Source of the DNA: Escherichia coli
GTDB lineage: Bacteria > Pseudomonadota > Gammaproteobacteria > Enterobacterales > Enterobacteriaceae
Length of the DNA stretch: 64,000 nt
Assembly: GCF_030013205.1 (NCBI RefSeq)
Contig: NZ_CP122648.1
Direction: 5' to 3' (one strand)
Shown here piece by piece: positions 1 through 64,000 of this stretch (positions within the stretch are counted from its first letter, which is position 1; each line of letters starts with the position of its first letter). Under the pieces are notes generated by a model that was not told where the DNA came from, did not search any database, and saw nothing but the letters and a program-made list of their open reading frames with translations. The translations under genes were made by a program, and so were the position numbers.

Positions 1-99
1 CAACGCGGCACGTTGCGGTTCAAAGGCCCAGTCGACTTTATTCTGCGGAATATCGTGAGACTCCGGCAGTGCGTAAGCCTGTAATTTTGGAATAGCCAT
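1..99 (-). CDS. entB: EntB isochorismatase / aryl carrier protein, first 33 codons only (gene runs off the window start)
   Basis: Reverse complement of 1-99 translates MAIPKLQAYALPESHDIPQNKVDWAFEPQRAAL with ATG at 97-99; lies directly downstream of entE as in the entCEBA operon. Confidence 0.85.
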   Translation of the reverse strand, partial: MAIPKLQAYALPESHDIPQNKVDWAFEPQRAAL

Positions 100-112
100 C
101 GTGTTCTCTCCT

Positions 113-1723
113 TCAGGCTGATGCGCGTGACGCCAGCCACTGACGTAATTGTTTTTTCTCGACTTTCCCGACCGCCGTCAGCGGAAGTGAATCCACACAC
201 TCCACGCGATCCGGTAATTTAAATTCGGCAATACCCTGTTCACGCAGGAAACGACGCACCTGCACCGCGCGTAGAGGCTCTTTTACCACCAGATAAGCAC
301 AGCTTTTTTCGCCCATCAGCTCATCTTCCATGCTCACCAGTGCGGCGTAGATCACCGCCGGATGGCGCAGCAGCAGGTTTTCGATCTCTTCGGCAGCGAT
401 CTTCTCGCCGCCACGGTTGATCTGATCTTTCTCGCGCCCCTGCACGGTGATGTACCCCTCTGGATCAATAGAGATCAGATCACCAGAACAGTAAAAACCG
501 TTGGCATCAAAGGCGCTGGCATTGTGCTGCGGGCTTTTGTAATAGCCGCGGAAGGTGTACGGACCGCGCGTCATCAGGCGTCCGACTTCCCCTTGCGGCA
601 GTGGATTTCCTTCGGCATCGGCAACCCACACTTCATCGTCCGGACACATTGGATAGCCCTGGGTATGGATTATTTTCTCCGCGCTATCATCAAGTCGGGT
701 GTAGTTCACCAGTCCTTCCGCCATGCCGAATACCTGCTGTAACTGGCAGCCAATCTCTGCGGGAATACGCGCCGCAAGCGTGGCAGAAAGACGTGCACCA
801 CCGACCTGTAACAGTTTCAGCGAGGCAAGCTGCGCCCGGCTTTCGCCTTCGGTCAGCGCCTGTAACCACAGGCTGACTGCGGGTGGCACCAGCGCGGTGA
901 CGTTCACCTGATGTTTTTCAATCAATGGGAAGCAGAGCGTGGCGCTGGGGTCGGCAGCCAGAACGACAGTGCCGCCAGCGAGAAATACGCCCAGCGATCC
1001 TGGCGAACTCATGGCGTAGTTATGAGCCGCCGGGATCGCGCACAGGTAGCGTGTCTGTTGTGTGAACTGACAAATCTCGACGCTACGACGCACGCTGTAG
1101 TAGTAGTCGTTATGAGTGCGCGGGATCAGTTTCGGTGTGCCGGTGGTGCCGCCGGAAAGCTGGAAATAGGCCACTTCATCAGCAGGTGACGGCGTGGCAG
1201 TAAAATCCTCAGCCGGATGGTTAATCGCATCCTGCAAGTTATGCTCACCGCTGTCGTTGTGCAGTTGCACCACGCGAATGGAGGAATGCTCTGCAACAAA
1301 TGTATTGAGGAAATCATCTCCGCTAAACAGCGCATGCTGGCGATCGGCAATCAGTAACGCCGGTTCAATCTGGCTGGCATAGGCGTTCAGTTCACTACGC
1401 TGATGGCTGAACAGCGCCAGCACCGGCGCAACGCCCAGTTTCAGCAGTGCGAAAAAGGTAATGTAAAGTTCAGCGACGTTACCCAGTTGTACCAGCGCGG
1501 TTTCACCAGGTTTAATGCCCTGACGGCGTAAACTACACGCGAGGTTATCCGCCGCCTGATTCAGCTCTCGGTAACTCAACTGCCGCTCGCCGTCGATAAC
1601 CGCGATGCTGTCACTCGCAGCGTGGCGGGTCAGAATATCGGTCAGTGGCAAATCCTGCCAGTAGCCTTTTTCCCGATAGCGACGGGAAAACTCTTCCGGC
1701 CAGCGGGTGAATGGAATGCTCAT
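113..1723 (-). CDS. entE: 2,3-dihydroxybenzoate-AMP ligase EntE
   Basis: ORF 113..1729; translation from [12 protein letters not shown] recognised as EntE (536 aa, adenylation domain with SGGTTGTPK motif); start taken at the internal ATG. Confidence 0.95.
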
Positions 1724-1732
1724 CCTCACTCC

Positions 1733-2908
<1,176 letters not shown>

Positions 2909-2936
2909 ATCATCCTCCACAAAATGATAAAGGATT

Positions 2937-2957
2937 TAATAATGATTATCATTTATA
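2937..2957. promoter_or_regulatory. Fur box in the divergent entC / fepB promoter region
   Basis: Sequence aataatgattatcatttat closely matches the Fur consensus GATAATGATAATCATTATC; sits between divergent iron-regulated genes. Confidence 0.75.
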
Positions 2958-3096
2958 TTTTCGGTAGCTAACCTAAAAGCAAACGCGCACTATGTCAACT
3001 CTTGAGGTAACGCAATCTGCAACTCGGGGTTGCATCTGGTTGTGGTTACAATGAAAATGAGAAGCATTAACTTCATTAATAACAGGAAGCTGACTT

Positions 3097-4053
3097 GTGA
3101 GACTCGCCCCGCTCTACCGCAACGCCCTTCTATTAACAGGACTTTTGCTTTCAGGAATAGTCGCAGTTCAGGCCGCCGACTGGCCGCGTCAGATTACTGA
3201 CAGCCGGGGCACTCATACCCTGGAAAGCCAGCCGCAGCGTATTGTTTCCACCAGCGTCACCCTGACCGGCTCACTGCTGGCGATTGATGCTCCGGTGATC
3301 GCCAGCGGCGCGACCACGCCAAATAACCGCGTCGCGGATGACCAGGGCTTTTTACGCCAGTGGAGCAAGGTGGCGAAAGAACGCAAACTGCAACGGCTCT
3401 ATATCGGCGAACCGAGTGCAGAAGCCGTTGCCGCGCAAATGCCGGATCTGATTTTAATTAGCGCAACTGGCGGGGATTCGGCGCTGGCGCTGTATGATCA
3501 GCTTTCCACCATAGCCCCGACATTAATCATCAATTACGACGACAAAAGCTGGCAGGCGCTGTTAACGCAACTTGGCGAAATTACCGGGCATGAGAAACAA
3601 GCGGCAGAGCGGATTGCACAGTTTGATAAGCAACTGGCGGCGGCGAAAGAGCAAATCAAATTACCGCCGCAGCCGGTCACTGCCATTGTCTATACCGCCG
3701 CTGCACACAGTGCCAATCTCTGGACGCCGGAATCAGCACAAGGGCAGATGCTGGAACAACTCGGCTTTACGTTGGCGAAATTGCCCGCAGGGTTAAACGC
3801 CAGCCAAAGCCAGGGCAAACGCCATGACATCATTCAGCTTGGTGGAGAAAATCTGGCTGCAGGGTTAAATGGCGAGTCACTATTCCTGTTCGCCGGTGAT
3901 CAGAAAGATGCCGATGCGATTTATGCTAATCCGCTGCTCGCGCACCTGCCTGCAGTACAAAACAAGCAGGTTTATGCGCTGGGAACCGAGACGTTCCGTC
4001 TGGATTACTACAGCGCCATGCAAGTGCTGGAACGGCTTAAGGCGCTGTTTTAA
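3097..4053 (+). CDS. fepB: periplasmic ferric-enterobactin binding protein FepB
   Basis: 318-aa ORF with GTG start at 3097, signal peptide (…[10 protein letters not shown]) and recognised FepB sequence. Confidence 0.95.
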
Positions 4054-4056
4054 GCA

Positions 4057-5307
4057 TTAACTGTCGGACGCTGTCACCTGCGGCGGCGTCTGGCGAAAAC
4101 GCCGCAACTCCACCAGCACCAGCAATAACAACACGCCGATAATCAACAAACCAAAACCGCTCGCGCTTGCGGAAGCAACCGGTGTCATCATCGCGCCCAA
4201 ACCGCCCAGCAGCGCCGCGCCTATGGCATCACCCGTCACGTTTTGTGCCGTCCACAAACCGTTAATCCGCCCTAACATCGCTTCCGGGGTTTGCGTTTGC
4301 AGCATTGTATATTGCAGCAACGAACTAACCGCGCTCAGCCAGCCGAACAGCGCCAGACAAACCACGCCTAAAATCCACATCGGCATCAAGCCAAACAGCC
4401 CAATGGCGAGGAACGATCCCAGCGTGGAGAGCAGCATCAATAACCCTGGTCGCGCGCTATGTGCCAGCTTCCCGCTGGTTAACGCGCCAATAGCCGCGCC
4501 GAGCGGGATCGCCGCATAGAGAAAACCAATCTGTGCCGCCGACATCTGCCAGTTGTCAGCCAGCGCCGGATACAGTACCCGCACCGCGCTCGCCATCGTC
4601 AATAAACCACCCAACAGCGCAATCCCTCCTACCAGCGGGCTGGCGAGCAGAAAACGAAATCCTGCCAGTAATGATTTCAACGGATGCTCACGCGGCTGCG
4701 GTGGCGGTGGCAACGCCGGAAGGCTTAACAACGGTAGCAAGGTAATAAACGTGCCCGCCGCCGCCAGCCCGTAGTTCCAGGCTACGCCGCCAGTCGCCAG
4801 CAGTAAACCACCAATCATAGGCGAAATCACCGATCCCAGGCGCACAGTCAACATGGTGATCGCCCCGGCCTGCATTAAGTTTTCACGCCCTACCAGTGCA
4901 GGTGTCGCCGCCAGTAGCGCCGTAACGCCAAGTGATGCGAAAAAACCATCCCATAAACCAAGTAAATAGATTGCCAACAATGACGGCTCCGGCAGCAGTG
5001 CATTAAGGCACAGTCCAATGAAGCCAATGCCACAGGTGCCGCGCGCCAGCAAAATCACTTTTTTGCGTTCATAGCGATCCGCCAGCACACCGCCGACCAT
5101 CAGGCCAACAAACATCGCGCCGCCGGTCAGCGTCACCGAAAGCCCCACCTGCCAGGTAGAATGCGTCATCATCTGGATCTGCACCGGCACCGCGACGCCG
5201 AGCAAACCCAGAGACACAATTGAGATAAAACGAGCGAGGAATACTGCACGAAACGCCGGGTGCGTTTTCAACAGGCTGAGGTTAAGCAGCCAGGATTGTT
5301 TATTCAT
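4057..5307 (-). CDS. entS: enterobactin exporter EntS (MFS transporter)
   Basis: 416-aa polytopic membrane [30 protein letters not shown]… recognised as EntS/YbdA. Confidence 0.95.
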
Positions 5308-5380
5308 TACAATGCCTTGCCATCAAATATTTTAAATACCTATTTTTAGGCTGCACATGCTAACATATCCAAATAAGATC

Positions 5381-5405
5381 GATAACGATAATTAATTTCA
5401 TTATC
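5381..5405. promoter_or_regulatory. Fur box in the divergent entS / fepD promoter region
   Basis: gataacgataattaatttcattatc contains overlapping GATAAT/ATTATC Fur hexamers. Confidence 0.7.
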
Positions 5406-5417
5406 ATGGAAGTTCGT

Positions 5418-6422
5418 ATGTCTGGTTCTATTGCCGTGACACGCGCCATTGCCGTGCCCGGATTGCTGTTATTACTGATTATCGCGACGGCATTAAGCCT
5501 GCTCATTGGGGCAAAATCACTCCCCGCTTTCGTAGTGCTGGAGGCCCTCTCCGGCACCTGCCAGAGCGCCGACTGCACCATCGTGCTCGACGCGCGACTG
5601 CCGCGCACCCTTGCCGGTTTACTAGCCGGCGGTGCGCTTGGCCTTGCCGGGGCGTTGATGCAAACCCTCACCCGAAACCCACTTGCCGACCCCGGCTTGC
5701 TTGGTGTGAACGCCGGAGCCAGCTTTGCCATTGTGCTGGGTGCGGCGCTGTTTGGTTACTCATCCGCGCAGGAACAACTGGCGATGGCCTTCGCCGGGGC
5801 GCTGGTGGCCTCATTGATTGTTGCCTTTACCGGCAGCCAGGGCGGCGGGCAGTTAAGTCCGGTGCGTTTAACCCTGGCGGGCGTGGCACTGGCGGCGGTG
5901 CTGGAAGGGCTGACCAGCGGCATCGCCCTGCTTAATCCTGACGTCTACGATCAGTTGCGTTTCTGGCAAGCCGGTTCGCTGGATATTCGCAATCTACATA
6001 CCTTAAAAGTGGTGCTGATCCCGGTGCTGATCGCCGGAGCAACCGCACTATTACTGAGCCGCGCGCTGAACAGTTTAAGCCTCGGCAGTGACACCGCGAC
6101 GGCGCTGGGTAGTCGCGTGGCGCGCACACAGTTGATTGGTCTGCTGGCGATTACCGTGCTTTGTGGTAGTGCGACGGCGGTAGTTGGCCCGATTGCCTTT
6201 ATTGGCCTGATGATGCCGCACATGGCGCGCTGGCTGGTAGGTGCCGATCATCGCTGGTCGCTGCCCGTCACGCTACTCGCCACCCCTGCCCTGCTGCTGT
6301 TTGCCGATATCATCGGGCGGGTGATTGTGCCCGGCGAACTGCGCGTTTCTATAGTCAGTGCCTTTATTGGCGCACCGGTGCTGATCTTCCTCGTGCGACG
6401 TAAAACGCGAGGTGGCGCATGA
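5418..6422 (+). CDS. fepD: ferric-enterobactin ABC transporter permease FepD
   Basis: ORF 5406..6422; start chosen at MSGSIAVTR (334 aa); FecCD-family permease sequence. Confidence 0.93.
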   Translation: MSGSIAVTRAIAVPGLLLLLIIATALSLLIGAKSLPAFVVLEALSGTCQSADCTIVLDARLPRTLAGLLAGGALGLAGALMQTLTRNPLADPGLLGVNAGASFAIVLGAALFGYSSAQEQLAMAFAGALVASLIVAFTGSQGGGQLSPVRLTLAGVALAAVLEGLTSGIALLNPDVYDQLRFWQAGSLDIRNLHTLKVVLIPVLIAGATALLLSRALNSLSLGSDTATALGSRVARTQLIGLLAITVLCGSATAVVGPIAFIGLMMPHMARWLVGADHRWSLPVTLLATPALLLFADIIGRVIVPGELRVSIVSAFIGAPVLIFLVRRKTRGGA

Positions 6423-7411
6423 TTTACGTCTCTCGCCGATTAATCATCACCTGTTTGCTGCTAATTACCGCCTGTGTGGTTGCAGGTATCTGGGGATTAC
6501 GCAGCGGTACCGTCACGCTGGAAACCTCGCAGGTATTCGCCGCGCTGATGGGCGATGCGCCGCGCAGTATGACGATGGTGGTCACCGAATGGCGTTTACC
6601 ACGCGTGCTGATGGCGCTGTTGATTGGCGCGGCACTGGGCGTCAGCGGCGCGATTTTTCAGTCGCTGATGCGTAACCCGCTCGGTAGCCCTGACGTAATG
6701 GGCTTTAACACCGGGGCGTGGAGCGGCGTGCTGGTGGCGATGGTGCTGTTTGGTCAGGACCTGACGGCTATCGCGCTGGCAGCAATGGCGGGCGGCATTG
6801 TCACCTCGCTGCTGGTCTGGCTGCTCGCCTGGCGTAACGGCATCGACACCTTTCGGTTGATTATTATTGGTATCGGCGTTCGCGCCATGCTGGTGGCCTT
6901 TAATACCTGGCTGTTGCTGAAAGCGTCTTTAGAAACGGCGCTAACAGCGGGTTTGTGGAATGCCGGATCGCTCAACGGCCTGACGTGGGCAAAAACCTCG
7001 CCCTCCGCACCCATCATTATATTGATGCTCATTGCCGCCGCCTTGCTGGTGCGGCGGATGCGCTTGCTGGAGATGGGTGATGATACCGCATGTGCGCTGG
7101 GCGTCAGCGTCGAACGTTCGCGTCTGTTAATGATGCTGGTTGCAGTGGTGCTTACCGCTGCGGCAACGGCGCTTGCCGGGCCGATTTCTTTTATTGCTTT
7201 AGTCGCGCCGCACATTGCCCGACGCATTAGCGGCACCGTTCGCTGGGGGCTGACCCAGGCGGCGCTGTGCGGGGCGCTGTTACTGCTGGCGGCCGATCTC
7301 TGCGCCCAACAACTGTTTATGCCGTATCAACTTCCGGTTGGCGTCGTTACCGTCAGCCTCGGTGGTATTTACCTTATCGTCTTGTTAATTCAGGAGTCTC
7401 GCATAAAATGA
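6419..7411 (+). CDS. fepG: ferric-enterobactin ABC transporter permease FepG
   Basis: 330-aa ORF MIYVSRRLIITCLLLITACV…; start overlaps the fepD stop by 4 nt. Confidence 0.93.
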   Translation: MIYVSRRLIITCLLLITACVVAGIWGLRSGTVTLETSQVFAALMGDAPRSMTMVVTEWRLPRVLMALLIGAALGVSGAIFQSLMRNPLGSPDVMGFNTGAWSGVLVAMVLFGQDLTAIALAAMAGGIVTSLLVWLLAWRNGIDTFRLIIIGIGVRAMLVAFNTWLLLKASLETALTAGLWNAGSLNGLTWAKTSPSAPIIILMLIAAALLVRRMRLLEMGDDTACALGVSVERSRLLMMLVAVVLTAAATALAGPISFIALVAPHIARRISGTVRWGLTQAALCGALLLLAADLCAQQLFMPYQLPVGVVTVSLGGIYLIVLLIQESRIK

Positions 7412-8223
7412 CCGAATCAGTAGCCCGTTTGCGCGGCGAACAGTTAACCCTCGGATATGGCAAATATACCGTTGCAGAAAATCTGACTGTAGAAATACCT
7501 GATGGTCACTTCACGGCAATTATCGGGCCAAATGGCTGCGGTAAATCCACGTTACTGCGTACCTTAAGCCGCCTGATGACGCCTGCTCACGGGCATGTCT
7601 GGCTGGATGGTGAGCACATTCAACATTACGCCAGTAAAGAAGTTGCCCGGCGGATTGGCCTGTTGGCGCAAAACGCCACCACGCCGGGAGATATCACCGT
7701 GCAGGAGCTGGTGGCGCGTGGGCGTTACCCGCATCAACCGCTGTTTACCCGCTGGCGCAAAGAAGATGAAGAAGCGGTAACGAAAGCGATGCAGGCCACG
7801 GGAATCACTCATCTGGCAGGTCAAAGCGTGGATACCCTTTCTGGCGGACAACGCCAGCGAGCGTGGATCGCGATGGTGCTGGCCCAGGAAACGGCAATTA
7901 TGCTGCTCGATGAACCAACGACCTGGCTGGATATCAGTCATCAGATTGATCTCCTGGAACTGTTAAGCGAACTGAACCGCGAGAAAGGCTATACCCTGGC
8001 GGCGGTGCTGCACGATCTTAATCAGGCCTGTCGTTACGCCAGCCATTTGATTGCATTGCGGGAAGGGAAAATTGTTGCTCAGGGAGCGCCGAAGGAGATT
8101 GTCACTGCTGAATTGATCGAGCGCATTTATGGTCTGCGCTGCATGATTATTGACGTTCCGGTAGCCGGAACTCCGCTCGTGGTGCCGCTCGGACGAACGG
8201 CACCTTCAACTGCCAAGATTTAA
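7408..8223 (+). CDS. fepC: ferric-enterobactin ABC transporter ATPase FepC
   Basis: Start at MTESVARLRGEQ inside ORF 7267..8223 (271 aa); Walker A GPNGCGKST and ABC signature LSGGQRQR present. Confidence 0.95.
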   Translation: MTESVARLRGEQLTLGYGKYTVAENLTVEIPDGHFTAIIGPNGCGKSTLLRTLSRLMTPAHGHVWLDGEHIQHYASKEVARRIGLLAQNATTPGDITVQELVARGRYPHQPLFTRWRKEDEEAVTKAMQATGITHLAGQSVDTLSGGQRQRAWIAMVLAQETAIMLLDEPTTWLDISHQIDLLELLSELNREKGYTLAAVLHDLNQACRYASHLIALREGKIVAQGAPKEIVTAELIERIYGLRCMIIDVPVAGTPLVVPLGRTAPSTAKI

Positions 8224-9353
8224 ACTAAGTGCTCTTCCATCACGGCATCCTGTTTTCTGGATGCCATCGCATGGCGCAACAGCACGCCACCACAAGCCAC
8301 CATCCCGCCGATCATCGCAGAAAGGATCACAATAATCGCCTTACCCGGACCGTCTTTTTTCACTGGCAATGACGGGCTTAACTGATATTTAAACGGCGTA
8401 AAATTCACATCGTTGATATTTGCTTTTGTTAGCTGCTCAACAAGATACTGGCGATTACGTAATTCACCGTTCAGTTCCGCAACGTCAGTAACCGCTTTTT
8501 CAATTTCCAGTTTGCGTTCAATACCGTCTGCGCCGAGAGAAATAGAGAAATCGGGGTCGTCTTTAACAGCCTGACCATTACTGTAAACGGGCTTTTTAAT
8601 TCCTGCCGCGTTAGCAATGTCGAGTGAATAATTGAGGCGCTGAATGTTTGCATCAAGTTGATTTTTCATTTTAATGCGGTCCTGAGCCAGTTTTTCTTTT
8701 TCAAACTGGGTTTTAAGCTCCAGTCTATTGCGCTCATTTTCTATCGACTCTTTCACCACCAGAGCAGAGATATAATCGATATACCCGCTCAAAACGGTTT
8801 GCGCCTCTTCATTGGTTGGCGCGGTAAAACTTAGCGTCCAGGAGGTATAAAGTGACGGTTCATCTTTTTTCTTACTGGCATTGTCATCAACCGCTTTCAT
8901 TTTTTCGCTCAATGCGACAATTGCGCGATGCAAATCCAGTTCGTCGATTTTCGCCTCTTTTAATTGGTCCATCACATAAGGTGTTGAGCGCAGGTACTCT
9001 TCCAGCAAGCTAACCGACTGAAACTTCTTGATAAACAGGTTAAATGCTTCTGTACGATCAATTTTGATATCCAGATCCAGCACTCGAAGCTTAGTGAATG
9101 TTTTCTCCAGCTCTTGCCACTGAACAGGTTCTGGAGGCGTGACAACCGCCGCGCTGGTCCATTTTTGCGGCAGGATGAAAGAGATCAGCAAGCCTGCGCA
9201 GGCAAACGCAAAAATGACCGCCATGACCGTTTTTTTGGCCCGCCATAAAACTGCGATTAGATTAAGTAAATCAATTTCATTATTACTGGGCGACGCCAGA
9301 GGATACTCAGGAAAATGAGCGTCACTTCCCTGTTTAATATTCAGTGATGACAT
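8220..9353 (-). CDS. fepE: polysaccharide co-polymerase FepE (O-antigen chain length regulator, Wzz family)
   Basis: ORF 8220..9404; start chosen at MSSLNIKQGSDAHF (377 aa). Confidence 0.93.
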   Translation of the reverse strand: MSSLNIKQGSDAHFPEYPLASPSNNEIDLLNLIAVLWRAKKTVMAVIFAFACAGLLISFILPQKWTSAAVVTPPEPVQWQELEKTFTKLRVLDLDIKIDRTEAFNLFIKKFQSVSLLEEYLRSTPYVMDQLKEAKIDELDLHRAIVALSEKMKAVDDNASKKKDEPSLYTSWTLSFTAPTNEEAQTVLSGYIDYISALVVKESIENERNRLELKTQFEKEKLAQDRIKMKNQLDANIQRLNYSLDIANAAGIKKPVYSNGQAVKDDPDFSISLGADGIERKLEIEKAVTDVAELNGELRNRQYLVEQLTKANINDVNFTPFKYQLSPSLPVKKDGPGKAIIVILSAMIGGMVACGGVLLRHAMASRKQDAVMEEHLV

Positions 9354-9567
9354 GGGGTATAACCTGAAAATGAGTCCAATAGGGGAAATCTCCACGGCGC
9401 TCACTTTACCAGTTGGTGATAATTATCCGAAGCTGAAGTTTGTAAATTCCTTCCACTGAATGCAACATTCACTCTATTTAAGAGAAATATTCATCAAACC
9501 TATAAATCAAACAAATAAAAAACCCATAATTATTTTCTGTAATTATGGGTTTATAGATAATGTTAAT

Positions 9568-12500
9568 TTATCTGTTTAGCGTTGCGCGAATAATCGGCCC
9601 AATTTTTTCAAATGCCCCTGGAGAGATAATATCCACATGCGCACAATCCTGACGATAGATATCCAGCTCGGCTATCCACGGCGACCAGACGCGTTCGGGA
9701 TTCATACCTTCCTGAAGCGTGCGTTCAGCAACAAACAGCGTCGCTTTACCGTCAAACGGTACGCTATGAGCAGTCGTCAGCAGGCGCACAGCATCAGCGT
9801 AGTTGCCTTCAATGGTGGTAAACAACTCCGTTGAAGTACTTCCCTGCTGTGCCGCCAGGAAGGCCTCGCGCTCGCGGTTAATCTCCGCCAGCACTTCCGG
9901 GTCCAGGCCATTAGCCTCTTTTTCCTGCCAGTTTTGCGTTTCTGGCGGCCAGGTATCCAGCAAGCCAAGAAATGCCACCTGTTCGCCACGGGCACGCAGC
10001 CGCGCCGCAATACCCTGCGCCAGCGTACCGCCCAGCGAATAACCCAGCAGGTAATAAGGGCCGTGCGGTTGATGCTCAAGTAACGTTGCCAGATGCGCTT
10101 CGCAGACTTCATCCAGATTTGCCGCGGTCTGCATGGGGCCATTGGGGCGCGGCGACTGAATGCCGATAATCGACCATTGTGGATCGAGATAACGCGAGAG
10201 CACGCTGAACTGCCAGGCAAAACCGGACGCAGGATGGAAACAAAACAGCGTCGGGCCATTACCTTCACGCAACGGCAGAATGGTTTCGAATCCCATGCGC
10301 CGGGAGCTGTCTTCTTCACCATCAATAATCGTTGCCAGTTTGGCGACAGTTGACGCGACCATCACCTGCCCCGGCGTCACCTGGCGGGTAAACTGCCGAC
10401 TTAACTGCGCAGCCAGTTTCATTGCCAGTAGCGAATGACCGCCAAGCGCGAAGAAATCAGCATCGGCATCCTGCACGTCACAACCCAGCAACGACGAGAA
10501 TGCCGCGGCGATAATCGTTTCACTGCCCGCTTTCGGCGCACGCCCCGGCGCTTGTGCCTTCAGTTCAGGCAACGGTAAGGCTTTGCGATCCAGCTTGCCG
10601 TTGGCGCTAAGCGGCAACTGCGGAAGTTGCAGCAGAACCACGGGCACCATATGCGGTGGCAATGTTTCGCGCAACTGCGCCTGCAATGCAGTGGTATCCA
10701 ACGGCAGGCCTGATTGCGACACCAGATACCCAACCAACTGACGCGCATCGCCTCCCGTTGCGGCAGCCTGGTTAATAACGCAGGCGTGGGTCACGGCCTG
10801 TTCAACGTCCGGCAGCGCCTGCATCACGCGATCGATTTCGCCCAGTTCGATACGCTGCCCGCGAATTTTTAGCTGATCGTCACTGCGCCCGAGGTACTCC
10901 ACCGCGCCGTTATCCAGCCAGCGGGCAACGTCTCCGGTACGGTACATCCGTTCGCCAGGGGCAAAAGGATTGGCAATAAAGCGGCTGGCGGTCAGATCGG
11001 GTCGTCCGAGATAGCCCTGCGCCAGTTGTATGCCAGTGAGATAGAGATCTCCCGCCACACCCGGCGGCACCGGATGCATCATCGCATCAAGAATACGCAG
11101 GCCCGTATTCCACACCGGATAACCAATCGGCACACTGCTGCCGCGCACCTGAGCCAGTTCCTCGCCAAAAGCCGGATACCAGCTGACATCTACCGCCGCT
11201 TCCGTCGGGCCATATAGATTATGCAACGGCACGCCGGTTAACTGTTGCCATTCGCGGCATAAATCAGCCGGTAAGGCCTCACCACTACAGAAAACCTGTT
11301 TTAACGTCGCGCAATTCTGGCGAGCGGTTTGCGGAGTCAGCGATGCAACAAATGCCGCCAGCATCGACGGCACAAAGTGCGTGGTCGTTACGCCATATTC
11401 GGCAAAGAATTGCTGCATAGCGAGCGGGTCGCGGTGCGCTTCCGGTTCAGCCATCACCAGTTTAGCCCCGGCAATAAACGGCCAGAAAAACTCCCACACC
11501 GAGACATCAAAACTGCACGGCGTTTTTTGGGCAACGACATCTTCGCCTGTAAGCGGGTAGTGGTTTTGCATCCAAAGCAGGCGGTTAACGATAGCCGTCT
11601 GCCCGACCATTACCCCTTTCGGCCTGCCGGTGGAGCCAGAGGTAAAGATGATATAAGCCGTGTGGTGCGGTTGTGAAAGTTGCAGCGGCGCACTGCCCTG
11701 CGGTGTAAGCGGGGCGTTATAGCAAAGGCTGGTTAAATCTGGAACATCGGCAAAGCGCGGCAGTTGATCGTCGGTGGTGATTAACAGCGACGGACGCGCA
11801 TCTTCCAGCATCATTTTCAGGCGATCGTCCGGATAGCCGGTATCCAGCGGTAACCAGGCCGCACCTGTTTCAACAATCGCATGTAGCGCCAGAGTCAAAA
11901 ATACCGAGCGCGGTAGCGCCACCGCCACGCTGTCGCCTGGTTTAACGCCGCGCTCACGCAGCAGATTCGCCAGCGCCACCACCTGCTCGCGCATTTCCAG
12001 ATAGCTGAACTGGTAACGCGCATCTGCCAGCGCCGGAGCATCCGGTGTTTTTGCCGCTTGTTCTGCCACCAGCGCGCTCAGCGTGGTTTCTGGAATCTCA
12101 ACCTGAGTGGCGTTGATCTGCGCTAACTGCGCATACTCACCTGGCAGCATAATATCGACATCGCCGCACAACAGCGCAGGATCCGCGGCGAACTGGGCAA
12201 TCAGCATTTTCAGGCGTTCAGCGTGGTGAATTAACGTTGGCTCATCGTAACGCTGTTTATTGGCGAGGATCTCAATACTCAAATCACCGTGTTCATCCGG
12301 GAACAGGGCCAGTTCAAGGTCATTAACCGGACCGGTTGCCAGGGTATGGGTTCGCGTCTGAACACCAGGAATATCCAGTTGGTAATCAAATACCTTGATA
12401 TTGAGTACCGGACCGAACAGCGGTTCCTCTCCTGCCGCTCGCCCGCTGTCACGGACAATTTGTTCGGCATCGTAACGTTGATGACGACGCATTTTTTTCA

Positions 12501-13449
12501 GTTGTGCTGCCAGTCGGGTTGCCAGTTCCGGCAGCGTTTCTTGCGCCTCAATATGAATACCCAACGGCAAAACGTTGAGCACGGGTCCGGTAGCCGTCAG
12601 CGCCGCCGAGCCCAGTCGACGCATAAAGATAAATCCGGCAGCGTAGTCCATGCGATTGCACAATCGCCCCAGCCACAAGGCTGCCAACGCAAGGGCTAAA
12701 TCGGTACGCTGCACACCTGAAAGTTGCGTAGCCAGCTGGCGGAATTCCCCGTCAGTAAATTCCAGTTTCAGGCGAAGAATATCTGCCGAAGCGCTGCGCC
12801 CCGGTAAAGGTGCCGGAGAAAGTGACGCGGGCGGTGGCAGTTGACGACGCTGTTCCGCCCAGAATGCCGCATCACGCTGCCAGGCTTCACTTTCGCGGTA
12901 CTGCTGATACTCTTCCACTACATCAGCGAAAGGCGTAAACGGCGAAGCAGGCGTTGGTTCGCCACGCAGCCATGCGCAGTAAATATTGGCGATCTGGCGG
13001 GTAATGGCCGGGAAACTGAAGCCATCGACCAGCAAATGGTGATAACGCTGATACCAGTACCAGCGGTTATCCGCCACCAGTATCAACTGATGAAAGACCA
13101 GTGGTTTACCGCTATCGACGCGCAGATCTTGTTGCAATTCCGCCTGCATTAATGCCCGCGCAGTACCGTGCGGATCAATGTTGGTTCGCAGGTCGATAAT
13201 TTCTGGCAGTTCGAACGTCAGCGCATCATCGACCCACTGCCAGACTTCGCCGTTATCTTCCGTAAAACGCATCCGCAGCGTATCTGCTTGCGCTAATCCG
13301 GCAACCACCGCGCGGGCCAGTAATGGCGCATCAACCTCTCCGGTTAACTCAACGTAATGCGCCACGCTCCAGGCGGAGGGTAAATCCGACAGTTTTTCTG
13401 CCATCCAGATGCCGGGCTGTGCAGCGACCAAAGGTAAATGCTGGCTCAT
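9568..13449 (-). CDS. entF: enterobactin non-ribosomal peptide synthetase EntF (C-A-PCP-TE)
   Basis: ORF 9568..13587; start chosen at MSQHLPLVAAQPGIWMAEKL (1293 aa); adenylation motif TSGSTGRPKG and thioesterase GYSLGG seen. Confidence 0.95.
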   Translation of the reverse strand: MSQHLPLVAAQPGIWMAEKLSDLPSAWSVAHYVELTGEVDAPLLARAVVAGLAQADTLRMRFTEDNGEVWQWVDDALTFELPEIIDLRTNIDPHGTARALMQAELQQDLRVDSGKPLVFHQLILVADNRWYWYQRYHHLLVDGFSFPAITRQIANIYCAWLRGEPTPASPFTPFADVVEEYQQYRESEAWQRDAAFWAEQRRQLPPPASLSPAPLPGRSASADILRLKLEFTDGEFRQLATQLSGVQRTDLALALAALWLGRLCNRMDYAAGFIFMRRLGSAALTATGPVLNVLPLGIHIEAQETLPELATRLAAQLKKMRRHQRYDAEQIVRDSGRAAGEEPLFGPVLNIKVFDYQLDIPGVQTRTHTLATGPVNDLELALFPDEHGDLSIEILANKQRYDEPTLIHHAERLKMLIAQFAADPALLCGDVDIMLPGEYAQLAQINATQVEIPETTLSALVAEQAAKTPDAPALADARYQFSYLEMREQVVALANLLRERGVKPGDSVAVALPRSVFLTLALHAIVETGAAWLPLDTGYPDDRLKMMLEDARPSLLITTDDQLPRFADVPDLTSLCYNAPLTPQGSAPLQLSQPHHTAYIIFTSGSTGRPKGVMVGQTAIVNRLLWMQNHYPLTGEDVVAQKTPCSFDVSVWEFFWPFIAGAKLVMAEPEAHRDPLAMQQFFAEYGVTTTHFVPSMLAAFVASLTPQTARQNCATLKQVFCSGEALPADLCREWQQLTGVPLHNLYGPTEAAVDVSWYPAFGEELAQVRGSSVPIGYPVWNTGLRILDAMMHPVPPGVAGDLYLTGIQLAQGYLGRPDLTASRFIANPFAPGERMYRTGDVARWLDNGAVEYLGRSDDQLKIRGQRIELGEIDRVMQALPDVEQAVTHACVINQAAATGGDARQLVGYLVSQSGLPLDTTALQAQLRETLPPHMVPVVLLQLPQLPLSANGKLDRKALPLPELKAQAPGRAPKAGSETIIAAAFSSLLGCDVQDADADFFALGGHSLLAMKLAAQLSRQFTRQVTPGQVMVASTVAKLATIIDGEEDSSRRMGFETILPLREGNGPTLFCFHPASGFAWQFSVLSRYLDPQWSIIGIQSPRPNGPMQTAANLDEVCEAHLATLLEHQPHGPYYLLGYSLGGTLAQGIAARLRARGEQVAFLGLLDTWPPETQNWQEKEANGLDPEVLAEINREREAFLAAQQGSTSTELFTTIEGNYADAVRLLTTAHSVPFDGKATLFVAERTLQEGMNPERVWSPWIAELDIYRQDCAHVDIISPGAFEKIGPIIRATLNR

Positions 13450-13664
13450 TGCGCCTCCTGCAACTGGGTGAAATTCGACGGTGTCAGAGTACGCCAGTGG
13501 GCTTCCAGCCACTGCTGGCAGGACGCCTGTGACTGCGGCTGACACACAACGTCCCAGCCTGCCGGTAAGGCGCATTGTTGCGGCCACAGACTGAATTGCC
13601 CCTGCGCATTGCGCAAAATGTAAAACGCTCCCTGCGGATCATCGAAGGGATTACTGAATGCCAT
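13446..13664 (-). CDS. ybdZ: MbtH-like protein YbdZ
   Basis: 72-aa product MAFSNPFDDPQGAFYILRNAQGQFSLWP…; overlaps the entF start by 4 nt. Confidence 0.93.
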   Translation of the reverse strand: MAFSNPFDDPQGAFYILRNAQGQFSLWPQQCALPAGWDVVCQPQSQASCQQWLEAHWRTLTPSNFTQLQEAQ

Positions 13665-13666
13665 AT

Positions 13667-14869
13667 TCAACTCCTGTCATGGAAAAGTGGTTGCCAGAGG
13701 TCGATTAGCCCCTGCATCAAGCCACCGCGCCAACAAAGCGCATCATGTCCGCCGTCAACCTGACGCCAGAAAATGGATTCTTTTATGGGGTGTAATTGCG
13801 CATACAGCGCCTGATTGGCCCGCATGATCATCGGCTCGCGAATACCCGCTTCCAGCACAATGCGCAGACCTTCGGCGCTAACTTCACCAGCTTTAAGTTG
13901 CTCAAGTAACACGCCCTCTTGCTGCCCGCCCCGATGCGGCCACCAGTACGATCCTGACTGGCTTAATACACAGCCAAAGCGTTCAGGCCAGTTTAGTCCG
14001 GCATACAGCGCAGAAAGCCCACCAAAACTCTGCCCGGCGACCACGGTGCGATCGGCGCGATCGCTAAAAGGGGCAATAGCTTTCACCAGGGGTAATAACT
14101 CTTGCTGTACTGCCAGCCAGAAATCCGCATTACACGGCAGTTCGTGGGCGCGGTGCGGGGTGTCGATAGCGTCGATCAACACATACACGGCGGGAGGAAG
14201 TTGCTGACGATGGGTCAGCGAAGTTAGCGCAGGCCAGACGGGCATACTCTGCGCCCAAAATTCGCCATCAAGCAAAACTGCCAGCGGGCGTTCTTCTGCT
14301 GTTGCATCGCCGGTGGTAAAAATCCATACACGGCGTGAATTTTTCAGCCGCTCACTTTTCCAGATAATTTCTTTGACAGGCGTTTCTGGCGCTTGCGGAC
14401 AATCCCATCCCGGTTGCAGAGGCGCTTGCGGCATTTCGAGTGCAGAAACAGCGTGCCCTCGCCCGCCTTTCCAGCTTTGTGGATTCAGCGGATCGGCTAT
14501 CGCCTGGGGTAATAGTTTTCGCCAGCCTTCACGTAATTCGAGGCGATCGGGGGATGGTGCAGAAAAAATGTCATCGCGTTCGGTGGGAATAAAACAGTAG
14601 CTGCCGCGCCAGTTGGCATTAAGTTGTGTCGTCCACTGCCAGACGTTGGTACCTGCAATTCGCTGCATCGACTGGGGCTGGCTGTTCTGATGGTGATCGG
14701 TCACACCAGTGATGTAGACCCATACGCGCTTTATCGTCGAGTATTCTTCAGAACCTTGGGGATCACGCCACCAGAAAGTGACCTCAAACATTTCGTCATT
14801 CAGACGCTGCCATTCCGGGCCATGTTTCGACTGCCACCAGCTCTCACTTCCTACTTTTAACGCCGTCAC
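13667..14869 (-). CDS. fes: enterochelin esterase Fes
   Basis: 400-aa ORF MTALKVGSESWWQSKHGPEWQRLNDEMFEV…; esterase GQSFGG motif. Confidence 0.95.
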   Translation of the reverse strand: MTALKVGSESWWQSKHGPEWQRLNDEMFEVTFWWRDPQGSEEYSTIKRVWVYITGVTDHHQNSQPQSMQRIAGTNVWQWTTQLNANWRGSYCFIPTERDDIFSAPSPDRLELREGWRKLLPQAIADPLNPQSWKGGRGHAVSALEMPQAPLQPGWDCPQAPETPVKEIIWKSERLKNSRRVWIFTTGDATAEERPLAVLLDGEFWAQSMPVWPALTSLTHRQQLPPAVYVLIDAIDTPHRAHELPCNADFWLAVQQELLPLVKAIAPFSDRADRTVVAGQSFGGLSALYAGLNWPERFGCVLSQSGSYWWPHRGGQQEGVLLEQLKAGEVSAEGLRIVLEAGIREPMIMRANQALYAQLHPIKESIFWRQVDGGHDALCWRGGLMQGLIDLWQPLFHDRS

Positions 14870-14914
14870 ACCATAACCCCATGTTTACTGTGCAATTTTT
14901 CATTGATTGCAGAA

Positions 14915-14957
14915 ATATATTGATAATATTATTGATAACTATTTGCATTTGCAATAG
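14915..14957. promoter_or_regulatory. overlapping Fur boxes in the divergent fes / fepA promoter region
   Basis: attgataatattattgataactatttgcatttgcaatag carries tandem GATAAT…ATTATC-like hexamers. Confidence 0.75.
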
Positions 14958-15111
14958 CGTAATGGCGCGCCGTGGGAAGCGCGGACATTAATTAACCAAC
15001 TGCACTACGTGTCTTTCAGGATCAAAGGTTTTCGCGGTAGCGGGATGCGTCGTGTTGATGACGACCATGCCCGACAGTTGCAATTCGTGGCAAAAATGCA
15101 GGAATAAAACA

Positions 15112-17352
15112 ATGAACAAGAAGATTCATTCCCTGGCCTTGTTGGTCAATCTGGGGATTTATGGGGTAGCACAGGCACAAGAGCCAACCGATACTCCTGT
15201 TTCACATGACGATACCATTGTCGTTACCGCCGCCGAGCAGAACTTGCAAGCGCCTGGCGTTTCGACCATCACCGCAGATGAAATCCGCAAAAACCCCGTT
15301 GCCCGCGATGTGTCGGAGATCATCCGTACCATGCCAGGCGTTAACCTGACCGGTAACTCCACCAGTGGTCAGCGTGGGAATAACCGACAGATTGATATTC
15401 GCGGTATGGGTCCGGAAAACACGCTGATTTTGATTGACGGCAAGCCGGTAAGCAGCCGTAACTCGGTGCGCCAGGGCTGGCGTGGCGAGCGCGATACCCG
15501 TGGTGATACCTCCTGGGTGCCACCTGAAATGATTGAACGTATTGAAGTTCTGCGTGGTCCGGCAGCGGCGCGTTATGGCAACGGCGCGGCGGGCGGCGTG
15601 GTTAACATCATCACCAAAAAAGGCAGCGGCGAGTGGCACGGCTCCTGGGACGCATATTTCAATGCGCCAGAACATAAAGAGGAAGGTGCCACCAAACGCA
15701 CTAACTTTAGCCTCACCGGTCCGCTGGGCGACGAATTCAGCTTCCGCTTGTATGGCAACCTCGACAAAACTCAGGCTGACGCGTGGGATATCAACCAGGG
15801 CCATCAGTCCGCGCGTGCCGGAACGTATGCCACGACGTTACCAGCCGGGCGCGAAGGGGTAATTAACAAAGATATTAATGGCGTGGTGCGCTGGGACTTC
15901 GCGCCTCTGCAATCACTCGAACTGGAAGCGGGCTACAGCCGCCAGGGTAACCTGTATGCGGGCGATACCCAGAACACCAACTCTGACTCCTATACCCGCT
16001 CGAAATATGGCGATGAAACCAACCGTCTGTATCGCCAGAACTACTCGCTGACATGGAACGGCGGCTGGGATAACGGCGTGACCACCAGCAACTGGGTGCA
16101 GTACGAACACACCCGTAACTCGCGTATTCCGGAAGGTCTGGCGGGCGGTACCGAAGGGAAATTTAACGAAAAAGCGACACAGGATTTCGTCGATATCGAT
16201 CTCGATGATGTGATGCTGCACAGCGAAGTTAACCTGCCGATTGATTTCCTCGTTAACCAGACGCTGACGCTGGGTACGGAGTGGAATCAGCAACGGATGA
16301 AGGACTTGAGTTCCAATACCCAGGCGCTGACCGGGACGAATACCGGCGGTGCTATTGATGGTGTGAGTGCCACCGACCGTAGCCCGTATTCAAAAGCAGA
16401 AATTTTCTCGCTGTTTGCCGAAAACAACATGGAGCTGACTGACAGCACCATCGTAACGCCGGGGCTGCGTTTCGATCATCACAGCATTGTTGGCAATAAC
16501 TGGAGTCCGGCGCTGAACATCTCGCAAGGTTTAGGCGATGACTTCACTCTGAAAATGGGCATTGCCCGTGCTTATAAAGCGCCGAGTCTGTACCAGACTA
16601 ACCCGAACTACATTCTCTACAGTAAAGGTCAGGGCTGCTATGCCAGCGCGGGCGGCTGCTATCTGCAAGGTAATGATGACCTGAAAGCGGAAACCAGCAT
16701 CAACAAAGAGATTGGTCTGGAGTTCAAACGCGACGGCTGGCTGGCGGGCGTCACCTGGTTCCGTAACGATTATCGCAATAAGATTGAAGCGGGCTATGTG
16801 GCTGTAGGGCAAAACGCAGTCGGCACCGATCTCTATCAGTGGGATAACGTACCGAAAGCGGTGGTTGAAGGTCTGGAAGGATCGTTAAACGTACCGGTTA
16901 GCGAAACGGTGATGTGGACCAATAACATCACTTATATGCTGAAGAGTGAAAACAAAACCACGGGCGACCGTTTGTCGATCATCCCGGAGTATACGTTGAA
17001 CTCAACGCTGAGCTGGCAGGCACGGGAAGATTTGTCGATGCAAACAACCTTCACCTGGTACGGCAAGCAGCAGCCGAAGAAGTACAACTATAAAGGTCAG
17101 CCAGCGGTTGGACCGGAAACCAAAGAAATCAGCCCGTACAGCATTGTTGGCCTGAGCGCGACCTGGGATGTGACGAAGAATGTCAGTCTGACCGGCGGCG
17201 TGGACAACCTGTTCGACAAACGTTTGTGGCGTGCAGGTAATGCCCAGACCACGGGCGATCTGGCAGGAGCCAACTATATCGCCGGTGCCGGGGCGTATAC
17301 CTATAACGAGCCGGGACGTACGTGGTATATGAGCATTAATACTCACTTTTGA
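15112..17352 (+). CDS. fepA: TonB-dependent ferric-enterobactin outer membrane receptor FepA
   Basis: ORF 15052..17352; start chosen at MNKKIHSLALLVNLGIYGVAQA (746 aa); C-terminal aromatic residue (…SINTHF). Confidence 0.95.
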   Translation: MNKKIHSLALLVNLGIYGVAQAQEPTDTPVSHDDTIVVTAAEQNLQAPGVSTITADEIRKNPVARDVSEIIRTMPGVNLTGNSTSGQRGNNRQIDIRGMGPENTLILIDGKPVSSRNSVRQGWRGERDTRGDTSWVPPEMIERIEVLRGPAAARYGNGAAGGVVNIITKKGSGEWHGSWDAYFNAPEHKEEGATKRTNFSLTGPLGDEFSFRLYGNLDKTQADAWDINQGHQSARAGTYATTLPAGREGVINKDINGVVRWDFAPLQSLELEAGYSRQGNLYAGDTQNTNSDSYTRSKYGDETNRLYRQNYSLTWNGGWDNGVTTSNWVQYEHTRNSRIPEGLAGGTEGKFNEKATQDFVDIDLDDVMLHSEVNLPIDFLVNQTLTLGTEWNQQRMKDLSSNTQALTGTNTGGAIDGVSATDRSPYSKAEIFSLFAENNMELTDSTIVTPGLRFDHHSIVGNNWSPALNISQGLGDDFTLKMGIARAYKAPSLYQTNPNYILYSKGQGCYASAGGCYLQGNDDLKAETSINKEIGLEFKRDGWLAGVTWFRNDYRNKIEAGYVAVGQNAVGTDLYQWDNVPKAVVEGLEGSLNVPVSETVMWTNNITYMLKSENKTTGDRLSIIPEYTLNSTLSWQAREDLSMQTTFTWYGKQQPKKYNYKGQPAVGPETKEISPYSIVGLSATWDVTKNVSLTGGVDNLFDKRLWRAGNAQTTGDLAGANYIAGAGAYTYNEPGRTWYMSINTHF

Positions 17353-17390
17353 TGCTAACGTCAGATTGTTGACAAAGTGCGCGTAGTTCA

Positions 17391-17490
17391 TGCCGGATGC
17401 GGCGTGAACGCCTTATCCGGCCTACAAAAATCTTGCCAATTCAATATATTGCAGGACCACGTAGGCCTGATAAGCGTAGCGCATCAGGCA
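17391..17490. repeat. REP / BIME-type extragenic palindromic repeats between fepA and entD
   Basis: tgccggatgcggcgtgaacgccttatccggcctac and inverted gtaggcctgataagcgtagcgcatcaggca are typical REP units. Confidence 0.7.
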
Positions 17491-17526
17491 GTTTTGCGTT
17501 TGTCATCAGTCTCTAATATGGTCGAC

Positions 17527-18147
17527 ATGAAAACTACGCATACCGCCCTCCCCTTTGCCGGACATACGCTGCATTTTGTTAAGTTCGATCCGGCGAGTTT
17601 TTGTGAGCAGGATTTACTCTGGCTGCCACACTACGCGCAACTGCAACACGCTGGACGTAAACGTAAAACAGAGCATTTAGCCGGACGGATCGCTGCAGTT
17701 TATGCGCTGCGGGAATATGGCTATAAATGTGTGCCCGCAATCGGCGAGCTACGCCAACCTGTGTGGCCTGCGGGGGTATACGGCAGCATTAGTCACTGTG
17801 GGACTACGGCATTAGCCGTGGTATCTCGTCAACCAATTGGCATTGATATCGAAGAGATTTTCTCTGTACAAACCGCAAGAGAATTGACAAACAACATTAT
17901 TACACCAGCAGAACACGAGCGACTCGCAGAATGCGGTTTAACCTTTTCTCTGGCGCTGACACTGGCATTTTCCGCCAAAGAGAGCGCATTTAAGGCATCG
18001 GAGAGACAAACTGATGCAGGATTTCTGGATTATCAGATAATTAGCTTGAATAAACAGCAGATCATCATTCGACTAGAGGATGAGCAGTTTGCTGTGCACT
18101 GGCAGATAAAAGAAAAGATAGTCATAACGCTGTGCCAACACGATTAA
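17527..18147 (+). CDS. entD: phosphopantetheinyl transferase EntD
   Basis: ORF 17377..18147; start chosen at MKTTHTALPFAGHTLHFVKF (206 aa); the upstream part of the ORF lies inside the REP repeats; alternative start MVDM at 17518. Confidence 0.9.
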   Translation: MKTTHTALPFAGHTLHFVKFDPASFCEQDLLWLPHYAQLQHAGRKRKTEHLAGRIAAVYALREYGYKCVPAIGELRQPVWPAGVYGSISHCGTTALAVVSRQPIGIDIEEIFSVQTARELTNNIITPAEHERLAECGLTFSLALTLAFSAKESAFKASERQTDAGFLDYQIISLNKQQIIIRLEDEQFAVHWQIKEKIVITLCQHD

Positions 18148-18268
18148 TTGACAATACCCGGAGCGATTCGCCCGCAGCCAATGCTGACTGCGGGCGAAAG
18201 TGTAAAGCAGGTGCCTTACTACTCTGACCTGACAACCGGATATGCGGGGATTACTCCCCGCACAACGG

Positions 18269-18421
18269 CTACTTCTTCGGTTCGTAAGCGAGAACAGCCT
18301 TAAACTCAATATTACGTTCCTTCACCGTAAACTCACACAGCGAGTCTCCGACCAGAAGCGTAAATCCCAGCACCGTTAAACACAGCACTATGACTGCCAC
18401 AAGGGCATATTTCGTCAGCAT
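18269..18421 (-). CDS. hokE: Hok-family type I toxin (HokE-like), copy 1
   Basis: 50-aa product [50 protein letters not shown]. Confidence 0.88.
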
Positions 18422-18566
18422 GTTTATATTGCCTCCATGCGAAGAAGGGACTACCATCCGAGTTGTTGAGGTTCGGAGTGGCAGCCCCAGGATTGATAGA
18501 AATATCTCCTGGGGCTTCATCTTTCCAGACCTCAGAGTTAACCTGAAACCGGAAAGCTTCAGGCAC
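18333..18566 (-). CDS. mok-like overlapping reading frame (modulator of killing), copy 1
   Basis: 77-codon [35 protein letters not shown]… starting upstream of hok and ending inside it in a different frame, as expected for mok. Confidence 0.5.
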
Positions 18567-18600
18567 CCGCTGTTATCTTACCCTTCCTTAGCAAAATAAC
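18530..18600 (+). ncRNA. candidate Sok antisense RNA, copy 1 (position approximate)
   Basis: Inferred from hok/sok architecture only: antisense to the mok translation-initiation region; no promoter or terminator mapped. Confidence 0.25.
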
Positions 18601-18771
18601 TGTTTATTTATACAGCAAGTCCTGTTTCGGACTTCTGTTGGCAACACTCGTTATTGCTCGTAAAACGAAATCGCCCGCAGCCATCACTGACCACGGGCGA
18701 AAGTGTAAAGCAGGTGCCTTACCACCCTGACCTGACAACCGGATATGCGGGGATTACTCCCCGCACAACGG

Positions 18772-18924
18772 CTACTTCTTCGGTTCGTAAGCGAGAACAG
18801 CCTTAAACTCAATATTACGTTCCTTCACCGTAAACTCACACAGCGAGTCTCCGACTAGAAGCGTAAATCCCAGTACCGTCAAACACAGCACTATGACTGC
18901 CACAAGGGCATATTTCGTCAGCAT
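18772..18924 (-). CDS. Hok-family type I toxin, copy 2 (identical protein)
   Basis: Same 50-aa Hok sequence; here the upstream mok frame is fused in frame, giving a 98-codon ORF 18772..19068. Confidence 0.8.
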
Positions 18925-19029
18925 GTTTATATTGCCTCCATGCGAAGAAGGGACTACCATCCAAATTGTCTGGTTTGGAGTGGCAGCCCCAGGGTTGATA
19001 GAAATATCTCCTGGGGCTTCATCTTTCCA

Positions 19030-19100
19030 GACCTCAGAGTTAACCTGAAACCGGAAAGCTTCAGGCACCCGCCGTTATCTTACCCTTCTTCAGCAAAATA
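19030..19100 (+). ncRNA. candidate Sok antisense RNA, copy 2 (position approximate)
   Basis: Inferred by analogy with copy 1. Confidence 0.2.
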
Positions 19101-19355
19101 GCTGTTTATTTATACAGTGAGTCCTGTTTCGGACTTCTCACTCCTCATTTGATCAACTGAAGCTGAACCCGTTTTTTTCTGCATGCCTCAATCGTCAAAA
19201 TTCTTCGCCACCAGTCCGCACTGCCATAACTTGTCATATTGCAAAATGTAGCCAATTTGCTTCAGTCACCATCATCAAAAAAAGAAACATTCCAGAACTT
19301 CCGCATCTCGCCCAGTCGCTCCCACTTCTATACTGAATAGAAAACGCCAACATAA

Positions 19356-20483
<1,128 letters not shown>

Positions 20484-20548
20484 GCCGGGAATTGCCTTAC
20501 AGAAGAATATCCCTGACAATGGTGTTTTAACTTACATTTAACAATGTT

Positions 20549-20797
20549 ATGAAACACCCTTTAGAAACCTTGACCACCGCAGCAGGCATTTTGCTGATGG
20601 CTTTCCTTTCTTGCCTGCTGCTGCCCGCCCCCGCACTGGGGCTGACGCTGGCACAAAAACTGGTGACCATGTTCCATCTGATGGATCTTAGCCAGCTTTA
20701 CACTTTATTGTTTTGTCTGTGGTTTTTAGTGCTGGGCGCTATTGAGTATTTTGTTCTGCGCTTTATCTGGCGACGCTGGTTCTCGCTGGCGGATTAA
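20549..20797 (+). CDS. ybdJ: small inner-membrane protein YbdJ
   Basis: 82-aa ORF with two hydrophobic helices ([28 protein letters not shown]…). Confidence 0.85.
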
Positions 20798-20861
20798 ACG
20801 TCGATTATCGCCGAACTTCGCGGCATACTTTGCTTATTCTCCTTCGCCTAAAGGAACGTTT

Positions 20862-21230
20862 ATGGATAAGCAATCACTGCACGAAACGGCGAAACGCCTG
20901 GCCCTTGAGTTACCCTTTGTCGAGCTTTGCTGGCCTTTTGGCCCGGAGTTCGATGTTTTTAAAATTGGCGGCAAGATTTTTATGCTGTCGTCGGAGCTGC
21001 GCGGCGTCCCCTTTATCAATCTGAAGTCCGATCCACAAAAATCCCTGTTAAATCAGCAGATATACCCGAGCATTAAACCAGGATATCACATGAATAAAAA
21101 GCACTGGATTTCGGTTTATCCCGGCGAGGAAATCTCCGAAGCGTTACTTAGCGATCTGATCAACGATTCGTGGAATCTGGTGGTTGATGGTCTGGCTAAA
21201 CGCGATCAAAAAAGAGTGCGTCCAGGCTAA
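20862..21230 (+). CDS. ybdF: uncharacterized protein YbdF
   Basis: Start chosen at [30 protein letters not shown] (122 aa) inside ORF 20742..21230. Confidence 0.85.
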
Positions 21231-21323
21231 AGCGGAAATCTATAGCGCATTTTTCTCGCTTACCATTTCTCGTTGAACCTTGTAATCTGCTGGCACGCAA
21301 AATTACTTTCACATGGAGTCTTT

Positions 21324-21977
21324 ATGGATATCATTTCTGTCGCCTTAAAGCGTCATTCCACTAAGGCATTTGATGCCAGCAAAAAACTTACCCCGGAACA
21401 GGCCGAGCAGATCAAAACGCTACTGCAATACAGCCCATCCAGCACTAACTCCCAGCCGTGGCATTTTATTGTTGCCAGCACGGAAGAAGGTAAAGCGCGT
21501 GTTGCCAAATCCGCTGCCGGTAATTACGTGTTCAACGAGCGTAAAATACTTGATGCCTCGCACGTCGTGGTGTTCTGTGCAAAAACCGCGATGGACGATG
21601 CCTGGCTGAAGCTGGTTGTTGACCAGGAAGATGCCGATGGCCGCTTTGCCACGCCGGAAGCGAAAGCCGCGAACGATAAAGGTCGCAAGTTCTTCGCCGA
21701 TATGCACCGTAAAGATCTGCATGATGATGCGCAGTGGATGGCAAAACAGGTTTATCTCAACGTCGGTAACTTCCTGCTCGGCGTGGCGGCGCTGGGTCTG
21801 GACGCGGTGCCCATCGAAGGTTTTGACGCCGCCATCCTCGATGAAGAATTTGGTCTGAAAGAGAAAGGCTACACCAGTCTGGTGGTTGTTCCGGTAGGTC
21901 ATCACAGCGTTGAAGATTTTAACGCTACGCTGCCGAAATCTCGTCTGCCGCAAAACATCACCTTAACCGAAGTGTAA
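21324..21977 (+). CDS. nfsB: oxygen-insensitive NAD(P)H nitroreductase NfsB
   Basis: Start chosen at [30 protein letters not shown] (217 aa) inside ORF 21273..21977. Confidence 0.95.
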
Positions 21978-22036
21978 TTCTCTCTTGCCGGGCATCTGCC
22001 CGGCTATTTCCCCTCAGATTCTCCTGATTTGCATAA

Positions 22037-23332
<1,296 letters not shown>

Positions 23333-23341
23333 TTAAAAAAA

Positions 23342-23368
23342 CCGCTCTCATCGAATGGATGAGAGCGG
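23342..23368. terminator. bidirectional intrinsic terminator between mscM and pheP
   Basis: ccgctctcat-cgaatgg-atgagagcgg hairpin (10-bp stem) flanked by an A-run on one side and a T-rich tract on the other. Confidence 0.7.
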
Positions 23369-23399
23369 ACATCGTTTTGTCGGATGTAGCGTGAATGCC

Positions 23400-24776
23400 T
23401 TATTTCCGACGCAGCGTTTTAAATGCCACAAACAGGAATACAATCCACACCGGCAGCAGGATCGCTGACAAGCGCATATCATCCATCGTGCACATCAGCA
23501 GCAAAATCATGCCGAGGAAGGCAATACAAAGATAGTTGCCGAACGGATAAAGCAGCGCCTTAAACTGTGTTTCACGTCCCTGACGTCGCATCGCCGCGCG
23601 AAAACGCAGATGCGCCAGGCAGATCATAATCCAGTTCAACAGCAGCGTTGCTACCACCAGCGCCATCAGCAGACCAAACGCTTTTTGCGGCAGCAGATAG
23701 TTGATTAACACCACCAGCGAAGTGATCGCTCCGGAAAGCATCAGCGAGTTAATCGGCACGCCGCGACGGCTGACGCGAGTCAAAAACTTCGGCGCATTAC
23801 CCTGCACAGAAAGGCCAAACAGCATGCGGCTGTTAGAGTAAACCCCGCTGTTATACACTGACAGCGATGCTACCAGAATGACGAAGTTCAGCGCAGAAGC
23901 TACCACGTTGCTGTCGAGATTATGGAAAATCATCACAAACGGGCTACTGTTGGATTTCACTTCCACCCACGGATAGAGCGCCAGTAAAACTACCAGTGAA
24001 CCGATATAAAACAGCAGGATGCGATACACTACCTGATTTACCGCTTTCGGAATGCTTTTTTCCGGATCGCGCGCTTCAGCGGCAGTAATCCCAATCAGCT
24101 CCAGACCGCCGAAGGAGAACATAATCACCGCCAGCGACAAAATCAGCCCATTCCAGCCGGTGGCAAAGAAACCACCGTAGCGCCAGAGGTTGTCGATACT
24201 GGCTTTCTCGCCGCCGTGCCCAGAAAACAGCAGCCACAGGCCAAAGCCGATCATACCGATGATCGCCAGCACTTTAATCAGCGCAAACCAGAATTCGGTT
24301 TCGCCATATAAGCGCACGTTTACCAGGTTAACGGCGTTGATGATAATAAAGAAGGCGGCAGCCCAAATCCACGTTGGAACATCCGGGAACCAGTACTGCA
24401 TATAGATGCCCGCAGCGGTCAGCTCTGCCATTCCCACCAGCACGAACATCACCCAGTAGTTCCAGCCGGAGAGGAACCCGGCGAACGGTCCCCAGTATTT
24501 ATAGGCAAAGTGGGCAAATGAACCGGATACCGGCTCTTCGACCACCATCTCGCCGAGCTGGCGCATAATCAGGAAAGCGATGATCCCGGCGACGCCGTAG
24601 CCCAGTAATACAGCCGGACCCGCCATCTGAATCGCCGGGCCAATGCCAAGAAACAGACCAGTACCAATTGCGCCACCCAGCGCAATCAGTTGAATATGAC
24701 GGTTATGTAATCCGCGATGAAGCGTCGGCTCTTGATTCGACGCAGTATCTTCCGATACGGTTGACGCGTTTTTCAC
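23400..24776 (-). CDS. pheP: phenylalanine-specific permease PheP
   Basis: ORF 23400..24812; GTG start chosen at V-KNASTVSEDTASNQEPTLHRGLHNRHIQ (458 aa); APC-family transporter. Confidence 0.93.
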   Translation of the reverse strand: MKNASTVSEDTASNQEPTLHRGLHNRHIQLIALGGAIGTGLFLGIGPAIQMAGPAVLLGYGVAGIIAFLIMRQLGEMVVEEPVSGSFAHFAYKYWGPFAGFLSGWNYWVMFVLVGMAELTAAGIYMQYWFPDVPTWIWAAAFFIIINAVNLVNVRLYGETEFWFALIKVLAIIGMIGFGLWLLFSGHGGEKASIDNLWRYGGFFATGWNGLILSLAVIMFSFGGLELIGITAAEARDPEKSIPKAVNQVVYRILLFYIGSLVVLLALYPWVEVKSNSSPFVMIFHNLDSNVVASALNFVILVASLSVYNSGVYSNSRMLFGLSVQGNAPKFLTRVSRRGVPINSLMLSGAITSLVVLINYLLPQKAFGLLMALVVATLLLNWIMICLAHLRFRAAMRRQGRETQFKALLYPFGNYLCIAFLGMILLLMCTMDDMRLSAILLPVWIVFLFVAFKTLRRK

Positions 24777-24877
24777 GCCTTTCCCCTGTGTGTCTTTTTT
24801 GTTGAGGGGCACCTTTTAACATTTAGTGCCCATCGTCGCAAGACACAATCCACACGGTTAAACCGGGTATCCTGCTT

Positions 24878-27800
24878 TTATTTCCGTACCCGATGTCGGT
24901 GTAGCCACATCAGCTTATACGCCGCCGGGATAATAAACAGCGACAGCAAAGGCGCGGTGATCATGCCGCCAATCATCGGCGCGGCAATCCGGCTCATCAC
25001 CTCTGATCCTGCCCCCGTTCCCCACAGAATCGGCAGCAGACCAGCGATAATCACCGCCACCGTCATCGCTTTCGGGCGCACGCGCAGTACCGCGCCGTGA
25101 TACAACGCCTCATCCAGCTTCTGCTCGCTGAATGTTTGCGGATTATTCAACGACGGCTCGGCCTCTATGGCGTGACGTAAATACATCAGCATCACCACGC
25201 CAAATTCGGCGGCAACCCCGGCAAGGGCAATAAAACCGGTGCCCGTCGCCACAGAAAGATGAAAGCCCATCCACCACAGCAACCAGATGCCGCCCACCAG
25301 CGCAAACGGTACGCTGCTGATAATCAGCAACGCTTCGCCCACCCGACGGAACGCCAGATACAACAGCACGAAGATGATCATCAACGTCATCGGCACCATG
25401 AGTTTCAGCTTATGGTTGGCGCGCTCCAGTAGCTCGAACTGCCCGGAGAATGCCACGCTGGTGCCCGGTTTTAACTGCACTTTTTCGGCAATCGCTTTTT
25501 GCAGATCGTGAACCACCGACACCATGTCACGATCGCGGGCATCGATATAAATCCAGCTCGTCGGGCGCGCATTCTCGGTTTTCAGCATCGACGGTCCGGT
25601 AGAGACTTTAACGTCGGCCACGTCTGCTAGGGTGATTTGCTGCTTCATCGGCGTCAGGATCGGCAACTGGCGCAGCGCCTGCGGACTATCGCGCCAGCTT
25701 TGCGGATAACGCAGATTAATTGGATAACGGGCAATCCCTTCCACCGTTTCGCCAACCATCGCCCCGCCCACCGCAGAAGTCACAAACAATTGCACATCCG
25801 CCACCGTCATACCGTAACGCGCGGCTTTTTCACGGTTAATCTCAACGTTGATATAGCGCCCACCTTCCAGACGCTCAGCAAGCGCAGAAGCCACGCCTGG
25901 CACCGTTCGCGCCACTTCTTCAATTTGCTCCGCCATCGCGTCGATATCCGCCAGCACAGTGCCGGAAACTTTAATGCCGATGGGGCTTTTAATGCCGGTT
26001 GAGAGCATATCGATACGGTTACGAATTGGCGGCACCCACAGATTCGCCAGCCCCGGCAGACGCACGGTGTTATCCAGTTCCTCAATGATTTTGTCCATCG
26101 TCATGCCTGGCCGCCACTGATCCTGCGGCTTAAGCTGGATGGTCGTTTCTACCATCTCCAGCGGAGCAGAATCGGTGGCGGTTTCCGCTTTCCCGGTTTT
26201 GCCAAATACCCGCGCCACTTCAGGTACGCTCATAATCAGCTTGTCGGTTTTTTGCAGCATACTCGCCGCCTCTGCTGCGGAAATCCCCGGCAGCGTCGAT
26301 GGCATATACAACAAGTCGCCTTCATTGATCTGCGGTAAAAATTCCCCGCCAACTTTATTGAGCGGCCAGAGAACCGTCAGCACCGAAAGCGCCGCCACCA
26401 GCAGCGTGGTTTTCGGCCAGTGCAGTACTTTCAGCAACAGCGGATGATAAACACGAATCAAAAAGCGATTGAGCGGGTTACTGCTTTCCGGCGGAATTTT
26501 GCCACGGATCCAGTAACCCATCAGGATAGGGATCACTACGATCGCCAGCAGCGCCGCACCCGCCATCGCATACGTTTTGGTGAACGCCAGCGGGCCAAAC
26601 AGACGCCCTTCCTGCCCTTCCAGGGTGAAGATCGGGATAAACGACAACGTGATAATCAGCAGACTGATAAACAGCGCCGGCCCCACTTCAACAGATGCAT
26701 CGGTGATCACCTGCCAGCGCGTTTTATTATCCAGCGTGGCGTCAGGATGCTGGTGCTGCCACTCTTCCAGCCGTTTATGTGCATTCTCGATCATGACGAT
26801 AGCGGCATCGACCATCGCCCCGACGGCAATCGCAATACCGCCCAGCGACATAATATTGGCGTTCAGTCCCTGAAAGTGCATGACAATAAAAGCAATACAC
26901 AACCCCAGCGGCAACGAAATAATCGCCACCAGCGCCGAGCGCACATGCCAGAGAAACAGCGCACAGACTACCGCCACCACAATAAACTCTTCCAGCAACT
27001 TGCCGCTGAGGTTGTCGATGGCGCGGTCAATGAGCTGGCTGCGATCGTATGTTGTAACTATCTCCACGCCTTCCGGCAGACTGCTTTTCAGCGTTTCCAG
27101 TTTGTCTTTCACGGCGGCGATCACTTCTCGGGCGTTTTTGCCGGAGCGCAGGATCACCACCCCGCCCGCCACTTCGCCTTCGCCGTTCAGTTCGGCAATG
27201 CCCCGGCGCATCTCCGGGCCAATCTGGACCTTCGCAACATCGCGCAGATAAACGGGCACGCCATTTTCACTGGCTTTTAAAACGATGTGATTAAAGTCGT
27301 CGAGCGTTTGCAGATAGCCGCTGGCGCGCACCATATATTCCGCTTCCGCCAGTTCGATCGACGAACCGCCCGCTTCCTGGTTTGAAGCATCCAGCGCGCT
27401 TTTTACTTCGGCGAGACTGATGCCATATTGCGCCAGGCGCTGGGGATCGATAACCACCTGATACTCTTTCACCACACCGCCCACCGACGCCACTTCCGCA
27501 ACGTCAGGGATGGTTTTTAGCTCATATTTGAGAAACCAGTCCTGCAATGAGCGTAAATCGGCCAGATCGTGCTTACCGCTGCGATCCACCAGTGCATATT
27601 CATAGATCCAGCCAACACCCGTGGCATCTGGCCCCAGCTCAGCGCTGACTCCCGCAGGCAGCTTACCCTGTACCTGGTTGAGGTACTCCAGCACCCGCGA
27701 GCGCGCCCAGTATGGATCGGTGCCATCTTCGAAAATGACATACACATAAGAGTCGCCAAACTGCGAGAAACCGCGCACAGTCTTCGCGCCAGGCACCGAC

Positions 27801-28021
27801 AACATAGTGGTGGTTAGCGGATAAGTCACCTGATTTTCAACGATTTGCGGTGCCTGACCGGGATAGCTGGTTTTAATAATCACCTGCACATCAGAGAGAT
27901 CCGGCAGTGCATCCACTGGCGTGTTAATGATGGTCCAGGTGCCCCAGATACTCAGAAACAACGCGCCCATCAGCACCAGAAAACGGTTCGCCACCGAGCG
28001 ACGAATAATCCATTCAATCAT
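24878..28021 (-). CDS. cusA: Cu(I)/Ag(I) efflux RND pump CusA
   Basis: 1047-aa [32 protein letters not shown]…. Confidence 0.96.
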
Positions 28022-28032
28022 TGGTTATTCCC

Positions 28033-29256
28033 TCAATGCGCATGGGTAGCACTTTCAGAGCGCATCCGCTCCAGTGCGCCAGAAATATTGGCTTCGGAAT
28101 CAATCAGGAACAGGCCGCTGGAAACCACCTTTTCACCTTCCGCCAGACCAGAGCGTAATGCGGTGACGCCTTGCGATGCCTGGAAAACGGCAACGCGTTT
28201 CGGTACAAAGCGCCCGTCGGCATCAACGGTAATCACCCGCTGTTCGCTGCCGGTATCAATCAGCGCTTGTGACGGAATGAGCAGCATCGGTTCGCTGGCG
28301 GTGTTGAGTTGCAACCAGGCGTTCATTCCCGGCTTTAGCGCCTCGTCGGTGTTGTCGACTTCCAGGCGCAGCTGCAGCGTGCGGGTTGCGGCATCCACGC
28401 CGGGTAGCAGCGTCCATTTGCGGATGGTGAGTGTTTTATCAGGTCGTGCCGGAACGGTGAGCGTAAACTGCGAGGCATCTTTCACCAGCCAGGCGATGGA
28501 CTCCGGGATCGCGGCAGTGATCCACACCGGATCCATACCCTGAATTTTCGCGACCACGTTATCTTTGGCGATATTCATTCCCGCGCGCAGATCAAACGCG
28601 GTGATCACGCCATCAATGGGCGCTTTGAGCGTAAAGCGAGTCTGGATTTTTTGCGTGGCGATCAGGCGGCGAATATCCGCCTCCGGCATTCCCGCCAGTC
28701 TCAGCCGCTCAAGAATGCCTTCAGTCTGGGTCGCCGTACCGCCAGTTTCGCGCAGCAGTAAATACTCACTCTGCGCTTCCACCCAGTCGGGAATGGTCAG
28801 GTCGAGAAGCGGCGCGCCCTTTTGTACTTTATCGCCCACGGTAAGCGGATACACCTTGTCGATAAACCCGGCGGCGCGGGCCTGCACAATGGCATACTGA
28901 TACTCGTTGTAACTGACATTCGCCGGGAAACTTTGGGCAAAAGTCAGCGGCCCGCGCGTGACGGTCGCCGTTTTCACCCCCAGATTCTGCGTCTGAGTCG
29001 GGTCAATGCGCACACCAGACGCAGAACTCTCTTCATCGGCATATTTCGGCACCAGATCCATATCCATAAACGGCGATTTACCTGGTTTATCGAACCGCGT
29101 ATTGGGATACATCGGGTCGTACCAGAATAAGATTTTACGTTCTGCGGTCGACGTTTTTTCTGCGGGCGGTTCCGCCTTTGCAAACCAGGTAAAACCTGCC
29201 GCAGAAATAATACCGCCCGCGATCATGCTGCCGATAATAAGCGCGATTTTTTTCAT
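28033..29256 (-). CDS. cusB: Cu(I)/Ag(I) efflux membrane fusion protein CusB
   Basis: 407-aa ORF MKKIALIIGSMIAGGIISAAGFTWF…. Confidence 0.95.
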   Translation of the reverse strand: MKKIALIIGSMIAGGIISAAGFTWFAKAEPPAEKTSTAERKILFWYDPMYPNTRFDKPGKSPFMDMDLVPKYADEESSASGVRIDPTQTQNLGVKTATVTRGPLTFAQSFPANVSYNEYQYAIVQARAAGFIDKVYPLTVGDKVQKGAPLLDLTIPDWVEAQSEYLLLRETGGTATQTEGILERLRLAGMPEADIRRLIATQKIQTRFTLKAPIDGVITAFDLRAGMNIAKDNVVAKIQGMDPVWITAAIPESIAWLVKDASQFTLTVPARPDKTLTIRKWTLLPGVDAATRTLQLRLEVDNTDEALKPGMNAWLQLNTASEPMLLIPSQALIDTGSEQRVITVDADGRFVPKRVAVFQASQGVTALRSGLAEGEKVVSSGLFLIDSEANISGALERMRSESATHAH

Positions 29257-29271
29257 CTCATTAAACCTGGG

Positions 29272-29604
29272 TTACTGGCTGACTTTAATATCCTGTAATA
29301 AAGAAAGGTTGCCCTGCTGGACAAAATTAAACGCCACTTTGTCGCCGGTTTTTATTTCGCCCATCTTCGTCTGCGGGGTGATGGTAAAGCGCATGGTCAT
29401 CTCCGGCCAGTTCACGGCAGCAATCGGATCGTGATGGATAGTGATTTTTTTGCTTTCCAGATCAATACCTTTTACCACCCCTGTGGCACTAATGACCTGC
29501 GGTTGTGCTTCGCTCATGGTTTCATGATGATGTTCGTTAGCCTGGGCATTAAAGCCAATAACGGTAAACAGACTGAACATTGCGACTTGCAGTGCTTTTT
29601 TCAT
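29272..29604 (-). CDS. cusF: periplasmic copper chaperone CusF
   Basis: 110-aa ORF with signal peptide and NEHHHETM / MTMRF region. Confidence 0.95.
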   Translation of the reverse strand: MKKALQVAMFSLFTVIGFNAQANEHHHETMSEAQPQVISATGVVKGIDLESKKITIHHDPIAAVNWPEMTMRFTITPQTKMGEIKTGDKVAFNFVQQGNLSLLQDIKVSQ

Positions 29605-29627
29605 TTATTCTCTCCTGGAGTTAAAAA

Positions 29628-31010
29628 TTATTGCTGCCAACCGCCACCAAGTGCGGTATATAAAGAAATTTCGTTAACCTGACGGGCATAATTCAGGTCA
29701 AGTAAAGTTTGTCGGGTTGCAAATAAAGAACGTTCGGCATCCAGCACTTCCAGATAACTGACTGCGCCGTGCTGATATAATGCCCGCGCCCGTTGCAAAG
29801 TAATTTGCAGCGATGCCAGATAACGCTGCTGGGCGCTAATTTGATCGTTCAGGCTTTGACGTAATGCCAGCGCATCTGCCACTTCTTTAAAGGCATTCTG
29901 GATTTTCTGTTCATAATTCACCACCGACTGCTGCTGGCGAATTTCGGCGATATCCAGATTGGCCTGGTTGCGTCCGGCATTAAAAATGGGGATCTCAATT
30001 TTGGGAATAAAATTCCACATCCCGCTGCTGGCGTTAAATAAGGACGACAGATCGCTGCTGGCGGTCGATATTCCGCTGGTCAGACTGATAGACGGGAAAA
30101 ATGCCGCGCGTGCAGCGCCAATATTGGCATTAGCCGCCATCAACGCGTGTTCAGCTTCCATAATATCCGGGCGCTGCAATAAGATTTGCGACGACAAGCC
30201 CGCCGGTAATTTAACGCTTTGCAGGCTGTCGCTGTTTACTGTTTGCGCTTGCGGCAGCTTGCCGTAGCTTCCCAGCAACAGTTGCAATGCATTATTCGCC
30301 TGCGCCAGTTCCCCCTGACGTTTAGCGATGTCGCTGCGGGTACTTTCTATCACCCCGCGAGCCTGTTCCAGCGCCAGAACATTGCTGCTACCGGTCAACA
30401 GTTGTTTTTCGACAAACGCATATGACTGCTGATAATTACGCAGCGTTTCTTCGGCTATTTGCAATTGCGCATACGCCAGTTGCTGATTGAAATAGCTTTG
30501 CGCGACATTAGAAACCAGCAGAATATGCACCGCGCGCTGGGCTTCCTCAGTGGCTAAATAATTTTGGCGCTCGGCTTCGCTCATGTTCTTTAAGCGACCG
30601 AAAAAATCGAGATCAAAGCTGGCGTTAAGGCCGGTCGAAAACTCCCGTGTCGTGGCGGTATTCCCTTTAAGATTACCGCTCCAGCTGCCGCTGCCCTCGC
30701 CATTGAGCTGTGGGTAGCGGTCGGCATCGGTCAGACGATATTGCGCCCGTGCCTCCTGCACTTTCAGCGTCGCCATGCGCAAATCCCGGTTATTCACCAG
30801 CGCCTCGCTAATCAGCGTCTTCACCTGATTATCAATAAAAAAGGTGCGCCAGCCCGCGTTCTGGTAGTTATCTGCTGCGTTAACCAGGCCGTTCTGGCTG
30901 AGTGAGAACTGCTTCGGTACGGGCATTGCCGGACGCTGATAATCCGGTGCCAATGAACAACCGGTTAGCGCAAGGGCCACACAAAATGGCAGAAGTTTAC
31001 AAGGAGACAT
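29628..31010 (-). CDS. cusC: Cu(I)/Ag(I) efflux outer membrane factor CusC (lipoprotein)
   Basis: ORF 29628..31016; start chosen at MSPCKLLPFCVALALTGCSLAPDYQRP (lipobox LTGC). Confidence 0.93.
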   Translation of the reverse strand: MSPCKLLPFCVALALTGCSLAPDYQRPAMPVPKQFSLSQNGLVNAADNYQNAGWRTFFIDNQVKTLISEALVNNRDLRMATLKVQEARAQYRLTDADRYPQLNGEGSGSWSGNLKGNTATTREFSTGLNASFDLDFFGRLKNMSEAERQNYLATEEAQRAVHILLVSNVAQSYFNQQLAYAQLQIAEETLRNYQQSYAFVEKQLLTGSSNVLALEQARGVIESTRSDIAKRQGELAQANNALQLLLGSYGKLPQAQTVNSDSLQSVKLPAGLSSQILLQRPDIMEAEHALMAANANIGAARAAFFPSISLTSGISTASSDLSSLFNASSGMWNFIPKIEIPIFNAGRNQANLDIAEIRQQQSVVNYEQKIQNAFKEVADALALRQSLNDQISAQQRYLASLQITLQRARALYQHGAVSYLEVLDAERSLFATRQTLLDLNYARQVNEISLYTALGGGWQQ

Positions 31011-31079
31011 AGGCACATAATTTCTGGTGATTTTATGCCGCCAACTTTACCCGCCAGGCTCTGATTTTCCGGTGACAGG

Positions 31080-31101
31080 AAAATGACAAAATTGTCATTT
31101 T
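31080..31101. promoter_or_regulatory. CusR box (copper box) in the divergent cusC / cusR promoter region
   Basis: Perfect palindrome aaaatgacaaaattgtcatttt between the divergent cus operons. Confidence 0.8.
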
Positions 31102-31166
31102 ACCAATAAGCGATTGCCATCTGATCCCGCTACTCTAGAATTGCCCGGGCAACATGTGGAGGAAAT

Positions 31167-31850
31167 ATGAAACTGTTGATTGTCGAAGATGAAAAGAAAA
31201 CCGGAGAATACTTGACCAAAGGGTTAACCGAAGCCGGTTTTGTGGTCGATTTGGCCGACAACGGGCTGAATGGCTACCATCTGGCGATGACCGGAGATTA
31301 TGATCTGATAATCCTCGATATTATGCTGCCGGACGTGAACGGCTGGGATATCGTGCGCATGTTGCGTTCCGCCAATAAAGGGATGCCGATTCTGTTGCTT
31401 ACCGCGCTTGGTACCATTGAACATCGCGTCAAGGGGCTGGAGTTGGGGGCGGATGACTATCTGGTGAAGCCGTTCGCTTTTGCTGAACTGCTGGCGCGGG
31501 TGCGCACTCTACTGCGGCGCGGGGCGGCGGTAATTATCGAAAGTCAGTTTCAGGTTGCCGATCTGATGGTCGATCTCGTCAGCCGCAAAGTCACCCGCAG
31601 CGGCACGCGCATCACTCTGACCAGTAAAGAATTTACTCTGCTGGAGTTTTTCCTCCGCCATCAAGGCGAAGTGCTGCCCCGCTCGCTTATCGCCTCGCAG
31701 GTGTGGGACATGAATTTCGACAGCGATACCAACGCCATTGATGTGGCAGTGAAGCGGCTGCGCGGCAAAATCGACAACGACTTTGAGCCGAAGCTGATTC
31801 AAACCGTGCGCGGCGTGGGTTACATGCTTGAGGTGCCGGATGGTCAGTAA
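31167..31850 (+). CDS. cusR: copper-responsive response regulator CusR (OmpR family)
   Basis: 227-aa [36 protein letters not shown]…. Confidence 0.96.
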
Positions 31851-33288
31851 GCCATTTCAGCGCCCGTTTTCGCTGGCAACCCGCCTGACCTTTTTTATCA
31901 GCCTGGCCACCATCGCGGCGTTTTTCGCCTTTGCCTGGATCATGATTCACTCGGTAAAAGTGCATTTTGCTGAGCAGGATATTAATGATTTAAAAGAGAT
32001 TAGCGCCACACTCAAGCGCGTTCTTAATCATCCCGAAGAGACACAAGCCCGACGCTTAATGACGCTGGAAGATATCGTCAGTGGTTATTCCAATGTGTTG
32101 ATTTCCCTGGCAGATAGCCAGGGTAAAACGGTGTATCACTCCCCCGGTGCGCCGGATATCCGCGAGTTTACGCGTGACGCCATACCCGATAAAGACACGC
32201 GGGGCGGCGAGGTGTATCTCCTTTCCGGCCCGACGATTATGATGCCGGGCCACGGTCACGGGCATATGGAACACAGCAACTGGCGGATGATTAACTTGCC
32301 GGTTGGCCCGTTGGTGGACGGCAAACCGATTTATACGCTCTACATCGCGCTTTCGATCGATTTTCATCTTCATTACATAAATGATTTGATGAATAAACTT
32401 ATTATGACCGCATCGATCATCAGCATCCTGATCGTCTTTATCGTGCTGTTGGCGGTACATAAAGGTCACGCACCGATCCGCAGCGTCAGCCGTCAAATCC
32501 AGAACATTACCTCGAAAGATCTCGACGTTCGCCTTGACCCGCAGACCGTGCCGATTGAGCTGGAACAGCTGGTACTGTCGTTCAACCATATGATCGAGCG
32601 TATTGAGGATGTCTTTACTCGCCAGTCCAATTTCTCAGCGGATATCGCTCACGAAATTCGTACACCAATTACGAATCTCATAACGCAAACCGAAATCGCC
32701 CTCAGCCAGTCACGCAGCCAGAAGGAGCTGGAAGATGTGCTCTACTCTAATCTCGAAGAGCTGACGCGAATGGCGAAAATGGTCAGCGATATGCTGTTTC
32801 TCGCCCAGGCCGATAACAACCAGCTAATCCCCGAAAAGAAAATGCTCAACCTGGCGGATGAAATCGGCAAAGTGTTCGATTTTTTCGAGGCGCTAGCGGA
32901 AGATCGCGGCGTGGAACTGCGGTTTGTTGGTGACGAGTGTCAGGTTGCGGGCGATCCGCTGATGCTGCGTCGGGCGTTAAGCAACCTGCTTTCGAACGCC
33001 CTGCGTTATACGCCGCCCGGAGAGGCGATTGTAGTGCGCTGCCAGACGGTCGATCACCAGGTGCAAGTTTCCGTCGAAAACCCCGGTACGCCCATTGCGC
33101 CCGAGCACTTACCGCGATTGTTTGACCGTTTCTACCGCGTTGACCCCTCCCGCCAGCGAAAAGGCGAAGGTAGCGGTATTGGGCTGGCGATAGTGAAATC
33201 GATTGTTGTCGCGCATAAAGGCACGGTTGCAGTAACGTCAGATGCTCGGGGGACAAGGTTTGTGATTATGCTGCCGGAGAGAGAGTGA
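31840..33288 (+). CDS. cusS: copper-sensing histidine kinase CusS
   Basis: Start chosen at [19 protein letters not shown] inside ORF 31828..33288, overlapping the cusR stop; HisKA/HATPase motifs. Confidence 0.93.
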
Positions 33289-33644
33289 TTATTAAGTTCA
33301 AATTCAGGGCGTGGTGCATCACCTCCTGGTATTGTTGATCAACAAATTAGAGAAAAACTTATTAAACATATGAAATATCGAAGGCTTTTATTTTTCAAAG
33401 TTTCACGAGATGTTTGTATATGAAACTTAGTTAAATCTGTGTTTCTTCCAATTGTAGATCACAATGCCCTTTCTAAATTTTCATCGTTATAAACAAGCCA
33501 TCTATCATATAAAGCAATGAATAATTTAATCGCGATTAATCATCATTAATTGTTATATTATTCACTCAATCTATTTATCAAGTGAATTTGATAAATTCCT
33601 AATTTAAAATATCCACTATTGAGCCAGTATTTAACAACGTTAAG

Positions 33645-33672
33645 ATGTGCAATGTGCAATGTGCAATGTGCA
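33645..33672. repeat. tandem heptanucleotide repeat (ATGTGCA)x4
   Basis: atgtgcaatgtgcaatgtgcaatgtgca read directly in the AT-rich region upstream of vgrG. Confidence 0.9.
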
Positions 33673-34038
33673 GATCATGTTATCAGGGTGGAGCGGTAGC
33701 ATATATTTCTTATGCAATCATTCATTTTAATAATGTTAATTGGATTATTTATTGCTGTGAATAAAAATATATTATGAATATTGGTTTAACTTTGCGTTTT
33801 TGTTACTCGTTGTGATATGCGTACCTGTCCTGAATAACGCCAAGAAACAAGAGGTTGAGCTTGTGATTATTTTTTTGACTGAACAGACACCCGTTTCTGT
33901 AAAGTAATATTTAAACAAAATTCTCACATAACCATAGCATTTTCTGTTCCTTCCCTAATAACGTCTGAAGTCGTCCCGCTTATCACATTATCCGCAGTTG
34001 TACGGTACGGATCATTATTCATTTTACTGGAGGTTGCT

Positions 34039-35925
34039 ATGTCAACCGGATTACGTTTCACACTGGAAGTGGACGGCCTGCCGCCGGATGCTTTTGCGGT
34101 GGTTTCCTTTCATCTGAACCAGTCACTCTCTTCGCTCTTTTCCCTCGATCTCTCCCTGGTCAGCCAGCAGTTTCTCTCCCTTGAATTTGCGCAGGTGCTG
34201 GACAAAATGGCCTACCTGACGATATGGCAGGGCGATGAAGTACAGCGCCGGGTGAAAGGCGTGGTGACCTGGTTTGAACTCGGGGAGAACGACAAAAACC
34301 AGATGCTGTACAGCATGAAGGTGCACCCGCCGCTGTGGCGTGCCGGTCTGCGCCAGAACTTCCGTATCTTCCAGAACGAGGACATCAAAAGCATCCTCGG
34401 CACGATGTTGCAGGAAAACGGGGTGACCGAATGGAGTCCGCTGTTCAGCGAGCCGCATCCTTCCCGTGAGTTTTGTGTCCAGTACGGTGAGACTGATTAC
34501 GATTTCCTGTGCCGGATGGCGGCGGAGGAAGGCATCTTCTTTTATGAGGAGCATGCTTACAAAAGTACCGACCAGAGCCTGGTGCTGTGCGACACAGTCC
34601 GCCATCTGCCCGAATCTTTTGAAATCCCATGGAACCCGAACACCCGTACCGAGGTGAGCACCCTCTGCATCAGCCAGTTCCGCTACAGCGCACAAATCCG
34701 CCCTTCTTCCGTGGTGACCAAAGACTACACCTTTAAACGCCCCGGCTGGGCCGGACGTTTTGAACAGGAAGGCCAGCACCAGGACTACCAGCGCACGCAG
34801 TATGAAGTGTATGACTACCCCGGACGTTTCAAGGGTGCCCACGGGCAGAACTTTGCCCGCTGGCAGATGGACGGCTGGCGAAACAATGCAGAAACCGCGC
34901 GGGGAATGAGTCGTTCGCCGGAGATATGGCCGGGACGACGAATTGTGCTGACGGGGCATCCGCAGGCGAACCTGAACCGGGAATGGCAGGTGGTGGCAAG
35001 TGAACTGCACGGCGAACAGCCACAGGCGGTGCCAGGACGGCAGGGAGCGGGGACGGCGCTGGAGAACCATTTTGCGGTGATCCCGGCAGACAGAACATGG
35101 CGACCACAGCCGTTGCTGAAACCGCTGGTCGACGGCCCGCAGAGCGCTGTCGTGACAGGACCGGCAGGCGAGGAAATCTTCTGCGACGAACATGGTCGCG
35201 TGCGGGTGAAGTTCAACTGGGACCGTTATAACCCGGCAGACCAAGACAGTTCGTGCTGGATCCGTGTGGCACAGGCGTGGGCAGGCACCGGTTTTGGCCA
35301 CCTGGCGATACCACGTGTGGGTCAGGAAGTCATTGTGGACTTCCTCAACGGCGATCCGGACCAGCCGATCATTATGGGGCGCACCTACCACCAGGAAAAC
35401 CGCCCCCCCGGCAGCCTGCCGGGAACAAAGACGCAGATGACCATCCGCTCCAAAACGTACATGGGCAGCGGATTTAATGAGCTGAAGTTTGATGATGCGA
35501 CAGGGAGAGAACAGGTCTACATCCACGCGCAGAAGAACATGGATACCGAAGTGCTCAACGACCGTACCACCACCGTAAAACACGATCACCGCGAAACCGT
35601 AAAAAATGACCAGACGGTCACGATCCAGGAAGGTAACCGCCTTCTTACGGTGGAAAAAGGCCACAAGATCACCGGAGTACTGAAAGGGTCTTTATCTGAG
35701 GATGTCTTTCAGGACAGAGGCACGATTGCCGGTTCGGTGCATGTTGACGCTGTAAACAATGGTGGCGAAGGCGACGGTATACAGGCTTATACGGCGATTA
35801 AGGAAATTTTGCTGGCCGTGGAGGAAAGCAAAATTGCGCTGACGCCGGATGGCATTCAGCTACAGGTCGGGGAATCGACGGTACCGGATCACAGGTGTCA
35901 GTCACACCGACGGGATCCGGCTTAA
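34039..35925 (+). CDS. vgrG: VgrG (Rhs-element Vgr protein / T6SS spike), 3' end replaced out of frame at a deletion junction near 35880
   Basis: 628-aa ORF with gp27/gp5-like VgrG sequence (…GRVRVKFNWDRYNPADQDSSCWIRVAQAWAG…IALTPDGIQLQVGESTV) ending in an unrelated 15-aa tail PDHRCQSHRRDPA. Confidence 0.8.
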   Translation: MSTGLRFTLEVDGLPPDAFAVVSFHLNQSLSSLFSLDLSLVSQQFLSLEFAQVLDKMAYLTIWQGDEVQRRVKGVVTWFELGENDKNQMLYSMKVHPPLWRAGLRQNFRIFQNEDIKSILGTMLQENGVTEWSPLFSEPHPSREFCVQYGETDYDFLCRMAAEEGIFFYEEHAYKSTDQSLVLCDTVRHLPESFEIPWNPNTRTEVSTLCISQFRYSAQIRPSSVVTKDYTFKRPGWAGRFEQEGQHQDYQRTQYEVYDYPGRFKGAHGQNFARWQMDGWRNNAETARGMSRSPEIWPGRRIVLTGHPQANLNREWQVVASELHGEQPQAVPGRQGAGTALENHFAVIPADRTWRPQPLLKPLVDGPQSAVVTGPAGEEIFCDEHGRVRVKFNWDRYNPADQDSSCWIRVAQAWAGTGFGHLAIPRVGQEVIVDFLNGDPDQPIIMGRTYHQENRPPGSLPGTKTQMTIRSKTYMGSGFNELKFDDATGREQVYIHAQKNMDTEVLNDRTTTVKHDHRETVKNDQTVTIQEGNRLLTVEKGHKITGVLKGSLSEDVFQDRGTIAGSVHVDAVNNGGEGDGIQAYTAIKEILLAVEESKIALTPDGIQLQVGESTVPDHRCQSHRRDPA

Positions 35926-38900
35926 ACTGACGTACCACGCCAGCGGCTACCTGAAAGCCATTCACCGCACGGATAACGGCATACAGACGCTGGCGACCTA
36001 CGAACAGGATGCGCGGGGGCGGCTGACAGAAGCGGATGCGCGGCTGGACTACCACCTGTTTTATGAGTACGACGCTGCGGACCGGATCATCCGCTGGTCC
36101 GATAACGACCAGACGTGGAGCCGTTTCACCTACGATGAACAGGGCCGGTGCGTGAATGTCACCGGGGCGGAGGGCTATTACAACGCCACGCTGGACTATG
36201 GTGACGGCTGCACCACCGTGACGGACGGCAAGGGCATTCACCGTTATTACTATGATCCTGACGGCAATATTCTGCGGGAAGCAGCGCCGGACGGCAGCAC
36301 CACCATGTATGAATGGGATGAATTCCATCACCTGCTGGCCCGTCACTCCCCTGCCGGGCGGGTGGAGAAATTTGAATACAACGCCGCACACGGTCAGTTA
36401 AGCCGTTACACGGCGGCAGACGGCGCGGAGTGGCAGTACCGCTATGATGAGCGCGGCCTGCTCAGCAACATCACCGACCCTGCCGGGCAGACGTGGACAC
36501 AGCAGTGTGATGAACGCGGCCTGCCGGTAAGTCTGGTGTCGCCACAGGGCGAAGAGACCCGGCTGGCATACACCGCTCAGGGGCTGCTGTCGGGAATATT
36601 CCGCCAGGATGAACGGCGTCTGGGCATAGAGTACGACCACCACAACCGGCCGGAAACACTCACCGACGTGATGGGCCGTGAACACCACACCGAATACAGC
36701 GGTCACGACCTGCCGGTGAAGATGCGCGGCCCCGGCGGTCAGTCAGTGCGGTTACAGTGGCAGCAGCACCATAAACTGAGCGGCATTGAACGTGCTGGAA
36801 CCGGCGCGGAAGGATTCCGCTACGACCGCCACGGCAACCTGCTGGCCTGGACGGACGGCAACGGCGTTGTCTGGACAATGGAATACGGCCCGTTTGATTT
36901 GCCGGTGGCGCGAACGGACGGTGAAGGCCACCGCTGGCAGTACCGCTACGATAAAGACACGCTGCAACTGACAGAAGTCATTAACCCGCAGGGTGAGTCA
37001 TATCTTTATGTTCTGGATAACTGCGGCCGGGTGACGGAAGAGCATGACTGGGGCGGCGTGGTCTGGCGTTACCGCTATGACGCCGATGGCCTGTGTACCG
37101 CCAGGGTCAACGGCCTGGAGGAAACCATCCTCTACAGCCGGGACGCCGCAGGCCGCCTGGCAGAAGTCATCACGCCGGAAGGCAAAACGCAGTATGCGTA
37201 TGACAAATCCGGCAGGCTTACGGGTATCTTCAGCCCGGACGGCACATCACAGCGCACCGGCTATGACGAACGCGGGCGGGTGAATGTCACCACTCAGGGC
37301 CGACGGGCCATTGAATACCACCACCCCGATGAACACACCGTCATCCGCTGTATCCTGCCACCGGAAGATGAACGCGACAGACACCCCGGTGAATCCCTGC
37401 TGAAAACCACGTACCGCTACAACGCCGCCGGAGAACTGACGGAGGTTATCCTGCCGGGGGATGAGACGCTGACGTTCAGCCGTGATGAGGCAGGACGTGA
37501 AGTGCTCCGGCACAGTAACCGGGGTTTTGCCTGTGAACAGGGCTGGAATGCAGCCGGCCAGTCTGTCAGCCAGCGCGCCGGATTTTTCCCGGAAGAAGCC
37601 ACATGGGGCGGGCTGGTTCCGTCACTGGCGCGGGAATACCGTTATGACAGCGCGGGCAATGTGTCGGCTGTCACCAGCCGGGAAGATTACGGACGGGAAA
37701 CACGGCGGGAATACCGGCTGGACCGGAACGGCCAGGTCACGGCGGTGACAGCCTCAGGCACCGGGCTGGGCTATGGCGAAGGCGATGAGTCCTATGGCTA
37801 TGACAGCTGCGGCTACCTGAAGGCGCAGTCTGCGGGCTGGCACCGGATAAGTGAAGAGACTGACCAGTATGCCGGAGGCCACCGGCTGAAACAGGCCGGA
37901 AACACGCAGTATGACTATGACGCCGCAGGCCGGATGGTCAGCCGCACCAGACACCGTGACGGCTATCGCCCGGAAACAGAGCGGTTCCGGTGGGACAGCC
38001 GTGACCAGCTGACCGGGTATTGCAGCGCACAGGGTGAGCAGTGGGAATACCGCCACGACGCCAGCGGCAGACGAACAGAGAAACGCTGCGACCGGAAGAA
38101 AATCCGCTTCACGTATCTGTGGGACGGCGACAGTATTGCGGAAATCCGGGAATACCGCGATGATAAACTGTACAGCGTACGGCACCTGGTGTTTAACGGC
38201 TTTGAGCTGATAAGCCAGCAGTTCAGCCGGGTACGGCAGGCGCATCCGTCGGTGGCCCCGCAGTGGGTGACACGGACGAATCATGCGGTGAGCGACCTGA
38301 CGGGCCGTCCGCTGATGCTCTTTAACAGTGAAGGTAAAACCGTCTGGCGACCGGGACAGACCAGCCTGTGGGGGCTGGCACTCAGCCTGCCCGCAGACAC
38401 CGGCTACCCGGACCCGCGCGGGGAACTGGACCCGGAAGCCGACCCCGGCCTGCTGTATGCGGGACAGTGGCAGGATGCAGAATCCGGGCTGTGCTATAAC
38501 CGGTTCCGGTATTACGAGCCGGAAACCGGGATGTACCTGGTGAGTGATCCGCTGGGGTTGCTGGGGGGTGAGCAGACTTACCGGTATGTGCCAAATCCGT
38601 GTGGGTGGGTTGATCCGCTGGGATTGGCTGCAAGTTCTAAAATCAGCAGTTTGATGGACTATATTGGCGATGGTCGTCGTGTTAGTGGGCATACGGGTTT
38701 CCTGGATGGGGTTCGTTTATCACGTAGTCAAATAAACAATATTGCTAAAGAAATGGAGAAGCTAGGAATTAAAGTAATAAGGAAAGCAGATAAATATTTG
38801 CCACCAAATGCTAGGGCAGCTTTTGATTATGGCCTTCGCAATATTTATCTTAGGAAAAATGCCACCTTATATGAGGTGTATCATGAAGTGATTCATGCTA

Positions 38901-39079
38901 AGCAATTTGCGAAAATTGGACGAGAAGCATACGAAGCACTAGGACGTTTATCTAGGGAGGAACACGTTCTAAATGAAATATTAAAAAGTAAAAATTTATT
39001 CAATGAAGCGGAAATAGCTCATGCCATAAAATATGTTGAGGGATTGAGAGAAAAATTCATGATGGGACTAATAAATTGA
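35849..39079 (+). CDS. Rhs protein remnant: YD-repeat core (5'-truncated, no PAAR/N-terminal region) plus a 150-aa variable C-terminal toxin domain
   Basis: 1076-aa ORF rich in YD repeats, core-end motif YVPNPCGWVDPLGL at about 38585-38626, then a low-GC C-terminal tail containing HEVIH; the only ATG is a fortuitous one inside vgrG-derived sequence. Confidence 0.8.
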   Translation: MAFSYRSGNRRYRITGVSHTDGIRLKLTYHASGYLKAIHRTDNGIQTLATYEQDARGRLTEADARLDYHLFYEYDAADRIIRWSDNDQTWSRFTYDEQGRCVNVTGAEGYYNATLDYGDGCTTVTDGKGIHRYYYDPDGNILREAAPDGSTTMYEWDEFHHLLARHSPAGRVEKFEYNAAHGQLSRYTAADGAEWQYRYDERGLLSNITDPAGQTWTQQCDERGLPVSLVSPQGEETRLAYTAQGLLSGIFRQDERRLGIEYDHHNRPETLTDVMGREHHTEYSGHDLPVKMRGPGGQSVRLQWQQHHKLSGIERAGTGAEGFRYDRHGNLLAWTDGNGVVWTMEYGPFDLPVARTDGEGHRWQYRYDKDTLQLTEVINPQGESYLYVLDNCGRVTEEHDWGGVVWRYRYDADGLCTARVNGLEETILYSRDAAGRLAEVITPEGKTQYAYDKSGRLTGIFSPDGTSQRTGYDERGRVNVTTQGRRAIEYHHPDEHTVIRCILPPEDERDRHPGESLLKTTYRYNAAGELTEVILPGDETLTFSRDEAGREVLRHSNRGFACEQGWNAAGQSVSQRAGFFPEEATWGGLVPSLAREYRYDSAGNVSAVTSREDYGRETRREYRLDRNGQVTAVTASGTGLGYGEGDESYGYDSCGYLKAQSAGWHRISEETDQYAGGHRLKQAGNTQYDYDAAGRMVSRTRHRDGYRPETERFRWDSRDQLTGYCSAQGEQWEYRHDASGRRTEKRCDRKKIRFTYLWDGDSIAEIREYRDDKLYSVRHLVFNGFELISQQFSRVRQAHPSVAPQWVTRTNHAVSDLTGRPLMLFNSEGKTVWRPGQTSLWGLALSLPADTGYPDPRGELDPEADPGLLYAGQWQDAESGLCYNRFRYYEPETGMYLVSDPLGLLGGEQTYRYVPNPCGWVDPLGLAASSKISSLMDYIGDGRRVSGHTGFLDGVRLSRSQINNIAKEMEKLGIKVIRKADKYLPPNARAAFDYGLRNIYLRKNATLYEVYHEVIHAKQFAKIGREAYEALGRLSREEHVLNEILKSKNLFNEAEIAHAIKYVEGLREKFMMGLIN

Positions 39080-39327
39080 TAAAACATAACAAAATAACTA
39101 TCGAAATGGCTCTTGACTTGGCTCGGCGTGAGTTAGAGTTAAGGGAAATTCCTTATATTAAAAATAGTCTACATGCCAATTACAGCTATAAATCTATTAG
39201 TATTGGTTCTAAGCAAGGTTGGTTAATTTCAGCGAAATTAAAAGTCCCTGAAACTTTTGAGCCTGATATGATATTTATTGAGATATCTGACCCAGAAGGT
39301 TTTATTAATATTCCTGATGTATTATAA
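39076..39327 (+). CDS. candidate Rhs immunity protein (small acidic protein encoded directly after the rhs CT)
   Basis: 83-codon ORF overlapping the rhs stop (TTGA); low-GC like the CT domain; start ambiguous (TTG at 39076 or ATG at 39106). Confidence 0.55.
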   Translation: MIKHNKITIEMALDLARRELELREIPYIKNSLHANYSYKSISIGSKQGWLISAKLKVPETFEPDMIFIEISDPEGFINIPDVL

Positions 39328-39441
39328 ACTACGTTAGAGGTTTTGTTATAAGGTAATCGGTTTCTTTACAGACCGCTGGCGTACATCGCACAGAGGCTGC
39401 TAACAGGGATATTCCTGCCTGGATGAACGCAAGGCAAGATC

Positions 39442-39753
39442 ATGGAAATAGTGATATACATCACTATTTCCATCCTGATTTTAGCTATCGCATTAATAAA
39501 ACAGCGGATGTTAGCCAATATCGAAACCAGTAACCCGTATCACGCCCAGTACATCCTGCGCCGCCGCGATGATTACCTGGTGCTGTTCGACCGTGATGCC
39601 CTGAGCTGCCGCTTCTTTTATGACGCCTTTCCGGGAATGCGTCTGCGCCACCAGGTGACCGGCGATACCGACGATGACCGCCTGGCACACAGCCCCGCAG
39701 ACCGGATGTATACAGGGAAAGATCATCAGAAGTACACTTTTTGTACTAAATAA
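39442..39753 (+). CDS. hypothetical small protein, possibly a chimeric or orphan fragment
   Basis: 103-codon ORF: hydrophobic AT-rich N-terminus joined to a GC-rich 3' portion (39530-39720) that looks displaced from another gene. Confidence 0.3.
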   Translation: MEIVIYITISILILAIALIKQRMLANIETSNPYHAQYILRRRDDYLVLFDRDALSCRFFYDAFPGMRLRHQVTGDTDDDRLAHSPADRMYTGKDHQKYTFCTK

Positions 39754-39779
39754 TTCACATTTTATGTTTAAAAATTGAG

Positions 39780-41060
39780 ATATTCCTCATTACCTGAAGC
39801 TGTTTTTTATTGCTTATACATGATCAAATACTCCTTACATAATTAAGGAGAACAAAATGGAACTTAAAAAATTGATGGAACATATTTCTATTATTCCCGA
39901 TTACAGACAAGCCTGGAAAGTGGAACATAAATTATCGGATATTCTATTGTTGACTATTTGTGCCGTTATTTCTGGTGCGGAAGATTGGGAAGATATAGAG
40001 GATTTTGGGGAAACACATCTCGATTTTTTGAAGCAATATGGTGATTTTGAAAATGGTATTCCTGTTCACGATACCATTGCCAGAGTTGTATCCTGTATCA
40101 GTCCTGCAAAATTTCACGAGTGCTTTATTAACTGGATGCGTGACTGCCATTCTTCAGATGATAAAGACGTCATTGCAATTGATGGAAAAACGCTCCGGCA
40201 CTCTTATGACAAGAGTCGCCGCAGGGGAGCGATTCATGTCATTAGTGCGTTCTCAACAATGCACAGTCTGGTCATCGGACAGATCAGGACGGATGAGAAA
40301 TCCAATGAGATTACAGCTATCCCAGAACTTCTTAACATGCTGGATATTAAAGGAAAAATCATCACAACTGATGCGATGGGTTGCCAGAAAGATATTGCAG
40401 AGAAGATACAAAAACAGGGAGGTGATTATTTATTCGCGGTAAAAGGAAACCAGGGGCGGCTAAATAAAGCCTTCGAGGAAAAATTTCCGCTGAAAGAATT
40501 AAATAATCCAGAGCATGACAGTTACGCAATGAGTGAAAAGAGTCACGGCAGAGAAGAAATCCGTCTTCACATTGTTTGCGATGTCCCTGATGAACTTATT
40601 GATTTCACGTTTGAATGGAAAGGTCTGAAGAAATTATGCGTGGCAGTCTCCTTTCGGTCAATAATAGCAGAACAAAAGAAAGAGCCAGAAATGACGGTCA
40701 GATATTATATTAGTTCTGCTGATTTAACCGCAGAGAAGTTCGCCACAGCAATCCGAAACCACTGGCACGTGGAGAATAAGCTGCACTGGCGTCTGGACGT
40801 GGTAATGAATGAAGACGACTGCAAAATAAGAAGAGGAAATGCAGCAGAATTATTTTCAGGGATACGGCACATCGCTATTAATATTTTGACGAATGATAAG
40901 GTATTCAAGGCAGGGTTAAGACGTAAGATGCGAAAAGCAGCCATGGACAGAAACTATCTGGCGTCAGTCCTTGCGGGGAGCGGGCTTTCGTAATCTTGCC
41001 CTGCCTGCTCACCTCCTCCAGGCACTTCCACTACATGATGACCTGCTCGGTGCCACCGCT
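39780..41060 (+). mobile_element. H-repeat (ISAs1-family) insertion element; boundaries approximate
   Basis: Contains the 378-aa H-repeat-associated transposase ORF typical of Rhs-linked H-rpt elements; terminal repeats not resolved. Confidence 0.5.
39857..40993 (+). CDS. H-repeat-associated protein / ISAs1-family transposase
   Basis: 378-aa [54 protein letters not shown]… recognised as the YhhI/YdcC/YbfD H-rpt protein family. Confidence 0.85.
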
Positions 41061-41263
41061 CCTTTTCACTATGACGTTAACCTCCCTGTCCCAGGACACC
41101 ATGCTTTTGTCTACATTCTACGCAAACGGCAACTTTTATAACCAGTGTAAAAATAACGTGCCGCAATAGTCATACCTATTAATGGTAAAAAGCTGTCACA
41201 ATTCATAAAAAACCTTAATATACGCCACCCTAAACATAACCAGCGTTAATGTAAGGTTTTTGT

Positions 41264-43501
41264 GTGGACTGGCTTCTTGATGTTTTTGCTACCTGGCTCT
41301 ACGGCTTAAAAGTAATCGCGATAACGTTAGCGGTCATCATGTTCATCAGCGGGCTGGACGATTTTTTTATTGATGTCGTCTACTGGGTACGCCGCATTAA
41401 ACGCAAGTTGAGTGTTTATCGCCGCTACCCGCGAATGAGTTACCGCGAACTGTATAAACCAGATGAAAAACCGTTAGCGATTATGGTTCCGGCGTGGAAT
41501 GAAACGGGCGTCATCGGCAATATGGCCGAGCTGGCGGCGACCACGCTCGACTATGAAAACTATCATATCTTTGTTGGCACCTACCCCAACGACCCCGATA
41601 CTCAGCGTGATGTTGACGAAGTGTGCGCTCGCTTCCCGAATGTGCATAAGGTAGTCTGCGCGCGACCTGGCCCCACCAGCAAAGCCGACTGCCTGAACAA
41701 CGTGCTGGACGCCATCACCCAGTTTGAGCGTAGCGCCAATTTCGCTTTTGCTGGTTTTATTCTGCATGACGCCGAAGATGTGATTTCACCGATGGAATTG
41801 CGTCTGTTCAACTATCTGGTCGAGCGTAAAGATCTGATTCAGATCCCGGTGTATCCGTTCGAACGCGAATGGACGCACTTCACCAGCATGACTTACATTG
41901 ATGAGTTTTCAGAACTGCATGGCAAAGATGTTCCGGTGCGTGAAGCCCTCGCCGGACAAGTGCCCAGCGCAGGCGTCGGTACCTGTTTCAGCCGCCGCGC
42001 CGTGACCGCACTGTTAGCTGACGGTGACGGTATTGCTTTCGACGTGCAGAGTCTTACTGAAGATTACGACATTGGTTTCCGCCTGAAAGAAAAAGGTATG
42101 ACGGAAATTTTTGTCCGTTTTCCGGTGGTGGACGAAGCCAAAGAACGCGAGCAGCGTAAATTTTTACAGCACGCGCGGACGTCAAACATGATCTGCGTGC
42201 GCGAATATTTCCCCGATACCTTTTCGACTGCGGTTCGACAAAAATCTCGCTGGATCATCGGCATTGTTTTCCAGGGCTTTAAAACCCACAAATGGACCTC
42301 CAGCCTGACGCTGAACTACTTTCTCTGGCGCGACCGCAAAGGGGCAATCAGTAACTTTGTCAGCTTCCTCGCGATGCTGGTGATGATCCAGCTTTTGCTG
42401 TTACTGGCGTATGAAAGTTTGTGGCCCGATGCCTGGCATTTCCTTTCTATTTTCAGCGGCAGCGCATGGTTAATGACCCTGCTGTGGCTAAACTTTGGTT
42501 TAATGGTTAACCGCATCGTGCAGCGGGTGATTTTTGTCACTGGCTACTACGGTCTGACGCAGGGGCTGCTATCTGTCCTGCGTCTTTTCTGGGGCAACCT
42601 GATTAACTTCATGGCCAACTGGCGCGCGTTAAAACAGGTACTTCAACACGGCGATCCACGTCGCGTCGCGTGGGATAAAACAACGCATGACTTCCCCAGC
42701 GTGACTGGCGATACCCGCTCGTTGCGTCCGTTAGGTCAAATCCTGCTGGAAAATCAGGTCATCACTGAAGAACAACTCGATACAGCACTGCGTAATCGCG
42801 TCGAAGGTCTACGCCTGGGCGGTTCAATGCTGATGCAGGGGCTGATTAGCGCCGAACAGCTGGCACAGGCGCTGGCAGAGCAAAACAGCGTGGCGTGGGA
42901 GTCGATCGACGCCTGGCAGATCCCTTCATCACTGATTGCCGAAATGCCGGCCTCCGTGGCGCTGCATTATGCAGTGCTGCCGCTGCGTCTGGAAAATGAT
43001 GAGTTAATTGTCGGCAGTGAAGATGGTATTGACCCGGTTTCGCTGGCAGCCCTGACGCGTAAAGTCGGACGCAAAGTGCGTTACGTCATTGTTCTGCGGG
43101 GACAAATTGTCACGGGGTTACGCCACTGGTATGCGCGCCGACGCGGTCACGATCCGCGGGCAATGTTGTACAATGCGGTTCAGCATCAGTGGCTCACGGA
43201 ACAGCAGGCCGGTGAAATCTGGCGGCAATATGTGCCGCATCAGTTCCTGTTCGCCGAAATACTGACCACGCTCGGTCATATTAATCGTTCAGCAATTAAC
43301 GTGTTGTTATTGCGCCATGAACGTAGTTCTCTGCCGCTCGGCAAGTTTTTGGTCACCGAAGGCGTTATCAGCCAGGAAACGTTGGATCGCGTCCTGACAA
43401 TTCAACGCGAATTACAAGTTTCGATGCAATCACTATTACTCAAAGCAGGTTTAAACACAGAACAGGTTGCGCAACTGGAGTCCGAAAATGAAGGAGAATA
43501 A
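41264..43501 (+). CDS. nfrB: NfrB (phage N4 adsorption protein B; family-2 glycosyltransferase with c-di-GMP-binding C-terminal domain)
   Basis: 745-aa ORF with GTG start, MDWLLDVFATWLYGLKVIAITLAVIMF…. Confidence 0.93.
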   Translation: MDWLLDVFATWLYGLKVIAITLAVIMFISGLDDFFIDVVYWVRRIKRKLSVYRRYPRMSYRELYKPDEKPLAIMVPAWNETGVIGNMAELAATTLDYENYHIFVGTYPNDPDTQRDVDEVCARFPNVHKVVCARPGPTSKADCLNNVLDAITQFERSANFAFAGFILHDAEDVISPMELRLFNYLVERKDLIQIPVYPFEREWTHFTSMTYIDEFSELHGKDVPVREALAGQVPSAGVGTCFSRRAVTALLADGDGIAFDVQSLTEDYDIGFRLKEKGMTEIFVRFPVVDEAKEREQRKFLQHARTSNMICVREYFPDTFSTAVRQKSRWIIGIVFQGFKTHKWTSSLTLNYFLWRDRKGAISNFVSFLAMLVMIQLLLLLAYESLWPDAWHFLSIFSGSAWLMTLLWLNFGLMVNRIVQRVIFVTGYYGLTQGLLSVLRLFWGNLINFMANWRALKQVLQHGDPRRVAWDKTTHDFPSVTGDTRSLRPLGQILLENQVITEEQLDTALRNRVEGLRLGGSMLMQGLISAEQLAQALAEQNSVAWESIDAWQIPSSLIAEMPASVALHYAVLPLRLENDELIVGSEDGIDPVSLAALTRKVGRKVRYVIVLRGQIVTGLRHWYARRRGHDPRAMLYNAVQHQWLTEQQAGEIWRQYVPHQFLFAEILTTLGHINRSAINVLLLRHERSSLPLGKFLVTEGVISQETLDRVLTIQRELQVSMQSLLLKAGLNTEQVAQLESENEGE

Positions 43502-53452: not shown

Positions 53453-54018
53453 GCGTTAGTTTCTCCACAACCAGAAGCAATCGACGCCACGACGCCCGGA
53501 GCTGCACACTCGCGGGCGTCATTACTTTCTGAAATGCAAAAAATTTTGTAGACAAGTGCTGCATGCTCCTGCAGCTTCGAAATTGAGAGATACAGCTCGT
53601 CGTTAATTGCTGTCTTCTCATGCGGTTCCACTACACCGTCTTCGATTGCTGAACGAATCTGTTTTGAATAACTGCCGATCTGTTCAATGACTTCCAGCAG
53701 ACGCTGGTTAATATCGGCGTTGTCCACATCCTCGACGTCAGGAAGAGACACAAAGACGCCATTTGCAGACTGCGCCACAGCATCAGCAATGAAGTGAGTG
53801 CCACCAGCACGCTGTAAAACCATTGCCCATCCCAGCGGGAAAATCTGATCGCCATCTGCACGAAGGCGGTTGAATAAAGCGTTTTCTGTTACATCGAGCC
53901 AGTCAGCCGCTTCAGCGTAACCACCCGGCAACGCCGCGATAGTTTTTCTGACAGCTTTCACGTACCACTCAGGCTGTTTTTCTATTTTCCAGTGATGCTT
54001 ACCCACGATTAGCCTCAT
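53449..54018 (-). CDS. phage regulatory protein in the cII position (CII-like, function not verified)
   Basis: 189-codon ORF directly downstream of the cro-like gene on the same strand; assignment by gene order, family not confirmed. Confidence 0.5.
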
Positions 54019-54049
54019 CGTTCTGTGGTTAAAAATTGAAAGTGTTCTG

Positions 54050-54250
54050 CTAATCTTTCGGATAGATATCCGGTCTTAAGTCAGATTTCGTAATTGCACC
54101 TGACGTGCATTGCTCAAGTTTTTTAGCCAGCACAAAACTGGCTTTTTTATAGCCATTGAAAACCAGCCGTAAGTAGCCAGGTGTTGAGCCAACTTTTCCG
54201 GCCAACTCGCCCTGCTGTTCTTTGGTTAAAGAGTCCCAATACGCTTTCAT
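54050..54250 (-). CDS. Cro-like HTH repressor
   Basis: 66-aa product MKAYWDSLTKEQQGELAGKVGSTPGYLRLVFNGYKKASF… with GGAGG 10 nt upstream; divergent from cI across a palindromic operator region. Confidence 0.7.
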   Translation of the reverse strand: MKAYWDSLTKEQQGELAGKVGSTPGYLRLVFNGYKKASFVLAKKLEQCTSGAITKSDLRPDIYPKD

Positions 54251-54340
54251 ACAATATGTACCTCCGATGTACATATCACATGATTAAAATGAACCTTCAA
54301 GATACTTGTACCTTAACGGTACAAGGGTTTTAATTTCGTT
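54251..54340. promoter_or_regulatory. OR-like operator/promoter region between the cro-like gene and cI
   Basis: Two palindromes sharing a TGTACC half-site: atatgtac-ctccgat-gtacatat (54254-54276) and cttgtacc-ttaac-ggtacaag (54306-54326). Confidence 0.65.
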
Positions 54341-55015
54341 ATGAAAACAATCCATGACATCCGGCGGTCTAACGCCAGAAAACTGAGAGATGGTGTTGGC
54401 GGGAATTCTTCCTTTGCCACTATGATTGATCGCGAGCCAACCCAGACCAGCAGGTTTATGGGAGATGGTGCTACTAAAAATATCGGTGACAGCATGGCAC
54501 GACACATCGAAAAATGTTTCGACCTGCCTGTCGGATGGCTCGATCAAGAACACCAGACAACGAACATCACAAAAAAACCTGATGTTTCAATCACTAATAA
54601 ACAAATCACATTAGTCCCTGTCATATCATGGGTACAGGCCGGAGCATGGAAAGAAGTTGGATATTCTGAGGTTGATTTGAGCACAGCAGAAACGTATCCC
54701 TGCCCTGTACCCTGTGGGGAAATGACTTATATCCTGCGGGTGATAGGTGATTCAATGATTGATGAGTACCGCCCGGGAGACATGATTTTTGTCGATCCTG
54801 AAGTACCTGCCTGCCACGGTGACGACGTTATTGCATTGATGCACGATACAGGTGAAACCACCTTCAAAAGGTTGATAGAAGATGGGACACAGCGTTATCT
54901 CAAAGCGTTAAACCCAAACTGGCCTGAGCCTTACATTAAGATCAACGGTAATTGCTCTATAATTGGAACTGTGATTTTCTCAGGAAAACCAAGAAGATAC
55001 AAAATCAAAGCCTAA
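54341..55015 (+). CDS. CI-like phage repressor (N-terminal HTH, C-terminal LexA/S24-type autopeptidase)
   Basis: 224-aa ORF with the S24 serine motif (VIGDSM) and a downstream lysine (TFKRL). Confidence 0.85.
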   Translation: MKTIHDIRRSNARKLRDGVGGNSSFATMIDREPTQTSRFMGDGATKNIGDSMARHIEKCFDLPVGWLDQEHQTTNITKKPDVSITNKQITLVPVISWVQAGAWKEVGYSEVDLSTAETYPCPVPCGEMTYILRVIGDSMIDEYRPGDMIFVDPEVPACHGDDVIALMHDTGETTFKRLIEDGTQRYLKALNPNWPEPYIKINGNCSIIGTVIFSGKPRRYKIKA

Positions 55016-55026
55016 TCAATGTTTAT

Positions 55027-55050
55027 GAACCTGCTTCGGCAGGTTTTTTT
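55027..55050 (+). terminator. intrinsic terminator after cI
   Basis: gaacctgc-ttcg-gcaggtt followed by ttttttt. Confidence 0.75.
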
Positions 55051-55054
55051 ATAC

Positions 55055-55095
55055 TTGACAATGTACCTTTGAGATACATAATGTACCCAAGAGAA
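55055..55095 (+). promoter_or_regulatory. pL-like sigma70 promoter with OL-like operator half-sites
   Basis: TTGACA (55055-55060), 16 bp, CATAAT (55077-55082); two AATGTACC motifs overlap it, matching the TGTACC half-site of the OR palindromes. Confidence 0.55.
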
Positions 55096-55229
55096 ACAAC
55101 AAACAGGCAGGACCCCCACGAAGTATCCGCCTGGGGCATATGAAGTTCAGGATGATTCGTTAGCAACAAAAAAGCGCCCTACAGGACGCTTAGCTCTTTA
55201 ACAATCTGGATATCCACAACAGTAGTAAT

Positions 55230-55721
55230 CTACAGATTGCCGTTAAGTTTTCTGGACAACTCCTCAATGGATGGAGGCGATACGTAATCCGGATTTTTAT
55301 TCATCAGAAACTTATTTTCACAGTGGAGGCACCTGCTTTTATGAAAAAGCTCATCTTCGCTAACCGGGAATGGTTGAAGTATCGATACTATCTTTTGTCC
55401 AAAACATTTTGGGCAAAGATGCATGGTTATGCTGCCACCGTTCACGATTACCTCCTTCGAGTATACAAAAGTACCCGACTCAAGTTGGTTAAGGATATAG
55501 CCTTCCGTCTGAGCCTCAAAGTTTTCGAATTCTGCAATTTTAGCTTTGAGAGAAGCATTTATTTCTTGATAAGAGCCCACCAGTTCAACGAGAGACACGC
55601 ATTCGCGCTGAATAGACGCAAGCTTTGAGTTCAGCTCACCAATAGCCGCATTTACTTCAGCTTGAGTTTTTGCCTCGTTCATTAGTTTTGCAATCTGGGC
55701 TGTTTCACGAATAGCCGTCAT
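55230..55721 (-). CDS. prophage moron: coiled-coil protein with C-terminal C4 zinc ribbon, function unknown
   Basis: 163 aa from MTAIRETAQIAKLMNEAKTQAEVNAAIGELNSKL…; CPKCF…(18 aa)…CLHCE; AT-rich; start uncertain (alternative GTG at about 55754). Confidence 0.55.
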   Translation of the reverse strand: MTAIRETAQIAKLMNEAKTQAEVNAAIGELNSKLASIQRECVSLVELVGSYQEINASLKAKIAEFENFEAQTEGYILNQLESGTFVYSKEVIVNGGSITMHLCPKCFGQKIVSILQPFPVSEDELFHKSRCLHCENKFLMNKNPDYVSPPSIEELSRKLNGNL

Positions 55722-55789
55722 TGCTGCCGTTAATTCAGCGATCACATTGAATACTCTTATTGTTGTTGGGGATATCCAGATTAACCGAA

Positions 55790-56214
55790 TCCTTGTTGTT
55801 GGGGAATAACCAGGTCCACCTCGCCTGATGTGGCTAAAAGCAGGCACATAACAGCTAAGTATTTTCAACCAGAGAGAATCCTTAGCGTTGTGGTGAATGC
55901 GGCTCAGCGCACGCGGGTTAAGGTTGAGGCTGACAGTCGACCTTCTGTGGATACCCACCCGCCTGGTGTGCAACCTTCGCCAGGCACCGGGAGGCACCCG
56001 GCACCACAACTTTATGCTGTGTGTAGTCCTGGCGGTACCAGCTTGTACCCTTGCTTCCGGCTGGTACCGTCCTTTTTACAAAACAGAGAAGAGCATCACC
56101 GGACGACGGGCTCATAACCCAATCCATCCGGGCGGCGGCCACCACAGGTGTTCTTCTCTGTTTTGTGGAGAAACTAATCGGCCTTGCAGGGTCGATATGA
56201 TGAGGAGCAGCAAA
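55790..56214 (+). other. GC-rich, highly structured non-coding region (candidate structured RNA or recombination remnant)
   Basis: Nested inverted repeats: gcctgg/ccaggc, ccggg/cccgg, ggtaccagc/gctggtacc (9 bp), and caaaacagagaaga…tcttctctgttttg (about 15-17 bp); ORFs here lack plausible starts. Confidence 0.4.
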
Positions 56215-56577
56215 ATGGCTAGCGAACGCAGTACTGATGTGCAGGCATTTATCGGGGAGCTGGACGGCGGCGTATTTGAAACCAAAATCGGCGCAGTTCT
56301 CAGTGAAGTCGCTTCCGGTGTGATGAACACGAAAACCAAAGGTAAGGTCTCACTCAACCTGGAAATCGAACCATTTGATGAGAACCGTGTGAAAATCAAA
56401 CACAAACTCTCATATATTCGCCCGACTAACCGCGGGAAAATTTCCGAAGAAGACACCACCGAAACGCCGATGTATGTCAATCGCGGTGGTCGCCTGACTA
56501 TTCTGCAGGAAGACCAGGGACAATTACTGACTCTTGCCGGTGAACCTGACGGAAAACTCCGCGCAGCAGGTCGTTAA
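56215..56577 (+). CDS. yfdP: YfdP-like prophage protein (CPS-53 homologue as I recall)
   Basis: 120-aa product MASERSTDVQAFIGELDGGVFETKIGAVLSEV… with GAGGAG 9 nt upstream of the ATG. Confidence 0.7.
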   Translation: MASERSTDVQAFIGELDGGVFETKIGAVLSEVASGVMNTKTKGKVSLNLEIEPFDENRVKIKHKLSYIRPTNRGKISEEDTTETPMYVNRGGRLTILQEDQGQLLTLAGEPDGKLRAAGR

Positions 56578-56642
56578 TATCGTTCGTAATAAACTGATTA
56601 TTTATCTCATCACTGAATATCTTTATATAGTGAGGACTTATT

Positions 56643-57467
56643 ATGTCTCAGAACTTAGACGCAACCGCAATTAATCAAATCCATGCCCTTATTTCTGCTC
56701 AGGGTGTTAATGAAATTATCAGTAAGATTGGTGCCGATGCTGTGGCATTGCCTGAGAATTTCCGCATTCATGATCTGGAAAAATTTAATTTAAATCGCTT
56801 CCGTTTCCGTGGTGCACTTTCCACTGCCAGCATCGATGATTTTACCCGTTATTCTAAAGATCTTGCAGATGAAGGCACCCGCTGCTTTATCGATGCCGAT
56901 AATATGCGTGCCGTCAGTGTGCTTAACCTGGGTACTATTGATGAGCCAGGTCACGCAGATAACACTGCCACTCTCAAACTGAAAAAGACAGCACCGTTCT
57001 CTGCTCTGTTGTCTGTTAACGGCGAGCGTAACTCCCAGAAGTCACTGGCAGAATGGATCGAAGACTGGGCCGACTACCTTGTGGGCTTTGATGCTAATGG
57101 TGACGCCATTCAAGCAACAAAAGCGGCTGCGGCAGTCCGTAAAATCACGATTGAAGCAAACCAGACCGCTGATTTTGAAGATAATGACTTCAGCGGCAAA
57201 CGCTCCCTGATGGAGTCTGTCGAAGCGAAGACCAAAGACATTATGCCAGTGGCATTTGAATTTAAATGCGTTCCGTTTGAAGGTCTGAAAGAACGTCCGT
57301 TTAAATTACGCCTCAGCATTATCACTGGCGATCGTCCTGTACTGGTTCTGCGCATTATTCAGCTGGAAGCGGTGCAGGAAGAAATGGCTAACGAATTTCG
57401 TGATCTGCTTGTTGAGAAATTCAAAGACAGCAAAGTAGAAACCTTTATTGGTACTTTCACCGCCTGA
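56643..57467 (+). CDS. yfdQ: YfdQ-like prophage protein (unknown function)
   Basis: 274-aa [33 protein letters not shown]…. Confidence 0.7.
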
Positions 57468-57594
57468 TTTCATTACTGCAAATGCCCCTGCGGGGGCATT
57501 TATGGAAACGTAATTAACTCAATAATCACCGGATGGTGAGGGCTTCCTTTTACCAGAATTCAGCGCGGTGCAGTGCATATACGTGGAGAACAAA

Positions 57595-58656
57595 ATGTCA
57601 TTTATTAAAACTTTTTCCGGGAAGCATTTTTATTATGACAAGATAAATAAAGACGACATCGATATTAACGATATCGCGGTTTCCCTTTCAAATATCTGTC
57701 GCTTTGCCGGTCATCTTTCGCACTTCTACAGCGTCGCCCAACATGCGGTTCTTTGCAGCCAGCTGGTGCCGCAGGAATTTGCTTTTGAAGCGTTAATGCA
57801 TGATGCAACAGAAGCGTATTGCCAGGACATTCCCGCACCACTGAAACGCCTTCTTCCTGACTATAAACGGATGGAAGAAAAAATAGACGCCGTAATCCGT
57901 GAGAAATACGGGTTATCAACTCAGACAAAGGCAAAGCATCTTGCCATGATAAAGGCCATTCTCCGTGCTGCAGAACGCGACTGGAAGTGGCTGGAAAAAG
58001 CGCCTGTCATCAAGATACCAGCGGTCAGAAACAAGCGAGTCAGATGGCTGGAAAAGGAGGAAGCAAAACGCCTTATTGATGAGTGCCCCGAACCACTGAA
58101 ATCTGTCGTCAAGTTTGCGCTGGCAACTGGTCTGAGAAAGTCGAACATCATAAATCTGGAATGGCAACAAATCGACATGCAGCGACGAGTTGCCTGGGTG
58201 AATCCAGAAGAGAGCAAATCAAACCGCGCCATTGGTGTGGCGCTGAACGATACCGCCTGTAAAGTGTTGCGTGATCAAATAGGCAAGCATCACAAATGGG
58301 TGTTTGTACATACCAAGGCGGCTAAGCGAGCAGATGGAACATCAACGCCTGCGGTCAGGAAGATGCGCATCGACAGCAAGACATCATGGCTATCAGCTTG
58401 TCGTCGTGCAGGAATTGAAGATTTCCGTTTCCATGACCTCAGACACACCTGGGCAAGCTGGCTGATCCAGTCAGGCGTCCCATTATCTGTGCTTCAGGAA
58501 ATGGGCGGATGGGAGTCCATAGAAATGGTTCGTAGGTATGCTCACCTTGCGCCTAATCATTTGACAGAGCATGCAAGGAAAATAGACGACATTTTTGGTG
58601 ATAATGTCCCAAATATGTCCCACTGTGGAATTATGGAGGATATAAAGAAGGCGTAA
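57595..58656 (+). CDS. chimeric ORF: HD-domain phosphohydrolase N-terminus (YfdR-like) fused in frame to a tyrosine-recombinase catalytic domain (IntD-like)
   Basis: N-terminal 115 aa [15 protein letters not shown]…AGHLSHFY…[14 protein letters not shown] (HD motifs); the rest (…[19 protein letters not shown]…[10 protein letters not shown]…VRRYAHL…) is an integrase C-terminal domain with R/H-x-x-R/Y residues; ends 15 bp from argU. Confidence 0.8.
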
Positions 58657-58671
58657 CTGATTGAATTGTAA

Positions 58672-58748
58672 TGGCGCGCCCTGCAGGATTCGAACCTGCG
58701 GCCCACGACTTAGAAGGTCGTTGCTCTATCCAACTGAGCTAAGGGCGC
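58672..58748 (-). tRNA. argU: tRNA-Arg (anticodon UCU), argU
   Basis: Reverse complement reads GCGCCCTTAGCTCAGTTGGATAGAGCAACGACCTTCTAAGTCGTGGGCCGCAGGTTCGAATCCTGCAGGGCGCGCCA (77 nt, encoded CCA). Confidence 0.95.
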
Positions 58749-58990
58749 GTTGATACCGCAATGCGGTGTAATCGCGTGAATTATACGGTCAACCCTTGCT
58801 GAGTCAATGGCTTTTGATCTGGTTGCTGAACAAGTGAACGACCGCGTCTGATTTTCTGATTTATTTCGCTATAGCGGCAAACAAACGCACATCGCTGCGC
58901 GTCTGAATCAAGAAAACCCGTATTTTCATGTATCAAAGTACAATTTCCCGCCCTAACGGAAAATTGTCCGATCCAATGAGACTGGTAACT

Positions 58991-59623
58991 ATGAAACCAA
59001 CGTCGGTGATCATTATGGATACTCATCCTATCATCAGAATGTCTATTGAAGTTCTGTTGCAAAAAAACAATGAATTGCAAATTGTCCTGAAAACGGATGA
59101 TTATCGCATAACCATCGATTATCTCCGAACCCGTCCTGTTGATTTAATCATTATGGATATAGACTTGCCCGGAACAGACGGTTTTACCTTCCTGAAAAGG
59201 ATCAAACAAATCCAGAGCACAGTGAAAGTATTATTTTTATCATCGAAATCAGAATGCTTTTATGCTGGCAGAGCGATACAAGCTGGTGCTAACGGTTTTG
59301 TCAGTAAATGCAATGATCAAAATGATATTTTTCACGCCGTTCAGATGATCCTCTCCGGATACACTTTTTTCCCCAGCGAAACGCTCAACTATATAAAAAG
59401 CAATAAATGCAGTACGAATAGTTCAACGGTCACGGTGCTATCTAATCGTGAAGTGACCATATTACGTTATCTGGTTAGCGGATTATCCAATAAAGAAATT
59501 GCCGATAAGTTATTACTTAGCAATAAAACAGTTAGTGCGCATAAATCTAATATTTATGGCAAGCTAGGTTTGCATTCAATTGTAGAGCTTATCGACTATG
59601 CCAAATTATATGAATTAATATAA
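58991..59623 (+). CDS. fimZ: LuxR/NarL-family response regulator FimZ
   Basis: Start chosen at MKPTSVIIMDTHPIIRMSIEVLLQKN (210 aa) inside ORF 58928..59623. Confidence 0.93.
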   Translation: MKPTSVIIMDTHPIIRMSIEVLLQKNNELQIVLKTDDYRITIDYLRTRPVDLIIMDIDLPGTDGFTFLKRIKQIQSTVKVLFLSSKSECFYAGRAIQAGANGFVSKCNDQNDIFHAVQMILSGYTFFPSETLNYIKSNKCSTNSSTVTVLSNREVTILRYLVSGLSNKEIADKLLLSNKTVSAHKSNIYGKLGLHSIVELIDYAKLYELI

Positions 59624-59625
59624 TA

Positions 59626-60141
59626 TTAATTATAATTGATCATAAATATCGCATCCGCTTTCGCCACACCTGGCTGAACACCGCTGGCTAACGCTCGATA
59701 ATTGGCAAAAAAGTTTAGTGTGACATTGCCATTTGCATCTACTTCCTCAGTCGGGCTCGCCTCCCCCAGTGCGAGCCGGGAGCGATCGCTATTACGTAAT
59801 TCGATGGCGACGGTTTGTGCCATTGCGGGATCATCCAGAGCCAGCAGGTTGGCATCAGATGCCGGCGTTCCCGTAAATAAAATCGCAACTGAACCCGGAG
59901 GACATCCCTCCAGCCGCAGGCTAAAAGGGACGAGTGCCGTGGTATCGCCAGCGCTCAGTAATTGTGTCGTAGGCCATCTGCCTAAATCTACCGTCTTATC
60001 CTTATCCGCTGTGTTTACGGTACAGGAGAAATCAACAACGTTACCGTGCAAATTGATATTAATCGTTCCTAAAGGGTCAACTGCCCATCCACTGGAACTC
60101 CACAGTAGCCCGCAGAAACAGCTAAAGAGTACTCTTCTCAT
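59626..60141 (-). CDS. sfmF: fimbrial-like protein SfmF
   Basis: Start chosen at MRRVLFSCFCGLLWSSSGWA (171 aa) inside ORF 59626..60336. Confidence 0.9.
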   Translation of the reverse strand: MRRVLFSCFCGLLWSSSGWAVDPLGTININLHGNVVDFSCTVNTADKDKTVDLGRWPTTQLLSAGDTTALVPFSLRLEGCPPGSVAILFTGTPASDANLLALDDPAMAQTVAIELRNSDRSRLALGEASPTEEVDANGNVTLNFFANYRALASGVQPGVAKADAIFMINYN

Positions 60142-60151
60142 TCTCCGTACC

Positions 60152-61159
60152 TCATTGATAATCGACGCGTAAATACCCCAGCGCGCTAAACGGCCCTTCG
60201 GTCGGTTTTTGACCGGTAATACTGATAGGCCAGGCGCGAAGTGTGACATTGGCTGCCGCAGCTGCATCCAGACGGAAAGGAATAACGCTATTGAGATCGT
60301 TAGGCGTGATCGGCGTATCGTTCTGATCGGCCACAATAAAACCTAAATCCTGATTGTCCGACACCATCGCCTGACCAGAAACGGCACTGGCTTCCAGACG
60401 CATTGTTAAATAAGCCTGCGCAGCAACATTCGTACATTTGATCGCAATGCTCTTGGTTTGCGGCATGACACCAGCTGGTCGATTCCCCGGCCCTGCCGCA
60501 CTAAATAACGATGCGCCGATATCACCAAAATCAAATTCAACAATTTGCCCGGCATTTAATTCGCAGTTTTGCGGTACTTCAACCCGGCCACCAAAACTAA
60601 TGGTATAAACAGGTGTAACCAACGGATCGTTAGGCGTTGATGTCACATACACGGTAAACATCACCTGTCTGGGGATCTCCACCATGTTAATAAAGGGACG
60701 AATAACCTTTAAACGAAATATCAAACGAGAATCCATAACCCCGAACGGAAGGTTTTGCGAAACGTTAGGATCTGTTCCCATACGAATATAATTTTGCGGA
60801 GGGAATTGAATATCCATCACGCTATCAACCAGACTCATCGCACCTAATAGATAATCATTTAATTGCATATATTTATAATTATCGATAGTTTCCTGAACAA
60901 TAAAGTTGGTGACATAACTACGGTATGTATAATTCACCAGCGTGCCGGGTGGACAAATTGCTGACACACCTACCCAGCCGGATTTTTCCGGTAAAACAAC
61001 AATCTGCCCTGGCTGGTTATTGGTGCTATTAAAGACATTTGAGAGATCATAGTGTTCATCTTCTGCTACGCCAGTACTATTTGCACAAACAGTAGCCCAG
61101 GATATGTTTGCCAGACACAAACATGCCATTGCCAATAATAATCTGCAGATTATCTTCAT
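60152..61159 (-). CDS. sfmH: fimbrial adhesin-like protein SfmH
   Basis: 335-codon ORF MKIICRLLLAMACLCLANISWA…; the true start may be a few codons downstream. Confidence 0.88.
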   Translation of the reverse strand: MKIICRLLLAMACLCLANISWATVCANSTGVAEDEHYDLSNVFNSTNNQPGQIVVLPEKSGWVGVSAICPPGTLVNYTYRSYVTNFIVQETIDNYKYMQLNDYLLGAMSLVDSVMDIQFPPQNYIRMGTDPNVSQNLPFGVMDSRLIFRLKVIRPFINMVEIPRQVMFTVYVTSTPNDPLVTPVYTISFGGRVEVPQNCELNAGQIVEFDFGDIGASLFSAAGPGNRPAGVMPQTKSIAIKCTNVAAQAYLTMRLEASAVSGQAMVSDNQDLGFIVADQNDTPITPNDLNSVIPFRLDAAAAANVTLRAWPISITGQKPTEGPFSALGYLRVDYQ

Positions 61160-61171
61160 TGATAATTTCCT

Positions 61172-64000: not shown

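Follow-up and report, generated by a model that had tools for sequence, protein, structure and literature searches.

Does the long open reading frame (ORF) that adjoins the argU gene of some Escherichia coli chromosomes encode a two-domain enzyme, or is it a relic of prophage decay? The ORF lies on the plus strand within the window, i.e., the whole stretch of 64,000 nucleotides that was analysed, and runs without interruption from an ATG at 57595 to a stop codon at 58654–58656 (57595–58656, 353 aa). The preliminary description of this DNA placed an ORF beside argU, and it is found exactly there, 15 bp from the tRNA-Arg(TCT) gene. A putative ribosome binding site, GGAG, is located 8 nt 5′ of the ATG; an in-frame GTG occurs further upstream, at 57568, and a start at this codon would give a protein of 362 aa, longer by nine residues. 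Profile searches divide the product in two. Pfam places the YfbR-like HD family (PF12917) at residues 41–104 (E 1.5e-4) and Phage_integrase (PF00589) at residues 150–321 (E 2e-46, model positions 1–171 of 172), while PHROGs assigns residues 1–128 to the deoxyribonucleoside 5′-monophosphate phosphatase family (E 1e-71) and residues 96–344 to an integrase family (E 5e-68). Database annotation is less uniform. The equivalent of 57910–58656 is labelled in RefSeq/PGAP as a pseudogene, “site-specific integrase, incomplete, missing N-terminus”, and the yfdR fragment carries no annotation there; the exact 353-aa protein is found on 28 contigs of a public protein collection, for some submitters as a “hypothetical protein”. 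The ORF scan, the Pfam matches, and the comparison with a parental locus lead us to consider it very probable that the fused ORF is a pseudogene, which arose from one illegitimate-recombination deletion in an argU-integrated lambdoid prophage of the DLP12 family.

The parental arrangement is preserved in E. coli 2014C-4587 (locus L003), where the order yfdP-yfdQ-yfdR-yfdS-like-yfdT-xis-like HTH fragment-intD-argU is contiguous and all genes from yfdP to intD at argU have one orientation. In this strain yfdR encodes 178 aa and intD 387 aa, and the yfdS-like gene is annotated as “phage protein”. The deletion and its endpoints can be read directly from the comparison: the ORF of the window equals L003 12522–15106 minus 12843–14365, base for base, with 1523 bp removed. 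Its 5′ part (57595..57915, plus strand, 321 nt, yfdR codons 1–107) is 100% identical to L003 12522–12842, and its 3′ part (57914..58656, plus strand, 743 nt, intD codons 142–387 and the stop codon) is 100% identical to L003 14364–15106. The common prefix of 321 nt and the common suffix of 743 nt give 1064 nt for an ORF of 1062 nt, and this prefix/suffix overlap is a 2-bp microhomology, TA, present in both parental sequences and located at 57914..57915 (plus strand). The junction reads …GAAATACGGGTTA up to the breakpoint and TCAACTCAGAC… after it. The same conclusion comes from other genomes, many of which match yfdQ together with nt 1–319 of the ORF and have these sequences annotated as yfdQ and yfdR; in several strains the distance from the yfdQ/yfdR match to the intD match is 1523 bp greater than in the window. 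Both halves are 100% identical in nucleotide sequence to intact genes of other strains, and resemblance by chance is excluded. The proposal that an in-frame deletion had fused yfdR to int is thus borne out by the 1523-bp difference from L003, the TA overlap, and the identical flanks.

In this course of events, the parent had an early-left operon running into int (yfdP-yfdQ-yfdR-yfdS-like-yfdT-xis(fragment)-intD-attL/argU), from which a single deletion took away 1523 bp. It removed yfdR codons 108–178, the yfdS-like gene, yfdT, the xis-like ORF, the region upstream of int, and intD codons 1–141, after which the remnants of yfdR and intD are read through as one ORF of 353 aa. The microhomology of no more than 2 bp indicates illegitimate recombination rather than homologous exchange between prophages. 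The frame of intD relative to yfdR is +2 and 1523 mod 3 equals 2, so the two halves read through as one ORF. Computed shifts of the breakpoint by 1 or 2 bases give ORFs of 117 or 160 codons, and an in-frame junction is the outcome expected for one in three chance deletions. In strain E300010 (L002 12001–12400), the module has independently lost 873 bp (L003 12758–13630); nt 236 of yfdR here meets the 3′ end of yfdT, and the intD gene is intact. This second deletion in the yfdR-yfdT region shows that the module decays repeatedly and is evidently deletion-prone. The excisionase region has its own peculiarity. A 151-codon ORF with an excisionase-like HTH segment (MEPYSLTLDEACQFLKISRPTATNWIRTGRL...) is located at L003 13632–14087 and overlaps the start of intD, and the PGAP annotation of this ORF covers only 66 bp, as an incomplete HTH pseudogene; in this prophage family, xis may have become defective before the deletion, in the parental locus itself.

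Exact comparison with the intact genes gives the composition of the fusion protein as YfdR 1–107 followed by IntD 142–387, which is also the result of the pairwise alignments to YfdR and IntD suggested at the outset. The preliminary description had recognised about 115 residues of YfdR-like HD sequence; the relationship is confirmed, at 100% identity, and the length has to be corrected to 107 residues. YfdR is a 178-aa HD-domain 5′-deoxynucleotidase (WP_000008165.1), and its gene shares with the fusion the upstream neighbours yfdP-yfdQ. Its first 107 residues, identical in the fusion, include H50 and H69-D70, so the H...HD part of the motif is kept. What is missing, when compared to YfdR, are residues 108–178, i.e., the C-terminal 40% of the fold, with the KYAD motif (D119) and the C-terminal helices. 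How much this means for the fold can be seen from the structure of the HD protein Atu1052 (PDB 2GZ4), to which YfdR aligns over residues 18–175, so that the fold spans the whole protein; the KYAD of YfdR aligns with the KKAD of 2GZ4 and is located beyond the junction residue 107. We take D119 to be a metal ligand, on the basis of the H..HD..D signature of the HD superfamily, reportedly defined by Aravind and Koonin in 1998, and of data on YfbR. The NCBIfam YfbR model covers in the fusion only its positions 40–97 of 197, with a score of 20 bits against a cut-off of 122. It should be kept in mind that Pfam matches full-length YfdR only at residues 41–104, the same span as in the fusion, and the truncation is therefore invisible to Pfam; it was established by the 2GZ4 alignment and by direct comparison with the parent. 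In the AlphaFold2 model residues 1–100 have pLDDT values of 35–66; the HD alignment was shallow, so an unfoldable fragment and a set of too few sequences are indistinguishable by this measure. With the C-terminal 40% and the conserved Asp gone, the phosphohydrolase role of the parent is expected to be lost.

The situation is different in the second half, where one domain is complete and the others are not. A tyrosine-recombinase C-terminal domain, in frame and with the catalytic R, H-x-x-R, and Y residues, was correctly recognised in the preliminary description: PF00589 covers residues 150–321, and R181, H280, R283, W306, and Y315 (fusion numbering) were located by motif, with R, H-x-x-R, and Y aligning with those of the HP1 integrase in an alignment to HP1 and archaeal Xer structures. 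Residues 108–353 of the fusion are identical to residues 142–387 of IntD (387 aa, e.g., WP_001298992.1, 2014C-4587), with the same catalytic domain and residues and the same 15-bp distance to argU. In contrast to intD, the fusion has lost residues 1–141, the gene's own start, and the int upstream region. The claim that the arm- and core-binding domains are absent is right for the arm-binding domain, which is removed with IntD 1–141, and too strong for the core-binding domain, of which about 40 residues, one predicted helix (109–128) and a linker, are left. These domain losses are directly visible in the profile and parent comparisons. The XerA NCBIfam model matches the fusion only from profile position 55 of 263 onward, and the Pfam match to Phage_int_SAM_5 is weak and partial (model positions 59–92 of 98, E 0.34). 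AlphaFold2 likewise puts a single helix (109–128) and a linker in front of the catalytic domain, whose region is modelled with pLDDT above 90 over blocks 111–240 and 84–97 over 241–320. Foldseek with this model returned tyrosine recombinases only, and structures that consist of the catalytic domain alone fit best (HP1, TM 0.78; P2, TM 0.73; rmsd about 3 Å). The integrase part therefore resembles catalytic-domain constructs, namely, the C-terminal fragment of lambda Int, HP1 (1AIH), and P2 (5C6K); unlike the fusion, these fragments are laboratory constructs. Recombination at att sites by lambda-type integrases requires both the arm-binding and the core-binding domain, and isolated catalytic domains of this type are known for at most weak cleavage or topoisomerase activity and are not known to recombine att sites. 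As the arm-binding domain and most of the core-binding domain are gone, the fusion should not excise the element. Judged from its domain content, the product, if made, should be inactive in both parental roles. A side observation concerns the 90%-identity protein cluster of IntD, which also lists PbpC peptidoglycan glycosyltransferases of 544–770 aa and has a representative of 758 aa; this appears to be an oddity of database clustering, which a chimeric member may have caused, and not a biological relationship.

The surroundings of the ORF are those of a prophage that has lost most of its content. The integration target, argU, tRNA-Arg(TCT), was found by ARAGORN and the Rfam tRNA model at 58672–58748 on the minus strand, 15 bp from the stop codon of the fusion, and the fimZ and sfm fimbrial genes lie beyond it. 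A 50-nt direct repeat identifies the att copies: the int-proximal one is the 3′ part of argU (58670..58719), and the distal one, identical to it at 49 of 50 positions, is located between envY and ompT (48339..48388). The two copies bound a gutted DLP12-type prophage remnant of 10.3 kb. It contains ompT, an alpha/beta hydrolase gene, a SAM methyltransferase gene, ymfL, ymfT, ymfK, a hypothetical gene, yfdP, yfdQ, and the fusion, together with gene fragments (tail-fibre-assembly, HTH, and others) annotated as pseudogenes; the ymfL/ymfT/ymfK immunity region is intact. When compared to L003, Q and the lysis, porin, and structural genes are missing. The window and L003 are collinear only from 52867 to the junction, at 99.3% identity, and the missing genes have evidently been lost through at least one further deletion. 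Several details of this part of the remnant can be added. In the region 51617–53104, near 52867, the prophage has another and larger deletion junction, where a fragment of an HTH (replication-region) gene abuts the tail-fibre-assembly fragment. A 121-nt direct repeat (51698–51818/52747–52867, 89% identical) flanks the SAM methyltransferase gene (51979–52647), and Rfam matches an IS009 sRNA at 52745–52944 on the minus strand. The alpha/beta hydrolase gene is situated in 49886–51433, between ompT and the tail-fibre-assembly fragment and inside the att-flanked remnant; in E300010 appY occupies the ompT-adjacent position on that side.

Whether the fusion is ever made would depend on the leftward early operon at whose end it lies, downstream of ymfK. 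This gene, for a LexA/CI-type repressor, is annotated as intact at 54341..55015 on the plus strand. A scan for promoters and terminators found a terminator-like hairpin 3′ of ymfK (55027–55046, toward yfdP) and a promoter-like site, TTGACA-16-CATAAT (55055–55082), which faces yfdP-yfdQ-fusion and is a consensus match only; six such sites were counted against 7.7 expected in shuffled sequence, i.e., they are not enriched. Next come yfdP (56215..56577, plus strand; by annotation, L001 10621–10983, offset 45594), intact and in the same operon orientation, and yfdQ (DUF2303; 56643..57467, plus strand; by the ORF list and annotation), also intact and directly 5′ of the fusion. Expression of the fusion, if there is any, probably needs derepression, with transcription only from the repressor-controlled early promoter. 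With the ORF uninterrupted, the GGAG in place, and intact yfdP-yfdQ upstream, transcription of the operon may well lead to a polypeptide.

Away from the prophage, other features of the window were noted. The hokE/sok type I toxin-antitoxin system is present twice, in tandem, at 18168–19138; the units are about 470 nt long and 95% identical, and in each a hokE CDS is accompanied by a match to the Rfam sok model (18413–18568 and 18916–19070, minus strand). The region 34039–40993 contains vgrG (34039–35925), then a 1076-codon ORF (35849–39079), described in RefSeq as a pseudogene of an N-terminally incomplete zincin-like metallopeptidase toxin, and then an ISEc1 transposase gene (39857–40993); this region, with cusS on one side and the nfrBA genes on the other, resembles a T6SS effector island that has degraded.

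How widespread the fusion is was asked by megablast against 5426 complete E. coli genomes. It is present at full length and 100% identity in 17 of them (0.3%); thousands of others match only query positions 320–1062, annotated as intD. The deleted 1523-bp segment, at coverage of at least 80%, was found in 1104 of the 5426, so that strains without the deletion are common. All 17 carriers come from swine or wild boar, with ETEC-named and O139:H1 isolates among them, and their origins include at least South Korea and Belgium. Their clonal relationship is seen directly: in the 20 kb surrounding the locus their identity to the window is about 100%, and the next-best genomes reach at most 98.7% there and have an intact intD. 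In ETEC4079 there is no mismatch and one 7-nt gap to the window over 49.3 kb. The ORF sequence is the same in all 17 carriers, and no frameshift at the junction occurs in any of them, an eventuality that had been mentioned as one that would undermine the fusion. The search for the same junction in other genomes, proposed in the preliminary description, thus led to one clone, and the near-identity of the carriers indicates a single event in this clone, sequenced independently many times.

This distribution also bears on the most trivial explanation, namely that a mis-join or a frameshift in sequencing or assembly mimics a fusion. Prophage regions are rich in repeats and prone to mis-assembly, which is a general argument with nothing specific to this locus. 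The same fusion in independently sequenced carriers rules out an assembly artefact: the identical junction is present in 17 complete genomes, whose accession numbers belong to several distinct series and whose strains come from at least two countries, the exact protein occurs on 28 contigs, and the flanks are collinear over 20 kb, so that the probability left for this explanation is practically nil. Just as negligible is the chance that the 107 N-terminal residues represent a divergent but genuine N-terminal domain of an integrase and not YfdR. HMMER alignments to Xer models do reach into residues 69–106, and two-domain recombinases (Tn1549 Int, TM 0.58) have core-binding domains on which Foldseek loosely superposed the helical beginning of the model. 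However, the latter superposition, which concerns residues 1–100, was rejected, as it carries no weight at pLDDT 35–66. Residues 1–107 are 100% identical to YfdR 1–107 in both DNA and protein and match HD and 5′-deoxynucleotidase families, and the N-terminus of intact IntD is unrelated to them; a genuine integrase N-domain is thus ruled out by the YfdR identity, and the original reading of these residues stands. It could further be argued that two different prophages were joined, instead of one being shortened internally. Lambdoid prophages are mosaic, and yfdR-type modules are also present in CPS-53-type prophages, as partial matches in DH5alpha indicate. Such a mosaic join is nevertheless extremely improbable, since the 321- and 743-nt flanks are 100% identical to a single contiguous parent at the same chromosomal site, the 5 kb upstream are 99.3% identical to that parent, and a junction homology of 2 bp is unfit for homologous exchange.

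The debatable issue is whether an internal deletion could have created something useful. In such a functional hybrid, the YfdR fragment, e.g., as a DnaA-binding or dimerising module, would be combined with an active recombinase catalytic domain and kept by selection. Full-length YfdR, in the form of the K-12 CPS-53 homologue, was shown to bind DnaA domains I–II, the part of YfdR responsible not being mapped in that work (PMC4776307). The integrase catalytic domain is complete, the ORF is intact and preceded by the RBS-like GGAG, and yfdP-yfdQ upstream are intact as well. However, the HD fold is cut at residue 107 of 178, with loss of the conserved Asp, and is modelled at low confidence; little more than one helix of the core-binding domain remains and the arm-binding domain is gone; an in-frame result is expected in one third of random deletions; and the ORF is restricted to one clone with zero sequence variation. 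The architecture was also sought in two very large protein searches, and it is absent among the best matches of both. A word-indexed comparison with 5.8 billion proteins gave 6882 matches, of which the best 120 each covered at most 75% of the query, with PF00589 alone. When 1.84 billion representatives were searched exhaustively with phmmer, the best 150 matches were to the integrase part or to the HD part, never to both. Two proteins that at first looked like further HD-integrase fusions were rejected: the two stretches of P0193 belong to a tandem double-HD protein, and the stretch of P0279 (query 34–327) is an ordinary integrase with an over-extended alignment. P0193, a protein of 401 aa with two tandem YfdR-like HD domains, is an observation of its own from the exhaustive search among the representatives. 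We consider a functional hybrid very unlikely, and the corresponding caveat of the preliminary description gains no support, given two truncated domains, one clone, and an architecture not found elsewhere in these searches. A more elaborate proposal would have the fusion expressed from the early-left operon (e.g., in the SOS response) and acting either through the binding of DnaA by the YfdR fragment, to which a DNA-cleaving domain would be attached, or as a dominant-negative form against IntD-type integrases. It is a speculation with a slimmer chance still; if true, phages that enter the cell or already reside in it could have their IntD-type integrases disturbed by the dominant-negative form.

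If the fused ORF is the deletion-generated pseudogene that we consider very probable, then its consequence for the prophage is a loss of mobility, and the remnant of 10.3 kb would be unable to excise by its own means. In E. coli K-12, the DLP12 prophage, with an intact IntD, was excised in fewer than 1 per 100,000 cells, and excision of K-12 prophages with an inactive or missing integrase was undetectable (PMC3105296). The decay of intQ in Qin, and CP4-44, which has no integrase, likewise leave a fixed remnant in K-12 (Wang et al., 2010, PMC3105296); unlike in these cases, the truncated int gene described here continues the reading frame of an early gene located upstream of it, which results in one long ORF. 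The view that the deletion locked the prophage in place is reasonable in so far as the xis-like fragment and the 141 N-terminal residues of Int were removed. It gives only a partial picture, as Q and the lysis and structural genes are also lost and the element is a relic regardless of int.

The fused ORF is thus an ordinary relic of prophage decay in one pig E. coli clone and not a new enzyme. Its integrase part is already flagged as an incomplete pseudogene in RefSeq, and, as a textbook case of prophage decay, it has little biological weight. It is useful as a worked example that a long uninterrupted two-domain ORF can be an artefact of a deletion, and one porcine ETEC/O139:H1 clone can be recognised specifically by the exact junction. 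For the lineage itself, the 10.3-kb remnant, with ompT and the phage immunity region, has probably become a fixed part of the chromosome through the loss of int and xis.
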